Shown: piece by piece, positions 1 to 64,000 of the stretch
Layout: each line of letters opens with the position of its first letter
How positions within the stretch are numbered: the first letter of the stretch is position 1
From: an uncultured delta proteobacterium
GTDB taxonomy: Bacteria > Myxococcota_A > Polyangia > Polyangiales > B10-G4
Assembly: GCA_963727445.1 (NCBI GenBank)
Contig: CAVSGI010000006.1
Coordinates: 384,001 to 448,000 of the forward strand
Length of the DNA stretch: 64,000 bases
Direction of reading: 5' to 3'
Translations under genes and position numbers: made by a program
Notes under the pieces: model-generated
Told to the model about the DNA's origin: nothing
Seen by the model: only the letters and a program-made list of their open reading frames with translations
Database searches by the model: none

Positions 1-3000
1 GCGGCGAGGCTCATCGCGTCGCGGCTCACCGAGGGCGAGGCGTCGGGGGGGGCGAACGCCGCGCTCACCGCATCGAGGAGCACCGCCCCTTCGTCGGGAT
101 GCAGCGTGGTGAGCAGGATGTGCGCGGGGCGCGCGAGCTCGACGGCGCGACCGATGCGGAAGGGCAGGTGCTCTGGGATGGCCTCGGCCCCTTCGTCGGC
201 GATGAGCGCCGGCGGGTGGGTCGCGACGATCTGAACCTCGATGTCCTTCGTTCGCCGGACGTAGAGCGAGACCTCGCCGGGGGACAGCACGCGCAGCGCG
301 CGCGCATAGGTCTTGGCCAAGAGGCTCGGTGAGAGCGGCGAAAGCGGCGTGAGGCCGCTGGTGCCGGCTTCGCGTGCGCTCTTGCGGAAGAGCGGCATGG
401 CACCTTCCCAGACGAGGGCGAGGAGCGTGCTGGCGCGCGAGAGCCGCGCATCGCGAACCGCTTCGGCCGCGTCCTCCACGTAGGAGCAGAGGTCCGACAG
501 AGCGTGCGGATCGGGGGTCTCGACGCGGGAGTCGAAGATCGAGACGATCTCGGCGGCGGTCTCCGCCACCGCAGGTGCGTCGAGCTCCACCGCGACGCCA
601 GCGAGGCGGCGCACGAGCGTGGTGCGGGCTGGGTCGCGGCGCACGGCCCAGAGCAGCACGTCGAGCCCCTCACGCCGTCGCGCCGGCTCGGCCAGGAGAC
701 GCTCGGCCAGCGCCGCGGCGGCGTCCAGATCGTCCTGTGCCATCCGCGAGCGCAGGCGCATCTCCTCGTCGTCGACGACCGAGGGGCGGAAGTCGTGGCG
801 GCTCGCCCCCATGGGCGGCGTGGGCGAGCCGGGCGTCTCTGGGGGTGACGCGGTCGCCGCGGGTTTGCTTCGTGCGGGTTCGGTCGGCGCCGCGTCGGTC
901 TCGGGCGCCGCGTCGGTCTCGGGCGCCGCGTCGGTCTCGGGCGCCGCGACCGTCTCCGCGACCGTCTCCGCCGCCGCGTCGGTCTCCGCCGTTGTCTCGG
1001 GCGCCGCGTCGGTCTCCGCCGCCGCGACCGTCTCCGACTCCGACTCCGAGACCGTCCCCGACGCCGTCTCCGACTCCGTCTCCGACTCCGTCTGCGTCTC
1101 CGACTCCGGGACCGTGTCCGCGACCGACTCCTCGACCGACTCCGACGCCTTCTGCGACGCGGCTGCCACGTCCGCGACCGCGGCCGCCATCGGCGGCACC
1201 ACCGCTTCGCGCCGCGACTCGTCCTCGAGCATCGGGAAGGTCTTGGTGTCGGGGATGGCGTCGTAGTCGGTCTTGCCGATGAAGTCGTCGGTCCCCGGGG
1301 CGGGGGGGCGCACCGAGTCTTTGATGGCGGGCTTGTCGACCAGGACGCTCGGGGTGGGCATCCCGAGCTCCATCGTCATCCGCTGCACCACCTCGTCGTC
1401 GGGTGCGAGGGCCAGGGCCTGGTGGGCCTTCTCCGCCGCCTCCTCCGGCGCGGCGGGCGCGAGCCAGCGGGCGATGTCGGCGAAGAAGCGCGCGCGGGTC
1501 TCGTCCTCGACGTCGTGCGCGCCCTCCACCAGTGAGAGCGCATCGGTCATCGTCCGTCGGCCGGCCTCGTGGTCCCCGGCGTCCGCGAAGAGGATCTCGG
1601 CGGCGGCGAGGAGTTGGCGGGCCTTGTCCTCGTCATCCCAGCTCTGCTCGGCGCGGTTCTGGAAGAGCTGCACGAGTCGCGCGCGCGCCTCACGACCGGC
1701 TTCGCCAGAGCGGGTCTCGATCGCGCTCGCCAGCCGTCGCAGGTCGTCGACCAACTCGCGCCGTCCGAGCTTCTCGAGCGCTCGGAAGAGCACGTCGAAA
1801 GCACGCGCCGGATCGTCCAGCTCCCGATCGTGGATCGCCGCGGCCCGGCGCATCATCTCGAGCTGCGCGTCGGGATGGGGAAGGCGCGTTGAGAGCTGCT
1901 CACACGCCACCGCCAGGGTGAGGGGCTCGTGGAGCCGCTCGCTCAGGCGCTCGATGGCGGTGAAGAGCACGCCGGCCGTAGGGGCGACCGCGAAGGCGTC
2001 TCCGTAGGCGGCGAGGGCGGCGCTCAGATCGCCGGCGCGCTCCAACCATCGCGCCTCGCGGTAGAGCAGGGCGCGGCGTCCGTGGTTGCCCATCGCGCGT
2101 TCGATCAGGCGCGTGTAGGTATCGCGGGCGCGCACGATGTCCTCGAGCTCGAGGGACAGGCGTTCGAAGGCGAGGAGCAGGGGGGCGTTGCGCGGGCAGT
2201 GCGTCAGCCCTTCGATCGCGACGTCGAGAGCGCCGCTGCGATCGCCGGCGACGCGCTCGAGCAGGAGGGCGGCCTCCTCGAAGAGCGGAGCGGCGATCTC
2301 GGGCGGCAGCTCCTTGCCTGCCTGCACCAGCACTCGGACGCCGCTCGCGGTGTCGCCGACGGTCGCCATCGCGCTCGCGACCTGACGCGCGACGTGTGGA
2401 TCGCCATCGCTCTCGTCGACGAGTCGGGCGACGAAACCTGCAGCGCGGGCCTCGTCGCCCGCGCGTTCGAGGCTCGCCACGGCGAGGTCGAGGAGGCGCT
2501 CCTGCCGCTCGTGCAGATCATCGGCGGCCTCGAGCCGGAGCGCCAACACAGCGAGCAAGCGCTGCGATTCGCCGGCGCGCGCGTAGATCTCGGTGAGCCG
2601 GTAGAGGGCCCCCTCGTGATGCGAATCCACCCCGAGGATGCGCAGCAGCGTCCGCGCCTCGGCGGGGCGGCGACCCAGGCCCTGATAGAGCTGCGCGAGC
2701 GCCTCGAGATAGGGCAGGCGCTCGGGCTTGTCCGAGATGGCGATGGCGCGTTCGAGCGCCGCGACGCGATGTTCGGGGGCCTCGGCGTTGCCCGCGACCG
2801 AGAGCGCGTAGCGGGTGAGCATCTCCGAGCGGTGGCCGAGGCGGTCGACCGCGCGCAGGGCGAGGGCTGCGGCGCCGTCCCGCCCGGTGACCGAGGACAG
2901 CCGCCGGAGCGCACGAACCATCGACTCCGGATCGATCCCGTGGGCGCCGAGGGCGTGCATGATGGCGCGGCGGATGCGCTCCTCGTCTTCGGTGGCGGTG

Positions 3001-5919
3001 GCCCACAAGAGCCGGCGCATCGCAGGCTCGGGATTCGAGCGGGGACACCGCACACCAGGTGTCGATGGCCTCGTCGCGTACCTCGCGATCGGCGGCCAGC
3101 GAGGCGGCGTCGGCGATGCGTTCGAGGAGTGGCGCCGAGTCGCCGAAGCAGCGACGCATCGCGAGGAGCGCTTCGACCGCTTCGGTCGCGGGCATCGAGC
3201 CGGCGTGCCGGCCCATGAGCAGAGCGGCGGCAGCGTTGTCGGGGTCGTGGGCGAGGGCGCGCCGCGCTTCCTCCAGCGCGACGTCCAGCGTGCCCGTTTG
3301 CTCCGCCAGCGCGGAGAGGCGGGCGGCGATGCGGCCCTTGTCGCGCGGGCTCGGCGTCGCGTCGGCTCGGATCCGGAGCGCGCGCGCGATCCGTTGTGGG
3401 TCGCCGAGGGCGATCGTCGACCGTTCGAGACGCGCCAGTGCTTCGGGATCGAGGGGCGCGGCCTCGAGCAGGATGCGGCACGCGTCGCCACACGCCTCGT
3501 GATCACCATCGCGGAAGGTGAGGCGAACGATGCGGCGAAGCAGGCGCACGCGTTCGTTCAGCCCTTCGGTCTCGGTGAGCCGGCGCATGGCGTAGCTGAG
3601 CCGCGCCTCGTCCTCTGCCCCGGTCCAAGCGAGGCGTTCGAAGGCGGTCGCCGCTTCTTCGTCGACGGGGTCGTCCTTCAGAGCCTCGAGGTAGAGCTCC
3701 ATCGCGCGCTTGCGCTCGCCCGGACGCCCGCCCAAGAGCGAGGCGAGGCTCCGAACCCGCGCGTGGCGGTGCTCGCCGTCGGCGCGCGCCAGCTCCCGCT
3801 CCGCGGCGCGGATGGCCTCGTCCGAGACGCGTACGCGCTCGCGCAGATGCGCGAAGGTGGCCTCGTCGATGGCGTGATCGGGGACCGTGCGCGACAGCTC
3901 GTCGAAGGCCCAGAGCGCCCGGGCGGCCGCGTCCGGATCCTCGGCGGCGCGGACGCCCAGCTCCGCGAGGAGCCCCGCGCGCCCCTCACCCTCCGTCAGC
4001 CGACATGCGCGCTCGAGCGCGTCCAACGTGAGCTGCTCGTCGCCCGTGTCGAGGGCCAGGTCGTCGAGGAGGCGGAGCGCTTCGTCGCCGGTGGGCTTGG
4101 CGGCGAGCGCGTCGGTGACGATGTCGAGGACCAGCTCGATGCTGGTGCTCGCTCGCTGGTAGGCGCGGGCCGCGGTGATGAGCCACTCGGCGCGGTCGTC
4201 GCGGTTCGCTCCCCGCGCGACCGCTTCGGTGATCACCGCTTCGTCCATCGGCGTGCCGGACGCGGCGTACGCATCGACGATCTTGTCGTGCAGAGACTCC
4301 ACCTGCGGCGAGTGGTGGAAGACCACGGCCAGGTAGTCGGCCTCGAGGTCGCGGCGCCCGCCGAGGCCGGCGCGCTCGGCAGCTTCGAGTCGAAGCGAGC
4401 GCGCCAGGTCCGGGTCGGCCGCCTGGTCGGCGGCGTCACCGAGCACGGCCACCGAGGCTTCCGCGAAGCCGTCCGCGCTGAGCGCGGTCGCGTACTCGCT
4501 CACCAGGAGCGGATCGTCCGGGTGCGCCTCGTAGGCCCACGCGAGCAGGGCACGCGCCCGTCCGGGGTGATCGTCGACCAGAAGCCGCGCGGCGCGCTGC
4601 GCGTCGCGCACGGCGTGAGCTGCGTCGCCGGTGAGGCGCCGAACCTCGGCGGCGAGCTCGAGGGGCTCGGCGCGGCCATCGCCGATCTTCGCGGCCTTCA
4701 TCAGGGCGTCGATGCACGTATCCGGATCGCCCGCGCGGAGCGCCGTGCGCGCGAGACGCATGAGGGCCGGCTTCTTCCGGTCCTCGGCCGGGGTTCCGAG
4801 GATCGCCTGATCGTAGGCGACCGAGAGATCGAGCTGACCGGTCGCCGCGCAGAGGATGGCGCTCTGCTCGAGCGCCAGCACGTCATCCGGGTCGGCCGCC
4901 GCCGCTTCCCGGTAGGCACGCGCCGCCTCGGAGAGGGACGCCAGCTCGCTCTGCCAGACGCGCGCGAGCTCTCGCCACGCGGCCGCGCGCTCGGCACCGC
5001 TCGCACCCCGCTGCTCGAGGCTCAGGATGTTGCGCTCGATGGCGTCGAGGGGGTCTTCGAGGCTCGAGGAGACGGGCCTGAGGCGGGGCTTGCCGAGCGG
5101 CGCGGCGTCGGGGGAGGGCGCCGCACCGGGATCGAGGCGCGACGAGGGCAAGAGGGGCGGTGGCAAAGTGTCGCCGGGCCGCCCGGAGGGCACGACCGAC
5201 GAGGGGCGCTTGGGCGGCGGCGGCGCGGACTTTCCACTGCCGACGATGCGCGCGAGCCCCGCGCGGATCAGCGCAGCGATGTGGGAGGCGCTGCTCGGGC
5301 GCACCGGCAGGAGCGTCGCGATCTTCTTCGGCTCGCCCGATTCGATGGGCAGGTCGGCCCAGCGCGAGGCCTCGAACTGATGGGGCGTGTCCTCCCAGGT
5401 GAGGAGCTCCGACGCGCGCCCGCCGACGACGCCTGCATCCGAGAGGGCCGCGCGTCGGGCGAGCGCGTCGAGGACGAAGGGGACGAGCGGGACCCCGTCG
5501 ACGTCGTCACGGGGCGGCTCCGGCACGAAAGCGCCCGGGGGGGCGCCGCGTTCCTCGTCGAGCGCGAGACCGCGAACCAGGCGATCGAGCCACACGCCGC
5601 GCCGCGCGTCGCGGATGGCGTCCGGGCTCAGCGCCGTCGAACGGATGAGCGCTTCCGCTACCGAGATGTTCGCTCCGCGCGCGTCCTCCACCGCGGTCGC
5701 GAGGGTCTGCTCGTCGACGAGGCCAGCACGCACGACGAAGACTTCGAGGCTCTCGTCCTCCTCGGCGGGGGAGATGTCGACGATACGGCCGGACTGAACG
5801 ACCACCCGTCGGCCACCCACCTCGACGCTACCTTCGGCGCCCCGCTCCGCCAGGTCCAAGAGCAACCGGGCGACGGGGCTCGGCGCCAGCCCCTGGCCGT
5901 CCATCGTGGGCGGGACCAT
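1..5919 (-). CDS. Giant TPR/helical-repeat protein, 3' end outside the window, one apparent frameshift near 3020
   Basis: ORF 2518..5919 reads as Ala/Leu/Glu-rich helical repeats up to ...SPLESRA. A shifted frame then continues (RRLLWATATEDEERIRAAIMHALG...) and appears to run off position 1. The architecture is typical of myxobacterial TPR proteins. Confidence 0.7.
886..1150. repeat. Intragenic 18-bp/6-bp tandem repeats encoding an acidic low-complexity linker (ETDAAP-like on the minus strand)
   Basis: Repeated GGCGCCGCGTCGGTCTC and TCCGAC units are directly visible. Confidence 0.8.
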
Positions 5920-5963
5920 ACCAGAAATTTCGGGGATCTACGGGTCGTTCGTGGAGAGCGCTC

Positions 5964-7718
5964 TCACTCCACGTGGACCACGAAGGGCATGGTCAGCACC
6001 ACCCGCTCCGGGCCCATGAAAAGCGGCGCCAAATCGGTGACCTGGCCCAGCCCGGCGGCCGCGGCGGCGTCCTCCACCAGGGCTCGGCTCCGCTCCCCGG
6101 GGGTCTCCCCCGCCATCCCCTGAGCGATGGTGTCGAGGAAGGTCCGTTGGGGCGGCCATCGTTCGATGGGCGCATCCTCCGCGAGCCCGCCTTCGCTGCG
6201 GGCCTTGGAGAGGGCATCCCACAGCCCTCCGAGCTCGTCGACGAGGCCCGCGTCGAGGGCGCGACTGCCCACCATCACGCGACCCTCGGCATAGGGCTCG
6301 ATGGCCGAGCGCTCCATGCCGCGACCGACCTCGATGCGGCGAAGGAAGCGCGTGTAGGTGTGGGCCATCTGGCGGCGAAGGAGGTTTCGCTCTTCGTCGG
6401 TGAAGGGGCGGGTGGGGCTCGAGTAGCCGGCGTGCGCACCACGCGTGATGAGCTCGACGTCGACGCCGATGGTGTCGGCGAGCTCGGCGGCGCTCACCTT
6501 GCCGCCGACGACGCCGATGCTCCCGACGAGGCTCGTGGGCTCCGCCATGATGTGCGTCGCCGAGGAGGCGATGTAGTAGCCGCCGCTCGCGCAGGTGTCG
6601 CCGATGCTGACAATCACAGGCTTCTTCAGGGCCACGCGGTGCATGGCGTGCCACATGCGATCGCTCGCGAGCGCCGAGCCGCCGGGGGAGTCGATGCGCA
6701 CCACCAGCGCCTTGATCTCGTCGTCGCGACCGAAGCTGCGCATGGCACGGGTGAACGGTCCGGCGCGACCGCCCTCTCCATCGCCGCCGTTTTCTTCACC
6801 GTCGGTGATCGAGCTCGTGAGGTACATCAGGCCGATGCGGTCGCCTTCGGGGACGGACTGCGGCGTCTCGCCCGCGAGGGCGCCGAGGATCTCGCCGAGG
6901 CCGACCTCCGGAGGTGGAGGCACGATGCGGATGCGGCGGACGCGCTCCGCGCCACCGGCTACGCGCGCGTGCTCCATCGCTTCGTCGTCGAATCCGACGT
7001 CGTCCACCAGCCCGAGCTCGTACGCGCTCCAGGCGTCATAGGGCCCCTGGTCGATGATCTCGCGGACGCGCTCTTCGGTGAGGTCGGCGCGACCCTCGGC
7101 GATCGAGCTCACGACGAACTCGAAGTAGTCGTCGAGGAGCTGGCCGATGTCCTCGCGCACGTCGTCCGTCGGCTCGACGCGGGTGAACATGTCCGCCACG
7201 CCCTTGAAGCGGCCGATCTGGATCAGGTCGGCCTGAAGGCCGAGGTGCTCGAGGAGCGACTTCAGGAAGAAGAGATGCGCCGCGAGGCCGACCAGATCGA
7301 GGTGCCCGGCGGGGGTGACGCTGATCCGATCGCAGGCGCGCGCCATGACGGCGTAGGAGAGGTTGTCGGCGATCGTGAAGTGGCAGTGCACGGGCTTGCC
7401 TGCGTCCTTCACGCGCTCGAGGGCCTGGATCAGCTCCATGCCGCGGCCCCAGCCGCCGCCCATCGGCCCGAGGCGAAGGAAGACGGCCTTCGCGTCGTCG
7501 TCGCGCTCCACCGCGCGCAGGCGGCGGATCAGATCGCTGATCGTGGGGGGCCGCGCACCGAAGGTCGCGCCGCCGCCGTCTTCGACCGGCGGAGACTCGA
7601 GGACCAGCTCGCGGACCTCCGGGGTGCCGTCGCCCTCCGACGCTGGCTCGCCCTGGTCGTCGCCGCAGGACACGGCCAGGAGCGCGACGAGCGCGCAAAG
7701 GATGGGCGCGCGCCTCAT
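5964..7718 (-). CDS. sppA: Signal peptide peptidase SppA (protease IV, S49, two-domain form), lipoprotein
   Basis: Motifs RIDSPGGSALAS, CASGGYYIA, GSIGV, IGRFKG and AEGRVMVG; lipobox LAVSC. Confidence 0.9.
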   Translation of the reverse strand: MRRAPILCALVALLAVSCGDDQGEPASEGDGTPEVRELVLESPPVEDGGGATFGARPPTISDLIRRLRAVERDDDAKAVFLRLGPMGGGWGRGMELIQALERVKDAGKPVHCHFTIADNLSYAVMARACDRISVTPAGHLDLVGLAAHLFFLKSLLEHLGLQADLIQIGRFKGVADMFTRVEPTDDVREDIGQLLDDYFEFVVSSIAEGRADLTEERVREIIDQGPYDAWSAYELGLVDDVGFDDEAMEHARVAGGAERVRRIRIVPPPPEVGLGEILGALAGETPQSVPEGDRIGLMYLTSSITDGEENGGDGEGGRAGPFTRAMRSFGRDDEIKALVVRIDSPGGSALASDRMWHAMHRVALKKPVIVSIGDTCASGGYYIASSATHIMAEPTSLVGSIGVVGGKVSAAELADTIGVDVELITRGAHAGYSSPTRPFTDEERNLLRRQMAHTYTRFLRRIEVGRGMERSAIEPYAEGRVMVGSRALDAGLVDELGGLWDALSKARSEGGLAEDAPIERWPPQRTFLDTIAQGMAGETPGERSRALVEDAAAAAGLGQVTDLAPLFMGPERVVLTMPFVVHVE

Positions 7719-10324
7719 TCCGAGCCCACGGCGGGTTGATCGGGGGGCGGCAGGTCTGCTTCCGTCGCGCCGCGCGGCGCGGGGAGCTCGTCGGGGGCCG
7801 TCTCGGGGGCGGGTGTGGGCTCGGTCGTCGTCTCGGTACCGCCGCCTTCGTCGCCACCACCGCCGCCGCCTTCGGTGCCGCTGCCTTCGTCGCCGCCACC
7901 GCCGCTCTCGGTGCCGCCGCCCGACTCGCTGCCGGCGAGCATTTCGATCTGGCGGCGCGCCGTGTAGGCGGCCGGGCCGTTCGGGAGGCGCTCGAGGTAG
8001 CCGCGGTAGGCCTCGAGGGCCTGCGCGTTCTGGCCCATCTGCCGGTAGGCGTCGCCGAGCCCGATGAAGGCGCCGGCAAACCCGGCGTTGCTCGCTGCGC
8101 GGAAGTTGGATACCGCGCCGCGGGGGTTGCCGGTCTCGAGCATCACGTAGCCGAGGCCGTTCTGGGCCTCCGAGGCGCCAGGGCGGACTTCGAGGGCGGC
8201 CTCGTACATGCCGCGCGCCCGACCCACGTCCCCGCGTTCCATGAGCTCGTCTCCACGTTCGATGTAGTAGCTGTAGTCGCGGCCGCGGGGCGGGGCAGAG
8301 CTCTCGCCACCGCCATGGGAGGATCCGGATTCGGTCTCGGCTTCGGTCTCGGTCTCGGTCTCGGCGACAATCGCCCCCGCTGCGTCGACGCCTGCGTCAG
8401 CGCCCCCATCGAGGCTCTCGACGATCGGCGCTGCGGGCGGCAGCCCACGATCCATCGCCTGAGCGAGGTAGCTCGCCACCGGATGATCCGGCACCGCGGC
8501 GAGCACGGCGTTGACCTCGGCACGCGCACCGGCGACGTCACCTGTCGCGAGGAGCGCCCGCGCGAGCAGCAGGCGCGCGCGCAACAGACCCGGCGCGGCG
8601 GTGGCTGCGCGGCGCGCCGCCTCGAGCGCGGGGCCCGGATTGCCTTCCGGCGAGTCGAGCTCGAAGAGCGCGACGACGTAGAGCTGCTGGGGGCTCGCTT
8701 CGGGCTCGAGGGTGCGCGCGCGGTCGAGGTGGCTCCGCGCCCCCCGACCGTCCCCCGTGAGCCGAAGCGCATCGGCCAGGGCGAGCACCGAGACCACGTG
8801 GTTGGGATCGATCCGCACCGCGTCCTCGCCGTAGCGTCGCGCCTCCGACGCGTTCTCCTCGGACTCGCGGCGGAGCGCCGCCGCCTCACCCGAGAGCGTG
8901 GGATCGGCCCCAGCGCGCGCCACCAGGTCGGCGGTCTTGAAAGCGAGCTCCTGGGCGAGGGCGGCGTGAGCCCTGCTGAGCCCCGAGAGCACCCGGAGGT
9001 CCCGCTCGTCGATCGCCGTGGCGCGGGTGAGCTCGCGGATCGCTTCGTGATAGGCGTCCTGATGGTCGAGGGCGAGGGCGGCTTCTCCGCGCTCGACGAA
9101 CTCCGCCACCCGGTCGGGCGGCTCCGCCAATCCCAGTAGCGGAGCGAGGCGGTTCCAGAAGAGGCCGGCGCCGATCCCGACCGTGAGGAGCAGGACGAGG
9201 GCGACGTAGAATCCAGTGCGGCTCGACTTCGGTTTCACCGCCGTCTGGGCTCGGATCGCGGCGACCTCCGCGTCCTCGTCGACGTACATCTTCTGCTTCT
9301 GTGGGGTGGGCGCGCCGCGGGATTTGGGGCGCGCCCCGGCCGTCTGCGCGGGCTCACCAGGGTCGCTGTATCCCTGTCGCGTAGTCGACTTCTGGCGGGG
9401 CTCGGCCTCTTCCTCCGGGACCTCCATCTTCGGCATGGAGCGGGTCTTCGGGACCTCGCCCAGCACCGGCGCGTCGGGCCCGCCGAGCCCCTCGAGGCGA
9501 CCTACCGAGCGATCGGCGGTGCGACCCGTCGCCGGGCCCTGATCCACCTCGGTCGGCTGCTCGTCGAAGCCGGTCGACGCTTCGGCGCGGGCGTTGGCCT
9601 GCGAATCGACGATGGTCGCGTCGGCCGCGGGGGAGCTCGCGCCCACGCCCATGATCGTGCGCTTCGCAGGCGGCTTCTTCAGGGGCACCCGTCCCGCGCC
9701 CGCCACCCGCGGGTCGGTGATCCGCTGCTCCTCCGGCTGGGTCGAACGCAGCGGCGCGGTGTCCTCCATGCCCAGCCCCGCGGAGCGATCGCTCGGCGGG
9801 ATGGCGGGCACGGGTGGGGTGGCGTGCTTCGGCGGTGGCGCGCTCGGTGGGCGTTGGAGCGGGCCCGAGCCGTGTCCGCGCGACGGAGCTTCGGGAACCG
9901 CGTTCGGACGCGCGGAGGGAGAGCGCGAGAAGGGGGTCGTCGACGCGGCCGGTCCCGTCGTGAAGGGCTGGGTGCCGTCACGACGCTTCGGCTTTTCGTT
10001 CCCCGCTTCGGCCGCGGAGAAGAAGGTCACCAGCTCCGCGATGTCGCCCAGCTTCTTCCAGCTCTCGCCGGAGCGGGAGATCTCGTCGTCGCGCTTCAGC
10101 TCGCCCTGGGTGATGAGGCGCTGCAGGTCGCGGAGCGACGTCAGGTTCTGAACCTTTCCTGCGCGGGTCCGGACGGTCCACGTCTTCGGGCCGTCGCTCG
10201 CCCCCGGGCGGAACACCTTGAAGAGGTGGCCACAGTGGGTGCACTTGACGGTGGTCCCGCGATCCGAGACCAGCGTCTCGTCGAACTCGTACTCGGTACC
10301 GCAGCGTTCGCAGGTGACGTCCAT
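7715..10324 (-). CDS. MJ0042-type zinc-ribbon protein with Pro-rich linker, single TM helix and C-terminal TPR repeats
   Basis: N-terminus MDVTCERCGTEY...VKCTHCGHLFKV; TM FYVALVLLLTVGIGAGLFW; TPR-like C-terminus. Start moved to ATG at 10324. Confidence 0.8.
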   Translation of the reverse strand: MDVTCERCGTEYEFDETLVSDRGTTVKCTHCGHLFKVFRPGASDGPKTWTVRTRAGKVQNLTSLRDLQRLITQGELKRDDEISRSGESWKKLGDIAELVTFFSAAEAGNEKPKRRDGTQPFTTGPAASTTPFSRSPSARPNAVPEAPSRGHGSGPLQRPPSAPPPKHATPPVPAIPPSDRSAGLGMEDTAPLRSTQPEEQRITDPRVAGAGRVPLKKPPAKRTIMGVGASSPAADATIVDSQANARAEASTGFDEQPTEVDQGPATGRTADRSVGRLEGLGGPDAPVLGEVPKTRSMPKMEVPEEEAEPRQKSTTRQGYSDPGEPAQTAGARPKSRGAPTPQKQKMYVDEDAEVAAIRAQTAVKPKSSRTGFYVALVLLLTVGIGAGLFWNRLAPLLGLAEPPDRVAEFVERGEAALALDHQDAYHEAIRELTRATAIDERDLRVLSGLSRAHAALAQELAFKTADLVARAGADPTLSGEAAALRRESEENASEARRYGEDAVRIDPNHVVSVLALADALRLTGDGRGARSHLDRARTLEPEASPQQLYVVALFELDSPEGNPGPALEAARRAATAAPGLLRARLLLARALLATGDVAGARAEVNAVLAAVPDHPVASYLAQAMDRGLPPAAPIVESLDGGADAGVDAAGAIVAETETETEAETESGSSHGGGESSAPPRGRDYSYYIERGDELMERGDVGRARGMYEAALEVRPGASEAQNGLGYVMLETGNPRGAVSNFRAASNAGFAGAFIGLGDAYRQMGQNAQALEAYRGYLERLPNGPAAYTARRQIEMLAGSESGGGTESGGGGDEGSGTEGGGGGGDEGGGTETTTEPTPAPETAPDELPAPRGATEADLPPPDQPAVGSE

Positions 10325-10509
10325 CAGGGGGGCCGCCCCGTGTCCTACCGTGGCGGCGGGCACGATGCCAAGGAAGAGTACACCTCGGGGCCTCGATGAT
10401 TGGGTGGTGGGGCCGGTTCGGGCGGGCCCGGCCCCCGAGAGCCCCCGGAGGGACCCGACCGGCCTTGGCGCGTGACGAATTGCCCCTTCCAGGGTAGGGT
10501 TCCGCCCCC

Positions 10510-11385
10510 ATGCGACGAGACCTCGACCGCATCGTCGACGCCGTGGCCCGGCGAGTGGAGCTCAAGCTCTTCGACGAGCTCCGCAATACACCCTGCACCG
10601 CGACGGCCGAGGAGTGCAACGGCGATGGCCTGTGCGCCGTTCGCCGGCCTCACGACGTGGCGGTGATCCGGGACGCGGGCGCCGCGCGGGTGGGCGCTTC
10701 GCCTGGCATCGGGCCGGTCCGCGAGGATCTGGCGTCGATGATCGACCATACCCTCCTCAAGCCGGAGGTCTCGCGGGAGGATCTGGCCAAGGTTTGTGAG
10801 GAGGCCCGCACCTATCGCTTCGCCAGCGTCTGCGTGAACTCGGCCAACGTGGCCTTCGTCAAGAAGATGCTCTCCGGCTCGGGCGTCATGACGGTGGCCG
10901 TGGTGGGCTTCCCGCTCGGCGCGGCCAGCAGCAGCGCCAAGGCCTACGAGACCAAGCAGGCGATCCGGGACGGCGCCGACGAGATCGACATGGTGATCAA
11001 CATCGGGGCGGTGAAGAGCCGCGATTGGGCGCTGGTCTTCGACGACATCCACGCGGTGGTGATGGCGGCGAGGAACCATCCAGTGAAGGTGATCCTCGAG
11101 ACCTCCAAGCTCGATCACGACGAGAAGGTCGTCGTCTGTGGCTTGTCGAAGGCGGCCGGCGCGGCCTTCGTCAAGACCTCCACCGGCTTCGGCGGCGGGG
11201 GAGCGACGGTCGACGACGTTCGTCTGATGCGGTCGATCGTCGGCTCCGACGTCGGCGTCAAGGCGTCGGGCGGCGTGCGCGACGCGAGCGGCGCAGAGGC
11301 GATGCTGGCGGCGGGCGCCACGCGTATCGGCGCCAGCGCCAGCGTGGCCATCGTGACCGGCGGAAAAGGCAAGTCGGGATACTGA
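10510..11385 (+). CDS. deoC: Deoxyribose-phosphate aldolase with a ~75-aa N-terminal extension
   Basis: Motifs IDHTLLKP, VVGFPLGA, GADEIDMVIN, FVKTSTGF, VKASGGVR and GATRIGAS. Confidence 0.95.
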   Translation: MRRDLDRIVDAVARRVELKLFDELRNTPCTATAEECNGDGLCAVRRPHDVAVIRDAGAARVGASPGIGPVREDLASMIDHTLLKPEVSREDLAKVCEEARTYRFASVCVNSANVAFVKKMLSGSGVMTVAVVGFPLGAASSSAKAYETKQAIRDGADEIDMVINIGAVKSRDWALVFDDIHAVVMAARNHPVKVILETSKLDHDEKVVVCGLSKAAGAAFVKTSTGFGGGGATVDDVRLMRSIVGSDVGVKASGGVRDASGAEAMLAAGATRIGASASVAIVTGGKGKSGY

Positions 11386-11388
11386 GTC

Positions 11389-12030
11389 ATGGCGGTCGTC
11401 GCGGTCACGGATGCTTCCTTCGAAGCCGAGGTGATGAGATCCGAGCTCCCGGTTCTCATCGATCTACACGCCGATTGGTGTCAGCCCTGCAAGCAGCTCT
11501 CGCCTCTGGTGGCGCAGCTCTCGGAGGAGCTGGCGGGCAAGCTCAAGGTCGTCAGCATCGACGTCGATCACAACCCGATGATCGCCCAGAGCTTCCGGGT
11601 GCAGAGCATCCCCATGCTGGTGGTGATCGCCAACGGGCAGGTCGCCGGCCATCACCTGGGCCTGCTCGACATGGCGGGCCTGCGAAAGCTGGTGGAGCCA
11701 GCGCTCCCTGCCGACGCCGCCGAGGTCACGCCCGCCGAGCTCGCCCAGCTCCTCGTGGCCAAGCGCGCGGTGCCGGTGGACATCCGCGATGCGTCGGCCT
11801 TCGGGCGCTATCGGATCCCCGGAGCCGTGAACGTGCCGGCGGCCGACGCCCCGAAGCGCGCCGCGGAGCTCGCCCCCACCGACGGACGCGTCCGCGTGCT
11901 CTACGCGCGAACGACCGACGAGGCGAAGGAGCTCGCGGAGGCGCTGCGGGGACAGGGCGTCGAGGTCGCCTACCTCGCAGGCGGCTTCCTTCATTGGGAG
12001 GCCGACGGGCTCGAAGTGGAGCGCGGGTGA
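11389..12030 (+). CDS. Thioredoxin fused to a rhodanese-like domain
   Basis: WCQPC active site and VQSIP; C-terminal VDIRD...RIPGAVNVP...YLAGGFLHW rhodanese signature. Confidence 0.85.
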
Positions 12031-12482
12031 AGCGTCACCTGGGCCTGTTGTCACAAGAGGTGGTCGACCCCGGGCTCCTCTTGCCGGCGGCGGAGCGACG
12101 AGACACCGGTCGGCGGACCATCGGGGTCATCTCGGTGCTCCCCGCGGAGGCGTTCCTGGAGGTGCTTCAGGAGGCGCTCGTCGATGCGACGCTCCTCGTG
12201 GCCCCCGCGGGCGCGTCGGCCGAGGAGGTCGACGCGCTGATCGGCAACCCTCCAGAATCGGAGCAAGGGGGGGAGAGCCGCGTTCTGATCGCCTGTGGCG
12301 AGGCGGTGGTCGGGCGCTCGAAGGTCGACCTCTGCATCGCGATCGACGGCGGGCGCCATCGGGTCGACCTGCCGCCTGCCTTTCGCACGCTCCGCGACGA
12401 AGCGGAGCTGATCCTCTCCGAGCCGCGCCTCGGAACGGCGCGCGCGCTCGCTGCGCTTCTCGAGAGGGCCGACGCGCGGTGA
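12027..12482 (+). CDS. Hypothetical protein
   Basis: A GTG overlapping the upstream TGA opens [16 protein letters not shown]...; the stop overlaps the next start. Confidence 0.6.
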
Positions 12483-14542
12483 CCAATCGCCTCGCCCGCG
12501 AGCCCTCGCCCTACCTCGCACAGCACGGGGAAAACCCGGTCGATTGGTACCCCTGGGGACCCGAAGCGCTGACGCGCGCGAAGGACGAGGATCGCCCGAT
12601 CCTCTTGTCCATCGGCTACAGCGCCTGCCACTGGTGCCACGTGATGGAGCGCGAGTCCTTCGAGGACGCCCAGACCGCGGCGCTGATGAACCGCCTCTTC
12701 GTCAACGTGAAGGTGGACCGCGAAGAGCGGCCGGATCTGGACCAGATCTATCAGACGACGGTTCAGATCATGGGTCGCGGTGGCGGTTGGCCGCTGACCG
12801 TCTTTCTCACGCCCTCGCTTCGCCCCTTCTACGCCGGGACGTATTTCCCGCCCGCACCGCGACATGGGATGCCGTCGTTTCAGACGGTGCTCGGGGCGGT
12901 GGCCGACGCCTACGAAAACCGCCGCGCCGAGATCGAAGAGAGCGCGGCCGAGCTGACCCGGGTCATCGGCGAGGTCACGGCCGGCGCGCGCGACGCAGCG
13001 GACGTGCCGCCGGACCTTCTGGCGGAAGCCTCGCGGGTGCTCGCGGCCCGGAGCGACGAGACGCACGGCGGATTCGGTTCGGCTCCCAAGTTCCCGAACA
13101 GCCTCTGCCTCGACGTGCTGCTTCGCGCGCACCATGCGGGCGTGAGCTCCACCGCGCTCAGCGTGGTGACGAAAGCCCTAGACGCGATGCGCGCCGGCGG
13201 CGTCTACGATCAGATCGGCTGGGGCTTTCATCGCTACTCCACCGACGCCCGCTGGCGAGTGCCCCACTTCGAAAAGATGCTCTACGACAACGCCCTGTTG
13301 GCGGTGACCTACGTCGACGCCTTCCTCGTGACGGGCGAGGCGCGCTACGCCGAGACCGCGCGCGAGACCCTCGCCTGGGCGATGCGCGAGATGCGGGATC
13401 CGGCCGGGGGCTTCTACGCCGCTCGCGACGCCGACAGCGAGGGCGAGGAGGGGCGCTACTTCGTCTGGACACCCGAAGAGCTCGAGACCGTGCTGGGCGC
13501 CGAGCTCGCGGAGGTCGCGAAGATCCATTGGGGGGTCGCGCCTGGCGGTAACTTCGAAGGCGGCGCCACCGTCCTGTACCGCAATCGCGAGGTCGACGTG
13601 GTCGCGCGCCAGGTGAAAAAGGGCGCGGCGGAGACGAAAGAGGCGCTCGAAGAGGCGCGGCAGAAGCTCCTGAGAGCGCGGAGCGAGAGGGTGGCGCCGG
13701 CGCTGGACGACAAGGTCATCGCCGGCTGGAACGGGTTGATGATCGCCGCGCTCGCGCGCGCGGGTGCGGTCCTCGACGACGAGGCATTGACCTCCGCCGC
13801 ACGCGAAGCGCTCGACTTCGCAAAGCGCGCGCTCTTCGCGGAGGGTGAGCTCCTGCGCATCTACACGTCCCGCGGACGTGAGGACGACGAGGGCGAGGCG
13901 CGCATCGGGGCGTTCCTCGAGGACTACGGCGCCCTGGCAGACGCGGCCATCGACGTCCACCAGGCGACCTTCGATCCGCGCGCTCTCGATTTCGCGGATT
14001 CGCTCGTCCGCGCGGCGCTCGCGCGCTTCTGGGACGCCGAGGCGGGCGCCTTCCACTTCGCGGAGGCGAGCGACGAGCTGGTCGTCCGCGCCCACGACGT
14101 CTACGACGGCGCGACCCCTTCCGGCACCTCCACCCTCTGCAGCGCGCTCTTGCGTCTCGCCGCCCTTACGGGCGAGGCGGCCCACGCGGAGGTCGCCGAG
14201 CGCGCGCTCCGCGCCCTCGCGGGTCCGGTCGCGAAGAACCCCTTCGCCTTCGGTCACGCGATCTGCGCGATGGACCTCTACCTCCGCGGCGCGACCACCG
14301 TGGTGATCGTCGGCCGCGGCGACGACCCGAAAGTGGGCGAGCTCCTGAGCGCCGCGCGAAGCGTCTTCGACCCGAACCTCCTCGTGGCCCGCGCCCAGCC
14401 CGGCGACGAGGAGAGCCACGCCGCGCGCCTCCTGGGCGACGGCGCGACGCGGGAGGACGCGGCGGCCTTCGTCTGTAAGAACCGCACCTGCGGTCTGCCA
14501 CTCACGGACGCGGACGCGCTCCGCGAAGCTCTCGCGAGTTGA
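12479..14542 (+). CDS. YyaL/SSP411-family thioredoxin-domain protein (DUF255 + six-hairpin glycosidase-like)
   Basis: Motifs [43 protein letters not shown] and [11 protein letters not shown]. Confidence 0.92.
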
Positions 14543-14545
14543 GCC

Positions 14546-15694
14546 TCAATGCGGGAGGCGGCCCTCGTCGTCGAGCTGCATGTTCCAGTGAAGGCGGTCG
14601 CGGAGGTTCGGCGTGACCACCACTTCGAAGTCGGAGGTGACGATCACCGCGCCGGTCTCGCCGGGAACGCGGTCGAGCATCTCGATGCACTTCTCGGCGC
14701 CGAGAACGAAGCAGGCGGTGGAGAGCGCGTCACCGTAGACGCCGCTCGGCGCGATCACCGTGACCGAGAGGGTGTGCTCGACCGGCAGCCCGGTGCTGGT
14801 GTCGAGGATGTGGTGCCAGCGCTTGCCTTCCTCGTCGATGAAGAAGTGCTCGTAGTCACCCGAGGTGGAGATGGTGCCTTCGGTGGCCTCGAGGAAGGCG
14901 AAGTAGTCGTCGCGCCGCGGGTGCTGGATGCCCACGCGCCAGGGGCGGTCTCCGCGCATGCCGTGCACCTGCACCTGTCCGCCTCCGAAGAGCATGAAGC
15001 TCTCCATCCCGCGCTCCCTCAGGATGTCCGCTGCGCGATCGAGGGAGTAGCCCTTGCCGATCCCGCCGGTGCCGATCTCCATGCCCTCCATGCCGAGGCG
15101 GACGGTGTAGTTCTCCTCGTCGAGCTCGATGCGGTGATAGTCGATGAGACGCAGCCGCGGCGTGACCTCGCTGCGCTCGGGGATGTGCTTCGACTCCGGT
15201 CGGAAGTCGTAGAGCCCTCGGAGGGCAGCCCAGGACAGGTCGAAGGCACCGTTCGACCAATCGCCGACCTGTACGCCCGCCTTCACCACCCGGAAGGTGT
15301 CGGGGCTGACTCGAACGGGCTCGCCACCGGCGCTGTCGTTGATACGGGAGATCTCGCTGTCCTCGCGCCACTCCGAGAGCACGACCTCGAGCCGTTCAAT
15401 CTCGTCGAGGGCCGCTTCGACCGCGGGTGCGGCCGTGGAGTCCGGCTCGCCCGCGACGGTGATCTGGAAGATGGTGCCCATCATCGGGCGGCTCGCCTTG
15501 TAGAGGCGGACGTCGTTCGGATCGTGGGGCGCGGTCTCCTCGGGAGGCGCTGTCGGGACCACCTCGGAGAGCCCGTCCTCTACCGGGCGCTCGTCCTGGC
15601 AGTCCTGGCAGGCGCTCGCCGCGAGGGCCGCGGCGGTGGCCAGCACCACCGAGAGCGAGATGCGACGGATGCGGGAGGCCGCGCGGCGCTTCAC
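14546..15694 (-). CDS. apbE: FAD:protein FMN transferase (ApbE family lipoprotein)
   Basis: Motifs MGT, DSEISRIN, GAFD, GGIGKGY, PWRVGIQHP, STSGDYE, HHILD and DALSTA. Confidence 0.92.
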   Translation of the reverse strand: MKRRAASRIRRISLSVVLATAAALAASACQDCQDERPVEDGLSEVVPTAPPEETAPHDPNDVRLYKASRPMMGTIFQITVAGEPDSTAAPAVEAALDEIERLEVVLSEWREDSEISRINDSAGGEPVRVSPDTFRVVKAGVQVGDWSNGAFDLSWAALRGLYDFRPESKHIPERSEVTPRLRLIDYHRIELDEENYTVRLGMEGMEIGTGGIGKGYSLDRAADILRERGMESFMLFGGGQVQVHGMRGDRPWRVGIQHPRRDDYFAFLEATEGTISTSGDYEHFFIDEEGKRWHHILDTSTGLPVEHTLSVTVIAPSGVYGDALSTACFVLGAEKCIEMLDRVPGETGAVIVTSDFEVVVTPNLRDRLHWNMQLDDEGRLPH

Positions 15695-16353
15695 GGGAAT
15701 CGGACCTGGAAGCCGCCGGTGAGATCGATCGTGACCGCGAAGGCGCGGAGGAAGGCGAGGGAGACGCCCAGCTGCGTGTAGATCCCGATGTAACGCAGGA
15801 AGTCGTATTGCAGTCCGAACTCACCGCGGAGGCCGAAGTCGACGTTGGTCCAACCCGCGATGTTGCTCGAGGTGAGGTCGAGGATGACCCGCGCGCCGAA
15901 GAAGACGGAGAAGGCATCGAAGGGGCTGTTGTAGCCGCGGATCCCGAGCCCGAGCAGGACGGGGTGGCTGCTGGTGACGTCGTCCTCGGTCAGACCGAAG
16001 CGGGTCAGAAAGCTCACCTCCGCCCCGTCGGTGATGCCGAAGCTCAGCTCGACGTCCATGAGCGGCGTGCCGAAGCCGCGGCAGAAGGTCTCTCCCGGGT
16101 TGGTGCTGCACACCGGGCCGTCGCCGTACTTCACGGCAAAGATGAAGGGCATGCCCGCGCCCACGCGAAGGCCCACCTGATACTTGTGGCTGAGCTCCGC
16201 GGTGCCGTCCACGTCCGTGCCCGGGGCCTCTTCCTCCGCCGATGGGTGGGGCGCCGGGTTGGGGTCGCTCGGCGTCGCGTCCTGGGCACGAGCGATGCCG
16301 GCCATGGACGACCAGGCGAGCATCGCGAGGAGGAGGATTCTTCGAGGTGTCAT
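15691..16353 (-). CDS. Secreted/outer-membrane beta-barrel-like hypothetical protein
   Basis: Signal peptide MTPRRILLLAML...ARA, alternating hydrophobic strands, C-terminal GFQVRFP. Confidence 0.6.
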   Translation of the reverse strand: MTPRRILLLAMLAWSSMAGIARAQDATPSDPNPAPHPSAEEEAPGTDVDGTAELSHKYQVGLRVGAGMPFIFAVKYGDGPVCSTNPGETFCRGFGTPLMDVELSFGITDGAEVSFLTRFGLTEDDVTSSHPVLLGLGIRGYNSPFDAFSVFFGARVILDLTSSNIAGWTNVDFGLRGEFGLQYDFLRYIGIYTQLGVSLAFLRAFAVTIDLTGGFQVRFP

Positions 16354-16396
16354 CTCACATCCCAAGCCCGCGAACCTGCTAGGCTGAAGCGCCGCG

Positions 16397-17181
16397 ATGC
16401 TATCGGACCACTCGGAGCGGGACAAGATCACCCGGGTCGCCTTCACCCTCGCGGCGGCCCTGATCCTGAGCGCGCTCTGTCCAATCGGCGCCGAGGCGCT
16501 CGGGGAAACCACCCTCTTCGACGTGCGGCAGGTCGTCTACGGCCCCGCGTCCCGGCCGCGCGAGACGGCGGCGCGTCGCCTCTCCTGGGAGGTGCGCAAG
16601 CGCACCAGCATCGAGACGCGCCTCAGGCCCACCGAGGCGCGCCTCGACGATCCTTCGATCTTCGAGACGCCCTTTCTCTACTGGGCGGGGGACGCGGAGT
16701 TCGAGCCGCTGTCGCGTCGCGGAGATCACGGGCCTGCGGCGTTTCGTCGAGTTCGGCGGCTTCGTCCTCATCGACGACGCCTCCCCCGAGGGCAGCGGCT
16801 TCGACAGCTCCGTGCGCCGCGCGCTCTCCCGCGCGTTCCCGGATTCGCCGCCGACGCCCCTGTCCAGCAGCCACACCATCTACCGTTCTTTCTACCTGCT
16901 CGATCGTCCCGTGGGCCGGGTGCGGGGACCGGCGGCCAGCTCGCGCCATCGAGCACGGCGGCCGGGAGGCGGTGGTCTACAGCCGCCACGATCTCGGCGG
17001 CGCGTGGGCGCGCGACAACCTCGGCACCTGGGAGCACGCGGTGACGCCCGGCGGCGAGCAGCAGCGCGAGAGCGCCATCCGGCTCGGCGTGAACATCGTG
17101 ATGTACGCGCTCTGCCTCGACTACAAGGACGATCAGGTCCACGCGCCGTTCATCATGCGGCGTCGCGGCCCGGTGCCCTGA
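16397..17181 (+). CDS. DUF4159 domain protein, two apparent frameshifts (~16715, ~16945)
   Basis: Joined frames give PFLYWAGD...FVEFGGFVLIDD...HTIYRSFYLL...VVYSRHDLGGAW...AIRLGVNIVMYAL. Confidence 0.75.
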
Positions 17182-17203
17182 GCGCTGTCGGTCACGCATT
17201 CTG

Positions 17204-19441
17204 ATGGAGACCTACCGCTTCGATCTCGCCGTCCCCGGCGGGGTGATCACCGCCGTGGTGCTCGGCGCCCTGCTGCGCGGCGGTGGTGGCGGTCGGGCTG
17301 ATCGAGCTTCGCCGCGATGGCCGCAGGAAGCGCGCGCTGATCCTCGGCGGCCTCCGGCTCGCGACTGCGCTCCTCGCCTTCGGTGTGGCGGTGCAACCCA
17401 CCTGGACGGGGGAGCGCTTCGCCCAGGAAGACGGGCGGCTCGCGGTGCTGGTGGACGCCTCGCGGAGCATGTCGGTGGTCGTCGACGACGAATCGCGGGC
17501 CGCGCAGGTTCAGGCGCTCTTGCGACGCTGGCAGGACGCGTTTGGGGCCGAGAGCGCGACGGTCTATCGCTTCGGCAAGGAGGCGCACCTCGACAGCCTC
17601 GAGGGCCTCGCCGAGTCGCTCGCGCCCACCGAGGACGAGACGGAGATCGCCCCGTCGCTGCGCCAGCTCCTCGGGGGGGACGAGGGCACGCGACCTCGGC
17701 GCGGTGATCGTCGTATCGGACGGAGCGGATACGCCGACGGAGGAGGATCCCGCTTACCTCGCGCGCACGCGGTGCGCGCATCCACACCGTGGCGGTCGGG
17801 GCGGACGAGGACCTCGTGGATGACGCCATCGCGACGGTGCAGGCGGACGAGATCGGGTTCTTGCGCCAGTCGGCGCGGGTGCGCGTGGTGGTGCGCACGA
17901 ACCGCGGTGAAGGTGTGGAGATCCCCGTGGCGCTCTCCCTCGGCGAAGAGGTCGTGCGCCAGGCCGTGGCGCGAAGCGACGCGCACGGCGAGGCGGTGGC
18001 GGAGATCGCCTTCACGCCGAACGAGCTCGGTCGCGGTGTCTATCGGCTGACGATCCCTCTCGCGCCTGGGGACGTCATCCCCGAGAACAACGAGCGGGTC
18101 TTTCTGGTGCGCGTCACCCGCGACAAGCTCCGCGTTCTGCTGGTCGCCGGCCGCCCCAGCTGGGACGAGCGCTTCCTTCGCTCGTTCCTCAAGCGCGATC
18201 CGGCCATCGATCTCATCTCCTTCTTCATCTTGCGGACGGGCGCCGACCTCACCATGGCCGCGCCCGACGAGCTCGCGCTGATCCCCTTTCCCACCGACGA
18301 GCTCTTCAGCGAGCACCTCGGCAGCTTCGACCTGGTCTTCTTCCAGAACTTCGAGTTCGGCCCCTATCAGATGGCGGGCTACCTTCCGCGGATCCGCGAC
18401 TACGTCATGCGCGGCGGGGGGTTCGCGATGATCGGCGGCGACCTCTCCTTCGGCTCCGGCGGCTACGCCGAGACGCCGCTCAGCGAGATCCTTCCGGTGC
18501 AGATGCCGCCGGCGGGGACGCCCGAGACGCGCGCCATCGTGACCGGCCGCTTTTCGCCGATGCTCTCCCCGGAGCTGTCGCGTCATCCGCTGCTGTCGCT
18601 GTTGCCGGACCCGCCCGCGAACGCCGAGGCCTGGGCGCGCCTCGCGCCCCTCGAAGGTGCGAACGCGATCACCGGCCTCGCCCGCGACGGCCAGGCGCTC
18701 CTCTTCCACCCGGAGCGGAGGCTGCCGGGCGGTGAGCGGATGCCGCTCCTCGCGGTGGGGACCGCGGGCCGGGGCCGCACCCTCGCCTTCGGCACCGACA
18801 CCAGTTACCGCTGGGGCATCTCCACGGGCGGCGCCACCGGCGACGCCTCGGCCTACGAGCGCTTCTGGGATCGGGCGATCCGCTGGCTCACCAAGGACCC
18901 GACCCTCGAGCCCGCCCAGATCACCACCGATCGGCCGCGCTACGGCGTGGGCGCCGACGTCCGCGTGACGGCGGTGCTCCGCGACGCGCGCTACGAGCCG
19001 CTCGCCGGGCGCACGGTGCGTCTGGCCCTGGTCTCGGCCGACGGGAGCGAGGTGGAGGGGCAGGAGGTCGTCACCGACGCGAACGGCGCCGCCGAGGTCA
19101 CCCTCGACGGGCCGGAGCTTCCGGGGGGCTACCGCGCGGTGGCGCGCCTCGCCGACGAGGTGACGCCGCTGGCGGAAGAGGGGTTCGTGGTCGAGTCCGG
19201 GGGAGACGAGCTCGCGCGACCCGCGGCGCGGCCCGAGGTGCTCGCGGAGCTCTCGGAGCGCACGCGCGGGAGCGCGTATCGGATCGAGGACGCCCCCGCC
19301 CTCGATCGCTTCGACACCACGCGCACGCGATCGCTCGGGACCGAGTCCCTGGCGCCGCTGTCGAGCTTTTGGGCATTCCTCGCCCTGGTCCTGCTCTTCG
19401 GCGCGGAGTGGATCCTGCGGCGCGCCTGGGGCCGACGCTGA
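17204..19441 (+). CDS. Membrane protein with vWA-like and class I glutamine-amidotransferase-like domains, frameshifted in the 5' part
   Basis: VLVDASRSM in one frame, IVVSDG in another, then LRVLLVAGRPSWDERFLR...GGGFAMIGG and a C-terminal TM ending AEWILRRAWG; usual partner of DUF4159. Confidence 0.72.
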
Positions 19442-19460
19442 GTTGCGCTATATTGTCGGT

Positions 19461-20204
19461 ATGTCCTCGCTTCGTTTCTCCTTCGCCCTCGCGGTCGTCG
19501 TCCTGATCGCCACCGGCTGCGAGGAGAAGATGCACGCCCCCCCGGTGCCCCCGAGCGACGGGTCGACGCGGGACGTGTCGATCTCGCCGCCCCCGCCGAC
19601 GCGGAGGGACAGCGGGATGGACGGGGCGGCGATGGACGGCTCGGCGGATGCGTCGTTGGACGCGGACCTGGATGCCGACTTGGATGCCGACGCGGCGCTG
19701 CCGCTCGGCTGCTTCGCGGCGGGCGCGGCGACCGGCACCGACGCGACGATCATGAGCGGGGGCACGGACTTCCCCTTCGCGGTGACGCGCAGCTTCGCGA
19801 CCTGGGACCCGCTGTTCTGCGACACCACACCGCACAAGATCGTCGTCGGTCTGACCGAGGGCTCGTGCACCCCCGTCTCCGGTGACCAGCAGCTCGTGTT
19901 CTCGCTCGAGGAAGATGCCATCGGGACGACGCTCAACCTCGGCCCCAACTCGCTCCAGGAAGAGCCCACCTCGCTCGGGCTCACCGTTCGCTTCCGCGCG
20001 AGCGGAGAGGTGTGGGGCACGTGCCCCGGCTCGTCGGGGACCGTCACCTTCGACGCGATCACTGCCCTCGTAGGCGAGCGGCTCACGGCCCGCTACGACA
20101 TGATCCTGACCGATTGCACCTCGCCCACCGATTCACCCTCTCTGATGGTGACCGGCACCTTCGACGTTCCCCTCGACATCTCCTTCGAAACCGCGTGTCT
20201 CTGA
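19461..20204 (+). CDS. Hypothetical lipoprotein
   Basis: Lipobox IATGC followed by a DA/DG-rich linker. Confidence 0.7.
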   Translation: MSSLRFSFALAVVVLIATGCEEKMHAPPVPPSDGSTRDVSISPPPPTRRDSGMDGAAMDGSADASLDADLDADLDADAALPLGCFAAGAATGTDATIMSGGTDFPFAVTRSFATWDPLFCDTTPHKIVVGLTEGSCTPVSGDQQLVFSLEEDAIGTTLNLGPNSLQEEPTSLGLTVRFRASGEVWGTCPGSSGTVTFDAITALVGERLTARYDMILTDCTSPTDSPSLMVTGTFDVPLDISFETACL

Positions 20205-20205
20205 C

Positions 20206-20787
20206 ATGTTCCGACCGATCGCTCTCGCTGCCGCGCTCGCACTGATGGCTCTCGCCTGCGGCCGCACCCGCACGCCCCCACCGCACCCGCCCGCGGACGC
20301 TTCGTCCGATGCGGCGGACGGCGGCGGTGACGCCGACGCGGCGACCGAGTGCGCACCCCTCGGTCCGGCCGCCTGCCTCGCCGCGGGCTGCATCCCCACC
20401 TACGACGACACTTGCTGTCCGGCCTGTACGCCGATCGGCGCGTGTGCGGATTGCACCAACCCGGACTTCTTCATCTGCCGCACGATGGAGGACGCGTGCA
20501 CCGGGAGCTTCTGCAGCGTCCCCGCGGCCGGCACGTGTGACGCGCCCTCCGTGGATTGCACGAGCACCATGCCCTTCGACGAGGACTCGTGCTCGCTCCC
20601 CGGCTGCGTGCCCGTGGTCGCGGCGGTGGGAGACCCGGAGCTCCCGCCGACTTGCGTGGCCATCAGCGCCGAAAGCTGCACGGTCTCGTGTCGCAGCCTG
20701 CCGCCGGAGTGCCCGGACGGAACCACCGCCGAGGGCGACGGCAGCTGCTGGACCGGCCAGTGCATTCCGGCGTCTGTTTGTAGCTGA
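20206..20787 (+). CDS. Cys-rich hypothetical lipoprotein
   Basis: Lipobox ALAC and many regularly spaced Cys residues. Confidence 0.7.
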   Translation: MFRPIALAAALALMALACGRTRTPPPHPPADASSDAADGGGDADAATECAPLGPAACLAAGCIPTYDDTCCPACTPIGACADCTNPDFFICRTMEDACTGSFCSVPAAGTCDAPSVDCTSTMPFDEDSCSLPGCVPVVAAVGDPELPPTCVAISAESCTVSCRSLPPECPDGTTAEGDGSCWTGQCIPASVCS

Positions 20788-20816
20788 CGCGCCCCGGGGG
20801 GTGAACGGGGGAGGAG

Positions 20817-20958
20817 GCATCGGGCGGCGCCCGATGCTGGGGAACGGGAGCGGGAACGGGAACGGGCACGTGGCTGTAGCCGTGCATGGCGGAGCGGACG
20901 GCAGTCCGCGGAGCTGCACGGGTACAGGCTCGTCGACGCATCGGGCGCAGCCCGATGC
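20817..20958. repeat. Two copies of a 21-nt REP-like palindrome GCATCGGGC-N3-GCCCGATGC (20817-20837, 20938-20958)
   Basis: Perfect 9-bp stems with 3-nt loops, each followed by a hexamer tract. Confidence 0.85.
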
Positions 20959-20964
20959 TAGTCA

Positions 20965-21187
20965 ACGGGAGCGTGAACGGGAGCGGGAGGGGGAACGGGA
21001 ACGGGAGCGTGAACGTGAACGGGAACGTGAACGTGAACGGGAGCGGGAACGGGAACGGGAGCGGGAACGGGAGCGTGAGCGTGAACGGGAGCGTGAACGT
21101 GAATGGGAACGTGAACGTGAACGTGAACGGGAGGGGGAACGGGAACGGGAGCGGGAACGGGAACGTGAACGGGAGCGGGGATGGGAG
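20965..21187 (+). repeat. Hexamer tandem array CG(G/T)GA(A/G), ~37 units
   Basis: Runs of CGGGAA/CGGGAG/CGTGAA/CGTGAG are directly visible. Confidence 0.95.
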
Positions 21188-21213
21188 TGCGCGGCTCGGT
21201 GGGTCGTCTGATC

Positions 21214-21282
21214 GTGTTTCTTGGTCATCGCTGAGACCCCTTCTGGGTTGGGAAAGGGGTCTCAGCGATGACCAAGAAACAC
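21214..21282 (+). promoter_or_regulatory. Perfect 29-bp inverted repeat covering the RBS and ATG of the four-helix-bundle gene
   Basis: GTGTTTCTTGGTCATCGCTGAGACCCCTT (21214-21242) pairs with AAGGGGTCTCAGCGATGACCAAGAAACAC (21254-21282), 11-nt loop; regulatory role is inferred. Confidence 0.8.
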
Positions 21283-21609
21283 TCTGATTCGATGATTCAT
21301 CACGACTTGCGTGTCTGGCAGCGGGCGCGAGCCCTCGTGCAGCTCGTGTATGCGAACCTGCCGGCCGATGCGGAGCTTCGGTCGCAGGTGAAGCGGGCTT
21401 CGACTTCGGTCGGGGCGAACATCGCCGAGGGTTGCACGCAGAGCTCGCGGGCGATGCGGCGCAAGCACTACGAGATTGCCCGCGGTTCGGCCGTGGAGAC
21501 CGTGGCGTGCTTCGAGTTGGCGGAGGCGACGGGGGATCGGCTACCGGTCGAGGAAGTCCGCAGCCACGGGGCGGCGATCGCCGCGATGCTCACCAGGATG
21601 CTGCGGTGA
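21268..21609 (+). CDS. Four helix bundle protein (23S rRNA-IVS / Avd-like family)
   Basis: Family motifs LRVWQRA...QVKRASTSVGANIAEG...IARGSAVE. Confidence 0.9.
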   Translation: MTKKHSDSMIHHDLRVWQRARALVQLVYANLPADAELRSQVKRASTSVGANIAEGCTQSSRAMRRKHYEIARGSAVETVACFELAEATGDRLPVEEVRSHGAAIAAMLTRMLR

Positions 21610-21617
21610 AGCACTCT

Positions 21618-21645
21618 GAGCCCGGAGGGGTTTCCCTCCGGGCTC
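21618..21645. terminator. GC-rich hairpin between the convergent four-helix-bundle genes
   Basis: GAGCCCGGAGGG-gttt-CCCTCCGGGCTC, 12-bp stem; no clear U-tract. Confidence 0.6.
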
Positions 21646-21652
21646 GGGTGGC

Positions 21653-21979
21653 TCAGCGATGGATCATGCGAAAGAGGGTGGCGGCGGCATGATCGAAATG
21701 GTCCTCGGCGGCGTTGCACTCCGCCGCGCTCAGATAGCCCCAGGCCACGGCGATGCGCAGCGCCTGTCTGGCTTCTCTCGCTGAGTTCATCGCGACCGAG
21801 AGCCGCTCGGGCCGATGCCCTTTTCGCCCCCACTCGCCCTCGGCCGCGTTGAGCGCCGCCGAGCTGGCGGCGCGCCGCAGCTGCGACGCGAGGTCGCGGT
21901 CTTCGTGTTGGATCCTTTCGGCCAGTGGCCGGGTGGCCTCGATGGCTTCGAGGAGGATGTCGTGTACCAGCTTGCTCAT
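21653..21979 (-). CDS. Four helix bundle protein (second, divergent copy)
   Basis: DLASQLRRAASSAALNAAEG...AMNSAREARQALRIAVAWGYL; AAGGAG RBS upstream. Confidence 0.88.
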   Translation of the reverse strand: MSKLVHDILLEAIEATRPLAERIQHEDRDLASQLRRAASSAALNAAEGEWGRKGHRPERLSVAMNSAREARQALRIAVAWGYLSAAECNAAEDHFDHAAATLFRMIHR

Positions 21980-21984
21980 GAGGG

Positions 21985-22055
21985 GTTGCTCCTTCCGCCC
22001 ACGTCAGGGGCTTCGCCCCGCCCGAAGGGCCCCTGACGTGGGCGGAAGGAGCAAC
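21985..22055 (-). promoter_or_regulatory. Perfect 26-bp inverted repeat covering the RBS of the second four-helix-bundle gene
   Basis: GTTGCTCCTTCCGCCCACGTCAGGGG (21985-22010) pairs with CCCCTGACGTGGGCGGAAGGAGCAAC (22030-22055); the minus-strand AAGGAG lies in the stem. Confidence 0.8.
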
Positions 22056-22057
22056 GC

Positions 22058-22408
22058 CGGGCGTTGGCCGCAACCTCGCGACTTGCGACCGCCTGGCGGT
22101 CACGACTGCGGGCGTTGGCCGCAACGTCGGGACTTGCGACCGCCTGGCGGTCACGACGGCGGGCGTTGGCCGCAACGTCGGGACTTGCGACCGCCTGGCG
22201 GTCACAACGGCGGGCGTTGAGCGCAACGTCGGGACTTGCGACCGCCTGGCGGTCACAACGGCGGGCGTTGGCCGCAACGTCGGGACTTGCGACCGCCTGG
22301 CGGTCACAACGGCGGGCGTTGAGCGCAACGTAGGGACTTGCGACCGCATGGCGGTCACAACGGCGCGCGTTGACCGCAACGTAGGGACTTGCGACCGCAT
22401 GGCGGTCA
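22058..22408. repeat. 51-bp tandem array, ~7 copies, two palindromes per unit
   Basis: Units start at 22058, 22109, 22160, 22211, 22262, 22313 and 22364; each contains CGTTG-N4-CAACG and GACCGCC-T-GGCGGTC. Confidence 0.95.
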
Positions 22409-22504
22409 ACTAACTCCGATGGGAATGATCCCGCTCCCGTTCTCTGTCCCCACTCACCCACCCATTCCCAGTCCCAGACCCAAGCGCAGCATGGGGTCGA
22501 GACG

Positions 22505-22734
22505 ACGGGAACGGGAATGGGAGCCGGAGCGCGAACGGGAACGGGAACGGGAGCGGGAACGTGAGCGTGAGCGTGAAGGGAACGGGAACGGGAACGGGAA
22601 CGTGAGCGTGAGCGTGAGACGGGAACGTGAACGCGAACGGGAATGGGAACGGGAACGGGAACGGGAACGGGAGCTGAGCGGGAACGTGAACGGGAGCGGG
22701 AGCGGGAGCGGGAATGGGAGCGGGAACGGGAGCG
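22505..22734 (+). repeat. Second CG(G/T)GA(A/G) hexamer array, ~38 units, abutting the cheA stop codon
   Basis: Same unit and orientation as 20965-21187. Confidence 0.95.
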
Positions 22735-25384
22735 TCAGCTGTCGGTTTCGCCTCGTCTGGCTAGCTCGCGGCTGATGGCTTTGAGCACTTCCGTGGCGTC
22801 GGCGGGCTTGGTGAGGTAGGCGTCGACGCCTGCGTCGAAGCCGCGGATGCGGTCGATGCGGTCCTCCTTCGAGGTGACCATCACGATGGGGACGTCGCGG
22901 TAGGCCGGCATCGCGCGAAGGCGGCGGGTCAGCTCGTAGCCGTCCATGGTGGGCATCACCACATCGGTGGACACCAGGTCGAATCGCTCGTGGGCGGCGG
23001 CGGCGAGGCCTTCGGCGCCGTTGTGGGCGACCACCACGCGGTAGCCGGCCTCGGTGAGGATCCGGCGCAGCGCTTCGCGCACCGTGTCCGAGTCCTCCAC
23101 CACCAGGATCGCGGGCGCACCCTCTCGTTCGGTGACGGCCGCCTGGGCACCGCGCGAGGGGCCGACCCCGCGGATCGCCATCGCGACCAGGGTGGGAACG
23201 TCGAGGATCAGCACGCAGCGCTCGCCCACCAGCGTCGCCCCCGCCGCCCCCGGCACGCGGGTGAGCAGCGAGCCGAGGGATTTGATCACGATCTCCTGGC
23301 GCCCGATGAAGCCGTCGCAGGCGAGGCCGTAGCGGTGGCCGGCGATGTCCACCAGCACCACCGGCAGCTCTTCGGTCATGCGCCCGCTCGCGCCGCCGGC
23401 GCCGATCACCTCCGCGAGGCGGATCAGCGGGATCTCTTCGCCGCCGTCGTGAAGGAGCTCGCGATCCGTCGTCATGCGAACCCGCGATGGCGGCGCGGCG
23501 ACGGTGCGCTCCACCAGGTCGAGGGGCACGGCGTAGACCTGACCCGAGACGCGGAGGAGCAGGACCTGGACGATGGCCAGAGTGAGGGGGAGGCGGATCT
23601 CGAAGCTGCTCCCGGCGCCGAGCTCCGACTCCACCGCGACCGTACCCTTGAGCCGCCCGATGGTGTCGCGCACCACGTCCATGCCGACGCCGCGACCCGA
23701 GAGATCGCTGACCCGCCCGGCGGTGCTGAAGCCCGGCCGGAAGATCAGGTCGAAGACCTCGTCGTCGGCGAGGCCCTCGGCCTCTGCGCGTGCGAGGAGC
23801 CCGTTCTCGATCGCCTTGGCGCGCACCTTCGCCACGTCGATGCCGCCGCCGTCATCGGCGATGCGGATCACGATCTGGTTGCCGCGATGGGAGGCCGAGA
23901 GCGTCATCGAGCCCTCCGCGCTCTTGCCGCGCGCTTCGCGCACGTCGGGGAGCTCGATCCCGTGGTCGATGGCGTTTCGCACGAGGTGCAGGAGCGGATC
24001 GTCGAGCTGCTCGACGAGCACCTTGTCGAGCTCGGTCTCGCCACCTTCGAGGTCGAGGCGCACCTGCTTGCCGAGCTTGAGCGCGATCTCCCGCACCGTG
24101 CGGTGGTACTTGGACCAGCTGCGACCGATGGGCACCATCCGCAGCTTCATCACCTGATCGCGGAGCTCGCCGGCCACGAAGTCAATCTGCTGGCTCGCCG
24201 CGTCGAGGTCGCCGCTCAGCTGCTCGAAGGCGCGGTGGATCCGGCCGAGCTCGGTGGAGATCCCTTGAGAGCGCACCGCGCTGGTGCGCACCCGCGCGCC
24301 GTTCGGCGGCGCCGCGCCTCCGCGCTTGCGCTCGGTCCGCGCGCTGCGCCTCTGATCGTCGAGCTCGCGCGCCACCGAGCCGAGCCCACCGAGCCCCACC
24401 GTCAGCCGGCCTTTGGCAATCACCAGCTCGCCCACCAGGTTCATCAGGAGGTCGAGCTTCTCGAAGTCGATGCGGAGCGTCTGATGGCGAACGTTGGTCT
24501 TGCGCTCCGCCCCGGCGGTGGGCTTGGGGGCGGGCGCCGCACCCCGCGCCGCGATCGCACCCGCAGACTCGGGCACGCCCGTGAGCTTGGCGAGGGCGGG
24601 GCCGATGTCCACGTCGATGTCGCCCCGCGCTGCCGCCGCGTGCACGATGGCGGTGAGGGCGTCGAGGGAGCCGAGGAGCGCGTCGATCACCGCCTGATCC
24701 GCGCGCCGGCGTCCCTCGCGGACGTGGCCGACCAGAATCCTCGGCCGCGTGGGCGAGGCGGGTCATCCGTTTGAGGCCCACGAAGGCGCTCGACCCTTTG
24801 AGGGTGTGCAGGTCGCGGAAGATCGCGGCGACGAGCTCGCTGTCGTCGGGCGCGCGCTCCAGCTCCACCAGGCGCTCGCTCAGCCCTTCGAGGCGCTCCT
24901 GACACTCCTCGAGGAAGGGGTCGATCATGTCGGCGTCGACGGTGGGCTGCCAGGTGCCGTCGTCCTCGTCGTGCGCGGCGTGGGCGGCGCCGCCGCTCGG
25001 ACCGTGCACTGCCTCGGGCGGCGGGAGCCCGGCGCGAAGCGCCTCGGCTGCCTCGGCAATCCTCTCGGCGTCGAGGCGGGCGCCGCTCTCGTCGGGCCGC
25101 GCGAGGTCGGCGAAGGCGTCGACCAACGCGTCGGCGGCGCTCTCGAGATGCTCGCGGAGCTCGTCGCTGGGCGGCCGTGGGCCGAGCTGCTCGACGCGCG
25201 CTCGGATCGCCCCGGCGAGCGCCGCGACCTCCGGCACCCCCACCACGTGGGCGTCGAGCTCCACCGCGGTGAGCGCTTCGAGGAGCGCGTCGACGTTGCC
25301 ACCCTCGCCGCCGAGGATCTCCCGGATGCGGTTCGCGAGGTCCGTGCCTTCGGCGACGAAGGCGGTGAAGGCATCGCTGTTCAC
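22735..25384 (-). CDS. cheA: Hybrid chemotaxis histidine kinase CheA with C-terminal receiver; +1 frameshift near 24737
   Basis: Hpt IFRDLHTLKGSS, dimer domain KLDLLMNLVGELVI, HLVRNAIDHGIE, DDGGG, GFST, SGRGVGMDVV, CheW domain, receiver ILVVEDS...TDVVMP...YLTKP. Removing one T in GAGGATTCTG joins the two ORFs. Confidence 0.92.
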
Positions 25385-26685
25385 GACGTCTTCTCCGAGT
25401 CGTCGTCGAGCACCGCGGGGGGGACGACGCCGCGGCGACCGAGGAAGCGACGCACGCTCGCGCGCGCGCCGACGATGCGCAGGGGCTCACCCGCTGCAGC
25501 GATGGCCGCGGCGGCGCGGGCGATTACCCGGAACACCTCCTCGTCGGCGAACGCGAGACCGGAGAGGTCGAGGATCGGCGGGCGCTCCGCCGCGACAATC
25601 GGCGAGAGCGCTTCGTGCGCCACGCGCGCGCCTTCGCTGCCCTGGAGGTCACCGGCGAGCCGCGTCATCCTCGGTCGGGGCGGCGTTCGAGGCTCTGGCG
25701 CCTCTTCGGGCGCGGGGGCCTTCCGAGGGAGCGGCGCCGCAATCGGGACGCGCTTTGGCTCGACGCGCTCCGGCGGCGGATGCGAGGAGCGCCGGCGCGG
25801 TGGTCGGGAGGATCGCCGGCGCGGACGTGGCTTCGGCTCGGGCGGCAACACCACGCGGCTCGTGCCGTCGGCGCGCCGGTAGAGGATCCCTTCGCTGGTG
25901 CGCAGGGGCAACAGCTCGCCGTCGCCTTCGTCGAGACGCTCCGAGTAGCCGAGGGCGACGTAGCCGCCGGGGAGCACCGCCCGGCAAAGGCGTCCCACCA
26001 CCTCGCGCTGCGTGCTCTTGCCGAAGTAGATGAGCACGTTGCGGCAGAGCACGAGATCGAAGCCGCGGGGGTAGGGCGTGCTCAACAGATTGCGCTTCTC
26101 GAACTTCACGCGGCTCCTCAGGCGCGGCCTCACCACCACCTCGTCGCCTTCGACCTCGAACGTCTTGTCCGCGCGCTCTTCGGGGACGTTGCGGATCGCC
26201 CCCTTCGGATAACGACCCGCGGCGGCGACGTCGAGGGCGCCCTGGCTGAGGTCGGTCGCCAGGATCTCGAAGTCGATGCGGGGATGCGATTCGAGGAACG
26301 CTTCGAGGAGCATCGCGACGGTGTAGGGCTCCTCGCCGGTGGCACACCCTGCGCTCCAGACCCTTATCGTGCGGATCGGATCGCGCTCGCGCCGCGCGAC
26401 GATCTCGGGCAGCGCCACGCGCTCGATCACCCGCAGCTGGCCCGCGTGCCGATAGAACTGGGTCTCGCCGACGCGCAGCGCCTCCACCAGCAGGCCGAGC
26501 TCCTCTGCGCCCGCTTCGTCCAGCACCCGCTCCACGTAGCGCGACTCGTCGGCGTCTCCCGTCGACGCCAGGCGCGCCTTGACCCGCGCGGCCAGCAGCC
26601 AGCGCTTCTCCGTCGCGATGTGGATCCCCACGGTCTCGGCGATGCGCGCCGACAGGGATCGGAACTCCGCGTCGGAGAGGCCCAT
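25381..26685 (-). CDS. cheR: Chemotaxis methyltransferase CheR with C-terminal STAS-like domain
   Basis: Motifs VGETQFYR, IRVWSAGCATGEEPYT, ATDLS, FDLVLCRNVLIYF and LGYSE; C-terminus ILDLSGLAFAD...LRIVGARASVRRFL. Confidence 0.9.
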   Translation of the reverse strand: MGLSDAEFRSLSARIAETVGIHIATEKRWLLAARVKARLASTGDADESRYVERVLDEAGAEELGLLVEALRVGETQFYRHAGQLRVIERVALPEIVARRERDPIRTIRVWSAGCATGEEPYTVAMLLEAFLESHPRIDFEILATDLSQGALDVAAAGRYPKGAIRNVPEERADKTFEVEGDEVVVRPRLRSRVKFEKRNLLSTPYPRGFDLVLCRNVLIYFGKSTQREVVGRLCRAVLPGGYVALGYSERLDEGDGELLPLRTSEGILYRRADGTSRVVLPPEPKPRPRRRSSRPPRRRSSHPPPERVEPKRVPIAAPLPRKAPAPEEAPEPRTPPRPRMTRLAGDLQGSEGARVAHEALSPIVAAERPPILDLSGLAFADEEVFRVIARAAAAIAAAGEPLRIVGARASVRRFLGRRGVVPPAVLDDDSEKTS

Positions 26686-26698
26686 CACGCGTTCACGC

Positions 26699-28774
26699 TC
26701 AGCTGGTGCTTTCGGTATCCGCGGGTAGCGCGGGCGCGCCGGTTCCGCTCTCCATCGCGCGAATCTTGAATCCCTTGACGCTCTCTTCGAGGTTGAAGGC
26801 GAGCCGGTGCAGGTGCTCACCCTGCGACACCGCCTCTTCGCTCGCCCCGAGGACGTCCTGCGCGATGCGCTGGACGACGTCCATGTTGCGGGCAATCTCG
26901 TCCGACGCGACCGCCTGCTCCTGCACCGCCGCTGCCGTGTCTTCGACCACGCCCACCAGCGTCTGAAGGTCCTTGAGGGTGCTGGTGACGAGACCGGTGC
27001 CGGCCTCGACCTCTTCGGTGCCCGCCTCCATCGCCGAGACCGCCTCCGCGGTCTGCTCCTTGATGGTGGCGATCAGGTCCTCGATGTCCCGCGCCGACTG
27101 GCCCACGCGCTTGGCCAGGCCGCTCACCTCGTCGGCGACGACCGCGAAGCCCCGGCCCTGTTCGCCCGCGTGGGCCGCCTCGATGGCGGCGTTGAGCGCG
27201 AGGAGCGTGGTCTGGTCGCTGATCTGGCGGATGACCTCGACGATGTTGCCGATGCGCTTGCCGCTCTCGCCGAGCTCCTGGATGCGCGTGGCCGCCTCTT
27301 CGACGGTGGCGCGGATCTCGTTCATCCGTCCGATCGCGTCCTGCACCGCCTCGCCGCTCGAGCGCGCGACCCGCGTCGCCTCCATCGCGTTCTCCGCGAC
27401 CTGCTGAATCGAGGCGGAGAGCTCCGTGACCGCGGCCGAGGAGGACTCGGTCTTGCGCGCCTGCTCCTGCGCGCCTTCGAGCATCTGCTTCGATGCCGCG
27501 CTGATCTCGGCGCTCGACGCGCCGACCTGAAAGGCCGAGCTCTGCACGTTCGCCGCGAGGTCGTGGATGTAGCCGAAGACGGCGTTCAGATTCTTGGCGA
27601 GCCGGCCGAGCTCGTCGCGCCCCCCGAGCTCGAGGCGCCGCGTCAGGTCGCCCTGTCCCTGCGCCAGGTCGTCGGTGGCCGAGACGTAGCGGTTGATGCG
27701 CCGGGTGATCAGCCAGGACAAGAGGAGGCCGACGAAGATCGCCGCGGCCAGCACACCGCCGAAGAGCCACTTGGCGTCCTTGAACTGCTCCTCGAACTGG
27801 TTCGCTTTGAAGTCGCGCGTACGCAGGAGATACATCGTCCCCAGCGTCCCGTACTCGCTCCCCGAGTAGCCGTTGACCTCCTGAGACCAGAAGTCGTAGA
27901 CGGCGTCACCGCCGTTCTCTCCCTGCCCGTGGACGACGATCACCGGCACCATCTCCTCCGGCCCTTCGGGTCGCTCCTGATGGTTGGCCGGGTCGAGGGC
28001 TTCGGTGAGGGCGGCCAGCGCGTCGTCCGGGAAGACACTGGCGGAGACGCGCCCATCGTTGGTCACCAGCGCCGGCCGGTGCTGCTTCGACTCGTTGGCG
28101 TCGCTCTGGCCCTGGTAGTCCTGCATGTAGCGCTCGATGCGCTGGCCGAGGATGACGCCGCCCACCACGTCCCCGTCGGCTGTGCGTACCGGCGCCCCCG
28201 AGACTTGATAGACGTTGGGCCCGAGGAGCCAGAGCTCGCTCACCACCGTCATGCCGCCGAGGACATCCGTGAAGATGCGCGACTGGGCCAGATCGGTGCC
28301 CTCGAGATCGGTGTTGCCGAGAACGGTGCCGCGCCGGTCGAAGGCGAAGACCAGATCGGGATCGAGGGTGCGGCGGACGGACGAGACGAAGCGCTCGTAG
28401 GCGGTGGTCCCCGCGGTCTCCCCTTCCTCCTCCGCGACGCGCTCGCCGATGGCGCGAGCCGCGTTCTCCTGGCCACCTTCGACGACGCGCATCACCAGCT
28501 CGACCTCGTCCTCGCGGTTGTGGGTGAGCTCGGCGACCAGCGCGGGCGCCTGCGCGACGAAGGCGGCGTTGGCGGCGAGGGCGCGTCCCAGGCCGCGCCG
28601 ATATTCGTCGAAGCGGTTGTAGTGCTTGCGCATGAACCGCCCGCGGCTCTCGGGCATGTGCGCGTAGTAGCTCTCGACCACGGCGACGACGATCACCCCG
28701 GCGGCGACCAGGAAGGTCACGCCGACGATCTTGGCCTGGAGCGTGCCGAGCCAGCGCCAGATGTATCTAAGCAT
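26699..28774 (-). CDS. Methyl-accepting chemotaxis protein (2 TM, periplasmic Cache-like, HAMP)
   Basis: Signalling tip ISDQTTLLALNAAIEAAHAGEQGRGFAVVADEV; HAMP GDLTRRL...DELGRL. Confidence 0.93.
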   Translation of the reverse strand: MLRYIWRWLGTLQAKIVGVTFLVAAGVIVVAVVESYYAHMPESRGRFMRKHYNRFDEYRRGLGRALAANAAFVAQAPALVAELTHNREDEVELVMRVVEGGQENAARAIGERVAEEEGETAGTTAYERFVSSVRRTLDPDLVFAFDRRGTVLGNTDLEGTDLAQSRIFTDVLGGMTVVSELWLLGPNVYQVSGAPVRTADGDVVGGVILGQRIERYMQDYQGQSDANESKQHRPALVTNDGRVSASVFPDDALAALTEALDPANHQERPEGPEEMVPVIVVHGQGENGGDAVYDFWSQEVNGYSGSEYGTLGTMYLLRTRDFKANQFEEQFKDAKWLFGGVLAAAIFVGLLLSWLITRRINRYVSATDDLAQGQGDLTRRLELGGRDELGRLAKNLNAVFGYIHDLAANVQSSAFQVGASSAEISAASKQMLEGAQEQARKTESSSAAVTELSASIQQVAENAMEATRVARSSGEAVQDAIGRMNEIRATVEEAATRIQELGESGKRIGNIVEVIRQISDQTTLLALNAAIEAAHAGEQGRGFAVVADEVSGLAKRVGQSARDIEDLIATIKEQTAEAVSAMEAGTEEVEAGTGLVTSTLKDLQTLVGVVEDTAAAVQEQAVASDEIARNMDVVQRIAQDVLGASEEAVSQGEHLHRLAFNLEESVKGFKIRAMESGTGAPALPADTESTS

Positions 28775-29243
28775 GGGCCTCCGTGGTGTCGGGCTCGTCG
28801 TCCGAGCGCTCGGTGAAAGGTGCGAGAACGGGAGAAGCGAGGAGCCGCCCCACATCGATCACCCCGATGGGATGATCGGCGTCGGGGATGATCCCCGACA
28901 GCACGGCAGCGATCTCGCTGTCGAAGGTCGAAGGGGTGTCGGCGAGGGAGTCGTCGTCGAGCTCGCGGATCGAGCCGAGGTCGTCGACCAACAGGCCCGC
29001 CGCCCGATCGTCGTCCTCGACAATCACGATGCGGGTGGACTCCTGGATGCGGGTGGGCGGCAGACCCAGGAGCCGTGCGGGATCGAGGATGGCCAGGATC
29101 TCTCCCCGGAGACTGGTGATACCCATCACGCATGCCGGGGTGTGGAAGACCGGGGTCACCGGGCTCACGCCGATGGTCTCCCGAACCTCGTCGATGGGCG
29201 CCGCAAACTCCTGATTCCCCAGATGGAAGCAGACCAGCTGCAT
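28767..29243 (-). CDS. cheW: Chemotaxis coupling protein CheW
   Basis: LVCFHLGNQEFA, VTPVFHTPACVMGITSLRGEILAILD, GLLVD. Confidence 0.92.
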   Translation of the reverse strand: MQLVCFHLGNQEFAAPIDEVRETIGVSPVTPVFHTPACVMGITSLRGEILAILDPARLLGLPPTRIQESTRIVIVEDDDRAAGLLVDDLGSIRELDDDSLADTPSTFDSEIAAVLSGIIPDADHPIGVIDVGRLLASPVLAPFTERSDDEPDTTEAHA

Positions 29244-29273
29244 GGCCGCGGAGGCTATCACGGAAGGCGAAGG

Positions 29274-30605
29274 CTATCTTTGGGCGCGGTCGTAGCCTCG
29301 GTTCTGGGCGACGGTGGCGAGGGCGAAGAGGAGGCAGGCGACGACGCCGACCCAGCCCACGGTCTGGAGCGAGGCCCCGTGGACGGCGGCGGCGAGGCCC
29401 ACGGCGCCCAGGACCTGGGCGCCGGGGGAGACCAGGCCGAGAACCACCGCCCGGGCGGCCCCGCGATCGCCGGGCGGGAAGGCCTCGTAGAAGAGGCTGG
29501 AGAGGGGCGTCTTGATCGCGTGCTTCAGCTCCGAGTCCGCGAAGCGCGCGCCGAGCGCCGCGCCGATGCCGGGCGAAAGGAAGATCGCCACCTGCGCGCC
29601 GAGGGTGGCGACGGCATAGAAGAGGTTGGTCTTGGTGAGGCCGAGCTTTTCGAGGACGCGGCCGAGGAGCCCGAGCTGGATCGCTGCGCTGATGACGTTC
29701 GCCCCGGTGGTGTAGAGCGCGAGGAGGGCGGCGAGCTCGTGCTCCGGGGCCCCTTCGAGGAGCGCCTGCTGCTGGTAGCGGAGCGCGAAGCGCACGAAGA
29801 CCATGGCCGCGGTCGAGAGCGCCAGGGCGAGGAGCAGAGGCGAGGAGAGGAGCATGGCGAGCCCGCGCCTTCGCTCCGGCGGGATGCTCGGCGCGGCGTC
29901 TTCTTCGTCCGGCGGCGGGATGCTGTTCAGACTCGACGCGTTGGACGACTCTTCGCCTTCGGCGCGTTCGTCGTCACCGCTCGTCTCGCCGATTGGTCGC
30001 CCGACCACCGTGACCGAGAGCAGCGCGGCGAAGGTGAAGAGCGCCATCGTCACGTAGAGCCCGACGGGCGCGCCCGCGAAGCTCACCAGCGGTGCGAGGG
30101 CCGCCCCGGCGAGCGCGGCGCCGAGACGCGCGGCGGCGTAGACCGCGGGCGTGCCGCGGAGCGCGTGCGTGCCGCGGAGCTGGTGCAGCAGATAGACGCC
30201 CCAGTGAACCGTCACCAGGCTGGCCAGGACCTCCTGGATGACGTAGGCGGCGAGGGCGCCGAGGTCTCCCTGAGTGATCAGCACACGGCCGGCGAGGGCA
30301 CCTCCGGCCGCGATCAGCAGAAGGACGGAGAGCACCCGCTTCGGCTCGCGCGGCCGCGCGAAGCGCGCGTAGAGGAAGGCGAGGGCGGGGCTGATCAACG
30401 CGCGCGCGAAGAGCACCTCTGGCAGCCGATCGGCGCCGGCCCGGGCGACGAAGACCGCCTGCACCGTCGCGTCTCCCGCCGCGACCGCCCCGCCGACCGT
30501 GGCGTAGACCGCGGCCAGCCGCAGAACCGGGCCGAGCTCCTCTCGCGAAAGGCCGGTGATCTTCGAAAGCAAGGGGCCACCATATGCCGGGAGCGGCGCG
30601 CTCAT
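29274..30605 (-). CDS. MFS-fold membrane protein, Npt/TLC ATP:ADP-antiporter-like
   Basis: About 11-12 hydrophobic helices; FVARAGADRLP and ELKHAIKTPLSSLFYEAFP resemble the bacterial Npt-like family. Confidence 0.6.
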   Translation of the reverse strand: MSAPLPAYGGPLLSKITGLSREELGPVLRLAAVYATVGGAVAAGDATVQAVFVARAGADRLPEVLFARALISPALAFLYARFARPREPKRVLSVLLLIAAGGALAGRVLITQGDLGALAAYVIQEVLASLVTVHWGVYLLHQLRGTHALRGTPAVYAAARLGAALAGAALAPLVSFAGAPVGLYVTMALFTFAALLSVTVVGRPIGETSGDDERAEGEESSNASSLNSIPPPDEEDAAPSIPPERRRGLAMLLSSPLLLALALSTAAMVFVRFALRYQQQALLEGAPEHELAALLALYTTGANVISAAIQLGLLGRVLEKLGLTKTNLFYAVATLGAQVAIFLSPGIGAALGARFADSELKHAIKTPLSSLFYEAFPPGDRGAARAVVLGLVSPGAQVLGAVGLAAAVHGASLQTVGWVGVVACLLFALATVAQNRGYDRAQR

Positions 30606-30691
30606 CCACTGTCGCGTCGGCGCGCAATCCGCGCCCGACGGGCGAGCGACGACCCTTCTGTGTGATTGCACCAGGCACTAAGCTCGCCCCC

Positions 30692-31654
30692 ATGTGGCGC
30701 CGGGCCCTCGCTCCCATCGCATCGCTCCTCGTGCTTTCGTGCGGCGGTCAGCCGGCCTCCTCGCCTCTGTCGATGGATCCGCGGGGCGAAGGAGCGGGTT
30801 TCACCATCCGCATGCATCGGGACGCGGAGGTCGGAGATCGCTACCGCCTGACCGAGCGCTGGGAGCTCGAGCGAACGACGACCATCCGTCGCGGCGACTC
30901 GGTGGCGCTGGAGGAGGAGCAGCATCGGAGCGCCATCCTCGACGCCGACGTGCTGGTGCTGGCGGTGACGCCCGAGGGCAAGGAGCTCGAGCGCCGCTAC
31001 ACCGTGCGGAGCTTTCGTTACCTCTGGAACGGCGTGCCGGGCGCGCCCATCCCGGCGGGCTCCATCATCCGGGTCATCGCGGCCCGGGATGGACGCGGCG
31101 TGATCGAATGGAACGGGGACGAGCCGCTGCCGCCCGATGCCTCGGCGGCGCTGCGGGCCGTGGTGCACACGGTCGTGCGTCCCGGCACCGAGGACGAGAT
31201 GTTCGGGACGGCGGAAGCGCAGCCCATCGGTGGGCGGTGGCGGATCGACAGCGCTCGCGCCTCCTCCGACCTCTCGGCGGTTCCGGGCCTGAGGGTCGCG
31301 CCGGGCGGCGTCAGCGGCGAGTCGGTGTTGGTCGAAGCCACGCAAGAGGCCGGCATCGACTGCTTGAAGATCGAGACGACGATGGAGGCCGAGGTCAGCG
31401 AGATGCCGCCGCCACGTGAGGGGGCGGTGGTCGAGGAGGCGCGCTTCGACGTGCGCATCCGAGGTCTCTACCCCTTGGAGCGCGGACTGCCGCAGATCGC
31501 CGCGATGCGCCGGACGCGCTTCTACGCGCGAGGACGCATCGAGCCGCCGCCTTCGGACGGGGCCGAGCGGGCAGAGGGCGAAGCGCCGCCCGCGACCGAC
31601 ACCTTCGAGATGGAGGCGACGACCACCGCGCGCCGTCGTGTGATCCCTCAGTGA
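30692..31654 (+). CDS. Hypothetical lipoprotein
   Basis: MWRRALAPIASLLVLSC lipobox. Confidence 0.65.
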   Translation: MWRRALAPIASLLVLSCGGQPASSPLSMDPRGEGAGFTIRMHRDAEVGDRYRLTERWELERTTTIRRGDSVALEEEQHRSAILDADVLVLAVTPEGKELERRYTVRSFRYLWNGVPGAPIPAGSIIRVIAARDGRGVIEWNGDEPLPPDASAALRAVVHTVVRPGTEDEMFGTAEAQPIGGRWRIDSARASSDLSAVPGLRVAPGGVSGESVLVEATQEAGIDCLKIETTMEAEVSEMPPPREGAVVEEARFDVRIRGLYPLERGLPQIAAMRRTRFYARGRIEPPPSDGAERAEGEAPPATDTFEMEATTTARRRVIPQ

Positions 31655-31684
31655 AGGGCGCAGCCGCGGCGCGCGAGTGGCAGC

Positions 31685-34385
31685 TCAGCCCGACTTGACC
31701 CTCAGGGCCACCTCGGGGTCGAGGACGTAGCCGTCGTCGCGCCGGATCAGCACGTCTTTGAGGCCCATCTTCCGCAGCGTGGCCACCGCGACGTAGACCC
31801 GGTTCTTCGCCGCTTCGGGGATCACCTGCTCTCCCGGCCATCCGCGTTCGAGCAGCTCTTCCACCGACAGGGCCTCGTGGCCGTCGCCGGTCCGCGCTTC
31901 GGCGAGAGAAGCGACGATGCGCCTGAGCGGGCCTCGCGTGGCGATGTCCACCACCTCGCCGCCCGGCAGGCGGAACCAGCGCCCGTCCTCGCCGATGAGG
32001 AGGAGCGACGATTCGTCCTGGGCGGGCGCCGCTTCGGGGAAGCGCGGATCCGCGAGGGCGTGCGCGACGAAGCGGCGGATGGCGCGGGCTTCGATGCTGG
32101 GGACCGCGGGCGCCTGGGCGAGGGCTTCGCGCGCGGACTCGAGATGGCGCCGAGCGAGCTCCGGCTCCGCGTCGATGCGTTGCACGGCCTCGAGCGCGTC
32201 GAGTCGCGCGCCAGCGAGGGTCGCGAGCGCCGAGACGACGGGCCCCTCGGTGCTTGCGGCGAGCGTGCGCACTTGCGTGAGCCGCGAGCGCGCCGCGTCG
32301 CGCTCGCCGCGCCGCGCCGCGACCTCCACCAGGGCGCAGCCGGTGATGATCTCGCAGCGCGCATCGCCCGCCTGATGGAGGAGGTCGCGCGCGGTCTTCA
32401 GATCCTCGCGCGCGCCCTCGAGATCCTCCTCGTCGAGGCGCACCAGGCCGCGCGCGGAGAGGATCGCGCCTTCTTCGTGGCGGTTGCCCACCTCGCGGGC
32501 GAGCGCAAGCGCCTCGTCCAGCCGAGCGATCGCGGTCCGGTGCTCACCGCGCTCGAAGGCGGTGAGACCCAGGGTCTTGTGGACGATGGCCTGGCCGTGC
32601 GGAATCGGACGCGCGACGGTGCGCGTCCGCCGCGTCGGCGAGCCCCGACTCCGCACCCGGTCAATCGCCGCGCTCGTAGGCGATCTCGGCGGCGAGGCCC
32701 ATCACCATCGCTTGGAGCCGGAGGTCCGCGGCCCGGTTCGCGTGGAGGGTGGCGTCGTCACAGACGCGCTCGGCTTCCGCGAGGTCCGCCGCCCAGAGGG
32801 CCACGTCGGCCAGCGTGTGGAACGCTCGCGCGAGGCCCGCGTCGTCCTTGCGGCGCCGGTGCAGCGCGAGCGCTTCTTCGAGGCTGCTCTTCGCCTCGGT
32901 GAGGCGGCCGCGAAGCATCGCGTGCCGGGCCTTCGCCTCCGCGAGGAGCGCGGCGAGCTCGGGATCGTCGGCGTCGGCGGCAGCGTTCCTCGCCGCCGTG
33001 AAGTCGGTGAGCACTTCGCGCGAGCGCGCGACGCTCTGAAGCGCGTCCCATCGCGCCCGCCGCGCGCGAGCGATGAGCGTGGGATCGGCGCCGCCAGGGG
33101 CACCGACGCGGAGCGCGGAGTCGAGGGCGGTCAGCAGCGCGCTCATGGGCCCGCGTACCCAGAGCACGGCCTCCATGGCCAACGCGGCGCGGAGCGCGGT
33201 GGTGCCGCTCGCCTCGGTGGGGGGCGAGACCGCGAGCGCCCGGTCGAGGACGGCGCGGAGGTTGTCCATCTCGAGGCCGAGTCGCGCGCGGGCATGGACG
33301 CCGTCGAGGCTCCCGCCGCGGATCCACTCCTCGGCGGCGAGGAGGTAGTAGTCGGCGTGGCGCGCCTCGGCGCCGCTGCGGAGCGACTGCGCGTCGAGGG
33401 CGCGCTTGGCGTAGTCCCGCACCGCGTTGAGAAGGTGGAAGCGAAGCTCGCCAGGCATGTCGGAGACGGGCCCTGCGTGCAGCAGCGATCGATCGCGGAG
33501 CGAGGTCAGGACGTCGAGCACCGACGGCGCGCCGACGTGCATCGACAGGTCGATCACGGTGAGCGCGGCCTCCGGCGCGAAGCCCGATGAGAAGACCGCG
33601 CACTGCGCGAGGGCGGAGCGCTCGGCGTCGTCGAGCGTCTCCCAGGAAGCCGTCAACGCGCGCTCGAGTGCCCGGTCCGGGCCGTCGGACAGGACGCCCG
33701 CGCCGTGGGCGCTCGCGTCATCGAGCTGGGCGAGGATCTGCGCCGGTCCCAGGATGCGCATGCGACTCGCGGCCAGCTCGATGGCGAGGGGAAGGCCGTC
33801 GAGCCGGGTCACCAGCTGCTCGACCACGTCGCGCGTGGCGGGATCGGACAGGGAGAAGCCGGGCTGCACGGTCCCCGCCCGCACGGCGAAGAGCCGTGCG
33901 GCGTCCGACGGACCCGCGGTGGAGACGAGCGACAGAGGCGGCAGGTCGTAGGGTCGCTCGAGGTCGAGCCCCAGACGTTGTCGCCCGACCCAGAGCACCT
34001 TCAACGAAGGCGCGGCGCGCAGCCAGGTGGCGACAGCGGGCGCGATCGACTCGACGCGCTCCCCGTGGTCGAGGACCAGGAGCGTGATGCCGCGCTCGGC
34101 GAGGATGGCGCCCAGTTGATCGACCGCTTCGTCGACTGACTCGTCGAGACTGAGGCGTGCGCCCAGCGCGGCGGCGACCCCGCTCATCGCGGTATCCGCG
34201 TCCACGACCGAGGAGAGATCGCAGATGATCGCGTCCCGGCTGCTCTCGGCGATGAAGCGCGCGAGGTGGCTCTTTCCGGCCCCGGGCGGACCGAGGAGCG
34301 CCACCAGGCGCGCATCGGGCCCGAGCATCGCGAGGAGCTCGTGGGCGGCGTCGCGCCGACCGAGAGGCGGGGCGACCTCGCTCAC
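31685..34385 (-). CDS. STAND-like ATPase + TPR + C-terminal winged-HTH regulator; internal stop (32661) and frameshift (~32605)
   Basis: Walker A GPPGAGKS, LLVLD, RLDGLPLAIELAA, TPRs, C-terminus GWPGE...NRVYVAVATLRKMGL. Confidence 0.78.
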
Positions 34386-36031
34386 TCCCTCGGTCCCCGC
34401 GACAGAGCCAGGGGGATCCGCACACGCACAGCCTCCCCCCGAGCCGGAAAGTGGATCGAACGGCCGACCTCCTCGACGCATCGACCGAAGTCACTGTCTC
34501 TGAGCGACTCGGGGACGACCGCTGCCTCGCTGACGTTTCCGTCAGCATCGATGTCGAGGTGCAGAGCGAGGTCGGCCGCGCGCGTCAGGTCGATGGGGTG
34601 CTCGGACAGACAACGGTGGATGTCCTGCCCTCGCTGTCGAATGGCTTCGGTGACCGCGGACGCGCCGTCGCCGGGGCGAGGCTCGCGCTCCTCTTCGCTC
34701 ACGGCCTCGACGTCACCACCGCGTACGACGACCACCGGAGGCGCAGACGGCCGCGTGAAATAGAGGGTGGCGGCCACCGCCAGGCCTGCCACCGCCACCA
34801 GACCGAGCCCGTAGACCAGCGGGCTCCGCGACTTCTTTTCGGGCGGCCGCCGCGCTCGGATGTCGGGCGTGGTCTCGACGGTCACGATGTCGTGCTTCGG
34901 CAGCGGAGAGATCGCGTACTTCTTGGGTGAGGGCGTGACCCCCACCGGATTTCCGTCGGCGTCGAGCTCCACCCGCGCCTTGGTCGTGGTGAGCGGCTCC
35001 TTGTCCTCCTCGTCTCCGGTGAAGGTCTCGTTCCACGCGGTCTCCAGCTCTTCGAGGGAGGGGACGCGGAGCATCTTCACCATCGCTGGATCGCGGAAGT
35101 CCTGTTGCGCCTTCTCCGCGAGGAGCCGCGAGGCTTCGTGATCGTCGAAGCCGCGGAGCGAGCGCAGCGCCTTGGCCATGGCGCGCGCGTTGGCGAAGCG
35201 ATCCTCGGGGTGCTTCGCGGTGGCCTGGGCGATGACGTGGTCGATGTCGGGAGGGACGTCCTCGCGCAGCACCGAGGGAGGCGTCGGATCGTGCTTCATC
35301 ACGCGTCGGATCGTGCTCGCGACGTCGCCGGTGCGGAACTCGTTCCGGCCCACGAGGAGCTCGTGGAGCATCACGCCCACCGAGTAGACGTCGCTGGAGG
35401 TGGAGGGCGGCGCCGAATCGAAGAGCTCGGGAGCCAGATAGGAGAACTTGCCCTTCACGCGCTTGTCGGAGGTGCTCTCCTCGGTGAGCTCTCCGCTCGC
35501 GAGGGCGATGCCGAAGTCGGCGAGCTTGACCTGTCCTTCGATGTCGATGAGGACGTTCGACGGAGTCACGTCGCGGTGGATCACGCCGTAGGGCGTGCCT
35601 CCGTCTTTCGCGTCGTGAGCGTAGGCGAGGGCGTCGAGGACCGGGATCAGCACGGAGACCGCAAGCCCGAAGGGGAAGGGCCCCCGGGCCGCCTGGATGA
35701 AGCGCAGCCAGCGGGAGAGGTCGTACCCATGGATGTACTCGAGGACCATGACGTGGGCGCCGTCTTCTTCGGCGAGGTCGATGATCCCGACGATGCCCGG
35801 ATGTCTCAGGCGAGACATGATCTTCGCCTCGCGGACGAACATCTTCGTCAGGCGCTCGTTGTCGCTGTAGGTGGGGACGATGCGCTTGACCACCACGGGC
35901 CGCCGGAAGCCGGCGGCGCCCTCGCTCCGCGCCAGGTAGACCACGCCCATGCCGCCGCGCCCGAGGGGGCGGATGATGCGGTAGCGGCCCAGCACCATCT
36001 TGCCGATCGACGTGTCGCTCTCGTCGTTCAC
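34382..36031 (-). CDS. Membrane Ser/Thr protein kinase with C-terminal TonB_C-like (AgmX/PglI-type) domain
   Basis: GRGGMGVVY, VVKRI, IHRDVTPSN, DFG, YLAPE, DVYSVG; one TM; C-terminus IHRC...IDADGNV...GRCV...IHFP. Confidence 0.9.
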   Translation of the reverse strand: MNDESDTSIGKMVLGRYRIIRPLGRGGMGVVYLARSEGAAGFRRPVVVKRIVPTYSDNERLTKMFVREAKIMSRLRHPGIVGIIDLAEEDGAHVMVLEYIHGYDLSRWLRFIQAARGPFPFGLAVSVLIPVLDALAYAHDAKDGGTPYGVIHRDVTPSNVLIDIEGQVKLADFGIALASGELTEESTSDKRVKGKFSYLAPELFDSAPPSTSSDVYSVGVMLHELLVGRNEFRTGDVASTIRRVMKHDPTPPSVLREDVPPDIDHVIAQATAKHPEDRFANARAMAKALRSLRGFDDHEASRLLAEKAQQDFRDPAMVKMLRVPSLEELETAWNETFTGDEEDKEPLTTTKARVELDADGNPVGVTPSPKKYAISPLPKHDIVTVETTPDIRARRPPEKKSRSPLVYGLGLVAVAGLAVAATLYFTRPSAPPVVVVRGGDVEAVSEEEREPRPGDGASAVTEAIRQRGQDIHRCLSEHPIDLTRAADLALHLDIDADGNVSEAAVVPESLRDSDFGRCVEEVGRSIHFPARGEAVRVRIPLALSRGPRE

Positions 36032-37917
36032 CGTTCGGCCCCCGCGGGATGGCGGAGGTAGTAGTGGATGCCGCGGCTGGGGTGGGTCGCGCGGATGGCG
36101 AGGGAGCGGCCGTCGGCGGGTACCGTCACCTCCGCCGAGAAGCGCCCCTGCCCGTCGACGGCGAGCTCGGTGCCGCCGATGGAGGCGGTGAAGCCTTCGA
36201 GGAGCTGCCCGCTGACGGTGGCGCTGGCGCCCGCCGCGAGGCTGCCGTCCGCGGGCTCGCGCACGAAGACGGTGGGGGCCGCGTTGTCGAAAGCGATCAC
36301 GATGGTGCTGGCGGCAGAGGTCTGCCCGCCGCCGACGAAGCGAAACTGGTGCGAGCCTTCGCGGAGCTCACCCGACTCGAAGGTGTGACGCGCCGTCGGG
36401 GTGTTGATCACGCGGCGGCGGGACTCGCGTGGCCCGCCCGTGGACTCGAGCTCGAGGCGAAATCCCGAGGCGTCAGGCGCATCCCGCCACCGCACCTCCA
36501 CTTCGGGCAGCAGGTTCTGGTAGAGCACGCGATAGGTTCGGCCGTCGGCGTCGACCCGGGTGCGCGGCGCGGAGCGGAGCAGGGGGGCGTGTCCGTTGTC
36601 GCGTCGCGTCCGCAGGACGCCGCGAACCGCCGCGCCGTCGCCACATCGGGCTTCGTAGCGCGTCACGCCCCGCACCGGAATGATCGCGCCACCTTCGCCT
36701 TCGAAGCGCCGAACGCCCACCGTCGCCGTCACCGTCTCTTCACAGCCCGCGATGGTGAGCCGGACGGTCGTCGGGGGACGCGCGTCGTGGATCGTCGCCG
36801 ACTCGCCCGCAGCGACCTGGAGATCCGCGGAGGTGGGGGCGCGGTCCAGCGCCGTCACCTCGCCCTCGGTGGAGACACGGACCGAGTCGCCGGCCCGGAG
36901 ATCGTGCGCACCGCTCGCAGTCTCGACCGTCAGCTGGCCGCCTTCGACCGAGAGCTCGGTTCCCTGGCGGCTCACCTCGACCGACGCCGCCGCTCTCATC
37001 CCGGACGCCGTGCGGAGGATGCCTCCGGGAACCCCCACGCGCACCGGGGTGCCGTTGCTCATGATCTCCGCGGCCCCGATGTCGATCGACAAGAGGCCCT
37101 CACGCGGGATTCGAACCCTTGCCCGCCCGCGCGCCGTCACCGAGCCTTCAGCACCCGACGCGGTGACGCGCGCGCCCCCCGGAATGTCGAGGGCCGCGCC
37201 GCGGGGGAGGGTGGTCTCGCCCGAACCCAGGGCTTCCGCCTCCTCGCCTTCTCCCCGAGTCACCGTCACCCGGCGGCCGAGGACGGTGATCGCGACGGTC
37301 TCGGTGGGCGCTGCTTCGACTTCCGCTCTGTTCTCGGCGACCGTTGCGGCTTCGACATCGGGGGGCTCTTCTTCCGCGCGCTGGACCACCGCCTCCCCGT
37401 CCGGACCGATCACCACGGTGTCGAGGACGCCCAGATCGATCGACTCCTCGCCAACGCGTTCGATCGTGGCTCGTCCGATGGCGACCCGCACCTGTGTCTC
37501 ACCGTCCTGGCGGACGACGTGGGCTTGCCCGTTTCGCTCGAGCACCAGCTCGCCGAACTCGGTGAGCAGTTGAATCGGACCCTCGTCGCTGTCGATGACC
37601 AGCTCTCCCCCTTCGAGCTCGAGGAGCGTGCTGTACGCCTCCGCCCGTCCCGGGTGAAACACCAGCATGGTGTGCGCGCCGAGACGAAGGTCGCCCGCCC
37701 CGATGAGATGGACGCGCGCGCTCGAGGCGGCCTCGGTGCGCACCGCGTCTTCGACGCGCAGCTCCTGTCCGGGCGCGGCGGCTCGCCAGTCGCTGCCGCC
37801 GATGCGCCCCTCCACCGTGCCCTCGGCGCCGCGCAGCACGGCGACCGGGCTCGCACACCCATCGCAGCCACCAAAGGCGAGCAAGAGGAGGGCGATGGGG
37901 ACGAGCGCGCGCATCAC
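36028..37917 (-). CDS. FecR-like domain secreted/lipoprotein
   Basis: Signal peptide with GGCDGC, then W.AAAPGQEL.VEDAVRT...LRLGAHT FecR-like strands in two apparent copies. Confidence 0.65.
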   Translation of the reverse strand: MMRALVPIALLLLAFGGCDGCASPVAVLRGAEGTVEGRIGGSDWRAAAPGQELRVEDAVRTEAASSARVHLIGAGDLRLGAHTMLVFHPGRAEAYSTLLELEGGELVIDSDEGPIQLLTEFGELVLERNGQAHVVRQDGETQVRVAIGRATIERVGEESIDLGVLDTVVIGPDGEAVVQRAEEEPPDVEAATVAENRAEVEAAPTETVAITVLGRRVTVTRGEGEEAEALGSGETTLPRGAALDIPGGARVTASGAEGSVTARGRARVRIPREGLLSIDIGAAEIMSNGTPVRVGVPGGILRTASGMRAAASVEVSRQGTELSVEGGQLTVETASGAHDLRAGDSVRVSTEGEVTALDRAPTSADLQVAAGESATIHDARPPTTVRLTIAGCEETVTATVGVRRFEGEGGAIIPVRGVTRYEARCGDGAAVRGVLRTRRDNGHAPLLRSAPRTRVDADGRTYRVLYQNLLPEVEVRWRDAPDASGFRLELESTGGPRESRRRVINTPTARHTFESGELREGSHQFRFVGGGQTSAASTIVIAFDNAAPTVFVREPADGSLAAGASATVSGQLLEGFTASIGGTELAVDGQGRFSAEVTVPADGRSLAIRATHPSRGIHYYLRHPAGAER

Positions 37918-39214
37918 TGGCGACGATAAAGCTCCACGTTCAGCACCGTCACCCCCCCTTCGTCCACACGGATCCGCCGGGTCTGGGAGCGATGGCCTCG
38001 CGCCTCGATGGTGACCTCGTAGCTCCCCGCGGGAACCTCGAGCTCGAACTCCCCCTCCTCGTCGGTCGCGATGGTCTCGCCGCCCGGCTCGATGGTGATG
38101 GTGGCGGCGAGAGGCTGTCCGTCGAAGCCGCGGATCAGTCCCCGAAGCTGCGTGAGCGGAACCTCAGGCTCGGTCTCGGTGACCGTCTCGGTTTCGGTGA
38201 CCGTCTCCGTCTCCGTCTGGGTCTCCGTCTCCGTCTGGGTCTCCGTCTCCGTCTGGGTCTCCGTCTCCGTCTGGGTCTCCGTCTCCGTTCCGTCTCCGTC
38301 TCGGTCTCCATCTCGGTCTCTGCCGCCGGCTCCAACGCCAGCGTCGCCCCCAGCAGAATCGACAGCCTCGGCGGCGTGGGCGTGAACGCTCCCATGTCCC
38401 GGATGTCGTACGAGCTCAGGTTCACGTCGACGGTGCCGAAGAGCCACATCGGCAGGGTCTCGGAGGGGCGGACGCGGATCCCCGGGGCGAGATGTAGCGG
38501 CGACGCGCCCGCATTGGGAGCGCCGCTGCCCACGAGCACGTTCCACCGCGCCTCGGCGTAGACCTCGACGGCGTCGGAGGGTGCCCAGGATGCGGCGAGG
38601 CCGAGGACGACGGCGCTGAAGTCGCTCACGTCGAGGCTCACGCGCTCGAGGGTGCTCGCGGCCTGGGGCGCCGACTGCCCCGTCTGGTCGAATCGATAGC
38701 CGGCGTTCAGCGCGATGGCGAAGCGCCCGTCGCGCGGCGCCCACGCGGCGAGCGCTTCGGCTTGGAAGGACGTCCCCGAGAAGTCCAAGCCGAGCCCTTG
38801 CTCGCCCGGCGGAACGAAGAGCTCGAGCTCCGTCCCGAGACGAAAGTCGCCGAAGGTGGAGCCCAGGCGCATCCGAAGGTGGGGATCGAGGACGAAGGTG
38901 TCGATGTTCCCGGCGCTGGCGCTGCTGCTGTGGTTGTAGCGGCCGTCGAGCGAGAGCCCGATCGCCAGTGGACCGATCGGCCGGGCGGCGACCGCCAGCC
39001 CGATCGGCATTCGGTAGTGCGAGTCGGAGTCGTTCAACACCGACTCCGTCACGGCGAAGCCCGTGGTGAGGGCGCCCGTCACCCGCGGCGCCTGGTCGTC
39101 GATGATGCCTACACGGTTGAAACCCGGCAGCCCCGTGCGGCTCGGCGCGCGGGATTGCGCGCTGGCGCTGCCGCTCATCATGAAGAGCGCTCCGATGACC
39201 AGGGCCCACCGCAT
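37914..39214 (-). CDS. Outer-membrane protein with ET-rich linker and carboxypeptidase-regulatory-like C-terminal domain; frameshift ~38290
   Basis: ORF 38135..39214 (signal peptide, beta strands) joins the tail of ORF 37914..39209 (LRGLIRGFDGQPL...TDEEGEF...GSYEVTIEARG). Confidence 0.7.
38165..38320. repeat. Intragenic 18-bp/6-bp repeat encoding (ETETQT)n
   Basis: Tandem GTCTCCGTCTCCGTCTGG units. Confidence 0.85.
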
Positions 39215-39303
39215 GGAGGAGAGGATACCCCCAAGCGTGGATTCATTGGGGGTTCAGGGACCAGTAGGTGAGCCCCGCTACCTTCGGCCGGAGCGCGCGA
39301 TCC

Positions 39304-39579
39304 TCAGGTCGATTTGGCGAAGCGCTTGGCGCTTCGTTCCCGCGCCTTGTTGCGCTCCTCTTCGCGGTTCTTTGGCGGCGCGGCGGTCTCGAGGCCGTCC
39401 ACCAGCTTGCGCGTGATCGTGGCGATCTCGTCGATCGCCTGGTCGAAGAGGGCTTCGTTGGCCTTCGAGGGCTTGCGCGTTCCGCTCACCTTTCGAACGT
39501 ACTGCAGGGCGGCCGCGCGCACCTCGTCATCGGTGGCGGGGGGATCGAAGTTGAAGAGCACTCGGATGTTGCGGCACAT
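39304..39579 (-). CDS. DUF2277 family protein
   Basis: MCRNIRVLFNFDPPATDDEVRAAALQYVRKVSG matches the family N-terminus. Confidence 0.85.
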   Translation of the reverse strand: MCRNIRVLFNFDPPATDDEVRAAALQYVRKVSGTRKPSKANEALFDQAIDEIATITRKLVDGLETAAPPKNREEERNKARERSAKRFAKST

Positions 39580-39617
39580 GCCGACAACCTTACCCCCTCA
39601 TCCGCGTGCGCGCCGCG

Positions 39618-40217
39618 TCAGCTCTTCGCGAGGAGCCCGGCTTCGAAGAAGCGCATGATCTCCTCGACCAGCGCGTCGGCGTCCGCCGGCAGCCCACCGG
39701 TGACCGCGCGGAGAAGGATCTCCTTCAGGCCTCCGATCCCCAGGGCCACCATCACGGGCTTGTCCCCGGCGCGCACCAGGCCGATGCGTTGCCCTTCGTC
39801 GAGGCTCTCCTCGAGGAAGGTCGACATCGCGAGGTAGAAGGTGCCGAGCTTTTCGTCGAGCTCCGGGTCGAGGCCCGCGGCGTCGTGGAGCAGGAGCTTC
39901 ATCATCTCCGGCTCGGCCAGGGCGAGGCCGACGAGGCGGCGGAGGTTTCGCTTGAGCTGGACGAGGGGCGGCTCCTCCGACTCCAGATCGATGGAGCGGA
40001 TTTGCGCCGTGAGGCGAACGAAGAACTCGTCCACCAGGGCGGCGAAGACCCCGCGCCGGTCATCGAAGTAGAGGTAGAAGGTGCCGCGCGCTACGCCGGC
40101 CTTGGCCGCGATGTCGTCGACCGTAGCAGCGTGATACCCCTTCTCCGCGAAGACCTGCCGGGCGCAGTCGAGGAGCTCGATACGCCTCTCTTCTCGGCTC
40201 TTTCGCGTCCCGGCCAC
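39618..40217 (-). CDS. TetR/AcrR family transcriptional regulator
   Basis: HTH FAEKGYHAATVDDIAAKAGVARGTFYLYF; GTG start at 40217 assumed. Confidence 0.9.
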   Translation of the reverse strand: MAGTRKSREERRIELLDCARQVFAEKGYHAATVDDIAAKAGVARGTFYLYFDDRRGVFAALVDEFFVRLTAQIRSIDLESEEPPLVQLKRNLRRLVGLALAEPEMMKLLLHDAAGLDPELDEKLGTFYLAMSTFLEESLDEGQRIGLVRAGDKPVMVALGIGGLKEILLRAVTGGLPADADALVEEIMRFFEAGLLAKS

Positions 40218-40330
40218 GGCCGACCCTAGCACCGAACGTCGGGTCCGTACCCACACCTGTGGACGCGTTTTCGGGGAACGTGAGCGCCGGGCCCTTTTCT
40301 TCGTTGAAACCGCGGCTAGAACCCGCTACT

Positions 40331-40348
40331 GACGCTGACGTCAGTGTC
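40331..40348. promoter_or_regulatory. Candidate TetR operator palindrome GACGCTGACGTCAGTGTC
   Basis: 18-bp inverted repeat with one mismatch, in the divergent tetR/activase intergenic region. Confidence 0.6.
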
Positions 40349-40369
40349 TTCTGACTGAGGGGTTTGGGC

Positions 40370-44029
<3,660 letters not shown>

Positions 44030-44049
44030 GGGGATTCGAGCGAACTCGA

Positions 44050-45992
<1,943 letters not shown>

Positions 45993-46061
45993 AGGTGACG
46001 TAGGCTCACGTCGCACCGTGTGCCGTTGACGCCTACATCGCCGGGCCGTCACGATAGATGG

Positions 46062-46784
46062 ATGGCGCGTGTGGGGATCGTGTTGATCGTCATGGTGGTC
46101 ACCGGCTGCGGCCGGCTCGGCTACAGCGGCGATCTCACATCCACCGATCTCGCCGTGACCGCATCCGATTCCGAGATTCGGGTCGACGCGCCCGGGATGT
46201 ACTCGCTCGTCTTCGACGAAGCGCATTCGTGGCAGGCGAGCTCATGGGTGGATCTCACGACGGGCGACGGGCAGGAGCTCGTGGGTGCAGACCGGGGCGG
46301 CGTGCTCCAGGCGCCCTTCGCCGTGCAGTACGGCGGCGCGACGTACGAGGTCGACTCCACCGATTACACCCAACGCGCGATCTACGAGCTCGACGCCGAC
46401 CACGTCGTCTTCAAGGTCTGGTACGGGTGGTACACGCCGGACGATTCCGAGATCGAGGTGTGGGCCACCCACGAGGTTCACCAGGACGGAACGTGGACGG
46501 TGAGCGCGACCGTCGAGAACAAGAACGACAGCGGTAAGCAGTTCGGTGTGGTCCTGGCGCAGACGAGCTTGGCCGCCGCCGCGGAGTGGCAGGAGACGAC
46601 GTCGGGGAGCACGGTCATGCTCGACGCAGCTTCGGGAGCGCACTTCGAGCTCATCCCGGCGGCGGGACAGTCGGCGACGCTGAACAGCGACGGGATGGGA
46701 GCCTTCTACTTCGACGCGGGGATCGTCGACCTCGGCGCCAACGCCACCGCCGACTTCACCTGGACGAATCGCATCCTCCCCTGA
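46062..46784 (+). CDS. Hypothetical beta-rich lipoprotein
   Basis: MARVGIVLIVMVVTGCGRLGY lipobox. Confidence 0.7.
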   Translation: MARVGIVLIVMVVTGCGRLGYSGDLTSTDLAVTASDSEIRVDAPGMYSLVFDEAHSWQASSWVDLTTGDGQELVGADRGGVLQAPFAVQYGGATYEVDSTDYTQRAIYELDADHVVFKVWYGWYTPDDSEIEVWATHEVHQDGTWTVSATVENKNDSGKQFGVVLAQTSLAAAAEWQETTSGSTVMLDAASGAHFELIPAAGQSATLNSDGMGAFYFDAGIVDLGANATADFTWTNRILP

Positions 46785-46787
46785 CGA

Positions 46788-47831
46788 TCAGGGAGCGGGC
46801 GCGATCGTCGCCTCGCAGGTGTACCCGACGCTCGGATCCCAGCTCCCCGTGAGGAGCGTGACCGCGCCCGAGGGTGGACAGGTGAAGGTCGTGCGCGGGC
46901 AGAAGCTCATCCCGCACCCGTCGTCTCCGTTGGCGAGCGAGGCGCGCCCACCGCACGCTTCGGTGCCCTCGCACACCCGCAGCACCGGATCGTCGGCGCA
47001 GGCCGCCGCTCCGCCCAAGCCGCACATCTCTCCGCAACCCGCCTCGTAGGAATCGCCCGGCGTGCACGCGAGGCCCATCGCGCGCACGTCGAAGCCGCAG
47101 TTGCGGAACGGTCCCGTCTCGGTGCCGGTGCACGCGAGGGTGGGGTCCGGGTCGGGCGCGTCGGGGGGCACCATGACCGACACCTCCGCCGAGTCGTTGT
47201 CGTAGTCGAGCTCTTCGAGCGCGCGCGACGCGTTGACGCGGATGGAGAGCGTGTAGTCGCCCGCCGCGACGTCGGTCACGTCGATCCACTGGCAGTCGAG
47301 GTTGGCCCCGTAGTCGTCCGCCCAGCCACGCTGGATCCCCTGATTCGTGCAGCTGTAGAGCTCGATGCGCTCGACGGTGGGATCGGTCGTGTCGATGCGC
47401 TCCGAATCGCGCAGGCAGAAGGCCTGCTTGTGTCCGCTCCCGGCTTCGGTGCCGTCGTCGGCGAGGAGGCGATAGTCCGCGTAGCCATCGAAGTGGTAGT
47501 GGTCGTGGCACTCCGAGTAGACGAAGTCGGGGTTGTCGGCGGGGTTGCCGAGGACGAGGTCCGCCGTGCCCGTGTTCGCCGTCACCGTCGCGAACCGAAG
47601 GACGCGTCGCCACCCCGCCTCCATGATGCAGCCGTCCGACAGCGCGCAGCTGTCGGGCGCGAAGTAGGTCCACTCCACGCGCGCCGATTCGGCCGCGCGA
47701 TCGGGAAGGACGATGAGGTCCGGCAGCGCCGCCGCATCGCCCCCCGCATCCACTGGCGCCCCGTCGTCCCCGCATCCACCGATCGCGGCGCAGAGGGCGA
47801 GCGCGACAAGGACGACGTCGCGTCTCACCAT
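46788..47831 (-). CDS. Lysyl oxidase family lipoprotein
   Basis: LRFATVTAN.G.ADL, CHDHYH, GHKQAFCL.D, QGIQRGWADDY...DCQWIDVTDV..GDY; Cys-rich C-terminal module. Confidence 0.88.
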   Translation of the reverse strand: MVRRDVVLVALALCAAIGGCGDDGAPVDAGGDAAALPDLIVLPDRAAESARVEWTYFAPDSCALSDGCIMEAGWRRVLRFATVTANTGTADLVLGNPADNPDFVYSECHDHYHFDGYADYRLLADDGTEAGSGHKQAFCLRDSERIDTTDPTVERIELYSCTNQGIQRGWADDYGANLDCQWIDVTDVAAGDYTLSIRVNASRALEELDYDNDSAEVSVMVPPDAPDPDPTLACTGTETGPFRNCGFDVRAMGLACTPGDSYEAGCGEMCGLGGAAACADDPVLRVCEGTEACGGRASLANGDDGCGMSFCPRTTFTCPPSGAVTLLTGSWDPSVGYTCEATIAPAP

Positions 47832-47858
47832 CGGGCGCACCCCGCGAGGATACCAGCC

Positions 47859-47894
47859 CCAGAGTGAGCCTGTGTGGGCGGCGACCTACATCGC
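47859..47894. promoter_or_regulatory. 36-bp conserved intergenic element, copy 1
   Basis: CCAGAGTGAGCCTGTGTGGGCGGCGACCTACATCGC; 34/36 identical to 52517-52552. Confidence 0.65.
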
Positions 47895-47957
47895 GAGGCT
47901 CGCAAAGCATTCGCGTGTCTTCTGTGTCCGGGGCAGGTACGATCGAACACGCTTTCC

Positions 47958-49214
47958 GTGGTTCGTCCGGTCGTCTCGCTGCTTCTGATGGTCGCTTCCG
48001 GCTGCATTCCGCCGGAGCTCGGCGAGTGTGATGAGACGGTCGCCCGCGTCGTCGTTTACACCGACGACGCGCAAGGTCTTCCAGCCTACGCGGGCCAGGC
48101 GCTGATCAACCAGTCGTGCGGCGCGGGCGCTTTCTGCCACAGCGAGGGCGCCGTCGACCGCCACGGCGCGCCGCTGGGCATGGACTTCGACCTCGCCCTC
48201 GCGACGGACGAAGCACAGACCGAGCGCCTCCGTCGCGACCAGGCCACCGCCCACAGGCTCGGCCGATGGATTCTCCTCGAGGTCCAGCAAGAGACGATGC
48301 CGCCGGGTGCCATCGGCGCCGAGGTGGCCGCCTCGGGGCCCGCCTACCGGAACCTGCCGGCGCTCTTCAGCCCAGAGGGGAAGGAGACCCTGCGCAACTG
48401 GCTCGCGTGCGGGAGCCCGGTCGTGGAGCGCGTCTCTGCCGACCGTCCGACCGGCGTGCAGCCGGTGGGCGCGATCGTGCCCGCGCTCCCAGCCACCCCC
48501 CCGGGCGGCTGCACCGGTGGTCTCGTCGACTGCGGCGGTGCCTGCGTGAACACGACGACCGATCCGGCTCACTGCGGCGGTTGTGACACCGCGTGCGATG
48601 CGGCTTCTTTCTGCAGCAACAGCAGCTGCACCACGGACTGCCCAACGAGCACCACCGAGTGCAATCGGTCCTGCGTGGACACCGGCACCGATCCGATGAA
48701 CTGCGGCGGCTGCGGCGCGGTGTGCGCGTCAGGGGAGACGTGCAGCGGGGGCGCCTGCGCCTGCAGCGCCGGGCTCGTGGATTGCGGTAGCGGTTGTGTC
48801 GATACCCAGAGCTCGGCGGATGATTGCGGCGGGTGCGGCATGGCCTGCGCCTCGGGCGAGGTCTGCGAGGCGGGGACGTGCGTGGCGTGCGGCGACAGCA
48901 TCAGCTTTTCCCGCGACGTGATGCCTCTCTTCGGCGGATGCACCGGCTCGACGTGTCACTCCGGCGTGCGGCCCGCGGGGAACCTCGATCTGAGCTCTGG
49001 AAGCATGTGCAGCTCGATGGTCGGCGTCGCCTCGAGCTGCGGATCGCGCCTCTACGTCGAGCCGGGCGCGCCCGACCGGAGCTACGTAGTCGACAAGCTG
49101 CGTGGCCGGAACCTCTGCCGCGGCCAGCAGATGCCGCTGCGCGCCCCGGCCCTGCCGGAGTCGCAGATCGCCACCATCGAAGACTGGATCTGCGGCGGCG
49201 CCCGGAACGACTGA
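47958..49214 (+). CDS. Lipoprotein with two atypical heme-c-like domains flanking Cys-rich (Stig1/MXAN_6577-like) repeats
   Basis: CGAGAFCH...MPP...LRNWL and CTGSTCH...QMPL...IEDWI; repeats of CV.T..DP..CG.C...C. Confidence 0.7.
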   Translation: MVRPVVSLLLMVASGCIPPELGECDETVARVVVYTDDAQGLPAYAGQALINQSCGAGAFCHSEGAVDRHGAPLGMDFDLALATDEAQTERLRRDQATAHRLGRWILLEVQQETMPPGAIGAEVAASGPAYRNLPALFSPEGKETLRNWLACGSPVVERVSADRPTGVQPVGAIVPALPATPPGGCTGGLVDCGGACVNTTTDPAHCGGCDTACDAASFCSNSSCTTDCPTSTTECNRSCVDTGTDPMNCGGCGAVCASGETCSGGACACSAGLVDCGSGCVDTQSSADDCGGCGMACASGEVCEAGTCVACGDSISFSRDVMPLFGGCTGSTCHSGVRPAGNLDLSSGSMCSSMVGVASSCGSRLYVEPGAPDRSYVVDKLRGRNLCRGQQMPLRAPALPESQIATIEDWICGGARND

Positions 49215-49220
49215 GGAGAG

Positions 49221-49808
49221 TCAGGGCCCGCTGCGGACCAACTGGATGTTGCAACGGCTCGGGCCTGCGCTGCCGCAGGAGAGGGTCCATGTGGAGGTGG
49301 CGGCGGCCCACATCCCCGTGCAGCTCTCGCCGCCGCCGGTGCCGAGGGTGAGCGAGGCGCCAGAGAGCGAGCCCGCCCCGGAGATGGTCGCCGTCCCATT
49401 CAGCGCGCCGGCGGAGCTGAAGGTGGCGGCGCAGGCCATGCGGTCGCCGTCGATGCGCTGCGTCGCGCTGTTGTCGAGGTCGCCGCAGCCGATGCCGGTC
49501 GCGAAGACCGAGAACGCCCCGAAGACATCCGGACAGTTGACGGTGGAGGAGGTGTCGGCAGGGCCGGAGTCGGCCATCGACGAGTCCGTGGGTGCGCCGT
49601 CGGACGCCGACCCGTCCATCGGGGGCGAGGTGTCGCGCCGCGGCGTGGCCGAGTCGCGAAGCGCCCCGCTGTCCGCGCTCGCTCCGCCGTCGGTCGGTGG
49701 GCCCGCCGGGTCGCCTCCCACCTCGAAGCAGCCGCCCGACACGACGACCGCCACCGCGCACAGAGCGTGCGCGATGTGCGGTCGCCGCGGGTCGGGGAGC
49801 GGACTCAA
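49221..49808 (-). CDS. Hypothetical lipoprotein
   Basis: Hydrophobic leader ending SGGC, D/S/T linker, Cys-containing domain. Confidence 0.6.
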   Translation of the reverse strand: MSPLPDPRRPHIAHALCAVAVVVSGGCFEVGGDPAGPPTDGGASADSGALRDSATPRRDTSPPMDGSASDGAPTDSSMADSGPADTSSTVNCPDVFGAFSVFATGIGCGDLDNSATQRIDGDRMACAATFSSAGALNGTATISGAGSLSGASLTLGTGGGESCTGMWAAATSTWTLSCGSAGPSRCNIQLVRSGP

Positions 49809-49812
49809 GGGT

Positions 49813-51021
49813 TCACGGCGCGGCGCAGGTGCCGCTCACGCAAGGACGCCCCATGCAGGCGTTGCCGCAGGAGCCGCAGTTCGCTGGGTCGACGTTGGTG
49901 TTGGTGCACCGGTCGCCGCAGAGGGTGAGACCGGCGCGGCACCCGACGCAGACGCCGAGTCGACAGGTCTCGTCCGCAGCGCAGGTGGTGCCGCAGCCGC
50001 CGCAATTGAACTCGTTGGTCTGCGTGTCGACGCAGGCGCCGGAGCAGTCCGTGAGTCCGGCGCCACAGGTCGTCGTGCAGCTGCCCATGGAGCAGACTTC
50101 ACTGGACCCGCAGGCGGTGGTGCAGTCGCCGCAGTGCGCGGGGTCGCTCGCGATGAGCACACAATCCGTGCCGCAGGCCGTCTCGCCCGGCGCACAGCTG
50201 GTCATCATGCAGCTGCCGCCGTCGCAGTACTCCATGGGGGTGCACATGGTGCCGCAGGCGCCGCAGTTGTTCGGGTCGGTGTCGGTGTCCACGCACATGC
50301 CCATGCAGTCGGTCTCGGTCGTCGCGCACATCGCGGAGCAGCTCCCCGCCGTGCACACCTCGCCCGAAGCACACATGGTGCCGCAGCCCCCGCAGTTCGT
50401 GGGGTCGGTATCGGTGTCCACGCACGCCCCGCCGCAAGAGGTCGTCCCCACGGGACAGCCACACGCGCCCATGGTGCACACCTCACCCGTGGCGCAGGCG
50501 GTGCCGCAGCCGCCGCAGTTCGCGGCGTCGGTGTCGGTGTCGACGCAGGCGCCGCTGCAGTCCGTCAGACCCGTACCACAGCTGGCGGCGCAGCTGCCCG
50601 TGTCGCAGACCTCGCCCGAAGCGCAGGCGGTGCCGCAGGCGCCGCAGTTCATGGGATCGACGAGGGGATCCACACAGGCCATGGAGCAGACGATCTCGCC
50701 CGCCCCACAGGTGAGCCCGGCGTCCGTCATCGCGTCGCCGGCCGCGTCACCCGCGGCGTCGCCGGCCGCGTCGCCCGAGGCGTCGGCCATTCCATCCATG
50801 GTGGCGTCCATCGAGCCATCCATCGAGCCATCCGCGGCGCCGTCCATGGTGCTGGTGTCCGCCGGACCGGTGTCGCCGGTGCTGGTATCGGCCGGCCCGG
50901 TGTCCCCTGTCGAGGTGTCCGGGGTGCCCGTGTCCAAGAGCCCCGTATCCGAGGTCGTGGAGTCGTCGCCGCAGGCGGCCAAGAGCAGCCCGCTCAGACA
51001 AAGCATGGAAATCAAACGCAT
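49813..51021 (-). CDS. Cys-rich repeat lipoprotein (Stig1/MXAN_6577-like repeats)
   Basis: LAAC lipobox; about 7 repeats of CVDT.TD..NCG.CG..C. Confidence 0.8.
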   Translation of the reverse strand: MRLISMLCLSGLLLAACGDDSTTSDTGLLDTGTPDTSTGDTGPADTSTGDTGPADTSTMDGAADGSMDGSMDATMDGMADASGDAAGDAAGDAAGDAMTDAGLTCGAGEIVCSMACVDPLVDPMNCGACGTACASGEVCDTGSCAASCGTGLTDCSGACVDTDTDAANCGGCGTACATGEVCTMGACGCPVGTTSCGGACVDTDTDPTNCGGCGTMCASGEVCTAGSCSAMCATTETDCMGMCVDTDTDPNNCGACGTMCTPMEYCDGGSCMMTSCAPGETACGTDCVLIASDPAHCGDCTTACGSSEVCSMGSCTTTCGAGLTDCSGACVDTQTNEFNCGGCGTTCAADETCRLGVCVGCRAGLTLCGDRCTNTNVDPANCGSCGNACMGRPCVSGTCAAP

Positions 51022-51094
51022 AAACCCTCCGTAAGCAAATCGGTCTGTATTTCAGCCTACGACTTTTTGTCGTCGTCGAGAACCAAGCCGTAGC

Positions 51095-52483
51095 TCACTC
51101 CACTCGGAAGACGCCGCGCAGGTCCTCGGTGGCGCTGATGTAGCTTCGCGCCCCGGTGCGATCGCGATAACTCCACGCCCGGAACTGATAGATCATCCCG
51201 GCGTCCAACATCGCGCCGCTCCAGGTGTAGGTCACGGTCGCCGCGCCGCTGACGCTCGGGATCATCGTGTTCTCGTGCACCACCTCGCCGAAGGCGTCAT
51301 AGACGCGCAGCTCGTAGCCGTCCTCGGAGCTGTCGTCGGCCCACTCGAAGGTGGGATCGCCGCTGATGGTCTCGATGGTGTCGGCGCCCGGCATGATGAC
51401 CTCGAGGGCGGCGGTGACCTTGAAGACGTCGAGGTCGACGTCCGTGCCGGAGACGTCGATGCGGATGACCTCGGTGCCGCCGATGCCCGCGTCGGGGTCG
51501 CGCACCAGATCGTCGTTTTCGAAGGCCGCCAGCACGGCGTAGCGGCCCGGCGGCACGCCGGCGATCTCGTAGGCGCCGGTGACCATGTCGGCGCGCAGGC
51601 CGGCCGGTGCTTCGCCGCGCACCGTCGCCGGGTCGAAGGTGGAGTCGACCACCAGGATCACCGAGGTGACCTGCTCGACGCCGCCCGCATCGGCGAAGTT
51701 GATGGTGCCGCGCACCGTGGCGAGGCCGTCGGTAGTGGCGGTGAGGGTGACCATGTCGACCGCGCCGGTGGTGGTCAGGGTCTCCGGGTGGACGTTCAGG
51801 CCGGCGCGATAGCCCGACACCGTGGTGTCACCTGCAGGCACGTTGAAGAGGATGAAGGTGCCGTCGCGATCGCTGATGGCCGTCGAGACCGCAGTGCCTC
51901 CCTGCTCGGCGATCACGAGCACGCCGTCACCGTCGGGGTTGTCGATGCTGCCCTCGATGCGCCCGCCGCCGCTGCCGCTCGGCAGGGCGATGAGCGCCAC
52001 GTCGGTGGTGGCGTTCATGATGAAGCGTCCGTCCGCGTCCTCCATCAGCTGCATCTCGGCGACCTCGATGGGGAGGGCCTGCCGCGGCGGCTTCGGGAAG
52101 GTCTGATATCCGTCGGCGTCGACGCGCAGGGTCACGCTCTCCGCATTGAACGATCCGTCGTCGGCGCGGTCCACCGCGATGGGGAGCACGTAGGTTCCGT
52201 CCGCCGCCGTTCGGGCGACGACTGAACGGGGGGCGGCGCTCGCGTCGATGGCCACCACCGTCGCGCCTTCGATGCCGGCGCTGGTCGCCGCGTCGAAGAC
52301 GGTGCCGCGGAGCTGGATCGGAACGAAGCAACCCGGCGTATCGGTGCCGGTGATGTTCTCGCAGACCAGCCCCTCGTCGCAGCCTTCGGAGGTGCCCAGC
52401 GTGCAGGTCTCTTCGTCGCCTCCGCAGGAGAACAGGAGGCCGCAAAGAAGGAAAAGGATCGTTGAGGTAGCAAAGCGCGTCAT
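51095..52483 (-). CDS. Lipoprotein with carboxypeptidase-regulatory-like (Ig/transthyretin-like) domains
   Basis: LFSC lipobox; LRGTVFDAAT..GIEGATV and FILFNVPAG. Confidence 0.7.
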   Translation of the reverse strand: MTRFATSTILFLLCGLLFSCGGDEETCTLGTSEGCDEGLVCENITGTDTPGCFVPIQLRGTVFDAATSAGIEGATVVAIDASAAPRSVVARTAADGTYVLPIAVDRADDGSFNAESVTLRVDADGYQTFPKPPRQALPIEVAEMQLMEDADGRFIMNATTDVALIALPSGSGGGRIEGSIDNPDGDGVLVIAEQGGTAVSTAISDRDGTFILFNVPAGDTTVSGYRAGLNVHPETLTTTGAVDMVTLTATTDGLATVRGTINFADAGGVEQVTSVILVVDSTFDPATVRGEAPAGLRADMVTGAYEIAGVPPGRYAVLAAFENDDLVRDPDAGIGGTEVIRIDVSGTDVDLDVFKVTAALEVIMPGADTIETISGDPTFEWADDSSEDGYELRVYDAFGEVVHENTMIPSVSGAATVTYTWSGAMLDAGMIYQFRAWSYRDRTGARSYISATEDLRGVFRVE

Positions 52484-52516
52484 GAGTCCAGAGTATAGAA
52501 ACCGTGACGGGGCTTA

Positions 52517-52552
52517 CCAGAGTGGGTCTGTGTGGGCGGCGACCTACATCGC
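52517..52552. promoter_or_regulatory. 36-bp conserved intergenic element, copy 2
   Basis: CCAGAGTGGGTCTGTGTGGGCGGCGACCTACATCGC in a second divergent intergenic region. Confidence 0.65.
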
Positions 52553-52582
52553 AACGTTCGTCCCACGAAGTACAATGAAGTG

Positions 52583-55253
<2,671 letters not shown>

Positions 55254-55305
55254 GCAGACGGGCGCCACCTCGGCGCGTTATCGTTGAACGCGGAGGAACG
55301 ATCGA

Positions 55306-55827
55306 ATGACACGCAACGTCTCTATGGGTCTCGCCGCGCTCCTGATTCTGCTCGGCGGCTGCATGCTCAAGACCAACTCGACCTCGACACAGTCTGGCGG
55401 CACCACCACCACGCCGGCGACCACCGCGAGCAGCGGCGGAGACGACGATGATACGGGCGGCACCAGCTCGGCCGTGACGGACGGCGACGCCGACGACGAT
55501 GACGCCGTCGACGAGAGCGAGAGCGGCCACCCGCACGGCGGGCCTCCCGGACAGACCGGGGAGCATCCCGAGCACCCGCACGGCGGCCCGCCCGGACACG
55601 CGGACGACGATGGCGACGGCGATCACGACCGCGGCCACGGCAACGACGCTGACGGCGAAGACGAGGACAACCCGGGACGCGGCCGTGGCGGGCGCGGGAG
55701 CTCGATGGCGTCGATGGCGTCGATGAGCGCCATGGGCGGCGATCACGATCGCGGCCACGGCAACGACGCCGACGGGGAGGACGAGGACAACCCCGGCGCC
55801 AGCATGGGCAGCATGGGGATGCACTGA
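55306..55827 (+). CDS. Asp/His/Gly/Met-rich low-complexity lipoprotein
   Basis: LGGC lipobox; 2x HPHGGPPG and 2x GDHDRGHGNDADGEDEDNPG. Confidence 0.75.
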   Translation: MTRNVSMGLAALLILLGGCMLKTNSTSTQSGGTTTTPATTASSGGDDDDTGGTSSAVTDGDADDDDAVDESESGHPHGGPPGQTGEHPEHPHGGPPGHADDDGDGDHDRGHGNDADGEDEDNPGRGRGGRGSSMASMASMSAMGGDHDRGHGNDADGEDEDNPGASMGSMGMH

Positions 55828-55836
55828 TCCCCCTGG

Positions 55837-55861
55837 CCTCGCCCCCGCTCAGGGGGCGAGG
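55837..55861. terminator. Hairpin at the junction of convergent genes
   Basis: CCTCGCCCCC-gctca-GGGGGCGAGG, 10-bp stem, overlapping the opposite gene's stop. Confidence 0.45.
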
Positions 55862-56778
55862 TTGATGTTGATCTGGTAGTTGCCGCCCTCGCCGCCGAGG
55901 CCATCGATCACGAGGTAGACGTCCTGGCCGGCGGTGGCGGCGAAGCTGGTCTGCGAGAACTGGTTCACGCCCATCTCGATGTCGTCGTTGCAGCCGAGGA
56001 GGGTGGCGGGGGGGCAGCTGGGGTAAGCGCTCAGGACGGTGTCGTATTCGCTGCCGATGGTGTCGAACACCCAGGTGCCGTCCGATGGCGCGGTCCAGTA
56101 ATGAATTCGATCCGGTGATCCGCCGCCTCCGCACGGGCTGAGGTTGTCGCTGCCGCCGAGGATCGTGGTCCCGGAGAACACCGCGTCGCCGGTGGCCATC
56201 GACGCGGTCGCGTTCTCGGGGCAGGTCGAGGGCGTCTCGCCGATGATCGTCGTGTCGAAGCACGATCCGACGGTCGTTCCGAACTCGGCGTCGAGCGTGG
56301 GGCACATCATGTTCGCCGCGGTCGCCGCGGTGTTGCACTCCGCGATCGTCGCGTCGTCGCAAGCCGCCCCCTCGACGCAGGACGCGAACTCCTCGCTGGC
56401 GAGCGCGTAGCAGTCATAGAAGGGCGCAGCGGCGCTCATCATCGTCGCCCAGGCCATGTCGACGCAGGCGTCCTGTTCGGGGAACTCCTGAAAAGCAGCG
56501 CAATCCTCGGCGTTGTCGAATCCGCGATCCATGAACATGCACGCGCACAGGGCTTCGTTCACGCGCGCCTGGGCGGCCCGGCTTCGGGTCAATCCGTCGC
56601 CCATGGGCCCTCCGTCCGTCCCGGTTCCCGTATCGGTGATGGTGCCGGTGTCAGTGGTGCCGGTGTCGGTACCGGTGTCTCCGGCGGCGTCGGTGGAAGC
56701 ATCGGTGACGCCTCCGTCGTCGCCGCACCCGAAGGCGAGCGTGAGGATGAGGGAGTGGACGACGAAGTGCGGCTTCAT
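55849..56778 (-). CDS. Cys-containing lipoprotein with C-terminal PPC-like beta domain
   Basis: AFGC lipobox; WTAPSDGTWVFDTIGSEYDTVL...LGCNDD...YLVIDG. Confidence 0.72.
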   Translation of the reverse strand: MKPHFVVHSLILTLAFGCGDDGGVTDASTDAAGDTGTDTGTTDTGTITDTGTGTDGGPMGDGLTRSRAAQARVNEALCACMFMDRGFDNAEDCAAFQEFPEQDACVDMAWATMMSAAAPFYDCYALASEEFASCVEGAACDDATIAECNTAATAANMMCPTLDAEFGTTVGSCFDTTIIGETPSTCPENATASMATGDAVFSGTTILGGSDNLSPCGGGGSPDRIHYWTAPSDGTWVFDTIGSEYDTVLSAYPSCPPATLLGCNDDIEMGVNQFSQTSFAATAGQDVYLVIDGLGGEGGNYQININLAP

Positions 56779-56834
56779 GGGCCGCTAGTCCCACGAACGC
56801 GTCTAACCATGCAAGTCCCCCAGCCGAGGACGGC

Positions 56835-57442
56835 TCAGGTCCGGACCACGCCGTTCAGGCTGACCATGTAGGCGTCGCGGGCGCCGTCCTTCACGAAGCT
56901 CTGGACGGTGCGGGCGAGCGTCGCGCCGAGCAGACCGATCATCGGCAGGTGTTCGCCGCCTTCACACGTGGCTGAGTTCTGGGGGGCTGCTCGCCCCCTC
57001 CGGCCCCCTCGGCCTGCGTGTCCTCCCGGTCCGGCGTGAAGTCCTCGTCCCAGCGGACGAGACCGAAGCTGCCGTCGCCGCTGAGCGCAGCGTGGACGAG
57101 GGGGATGTCGGCGCCGCGGCAATAGTCGCTGGCGATCATCCGGCTGTCGTAGTTATCGAAGCAGTCGACGACCAGGTCGCTGCCCGCGAGCAGCTCATGG
57201 TCGTTGTCCTCGGTGAGGCGCACGCCGAAGGCTTCGCTCTTGATGCCCCAGAAGTTCGCGAGCTGAAGCTTCATCGCCTGCGCCTTGTTCTTGTTCAGGC
57301 TCTGCTTCACGAAGACCTGCGCGAGCAGGTTCTTGGACTCGACGCGATCGAAGTCGACGAGCCGCAGCTCCGCGCCGAGCGAGCGGCACAGAACCACGGA
57401 CGTCGACCCGAGCGCGCCGATCCCGACAAAGGTGATGCGCAT
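56835..57442 (-). CDS. ThiF/MoeB/E1-like adenylyltransferase; -1 frameshift near 56971
   Basis: MRITFVGIGALGS, VDFDRVESKNL, NKAQAM, DLVVDCFDNYDSR; second frame continues ATCEGGEHLP; ATG overlaps the upstream TGA. Confidence 0.85.
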
Positions 57443-58017
57443 CAGGACTCCTGGGGGCCGGGAGCACACTCCCGGCTTCGGGCCGCTGCGCTCCCGGTCC
57501 CGCGCCGCACCGCTGCGCGGTGCTCTGCGGGCCCGTCCGCTCCGCGTCCCGAAGCCTTCTGCGCACGGCCGGGAGCGCACTCCCGGCTTCGGGCCGCTGC
57601 GCTCCCGGTCCCGCGCCGCACCGCTGCGCGGTGCTCTGCGGGCCCGTCCGCTCCGCGTCCCGAAGCCTTCTGCGCACGGCCAGGAGCGCACTCCCGGCTT
57701 CGGGCCGCTGCGCTCCCGGTCCCGCGCCGCACCGCTGCGCGGTGCTCTGCGGGCCCGTCCGCTCCGCGTCCCGAAGCCTTCTGCGCACGGCCGAAGGGCA
57801 CCTTGGGACGCAGATAGATTCGGCCGTGGCCGAAGCGGTCGATCACGTAGTGGTCGAACGCGCCCTCGTGGAGGTTCGCGATGTGGAGGCCCGGCAGGCC
57901 CCCCGAGCGGACGAGCTCCACCGCGATGCGGCGGATCTCGCGATCGCCCATGTGTGGCTCGATCGCGCGCGGGTAATCCACGCTCATGCCGTTGTAGGTG
58001 ATGTTGAGGATGGCCAT
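57442..58017 (-). CDS. Putative ubiquitin-like modifier: 76-aa core ending PKVPFG, plus a repeat-derived tail
   Basis: GAAGGAGG RBS; TGATG coupling to both JAB and ThiF; codons 1-76 (58017-57790) show a strand-strand-helix-strand pattern. The Ubl fold is inferred from context. Confidence 0.65.
   Translation of the reverse strand: MAILNITYNGMSVDYPRAIEPHMGDREIRRIAVELVRSGGLPGLHIANLHEGAFDHYVIDRFGHGRIYLRPKVPFGRAQKASGRGADGPAEHRAAVRRGTGSAAARSRECAPGRAQKASGRGADGPAEHRAAVRRGTGSAAARSRECAPGRAQKASGRGADGPAEHRAAVRRGTGSAAARSRECAPGPQES
57456..57788. repeat. 3 tandem copies of a 111-bp palindromic REP/MITE-like element
   Basis: Units start at 57456, 57567 and 57678; internal hairpins GCCGGGAG-N4-CTCCCGGC, GCACCGC-N3-GCGGTGC and GGCTTCGGG...CCCGAAGCC; GGCCG recurs at 57789. 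Confidence 0.92.
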
Positions 58018-58436
58018 CAGTCGCCTCCTTCCCTCTTCGTGGAGCGTCGCGCACCTGACGCGAGCCGCATTAGATCGGCCCACCAGGGCTCGTCGTCCCC
58101 TTCGAGGATGCGCTCCTCGCGTGCGGGCTCCTCGCCCGCCTCGCCGGGAGGTCCGTAACTTCTAACCACGACCTCGGCCGGCGCTACCACCGAAAAGCGG
58201 ATCGGCCGCGCCAGGGCCGTGACCAGCGCCGCCATGGTGGTCTCGTCTTCCTGCGAAAACGCCGCCGGTCCACGCGGATGACTGTGCGCGATCTCGACAA
58301 GCGTCTCGCGCCGCGACCAGATGGCGTCCCAGCGGGCCCGCGAGTCGGGGAGGGCGCTCGGGTCGTCCGATGCATCGGACCACGCGATCACCTCCCCCTC
58401 GCAGATCAGGAGGCAGACCTCGCGAGCCTCGCTCAT
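58017..58436 (-). CDS. JAB/MPN (Mov34) metalloisopeptidase
   Basis: N-terminal Glu (REVCLLI) and JAMM motif HSHPRGPAAFSQED. Confidence 0.85.
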   Translation of the reverse strand: MSEAREVCLLICEGEVIAWSDASDDPSALPDSRARWDAIWSRRETLVEIAHSHPRGPAAFSQEDETTMAALVTALARPIRFSVVAPAEVVVRSYGPPGEAGEEPAREERILEGDDEPWWADLMRLASGARRSTKREGGD

Positions 58437-61400
58437 CGACGGCGGCGTCGCAGGGCGAGCGCGGCGAACACCACGAGGGCCGCGAACGGTCCGCCGACGG
58501 GAAGGCCACCGCCGGTCGTCTCGCAGCCGCAGCCCCCGCCGGTCACCATGCCGGGCGGGCCCGGATCGGTGCCCCCGTCTCCGCCGCCGCCGTCACCGCC
58601 ATCGGTCCCTCCGTCGGGACGGGGCGGCATCGGGCAGTCGAGAGGCTCGGCCTCGGTGGTCGGTGCGCCGCCGTTCGACAGCGGCGTCTCGTAGTTGCCG
58701 GTGTTGCGGTTGTCGTGCCGGAACTCCGGCCAGGGCTGCGCGGAGTCCGCGGGCGCGTCGGTGTTCCAGGCGAAGAGGTAGCCGTCGCGGGTGGTGATGA
58801 CGATCTCCACGAGGTCGTCGCCGTCGATGTCGGCCGCCGCGACCGAGCCGGTGATCCAGCCGCCGGTGAACTTCGGAAATCCGTCGGCTTCCTCTCCGCA
58901 CGCGTCCCAGGCATGCACCCAGTAGCCCGCCGAGCCGCTGACCAGCTCGGGGTAGGGGTCGGCGTCCACGTTCATCACCGTCGGATTCACGAAGAAGAGG
59001 TAGTCCTCGATCGCGCGGGGGAAGCCGGGGAGTTGGTTGCCGGTCTGCGTCTCCCAGGCGCCGACCTGGTGGGTGAAGGGCTCGTTGGAGTAGCCGCCCG
59101 CGAGGTTGAGGCCGAGGCGAAGCCCGGCGCCCCCCGTCACGAACTCGGGTCGGCCATCCTGATCGAGGTCGCCGAAGGAGCCCGCGGCGAACGTGTTGAG
59201 CAGGGGCTTGTCGAAGGAGTCGATGACGTCGCTCGAGTAGCCGCGGTCGTTCGAATCGAGGATCAGGATCGGCATGCCGTCGAAGCCGCTGTCGCGTGGA
59301 GGCTGGATGCCGTCCCAGATGAAGATGCTGCCGGCCTGACCGGCCGCGGCGACGTCGGGCCTTCCGTCTGCGTTCACGTCGGCCATGGCGATCGGGGAGG
59401 TGATCCCCTCACCGATGAAGGGATAGAAGTTGATGCTCGCGATGGTGATGGGCCAGTTGTCGTGCTCGGGCCCGCCCTCGTGGAGGTTTCCATCGCCGTG
59501 GATCAGGTGCACCGCGCCGCTGTTGTTGTCGTCGCCCACCTCGTTCGAGCCGACCGCGATGTCCACGATGCCGTCACCGTCCGCGTCGCCCACAGCCGCG
59601 GGCGTCACGATGCGGCTGACCTGCGCGTCCGCGGGATCCATCCAGAGCTGCGGAGCGATGATCTCGACGGGGAAGCCCGGCTGCGTCGTTCCGTCGCCCC
59701 GGAACGCGTAGACGTGGCCGTCATAGGCGGGGAGCACGATCTCGAGGAGGTCGTCCCCGTCGAGGTCGACGAGTGTCGCCGCCGCGAGGGTGCCGCGCTC
59801 GATGGGGGAGTCGGGGTTCATCGGGCCCATGCGGAGCGGGTCGCCGCTGGGGATCTCGGGGAGCGCGATGGGGAAGCCGGCCACCGGCGTTCCATCGGTC
59901 CCGTGGAAGGCGTGCAGGTCACCCTCGGTCGACGACAGGACGATCTCCAGCGTTCCGTCGCCGTCGAGGTCGCCGATAGCGGGCGCGTTCAGGATGATCG
60001 AGGGGTGCAGGTCGTCGGTGGGGATGGCGCCGGTCGCGTAGGCGGGCGAGCCCAGCACGTTGTAGGGCTCCGCCGCGTCGAAGCCGCGGAGCGTGCCGAG
60101 GGCGATCGGGAAGCCCGGGACCTCGGTCGCATCGGCGTTGAAGGCGTGGAGCAATCCGTCGGCGTCGGCGTAGATGATCTCCGCCATGCCGTCGTTGTCG
60201 ACGTCGGCCAGCTTCGCCGAGCTCTCGCCGCTCGCGGCCGGGTACTCGTCGACGTCGTTGCGCACGCCGAGGGGGATGGGGAAGCCGGGCAGAAGGTCGG
60301 GGTCGCTGTGGATGTTGAAGACGCGCCGGGACTCGCCGAGGACGTCGCCCAGCGGTGCGGGATAGTGCGCCGTGACGCGAATGCGCACGGTCACCGTGTA
60401 GCGGTTGTGGATGCCCTCGGCGTCGCCGTTGTCGATCTCGACCGCGCTCACGTCCCAGCTGGCGAGCTCTCCGTCGATGGCGGCGGTCTCGTCCGCGCCC
60501 ATGGCGAGTGTCTCCCAGTCGCCTTCCTCGGGCTCGACGCCGCGCGCCCATTCGATCACGTAGTCGAAGCTCGGCGCGCGTCGCGCGTCCAGGTGGCCGC
60601 GGATCGACACCGTGGGCTCGGTGTCCGGATAGACCACGCGGAACCAGTCGGGGTAGACGATGTCGACTTCGGGCGGGATCGCCCCGTCACGCACCGCCTC
60701 GACGGCGTTGAAGGTGTTGACGCGGCCGTAGCCGAAGCGCTGATCCCAGCCGGGCCGGCTCGGGTACCAGCGCCGGTCGAGGACCGCGCCGCCCGGACGG
60801 CTCTCGGGAACGTCGATGTCCATCGCCGTCATCAACAGGAGCTGCCGCGCCTCTTCGGCGGAGAGCGGCGGATCGAGGGGGCCGCCGGGACGGTCGGCCG
60901 CGATGGCCGACGAGTAGAGGATGCCGGCCACGCCGGAGGTGACGCCGGTCGCTTCCGAAGAGCAACCGGTTCCGGGGGCGCTCAGGACGAGCTGGCCGCC
61001 GTAGTTCGTGCAGTTGTTGAAGGCGAGGTAGCTGTCGGCGTTCTGGGGATTGCCGCCGGCGTAGGTGATCGCGTGGACGTAGAGGGTGTGGTTGGAGGTG
61101 CCGGGGTAGTTGTGGTGATAGCTGTTCTCGTCCGCGGCGCTGGCGACCACCAACACGTCGTTTTCGTAGGCGTAGTCGAGCGCGCGGCGCATGAAGGTGG
61201 TGTTGTTGAGGCTGCCCAGCGCCTCCTGGATGACGCGCGCGCCCGAGTCCACCGCGAACACCACGCTCTGACCGAAGTCCTGGGCGTCGACGATGAAGCT
61301 GTCGCCGGTGCGCACCATCAGGAGGCGGCAGTTGGGGCACTGGCCGATGTCGCCGCCGTCGTTCCCCGATGCCGTGCTGTCCTTACCCTCGCCGGTCCCG

Positions 61401-62158
61401 TGACCGTAGCGGTTGTCGTCCTGTGGGTCGTTGTCGTCAGCGTAGGTGTCCCAGCCGGAGATGTCGTCGACGTAGCCGTTGCCGTCGTCGTCGACCCCAT
61501 CGCTGCACAGGGTGATCAGGTCGCCCGGATCCGCGATGCCGTTCATGTTGCCGGCGCCGTCGAGGGCGGCGCTGAGCGCATCGCGGCTGGCCGCGTCCCT
61601 GCCGACGAACCAGTCGTTCATCGAGAGGTACCCGTCGCCGTCGAGATCGATGCGGTCGCCCATGTGCCCCGGCTGCGGGTCGGGGAGGCAGTTCGGGTCG
61701 AGGCCGCGCGCCTCGAGCTCGGCCTGGTTGATGTAGAACTGGTTGGTCAGGTCGCGCTCGTCCCACTTGATGCCGCTGTCGAGGACGGCGATGACCACCG
61801 AGCGCTCGCCGGTCGTGTACTGCCAGGCCATGTCGCTCCAGGTGCCGCTCCCCATCGCGACCTCGTCGTCACGGAAGCTGTCGCGCGCCGTGGCGGCCGG
61901 CGGGGCCCAGGACCAGTAGTTCCATGCGCCGCCGCTGGCGCGGCTCCAACAGACGCTGCCGCCGGTGCAGGTCTCTCCGTCGCCCTCGATGTCGTAGCCA
62001 TAGGCGTGATCGTCGGGCCAGTTGGCGGGGTCCTGCATGTCCGCTGGCGTCGAGCCCGTGGGCGGCGGCCAGGCCGGGTTCTGGGCGTCGACCTCGGGGG
62101 CGAGCCAGGCTGTGAAAGACGCCACAAGGCCGAAGAAGAGCAGGTGTCGCGGGCGCAT
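58433..62158 (-). CDS. Secreted S8 subtilase-like protein with FG-GAP/VCBS repeats and MYXO-CTERM anchor
   Basis: VIAVLDSG, DDDGNGYVDDISGWD, YGHGTG, GCSSEATG, FGYGRVN; GDLDGDG..EIV repeats; C-terminus GGGCGC...AALALRRRRR. Confidence 0.85.
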   Translation of the reverse strand: MRPRHLLFFGLVASFTAWLAPEVDAQNPAWPPPTGSTPADMQDPANWPDDHAYGYDIEGDGETCTGGSVCWSRASGGAWNYWSWAPPAATARDSFRDDEVAMGSGTWSDMAWQYTTGERSVVIAVLDSGIKWDERDLTNQFYINQAELEARGLDPNCLPDPQPGHMGDRIDLDGDGYLSMNDWFVGRDAASRDALSAALDGAGNMNGIADPGDLITLCSDGVDDDGNGYVDDISGWDTYADDNDPQDDNRYGHGTGEGKDSTASGNDGGDIGQCPNCRLLMVRTGDSFIVDAQDFGQSVVFAVDSGARVIQEALGSLNNTTFMRRALDYAYENDVLVVASAADENSYHHNYPGTSNHTLYVHAITYAGGNPQNADSYLAFNNCTNYGGQLVLSAPGTGCSSEATGVTSGVAGILYSSAIAADRPGGPLDPPLSAEEARQLLLMTAMDIDVPESRPGGAVLDRRWYPSRPGWDQRFGYGRVNTFNAVEAVRDGAIPPEVDIVYPDWFRVVYPDTEPTVSIRGHLDARRAPSFDYVIEWARGVEPEEGDWETLAMGADETAAIDGELASWDVSAVEIDNGDAEGIHNRYTVTVRIRVTAHYPAPLGDVLGESRRVFNIHSDPDLLPGFPIPLGVRNDVDEYPAASGESSAKLADVDNDGMAEIIYADADGLLHAFNADATEVPGFPIALGTLRGFDAAEPYNVLGSPAYATGAIPTDDLHPSIILNAPAIGDLDGDGTLEIVLSSTEGDLHAFHGTDGTPVAGFPIALPEIPSGDPLRMGPMNPDSPIERGTLAAATLVDLDGDDLLEIVLPAYDGHVYAFRGDGTTQPGFPVEIIAPQLWMDPADAQVSRIVTPAAVGDADGDGIVDIAVGSNEVGDDNNSGAVHLIHGDGNLHEGGPEHDNWPITIASINFYPFIGEGITSPIAMADVNADGRPDVAAAGQAGSIFIWDGIQPPRDSGFDGMPILILDSNDRGYSSDVIDSFDKPLLNTFAAGSFGDLDQDGRPEFVTGGAGLRLGLNLAGGYSNEPFTHQVGAWETQTGNQLPGFPRAIEDYLFFVNPTVMNVDADPYPELVSGSAGYWVHAWDACGEEADGFPKFTGGWITGSVAAADIDGDDLVEIVITTRDGYLFAWNTDAPADSAQPWPEFRHDNRNTGNYETPLSNGGAPTTEAEPLDCPMPPRPDGGTDGGDGGGGDGGTDPGPPGMVTGGGCGCETTGGGLPVGGPFAALVVFAALALRRRRR

Positions 62159-62231
62159 CGATTCCTTCCTGTCGGAGGCGGGCAGGCTCTCACGGCGCGG
62201 GCGGGCTGACCATAGGACCCACGGCGCTTTT

Positions 62232-63176
62232 TCAGCGCCGCGTGATGACCAGAAGGCCGGTATCCACCGCTTCGCGGATGACCGCGGGGAGGCTCTCGAG
62301 GGTGAGCTCCTCATCGTGACCGGACAAACAAATCCCGGCGTCGTAGACGTGCAACGAGCGCTGGTCCACCACCGTGATGAAGCGCTCCCCGAGGAAGCGG
62401 AAGGTGACCTCGAGCAGCGCGCCGGATTGACGACGCGTCGCGAGCAGCGTCGCGCCCACCGCGGAGAGCGCCGCCTCGGCCAGCGCCTCGGGCGCGCCCT
62501 CGCGGACGCGCGTGCGCCATGCCGCCCGCCGCCGCTCCGCCTCGGCCATGGCCTTTTCGCGCTGACGCTCACGGGCCCGTGCCTGCCGTTCCTCGGCCAA
62601 ACGTCGCAGCACCTCCTCGGCGACGGCGCCGCCGCGGCGCGCGACGTCGATGGCCGAGGTGCGCACCTCGGAGAAGGACACGGGGATCCCGAGGCGGCGG
62701 GACACGCGATTCAGAAGCGCGAAGCCGTACGCGAAGCGCAGGGAAGGGCCCACGCCTTTGAGCGCGTCGAGGCCGCGCTCCTCCTCGAGCGCGAGGCGTG
62801 CCTCCATCTCCGCGTCCCCGTCGAAGTCGAAGCCTCCGAAGAGCACCTCACCGTCGTGCCACCTGCGGCCAATCACGATCGACAGCGGCTCCGGCTCGTC
62901 CTCGGGCACGAGATGCAAGCGCACGCTCTCGTCGCCGGCGAGGAAGAGCCAGCCGTCCATGTAGTGTCCGCGCACCTTGGGGCGCTCCTCGAGCGACTCG
63001 GGCGCGTCCACCGCTTCGAGGGCGCGAGCCTTCCGCCCCTCGACCTCGAAGCGGTGCCAGCCGGCGGTCGCCTCTCCCTCGAGTCTGAGCCGCCGGCCTT
63101 CCGCCGACACGATGGTGCCGCCGAGATACGGCAGCACCATCGACTGCTTCTTGCCGAGGAGCTTCTCGTAGTCCAC
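62232..63176 (-). CDS. Hypothetical protein with coiled coil and C-terminal DAGICL domain (candidate divergent E2-like)
   Basis: Clean ORF whose only Cys lies in VYDAGICLSGHDEELTLESLPAVIREA; start uncertain (63176 GTG or 63191 TTG); E2 label is inference. Confidence 0.6.
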   Translation of the reverse strand: MDYEKLLGKKQSMVLPYLGGTIVSAEGRRLRLEGEATAGWHRFEVEGRKARALEAVDAPESLEERPKVRGHYMDGWLFLAGDESVRLHLVPEDEPEPLSIVIGRRWHDGEVLFGGFDFDGDAEMEARLALEEERGLDALKGVGPSLRFAYGFALLNRVSRRLGIPVSFSEVRTSAIDVARRGGAVAEEVLRRLAEERQARARERQREKAMAEAERRRAAWRTRVREGAPEALAEAALSAVGATLLATRRQSGALLEVTFRFLGERFITVVDQRSLHVYDAGICLSGHDEELTLESLPAVIREAVDTGLLVITRR

Positions 63177-63244
63177 TAGTGCCTGGTCCAATGACGTAGA
63201 AGGGTTCTCGCTCGTTCGTCGGCCGCCTCGCGGCGTCGGGAAAC

Positions 63245-64000
63245 CTAGCTCTCGACCCCGACGAGCTTGGTCTTCATGACCTTTTCGACGAGGCCGAAGG
63301 CCGGGGCGCCCGTGAGGGTCGGGGCTTCGAGGAGCGCCGACAGGACGCGCGGGACCTGGTACGGGTCGTCGAAGTGCTCGATGCCGATGGTGCTGAAGGG
63401 CACGGCGAGCTCGCGCGCGAGCTGCTGCACCGTCTCGCCGCGGCTCCAGGCGACGTTGAGGATCAGCGCCAGCGCCGCGGGGTGATAGCCGCAGTCGTTG
63501 AAGACCGACGCCAGGGTGCGCCCGTGCTCGCCGGCCTCGTCGCCGACGACAATCACGATCAGCGGCTCGGCCCGCGGCAGGCGCACGCCTGACGAGTAGA
63601 GCGCGCGCACCGCGGCGCCGTGCACCGTGCCGCCTTCGGCCTTGATGCTGCCGAGCATGTGCTGAACCGCAGCGCGGTTCGGTGCCTTGGGCCGGTGCAC
63701 CCAGCCCATGGTGTCGAAGCTGGCGATGTGGAGTCGGTCCATCGGGAAGCCCGCGAGGATGCGGGACAACGCCTCGACCGACTTGTCGATGGCGCCCTGC
63801 ATCGAGCCCGAGCGATCGATGAGGAACATCACCTGGACCTTGGCGTCGGCGGTGGCCTCCTCGACGGCCTTCTCGACCGCGTGCTCCGCGGCCGACTCCA
63901 GCTTCTCGCGCACGGCGTCGCTCTGAACGTTCTTCGCGATGTTGAGCGCGCGCTGGTCGGTGGCGCTCTCCACGGCCTTTTCCCAGGCCGCATAGACCTC
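63245..64000 (-). CDS. von Willebrand factor A (VWA) domain protein, 5' end outside the window
   Basis: MIDAS motif FLIDRSGSM, GGT and VVGDE; the frame stays open to the window edge. Confidence 0.85.
   Translation of the reverse strand, partial: EVYAAWEKAVESATDQRALNIAKNVQSDAVREKLESAAEHAVEKAVEEATADAKVQVMFLIDRSGSMQGAIDKSVEALSRILAGFPMDRLHIASFDTMGWVHRPKAPNRAAVQHMLGSIKAEGGTVHGAAVRALYSSGVRLPRAEPLIVIVVGDEAGEHGRTLASVFNDCGYHPAALALILNVAWSRGETVQQLARELAVPFSTIGIEHFDDPYQVPRVLSALLEAPTLTGAPAFGLVEKVMKTKLVGVES

Follow-up and report, generated by a model that had tools for sequence, protein, structure and literature searches.

The window analyzed here, a 64,000-nucleotide stretch of DNA from an uncultured delta proteobacterium, contains a cassette that is likely an undescribed mobile module, encoding no enzyme for its own movement and traveling as single-stranded DNA. 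We take the module to consist of a hexamer array, a hairpin leader and a four-helix-bundle gene, and the cassette to be two such modules placed tail to tail. That the cassette is a mobile module is very probable. It is also probable, though less so, that a single-stranded DNA stage matters. The whole account, in which an enzyme-less cassette of two tail-to-tail modules spreads via single-stranded DNA with the aid of its own protein, we place at an even chance.

The cassette lies in an intergenic slot between an ORF with its stop codon at 20787, which we take to be lipoprotein-like, and cheA, with its stop codon at 22735. All gene names used here except that of cheA, including miaB-like, outer-membrane and purM, are presumptive. 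The insert begins 30 nt past the stop codon of the upstream ORF, and the slot contains two convergent ORFs. Its features are summarized in Table 1.

Table 1. Features of the cassette, in window coordinates
Feature	Position	Strand	Description
Left edge of insert	20817..20869	+	Partial 94-bp unit (terminal palindrome) and short GGGAAC-type run
94-bp gene-less hairpin unit	20870..20963	+	GC-GCA-GC and GC-GGA-GC motifs; passenger in hexamer arrays
Left hexamer array	20964..21187	+	GGGAAC/GTGAAC/GGGAGC variants, ~36 units
Gene 1 leader hairpin	21214..21282	.	29-bp perfect stem (21214-21242/21254-21282), 11-nt loop
Gene 1 (type A)	21268..21609	+	113 aa, four-helix-bundle, TIGR02436/PF05635
Palindromic hairpin common to both gene ends	21616..21650	.	
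Gene 2 (type B)	21653..21979	-	108 aa, four-helix-bundle
Gene 2 leader hairpin	21982..22058	+	27-bp perfect stem over SD
Seven 51-bp units	22052..22408	+	Passenger from separate genome-wide repeat family
Short reverse-oriented hexamer run and small stem with GC-GCA-GC	22429..22498	+	
Right hexamer array	22505..22734	+	Abuts cheA stop codon; strand same as left array

The layout is largely that described in an earlier sequence-only reading of this DNA. Gene 1 is preceded by a hexamer array and a perfect 29-bp stem, the two genes converge on a shared hairpin, and hexamer arrays bracket the slot. The two arrays are direct repeats of one type (right against left array: direct 0.94, inverted 0.01). 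The palindromic hairpin between the genes is also present 3' of single modules in G001, a genome of the same genus. The gene 1 stem spans an SD-like AAGGGG, the ATG and four further codons (z -11). Gene 2 had been assigned both a perfect stem and a 51-bp array of its own. The stem stands; its 27 perfect base pairs lie inside a 30-bp stem of 97% (21982-22011/22029-22058) that includes GGAG and leaves the ATG 3 nt outside. The array does not, for reasons given below. The template (+) strand of the gene 2 leader carries a CC-GAA-GG mini-hairpin and has a G.G mismatch; the leader has no usable -10 box. The segment at 22429-22498 is likely the remnant of an outer leader like that of type C modules. 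The 94-bp hairpin unit was missing from the earlier description. That description also reported no rRNA or transposase, and we agree: no Rfam family matched the locus at gathering score (sub-threshold hairpin matches only), and its only ORFs are the two TIGR02436 genes. A scan for conventional sigma-70 promoters found none.

Both ORFs pass the family cut-offs, with TIGR02436 scores of 70 and 47 bits (cut-off 24) and Pfam PF05635 scores of 74.7 and 42.9 (cut-off 33.8). They are 27% identical to each other. Gene 1 has a second conserved Met at 21292, and its pI counted from that residue is 9.7. The predicted model of the gene 1 protein (pLDDT 93.9) matches Xcc0516 (2GSC) with TM 0.78-0.84. It also gives a weak match (TM 0.72, E 0.9) to the 110-residue chain 8ub7_E of a diversity-generating retroelement (DGR) complex, a chain that we take to be Avd. 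Structures have been solved in the large PF05635/TIGR02436 family, for which we know of no function outside DGRs. The proteins are under purifying selection. Between copies dN/dS is 0.03-0.09 for type A and, where the copies are distant, 0.08-0.15 for type B, leaving out the frameshifted C14b copy and the near-identical C6/C27 comparison, which has too few changes; family proteins of G009 give 0.07-0.15.

The genome from which the window comes (G000; 9.47 Mb, 86% complete) has 16 matches to the family. These comprise five A/B pairs, three type C singles and three type D singles, and an upstream array is found at all the A/B pairs, type C and type D genes. The five pairs, with hairpins and same-strand hexamer arrays, lie at unrelated sites. 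The genes of the C27 pair are 99% identical to those of the window (C6), yet the flanks differ, as do the order and number of units in the arrays. At all three informative orthologous sites in G001 both cassette and arrays are missing. The first is a clean 57-bp gap before the miaB-like gene with no fixed duplication. At the second, the end of cheA, where the sequence-only reading had proposed looking for an empty site, a different gene occupies the interval. At the third, the end of the outer-membrane gene, the contig continues for only 126 nt past the stop codon. The orthologue of a fourth site, on the purM side, was not found in G001. Tandem array-unit-array copies are present in G023 and G137; L014 is a tandem array-pair-array-pair-array, and L081 has five head-to-tail array-leader-ORF units. 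The five copies, the empty sites, the tandem copies in relatives and the purifying selection bear out the earlier suggestion of a small mobile or selfish module.

Within the order, 131 of 251 genomes have the family and about half are without it. The named records returned by a related search belong mostly to Polyangiaceae, Sandaracinaceae and further myxobacteria, which points to a myxobacterial host. Plasmids, searched with gene 2, and viral contigs gave no match and hence no carrier, and two DNA sequencing runs returned short, unlike pieces only.

The basic unit is one module. In a tree of 51 chosen proteins the two partners of a pair are sisters in G097, G204 (both starred) and G023 (86/60), and distant from one another in G000, G022 and G053. 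Moreover, protein A is partnered by B in G000 and by C in G001. The partners thus vary by genome, which indicates a single-module unit and also that tail-to-tail pairs have formed more than once.

The association of the gene with arrays exceeds chance, and the comparison of arrays and stems with controls that had been proposed came out in its favor. Of 60 single-gene rows, a few of them repeating a locus, 51 have a period-6 array in the 450 nt upstream; of 2000 random windows, 24 contain one. G000 has 126 perfect inverted repeats of at least 20 bp. Sorted by eye, 106 belong to one REP family and 11 cover starts of four-helix-bundle genes, of which there are 16, leaving 9 at other places. A downstream array is found in 20 of the 60 single-module rows, most singles having none. 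Arrays were called on both sides in 28 of 48 pair rows (one locus being counted twice), while the other 20 had no called array on one side or reached a contig edge. Of these 28, the arrays are direct in 23, inverted in 1 and of unlike units in 3, and 1 has an N-run. Both orientations of the array relative to the gene occur. Among 41 genomes, (GGGAAC)4 occurs in 4, each of which has the gene family, and (CGGAHW)8 in nine, eight having 5 or more family genes and one having none; since the genomes are kin, this co-occurrence is not an independent test.

Arrays are not confined to the modules. Of the 98 period-6 arrays of G000, 58 fall within long ORFs of high GC3 (by our own ORF calls), 17 accompany four-helix genes and 23 are in other places. 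Of 20 arrays that we viewed, most look like in-frame linkers of the (GT)n, (GN)n or (ET)n kind. For eight loci with in-frame arrays, G001 offered no usable orthologue pairs. Three ideas about the arrays were dropped. G-quadruplex formation as a general principle fails on inspection, as CGGACT and CAGTGC arrays have no G3 tracts; DGR-type A-to-N variation of the units was judged by eye and set aside without a count; and the arrays are not inverted arms around the ORF, as the outer arrays here are direct repeats.

Two other repeats travel with the cassette. The 51-mer belongs to a family with at least 19 loci in G000, most of them standing alone and several next to tRNA-like genes. It is present in two of the five cassette copies (C6 and C27) and missing from the other three. 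Because it is a separate family, and a passenger here, two earlier proposals fall: that the same layout occurs twice with unrelated DNA, and that module 2 is nested in module 1. The hexamers that bound the two genes are of one type. Of the 94-bp unit, G000 has four near-full and two partial copies and G001 has 13; most of them lie within GGGAAC arrays, and the unit folds as DNA with z -6.3. One diverged copy, with AAC on both sides, interrupts what is presumably an IS110-like remnant.

On which strand do the leaders fold? The perfect stem of gene 1 gives no clue to its own folding strand; the evidence comes mainly from relatives. Among 134 leaders, hairpins with stems of four or more base pairs capped by a C(GNA)G triloop occur 99 times on the template and 12 times on the coding strand; shuffled sequences give about 5 and 3. 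All four nucleotides are found at the N position. Removing CC-TTC-GG, which might be a UUCG loop in RNA, leaves 74 against 10. Counted by genome, the bias is toward the template strand in 19 of 36 and toward the coding strand in 2, the rest being tied (18 against 1 without CC-TTC-GG). Leaders of 4404 control genes of G000 have 275 against 202. In G000 alone the bias of the family leaders is weak, at 6 to 3, or 3 to 3 without CC-TTC-GG. A held-out set of 74 loci, from a separate search that gave 79 before 5 duplicates were dropped, has 31 triloops on the template strand and 1 on the coding strand. It also has upstream arrays at 45 of 66, start-covering stems at 22 of 69 and matches on both strands at 14 of 74.

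Mismatches point mostly the same way. Isolated coding-strand mismatches in 45 start-covering stems include 10 A.C and 1 G.T, placing the wobbles on the template strand, although many of the rows and most of the A.C excess come from one family. Purine-purine mismatches (A.G, G.G) outnumber C.T by 10 to 2 in the same set, and this opposite trend favors the coding strand. Judged by their loops and by most of the informative mismatches, the leaders of relatives carry the marks of folding on the template strand, in DNA fashion. The RBS-hiding hairpin of the sequence-only reading is affected by this. On the mRNA the SD is indeed within its stems, but because the relatives' loops and most of their informative mismatches favor template-strand DNA, an RNA hairpin is at most a side function.

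The long leaders of relatives have a further property. They have in common a stem with covariation about the invariant core GTGCTCG/CTGYGC, as seen at 29 distinct loci. The fold-back arm, which would be the non-template strand in the fold, has a TTGAC-like box, 16 nt and then xAxxxT in 37 of 39 long leaders. The coding arm, which would serve in double-stranded DNA, has the same -35/-10 pattern in none of the 39, against a background of 2.1%. In the held-out long leaders the boxes are present in 13 of 13 fold-back arms and in no coding arm. No candidate for a fold-back promoter is found upstream of either start in the two short leaders of the window. In double-stranded DNA the fold-back boxes would form an outward antisense promoter, pointing into the array.

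Fold-back promoters and purifying selection would also suit a host-serving sensor, whose protein is made only when single-stranded DNA appears (through transfer, damage or phage) and whose copies spread passively by recombination between pre-existing arrays. Direct arrays would indeed permit RecA-type excision and tandem duplication. Yet the empty sites have no array with which to recombine, the occupied sites are not conserved within the genus, PADLOC gave no match, and the family is absent from about half of the order. We regard this explanation as unlikely.

A mobile module encoding no enzyme might be moved by one supplied in trans, but neither a reverse transcriptase nor an HUH transposase goes with the element across genomes, and no GxxExxY genes were found in G000 (86% complete). 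It is improbable that the module is a REP/REPIN-like passenger moved by an HUH nuclease (RAYT, IS200 or IS91-type) that cuts GNA-capped DNA hairpins, with the four-helix gene as selected cargo. Two RAYT-like genes of G000 do adjoin hexamer-type repeats, one of them also lying between hairpins, and REPs and a GTAG-containing 94-bp unit lie within arrays. However, among 20 loci around the G000 RAYT subfamily there is a strong array at one G000 locus only, and inspection by eye revealed no conserved cut-site tetramer at the cassette edges. Searches for the subfamily in G009, G010, G022, G031 and G035, and for PF01797 in G009 (100% complete, 16 genes), G010 and G017, gave no match. Several of these genomes are cassette-rich, and RAYT is not supported as a universal mover.

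It is about as improbable that the module is a non-autonomous retroelement, its RNA reverse-transcribed in trans with the Avd-like protein as cofactor, the hairpins being features of the cDNA and the arrays arising by slippage. The resemblance of gene 1 to the DGR chain fits such an origin, the cDNA would be the template strand, and DGR targets use DNA hairpins with GRNA loops in the accessible text of PMC3240598. Against this, the only reverse transcriptase found in G000 is of retron type XIII and lies on another contig. G010 (92% complete, 9 genes) has no match to a reverse transcriptase, while 10 of 19 genomes without the gene family have one. In addition, a truncated copy in G001 (L025) retains its array end but no gene, whereas a truncated cDNA would show the reverse.

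Regulation at the RNA level, with each protein binding its own upstream array to open or close an RBS-hiding hairpin and module 2 nested in module 1, gains from the stability of the two window stems as mRNA (-64 and -71 kcal/mol) and from extra G.U pairs that lengthen the gene 1 stem on the coding strand, but is very improbable given a 51-mer that is mostly free-standing and absent from three copies, arrays in either polarity to the gene, and loops of DNA type on the opposite strand.

The proposed enzyme-less mobile module can be set beside several known classes. It is not a 23S rRNA intervening sequence (IVS), given its site between the lipoprotein-like ORF and cheA and the lack of an Rfam match at gathering score; nor does it have an IVS-type ORF inside the loop of a terminal stem of the kind excised by RNase III, its arrays being direct and its stems 5' of each ORF. 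It is not a DGR, there being no TR/VR-like repeat pair in 20000-23500 and no reverse transcriptase found in the genome other than the retron enzyme on another contig. An IS or MITE was likewise rejected: both ORFs are TIGR02436 genes, the ends are direct arrays, and the clean empty site has no fixed duplication.

There are nonetheless likenesses. ORF-bearing IVSs (S23p; Coxiella, Leptospira), as far as the accessible part of PMC4990558 describes them, are selfish, patchy inserts with a PF05635/TIGR02436 protein and a poorly accessible start. Unlike them, the cassette is outside rRNA, its stem precedes the ORF rather than enclosing it, and it has hexamer arrays, two convergent genes, purifying selection and a fold assigned to template-strand DNA. 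With DGRs it shares the related four-helix fold of Avd and, going by portions of PMC3240598 and PMC10053308, GC-rich DNA hairpins with purine loops that are G-first and A-last; it differs in having no reverse transcriptase, template repeat or variable repeat, in its 3-nt GNA loops, and in that what moves is the gene itself. The loop motif of the template-strand hairpins, which occurs here in all four variants, is that of the GCGNAGC mini-hairpins. According to the available text of PMC13037366, these are extraordinarily stable in DNA, an RNA version of a related one being much less so, and they mark single-stranded DNA origins and phage N4 promoters; in contrast to those systems, the element has no primase, polymerase or Rep gene.

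The long leaders of relatives resemble the Frpo/ssi single-stranded DNA promoters of plasmid leading regions, to the extent that these are set out in excerpts of PMC9849209 and bioRxiv 10.1101/2023.02.15.528439, in that -35 and -10 boxes are rebuilt in a template-strand fold-back ahead of a small gene. The likeness is in the design of the boxes and not from sequence comparison. Unlike Frpo/ssi, the modules are chromosomal and multi-copy, have no oriT or relaxase, and in the window have two short leaders without a promoter. By analogy, the long-leader form may work like a Frpo-driven establishment gene. REP/RAYT elements and the G-rich heptamer repeats of Xanthomonas and Nostoc likewise consist of short degenerate tandem repeats that are dispersed, close to stop codons and in some cases within genes, and the sections of PMC4692102 available describe the heptamers as generally unlinked to mobile elements. 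The present repeats differ in their six-base units, their tie to a four-helix gene and their direct, not inverted, placement around the cassette, and unlike the G-rich heptamers many hexamer types (CGGACT, CAGTGC) cannot form G-quadruplexes. Orphan family copies in cas loci are remarked upon without explanation in the accessible portion of PMC3936711. We found no description of this element in the literature within our scope, from which supplements and most subscription papers fell outside.

We infer the following course for the module. As double-stranded DNA the gene would be silent, the SD of a read-through mRNA pairing with the upstream arm. When the template strand becomes single-stranded it would fold, and in modules with long leaders would form the promoter and yield an mRNA without the blocking arm. 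The short leaders of the window would retain the silencing stem without the promoter. The Avd-like protein, presumed to be a pentamer like Xcc0516, would then bind the folded strand or its array end. It might promote annealing into sites that are close to stop codons or of low complexity, with host repair enzymes carrying out the insertion. Such events would leave direct arrays, tandem copies and arrays without genes. Tail-to-tail pairs may recur because each strand thereby gets one module.

A bolder version, which we consider doubtful, is that this is a widespread minimal selfish element of myxobacteria with no encoded nuclease, recombinase or reverse transcriptase. An Avd-like protein driven by a single-stranded DNA promoter would catalyze or chaperone the insertion of its own strand and write six-base repeats into host DNA. 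Dozens of proteins would owe their in-frame (GT)n, (GN)n and (ET)n linkers to this activity, and the twin modules would let the element work from either strand.

The proposal gives PF05635/TIGR02436 a role that can be tested, together with a substrate: the folded template strand and its hexamer array. If it is true, DNA can spread without a transposase, and single-stranded DNA promoters extend from plasmid leading regions to chromosomal repeats. It would then also account for lineage-specific long simple repeats, including the repeat linkers in myxobacterial proteins.

The hairpin unit of 94 bp occurs without a gene and inserts at AAC. It is found within hexamer arrays, within coding sequence and in one transposon remnant, which we take to be IS110-like. 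Twelve of 41 genomes match it, although many of these matches are short. Coordinates are collected in the table.

Across the source genome, 58 of the 98 period-6 arrays lie in long ORFs by our own ORF calls. Most of the 20 examples viewed read as in-frame low-complexity linkers, and GGGAAC, the unit of the cassette arrays, recurs often among them.

The 51-bp tandem repeats form a family separate from the cassette, with 19 loci in this genome, and contain the palindrome GACCGC-n-GCGGTC. Among the loci listed, several adjoin tRNA-like genes and some are enclosed by their own terminal inverted repeats. The window also carries three tandem copies of a GC-rich, palindromic 111-bp unit, 98% alike.

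Two type D modules (single four-helix-bundle genes with an upstream array) follow duplicated 3' ends, 7.6 kb apart, of a presumably ABC-F-like gene, and an ORF that we assume to be transposase-like adjoins one of them. The C12 copy bears the last 14 bases of this gene end. Elsewhere in the genome, a type XIII retron RT has an adjacent ORF of 268 aa.

A DUF-like gene and the 5' part of cheA both have broken reading frames. Taken with the single-base indels seen in several copies of the cassette, the breaks suggest that the assembly contains homopolymer errors.

Two RAYT-like HUH genes lie next to hexamer-type repeats, and the C9 gene is also bracketed by GNA-capped hairpins. Their subfamily has 45 matches in one other genome (G030) and 11 in another (G002). 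Sorted by eye genome-wide, 106 of the 126 long perfect inverted repeats in the source genome belong to two REP types starting GGGGAC, each of which flanks its own RAYT-like gene.

Coordinates of the features in the window and in contigs (C) of the source genome; L, loci examined
Feature	Window	Contigs or loci
94-bp hairpin unit	20870-20963	C11:34848-34918; L022, L023, L025, L028, L030
In-ORF period-6 arrays (examples)	1014-1120, 38169-38320	C9:828538, C14:387475, C21:713955
51-bp repeats	22052-22408	C6:73846-74841, C6:535220-536127, C12:178290-179002, C17:220855-221781, others
111-bp repeats	57456-57793	
Type D modules		C9:915981-925615, C12:55372-57438
Retron		C1:30500-34000 (L244)
Frame breaks	16397-17200, 24182-25384	
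RAYT-like genes, hexamer-type repeats		C9:168544-169248 (L143), C10:985543-986226 (L144)
RAYT-like genes, GGGGAC REPs		C9:567190, C10:487668

Follow-up and report, generated by a model that had tools for sequence, protein, structure and literature searches.

A conserved cassette of bacteria and very large phages links a probable ubiquitin-like tagging pathway to a Ro60-like ring and tRNA-mimicking RNAs

A conserved cassette common to bacteria and very large phages links a putative ubiquitin-like tagging pathway to a Ro60-type ring and to tRNA-mimicking RNAs, and it may be these RNAs, not proteins, that choose what the cassette tags. It is almost certain that five genes, coding for a Ro60-like protein, a Cys protein here called g2, a JAB peptidase, a putative ubiquitin-like protein (Ubl) and an E1, form one conserved module together with the RNA. 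Protein conjugation through the Cys residues of E1 and g2 is likely; that the ribonucleoprotein (RNP) directs it to targets related to tRNA is put forward more tentatively. To the reading as a whole, a Ubl-conjugation pathway that takes its specificity from a Ro60–Y RNA particle and acts in tRNA or translation conflicts, we give about even odds (roughly 0.5). No description of the cassette was found in the literature searched, a search outside which lay the key comparative genomics of Burroughs & Aravind 2016, Burroughs 2011 and Burroughs 2012.

Make-up and distribution of the cassette

The window analysed is a stretch of 64,000 nucleotides in which all cassette genes lie on the minus strand, co-oriented and placed as a preliminary description of this DNA had reported. 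Features of the window and of the adjoining part of the contig (C6 of genome G000) are as follows.

56835..57442, minus strand: minimal ThiF/E1 (ATG at 57442; Pfam ThiF E 4e-23, 85 bits; GIGALG; no CxxC)
56980..57012, no strand: GC-rich dispersed hairpin just before the E1 Cys, with a one-base frameshift in G/C homopolymers
57456..57793, no strand: dispersed palindromic repeat in three copies of 111 bp, which continue the reading frame past the Ubl Gly
57790..58017, minus strand: putative Ubl core of 76 aa ending in RPKVPFG (ATG at 58017, PKVPFG end at 57790)
58017..58436, minus strand: JAB/JAMM peptidase (Prok-JAB E 1e-9)
58433..62158, minus strand: subtilase (S8) and FG-GAP protein of 1241 aa, a lineage-specific insertion
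62232..63176, minus strand: g2, putative E2 of 314 aa, with DAGICL
63181..63246, no strand: 66-bp remnant of a dispersed repeat (48 BLAST pieces in the genome), between g2 and the Ro60-like gene
63245..64000, minus strand: 3' portion of the gene for the Ro60/TROVE-like ring (predicted helical N-part, then vWA with MIDAS DRSGS)
C6:449027-449051, same strand as the Ro60-like gene, upstream and beyond the window: terminator-like hairpin (known from a consensus scan alone, which gave 6 sites where 3.0 were expected)
G000:C6:449093-449258, same strand, upstream and beyond the window: Y-RNA-like unit with a permuted tRNA-like domain
G000:C6:449324-449438, same strand, upstream and beyond the window: short Y-RNA-like unit

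A survey for co-occurrence of the five genes in other genomes, suggested in the preliminary description, found them in the order Ro60-like, g2, JAB, Ubl, E1 in 34 of the 92 cellular loci holding any part of the cassette, the remainder being mostly short contigs, and in 21 of the 31 viral loci, most of which lie within tRNA arrays. Such a recurrence of five genes in the same order is far beyond chance, and it bears out the proposal of a distinct E1/JAB/Ubl set with a single-Cys partner. Furthermore, the E1 Cys, the g2 Cys, the JAMM motif and the Ubl Gly are preserved in all homologues counted. On the cellular side the hosts are myxobacteria-like and the cassette is mobile and often decaying, the Ro60-like profile matching in a patchy manner 11 of the 401 genomes of the phylum; the Ubl was not found in the 30 nearest genomes, including a same-genus genome 86% complete, and g2 has no match in the INPHARED phages.

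The S8 gene had rightly been set apart in brackets. Among the cassette loci it matched only in that of its own genome, none was found in the related cassettes, and orthologues lie unlinked to the cassette in 4 cassette-bearing genomes, which together rule it out as a member. The S8 gene and the repeats are local inserts, and the 66-bp remnant at 63181..63246 likewise falls outside the conserved cassette.

This distribution weakens a simple reading of the defence role suggested earlier, for instance as a Bil-like system by which the host would tag phage structural proteins with the VWA protein as plain adaptor. The patchy, mobile and decaying spread agrees with such a role, as does the make-up of E1, E2, JAB and Ubl given for Bil in the consulted part of PMC10557695. 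However, carriage of the whole cassette by phages, in large viral contigs and mostly inside tRNA clusters, argues against plain anti-phage defence; no defence genes were recognised among the conserved neighbours, and PADLOC has no model for the Ro60-like protein, g2 or the Ubl. We consider this explanation very unlikely; a use of the cassette by phage against phage is possible.

The putative conjugation enzymes and their modifier

The E1 is nearest by sequence to MoeB/ThiF, with NCBIfam scores all far under the cut-off. Its homologues have the GxGxxG motif in 62/62 and the loop Cys, always as TC, in 57/57, and a CxxC in one of 57. The Cys of the ATCE motif pointed out in the preliminary description is indeed present (codon 56964-56966) but out of the E1 start frame owing to a one-base frameshift in the repeat hairpin 56980-57012, which is probably an assembly error. 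No RNA sequencing run was listed as containing this DNA, and two DNA runs with small shares gave no entry at the frameshift site.

Both TGATG overlaps reported between JAB and Ubl and between Ubl and E1 are real, but the latter depends wholly on the Ubl frame, 191 aa long here, reading through the three 111-bp repeats, which encode a tail of 115 aa whose removal would fall to JAB. The JAB motif E..HxH.x7.S..D (E6, H51-S-H53, S61, D64) is present in 96/96 sequences, and the pattern of Ubl tails across homologues fits trimming by this enzyme. The terminal or pre-tail Gly of the Ubl is invariant, and the FG end, in place of GG, seen earlier in the local copy extends to 69 of 72 sequences. By eye, the sequence pattern of the putative core fits ββαββ; HMM and profile searches with it gave no matches, and its hhalign comparison with a candidate Ubl from another locus (L025) was not significant.

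The resemblance of the E1 to MoeB/ThiF could also point to a sulfur relay in which the Ubl would be thiocarboxylated like ThiS, MoaD or Urm1, the g2 Cys would carry a persulfide, and sulfur would end up on tRNA or on those tRNA-like RNAs that Ro60 holds. Proteins of the Urm1/TtuB type do have dual roles, the surroundings are rich in tRNA genes, and ThiS/ThiF and MoaD/MoeB share with the cassette a ThiF-fold adenylase with a loop Cys and a small Gly-ended protein. The cassette differs from them by the FG end of its carrier, an E1 devoid of CxxC zinc sites and the lack of pathway enzymes: in agreement with the earlier remark that sulfur-pathway genes are missing nearby, no rhodanese, desulfurase or thiouridine synthase was recognised when the conserved neighbours in 46 cellular and 27 viral loci were read by eye, some of these neighbours being scanned as well. 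We consider such a relay very unlikely.

Protein conjugation, the favoured reading, would assign to g2 the part of a diverged E2, at which the models give weak hints. g2 is predicted to consist of N-terminal tandem β-barrels (OB-like, weakly), a long helix and a C-terminal α-β4-Cys-α domain, where the invariant Cys283 (DAGICL) follows a β-meander; GxCL occurs in 113/113 sequences. Searches of the C-terminal domain for E2 relatives in Pfam, PDB sequences, the ESM atlas, PADLOC and NCBIfam returned no named family, and fold searches with the whole model were dominated by the long helix. Matches of this domain to MCM and DUF1815 were judged chance, a g2 match at L026 (G092) proved false, and the Prok-E2_B search for comparison sequences gave 0/251 genomes with no control matched either. 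That g2 hands the Ubl on to RNA, at a hydroxyl or amine group of tRNA, of a damaged RNA end or of a Y-like RNA, is the least probable of the explanations weighed here, since the acceptors of those bacterial E1/E2 sets that have been characterised are proteins.

The Ro60-like protein and its RNAs

The VWA piece of the window (63245-64000) matches Pfam VWA_2 (E 4e-8) and belongs to a gene that starts 995 bp past the window end, at G000:C6:448995, the protein being about 580 aa long in relatives. A one-base frameshift near C6:448173 is probably an assembly error; an apparent fusion of the Ro60 N-part with g2, in an ORF of 920 aa, was discarded as a product of this frameshift and of an open GC-rich frame. 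According to the AF2 model of the intact L002 orthologue, the 'VWA' protein is Ro60/TROVE-like, with a helical (HEAT-like) ring followed by a vWA domain: Foldseek ranks 1-11 are all Ro60/TROVE, via 395-414 aligned residues, at a pTM of 0.47 that leaves ring closure itself uncertain. Pfam TROVE (PF05731) gave no match, in a search whose control matched in 2/14 genomes. The profile of the N-part aligned with canonical TROVE by hhalign at E 0.024 and a probability of 2%, against E 0.11 for the reversed control, over the GRW..W and downstream blocks. The MIDAS residues (DxSxS..T..D: D394, S396, S398, T457 and D486) are invariant in 32 sequences. A predicted complex with g2 scored 0.26 against a mark of 0.32, which we take as evidence in neither direction.

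With this modelled fold and a Y-RNA-like array of its own upstream, the protein no longer fits the plain adaptor of the preliminary description. The tandem upstream units have covarying stems, tRNA-like arms and varying anticodons, and the two local ones give z of -2.6 and -3.5. As in the YrlA definition of PMC4201824, they lie on the same strand near the Ro60 gene and possess a long closing stem and a permuted T/AS/D tRNA-like domain; with Rfam YrlA (RF02553), units score 26-36 bits (36 bits at this locus), under the gathering score of 69. The GNCGAAN0-1G motif, relaxed to [GC]NCGA, occurs in 14/21 cellular and 3/12 viral units. Partial R1 matches (model positions 49-124) within tRNA arrays are junctions of adjacent tRNAs and were left out of the counts. 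Their linkage suggests that the Ro60-like protein may bind these RNAs.

The strict linkage of the pathway to one Ro60 subfamily could be read the other way, with the Ubl pathway regulating the RNP: the Ro60-like protein or g2 would be the substrate, and tagging would activate, localise or remove a Ro60–Y RNA particle of RNA repair or decay. Three viral loci are adjoined by ORFs (cluster 10) that we take from their motifs to be RtcB-like, a label for which the ORF L001:5754-6950 found no support in Pfam, NCBIfam or PDB. There is a weak likeness between the barrels at the N-terminus of g2 and the OB ring of Mpa, a proteasomal ATPase, and the part of PMC7824862 consulted describes ROT/TROVE in jumbo phages as an RNA-repair platform. 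However, the cassette has neither a repair enzyme nor a nuclease among its conserved genes, and the hypervariable anticodon loops are explained no better than by RNAs acting as bait. We consider regulation of the RNP an unlikely explanation.

Proposed mechanism and relation to known systems

In the favoured reading, JAB would cut the Ubl after RPKxPFG, as the variable tails suggest; the ThiF-type E1, by what is known of its family and with its invariant Cys, would adenylate the Gly and load the Ubl onto the loop Cys, from which it would pass to the invariant Cys of g2 as a diverged E2, of which the fold hints are weak. By analogy with Ro60 and Y RNA, the ring, whose fold is predicted, would bind the Y-like RNAs encoded with it by their conserved outer stem. 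The tRNA-like domains of these RNAs, with their variable anticodon loops, could then stand in for an E3 as both tether and bait: proteins that recognise tRNA, for example anticodon nucleases or other factors aimed at translation, would be drawn to g2 and tagged there, and JAB, from family knowledge, could reverse the tag. In conflicts, the cassette would probably serve to protect tRNA and translation or to steer them, given that large phages bear the cassette in tRNA arrays and myxobacteria-like hosts a mobile, often decaying one. A bolder version, which we hold to be rather doubtful, is an RNA-programmed Ubl ligase in which exchangeable tRNA-mimic Y RNAs on the Ro60-like ring replace the E3 and the anticodon loop picks the tRNA-attacking or tRNA-binding protein (or RNA) to be tagged, jumbo phages thereby disarming host anticodon nucleases and bacteria having captured the system.

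The cassette joins two fields studied apart, bacterial Ubl conjugation (Bil, Bub, CBASS) and bacterial Ro60–Y RNA particles, and bears on target choice without E3s in the former and on the effectors of the latter, known in very few species. With only five small genes and a few short RNAs, which make up a new Y-RNA family whose anticodon arms vary, it is a compact, testable system and, if RNA does set specificity, would be a programmable protein-tagging tool. A complete putative Ubl pathway beside tRNA arrays in large viral contigs also bears on the reason for which big phages carry tRNAs and on how they resist tRNA-cutting defences.

With Ro60 (Rsr)–Y RNA particles, including YrlA/YrlB and RYPER (PMC4201824) and the phage phiLo Ro60 with Yrl1/Yrl2 (PMC12135203, where ubiquitin is unmentioned), the cassette shares the predicted helical ring with vWA/MIDAS, several Y-like RNAs beside the gene and in its orientation, a GNCGA-like 5' motif in part of the units, a CUAC element and the permuted T-then-D tRNA-like domain. 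It differs in a protein outside Pfam TROVE, in RNAs under the Rfam YrlA cut-off that bear an extra anticodon arm and in some units hold a normal-order tRNA, and in having as partner a Ubl pathway instead of PNPase or RtcB. In Nidhogg viruses of Helarchaeota (10.1101/2021.07.29.454249), Ro60 (TROVE+vWA) and ThiF/E1-like genes are both reported but treated separately, with E1 tied to host ubiquitin and JAB unmentioned.

Among conjugation systems, BilABCD (bacterial ISG15-like) also has a separate Ubl with a tail past the Gly, an E2-like Cys protein, JAB and E1, and no E3; of its models, that of BilD reached only E 7e-4, and there was none for g2 or the Ubl. In contrast to the multidomain IAD-AAD-CYS E1 with zinc and the BilB-type E2 of that system, the cassette E1 is a minimal adenylation domain of ~190 aa that lacks zinc as well as the IAD and CYS domains, and g2, without the CEHH pattern, carries additional barrels and a long helix; Ro60 and RNAs are added, and the cassette occurs in phages. 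Both Bub (6E/DUF6527) and type II CBASS Cap2/Cap3 use E1/E2/JAB chemistry on a C-terminal Gly, whereas the cassette has no fusions, DUF6527 or CD-NTase and keeps the Cys of E1 and of the E2-like protein where the Cys-less enzymes of Bub use Tyr/Ser oxyesters. Finally, FtsH-type vWA-MoxR ternary systems with a Ubl tri-ligase (PMC7159879) likewise link a vWA gene to JAB, E1, E2 and Ubl, but the cassette is devoid of MoxR, FtsH, RING E3, EAD1 and caspase, and its vWA domain resides in a Ro60-like ring accompanied by RNAs.

A conserved cassette led by a Ro60-like gene

The cassette formed by a Ro60-like gene, g2 (encoding a single-Cys protein, the putative E2), JAB, Ubl and E1 (ThiF) is real, conserved and surprising: it is probably a new variant of Ubl conjugation joined to a divergent Ro60–Y RNA particle, a combination common to bacteria and large viruses. 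Its first protein, previously read as a VWA protein, is Ro60-like as judged from structure modeling and would function as a Ro60, yet falls outside Pfam TROVE. The AF2 model of an intact orthologue from locus L002 (pLDDT 81, pTM 0.47) retrieves Ro60/TROVE structures at Foldseek ranks 1 to 11 over about 560 columns, with Deinococcus radiodurans Rsr at rank 15. By VIA, 414 residues of this model align to 1yvp and 395 to 2nvo, against ~150–185 for plain vWA domains, with a high rmsd that makes the ring geometry uncertain, and sequence tests of the relationship with TROVE did not reach significance.

One Kofleriaceae MAG and a 401-genome sample of the phylum supplied cellular loci, as did the 80 best among 215 metagenome matches. 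The preliminary description had staked its proposal on co-occurrence of the five genes in other genomes, and the complete ordered set is present in 34 of the 92 cellular loci holding any part of it (not counting one false match and 15 loci with canonical TROVE). Incomplete loci lie mostly on short contigs, and some long contigs lack Ubl/E1 or Ro60. The Ro60-like profile matches 11 of the 401 genomes; source labels of homologues are Polyangiaceae, Kofleriaceae and one Acidimicrobiales. For g2, a word search yields 90 homologues and its C-domain 459 clusters (50% identity, E<=1e-10). No conserved flanking genes were found around the cassette in the cellular loci compared. The S8 subtilase ORF, located between g2 and JAB, is matched at the own locus only, and its orthologues in four cassette-bearing genomes are located on other contigs. 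A distant subtype (L025:4600-10915 and L148:7100-12314) associates a TROVE-like vWA, a g2-like protein (AGAVCLQG), E1 (DVCDYP) and tRNA-like units; JAB had no match in these two loci, and L025 also carries an extra gene of 273–286 aa of no assigned family, as well as a candidate Ubl of 66 aa whose end reads VRPEAVYG. At L020:8727-10427 lies a relic cassette, in which internal deletions took most of Ro60-like, JAB, Ubl and E1 and left g2. At L024:9747-13019 the gene caller leaves the Ro60-like frame open over 1091 aa, possibly an N-terminal fusion or a mis-set start.

None of the literature matches listed describes the cassette in its main text, although Burroughs & Aravind 2016 and Burroughs 2011 and 2012 may mention the neighborhood; vWA and TROVE are absent from the main text of Iyer 2006. 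The vWA-Ubl system of Kaur 2020, as far as its accessible text goes, is different from the cassette.

Interrupted frames at the own locus

The own genome (G000, GCA_963727445.1) is assembled into 27 contigs of 9.5 Mb in total with 69% GC, and the window corresponds to C6:384001-448000. The six genes of the preliminary description occupy the minus strand at the places it had given, and its TGATG overlaps are genuine. The Ro60-like gene starts 995 bp outside the window and carries a frameshift near C6:448173. The announced 76-aa Ubl core with its Gly end exists (PKVPFG), but the frame has no stop there and runs on into a 115-aa tail; similarly, the ATCE Cys of ThiF is present, but a hairpin whose homopolymers contain a one-base frameshift stands just before it. 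Dispersed repeats of three different families are inserted in the cassette:

Window 57456-57793: three 111-bp copies of a palindromic repeat, encoding the Ubl tail
Window 56980-57012: hairpin directly before ATCE in E1
Window 63181-63246: third insertion

The first two sit within coding frames (Ubl tail, E1 loop), and the 111-bp family also occurs elsewhere as tandem arrays. Cys-rich secreted repeat proteins, presumably of a kind found in myxobacteria-like genomes, cluster at window 47874-55253 and bear no relation to the cassette.

The cassette frameshifts may denote a decaying copy. However, a script detecting codon-frame switches, applied to six G000 contigs and to other assemblies, returned 8.0 per 100 kb in G000. 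It found none over 400 kb of a same-genus genome, and the rate across 24 other loci was 0.5 per 100 kb; broken genes of G000 therefore deserve distrust. This script flagged the Ro60-like site and left unflagged that of E1, which is near the gene end. Compared with the same-genus genome, extra G000 bases account for 22 of 25 frame-changing events, and in run X1 one contig (depth 2.6) has one base fewer at the Ro60-like site. Many copies of the E1 hairpin elsewhere have six G versus five here, with variable lengths. The Ro60-like frameshift is thus very likely an assembly error, and that of E1 probably one. The excess is genome-wide, window 54170 (C6:438159) being among the sites.

Y-RNA-like units and viral cassettes

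One to three Y-RNA-like units precede the Ro60-like gene in 16 of the 33 cellular loci with sufficient upstream DNA, eight of these 16 having been unseen when the motifs were picked. A long stem closes each unit, which also carries a GNCGA-like motif, CUACACGC and CACUCGG. The 686 kb examined hold 31 motif pairs, 29 of them no more than 600 bp upstream of a Ro60-like gene. Inserts are of three kinds: permuted tRNA (T, acceptor-like, D and anticodon arm), normal-order tRNA, or short hairpins. The stems show strong covariation (25 of 37 pairs, compared with 0 of 500 shuffles and far lower values in slid controls), on a structure drawn from the same 14 sequences, which biases the controls in its favor. 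The features agree with the published description of YrlA in its accessible part (PMC4201824), whereas the units score 26–36 bits against an Rfam cut-off of 69. Anticodon-like loops of 7 nt with tRNA-like positions 32, 33 and 37 occur in 28 of 33 model matches, with 19 different triplets; one of the 28 belongs to the short own unit and is perhaps not equivalent. The two full-length units of G000 are both found here:

C6:449093-449258 (L001:3094-3259, minus strand): permuted unit, loop CUCUAGA with a CUA triplet (amber-reading)
C6:449324-449438: second full-length unit, the short one

Another own-locus feature, 2.8 kb upstream and seen at this locus only, is a 399-aa ORF (L001:5754-6950, minus strand; C6:451753-452949) whose motifs (D..C, NHF, HQG, HGGG) we take to be RtcB-like, an assignment that Pfam, NCBIfam and PDB did not support.

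A scan of IMG/VR, whose labels define viral status here, gave 31 loci (four being duplicates of others) on contigs of 12–619 kb. All five genes occur in order in 21; four lack E1 only (within the fetched DNA), five have Ro60-like and g2, and one ends after Ro60-like. With an RNA model derived solely from bacterial units, 10 distinct viral loci yield full-length units that score >= 57 bits, and tRNA genes, up to 34, are present in 24 of the 28 viral loci scanned. A quick-search tree was made from 60 Ro60-like proteins, leaving out the frameshifted copy of G000 and three duplicates. In it, 29 form one cellular clade and three cellular copies nest among viral ones; Ro60-like genes have thus been exchanged between cells and viruses, whichever the direction. 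HNH-endonuclease-like ORFs, recognized by eye, are often inserted between viral cassette genes, a tmRNA gene adjoins one cassette (L175:11865-12243), and ORFs that we presume to be RtcB-like from their motifs adjoin three others (L151, L152 and L177). As far as the accessible texts go, an overview of jumbo phages presents the ROT/TROVE of some of them as an RNA-repair platform (PMC7824862), the Asgard-virus preprint lists both Ro60 and ThiF for Nidhogg viruses but draws no link between the two, and the phiLo Ro60 paper makes no mention of ubiquitin.

Proposed conjugation pathway

Catalytic motifs are retained throughout, all homologues counted (E1 57/57, JAB 96/96, g2 Cys 113/113). A sulfur relay is a rival reading of such a gene set; E1 has no CxxC. 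The Ubl Gly is conserved at the end in 72 sequences, and the tails that follow it range from 0 to more than 25 residues; this variability, together with the tolerated 115-aa repeat tail, is consistent with trimming by JAB. This pattern is compatible with the JAB trimming of Bil (PMC10557695) and Bub (PMC11601596) systems, in the accessible parts of these papers, and Bil-like defense is a second rival. In the g2 model (pLDDT 94), the N-terminal part forms two β-barrels, a long helix follows, and the protein ends in an α-β4-Cys-α domain. Weak fold matches relate its start to the tandem OB of Mpa and RNA-binding OB/TRAM domains, and its end to structures that we take to be RWD-like domains. Position, Cys and topology suggest that g2 is an E2; transfer of Ubl onto RNA is a further alternative.

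Most likely, JAB would mature the putative Ubl, E1 would activate it and g2 would carry the activated form, the Ro60–Y RNA particle standing in for an E3 as tether and bait toward tRNA-recognizing proteins. This role is proposed because Y RNA has a known tethering function, and it would explain why the anticodon arms vary and why the cassette occurs in tRNA arrays. Conversely, the particle might itself be regulated by tagging. At L018:5926-14119, L070:3309-11494, L052 and L077, the cassette is flanked by chromosomal tRNA arrays, which number up to 17 genes and are accompanied by one for an HNH endonuclease.
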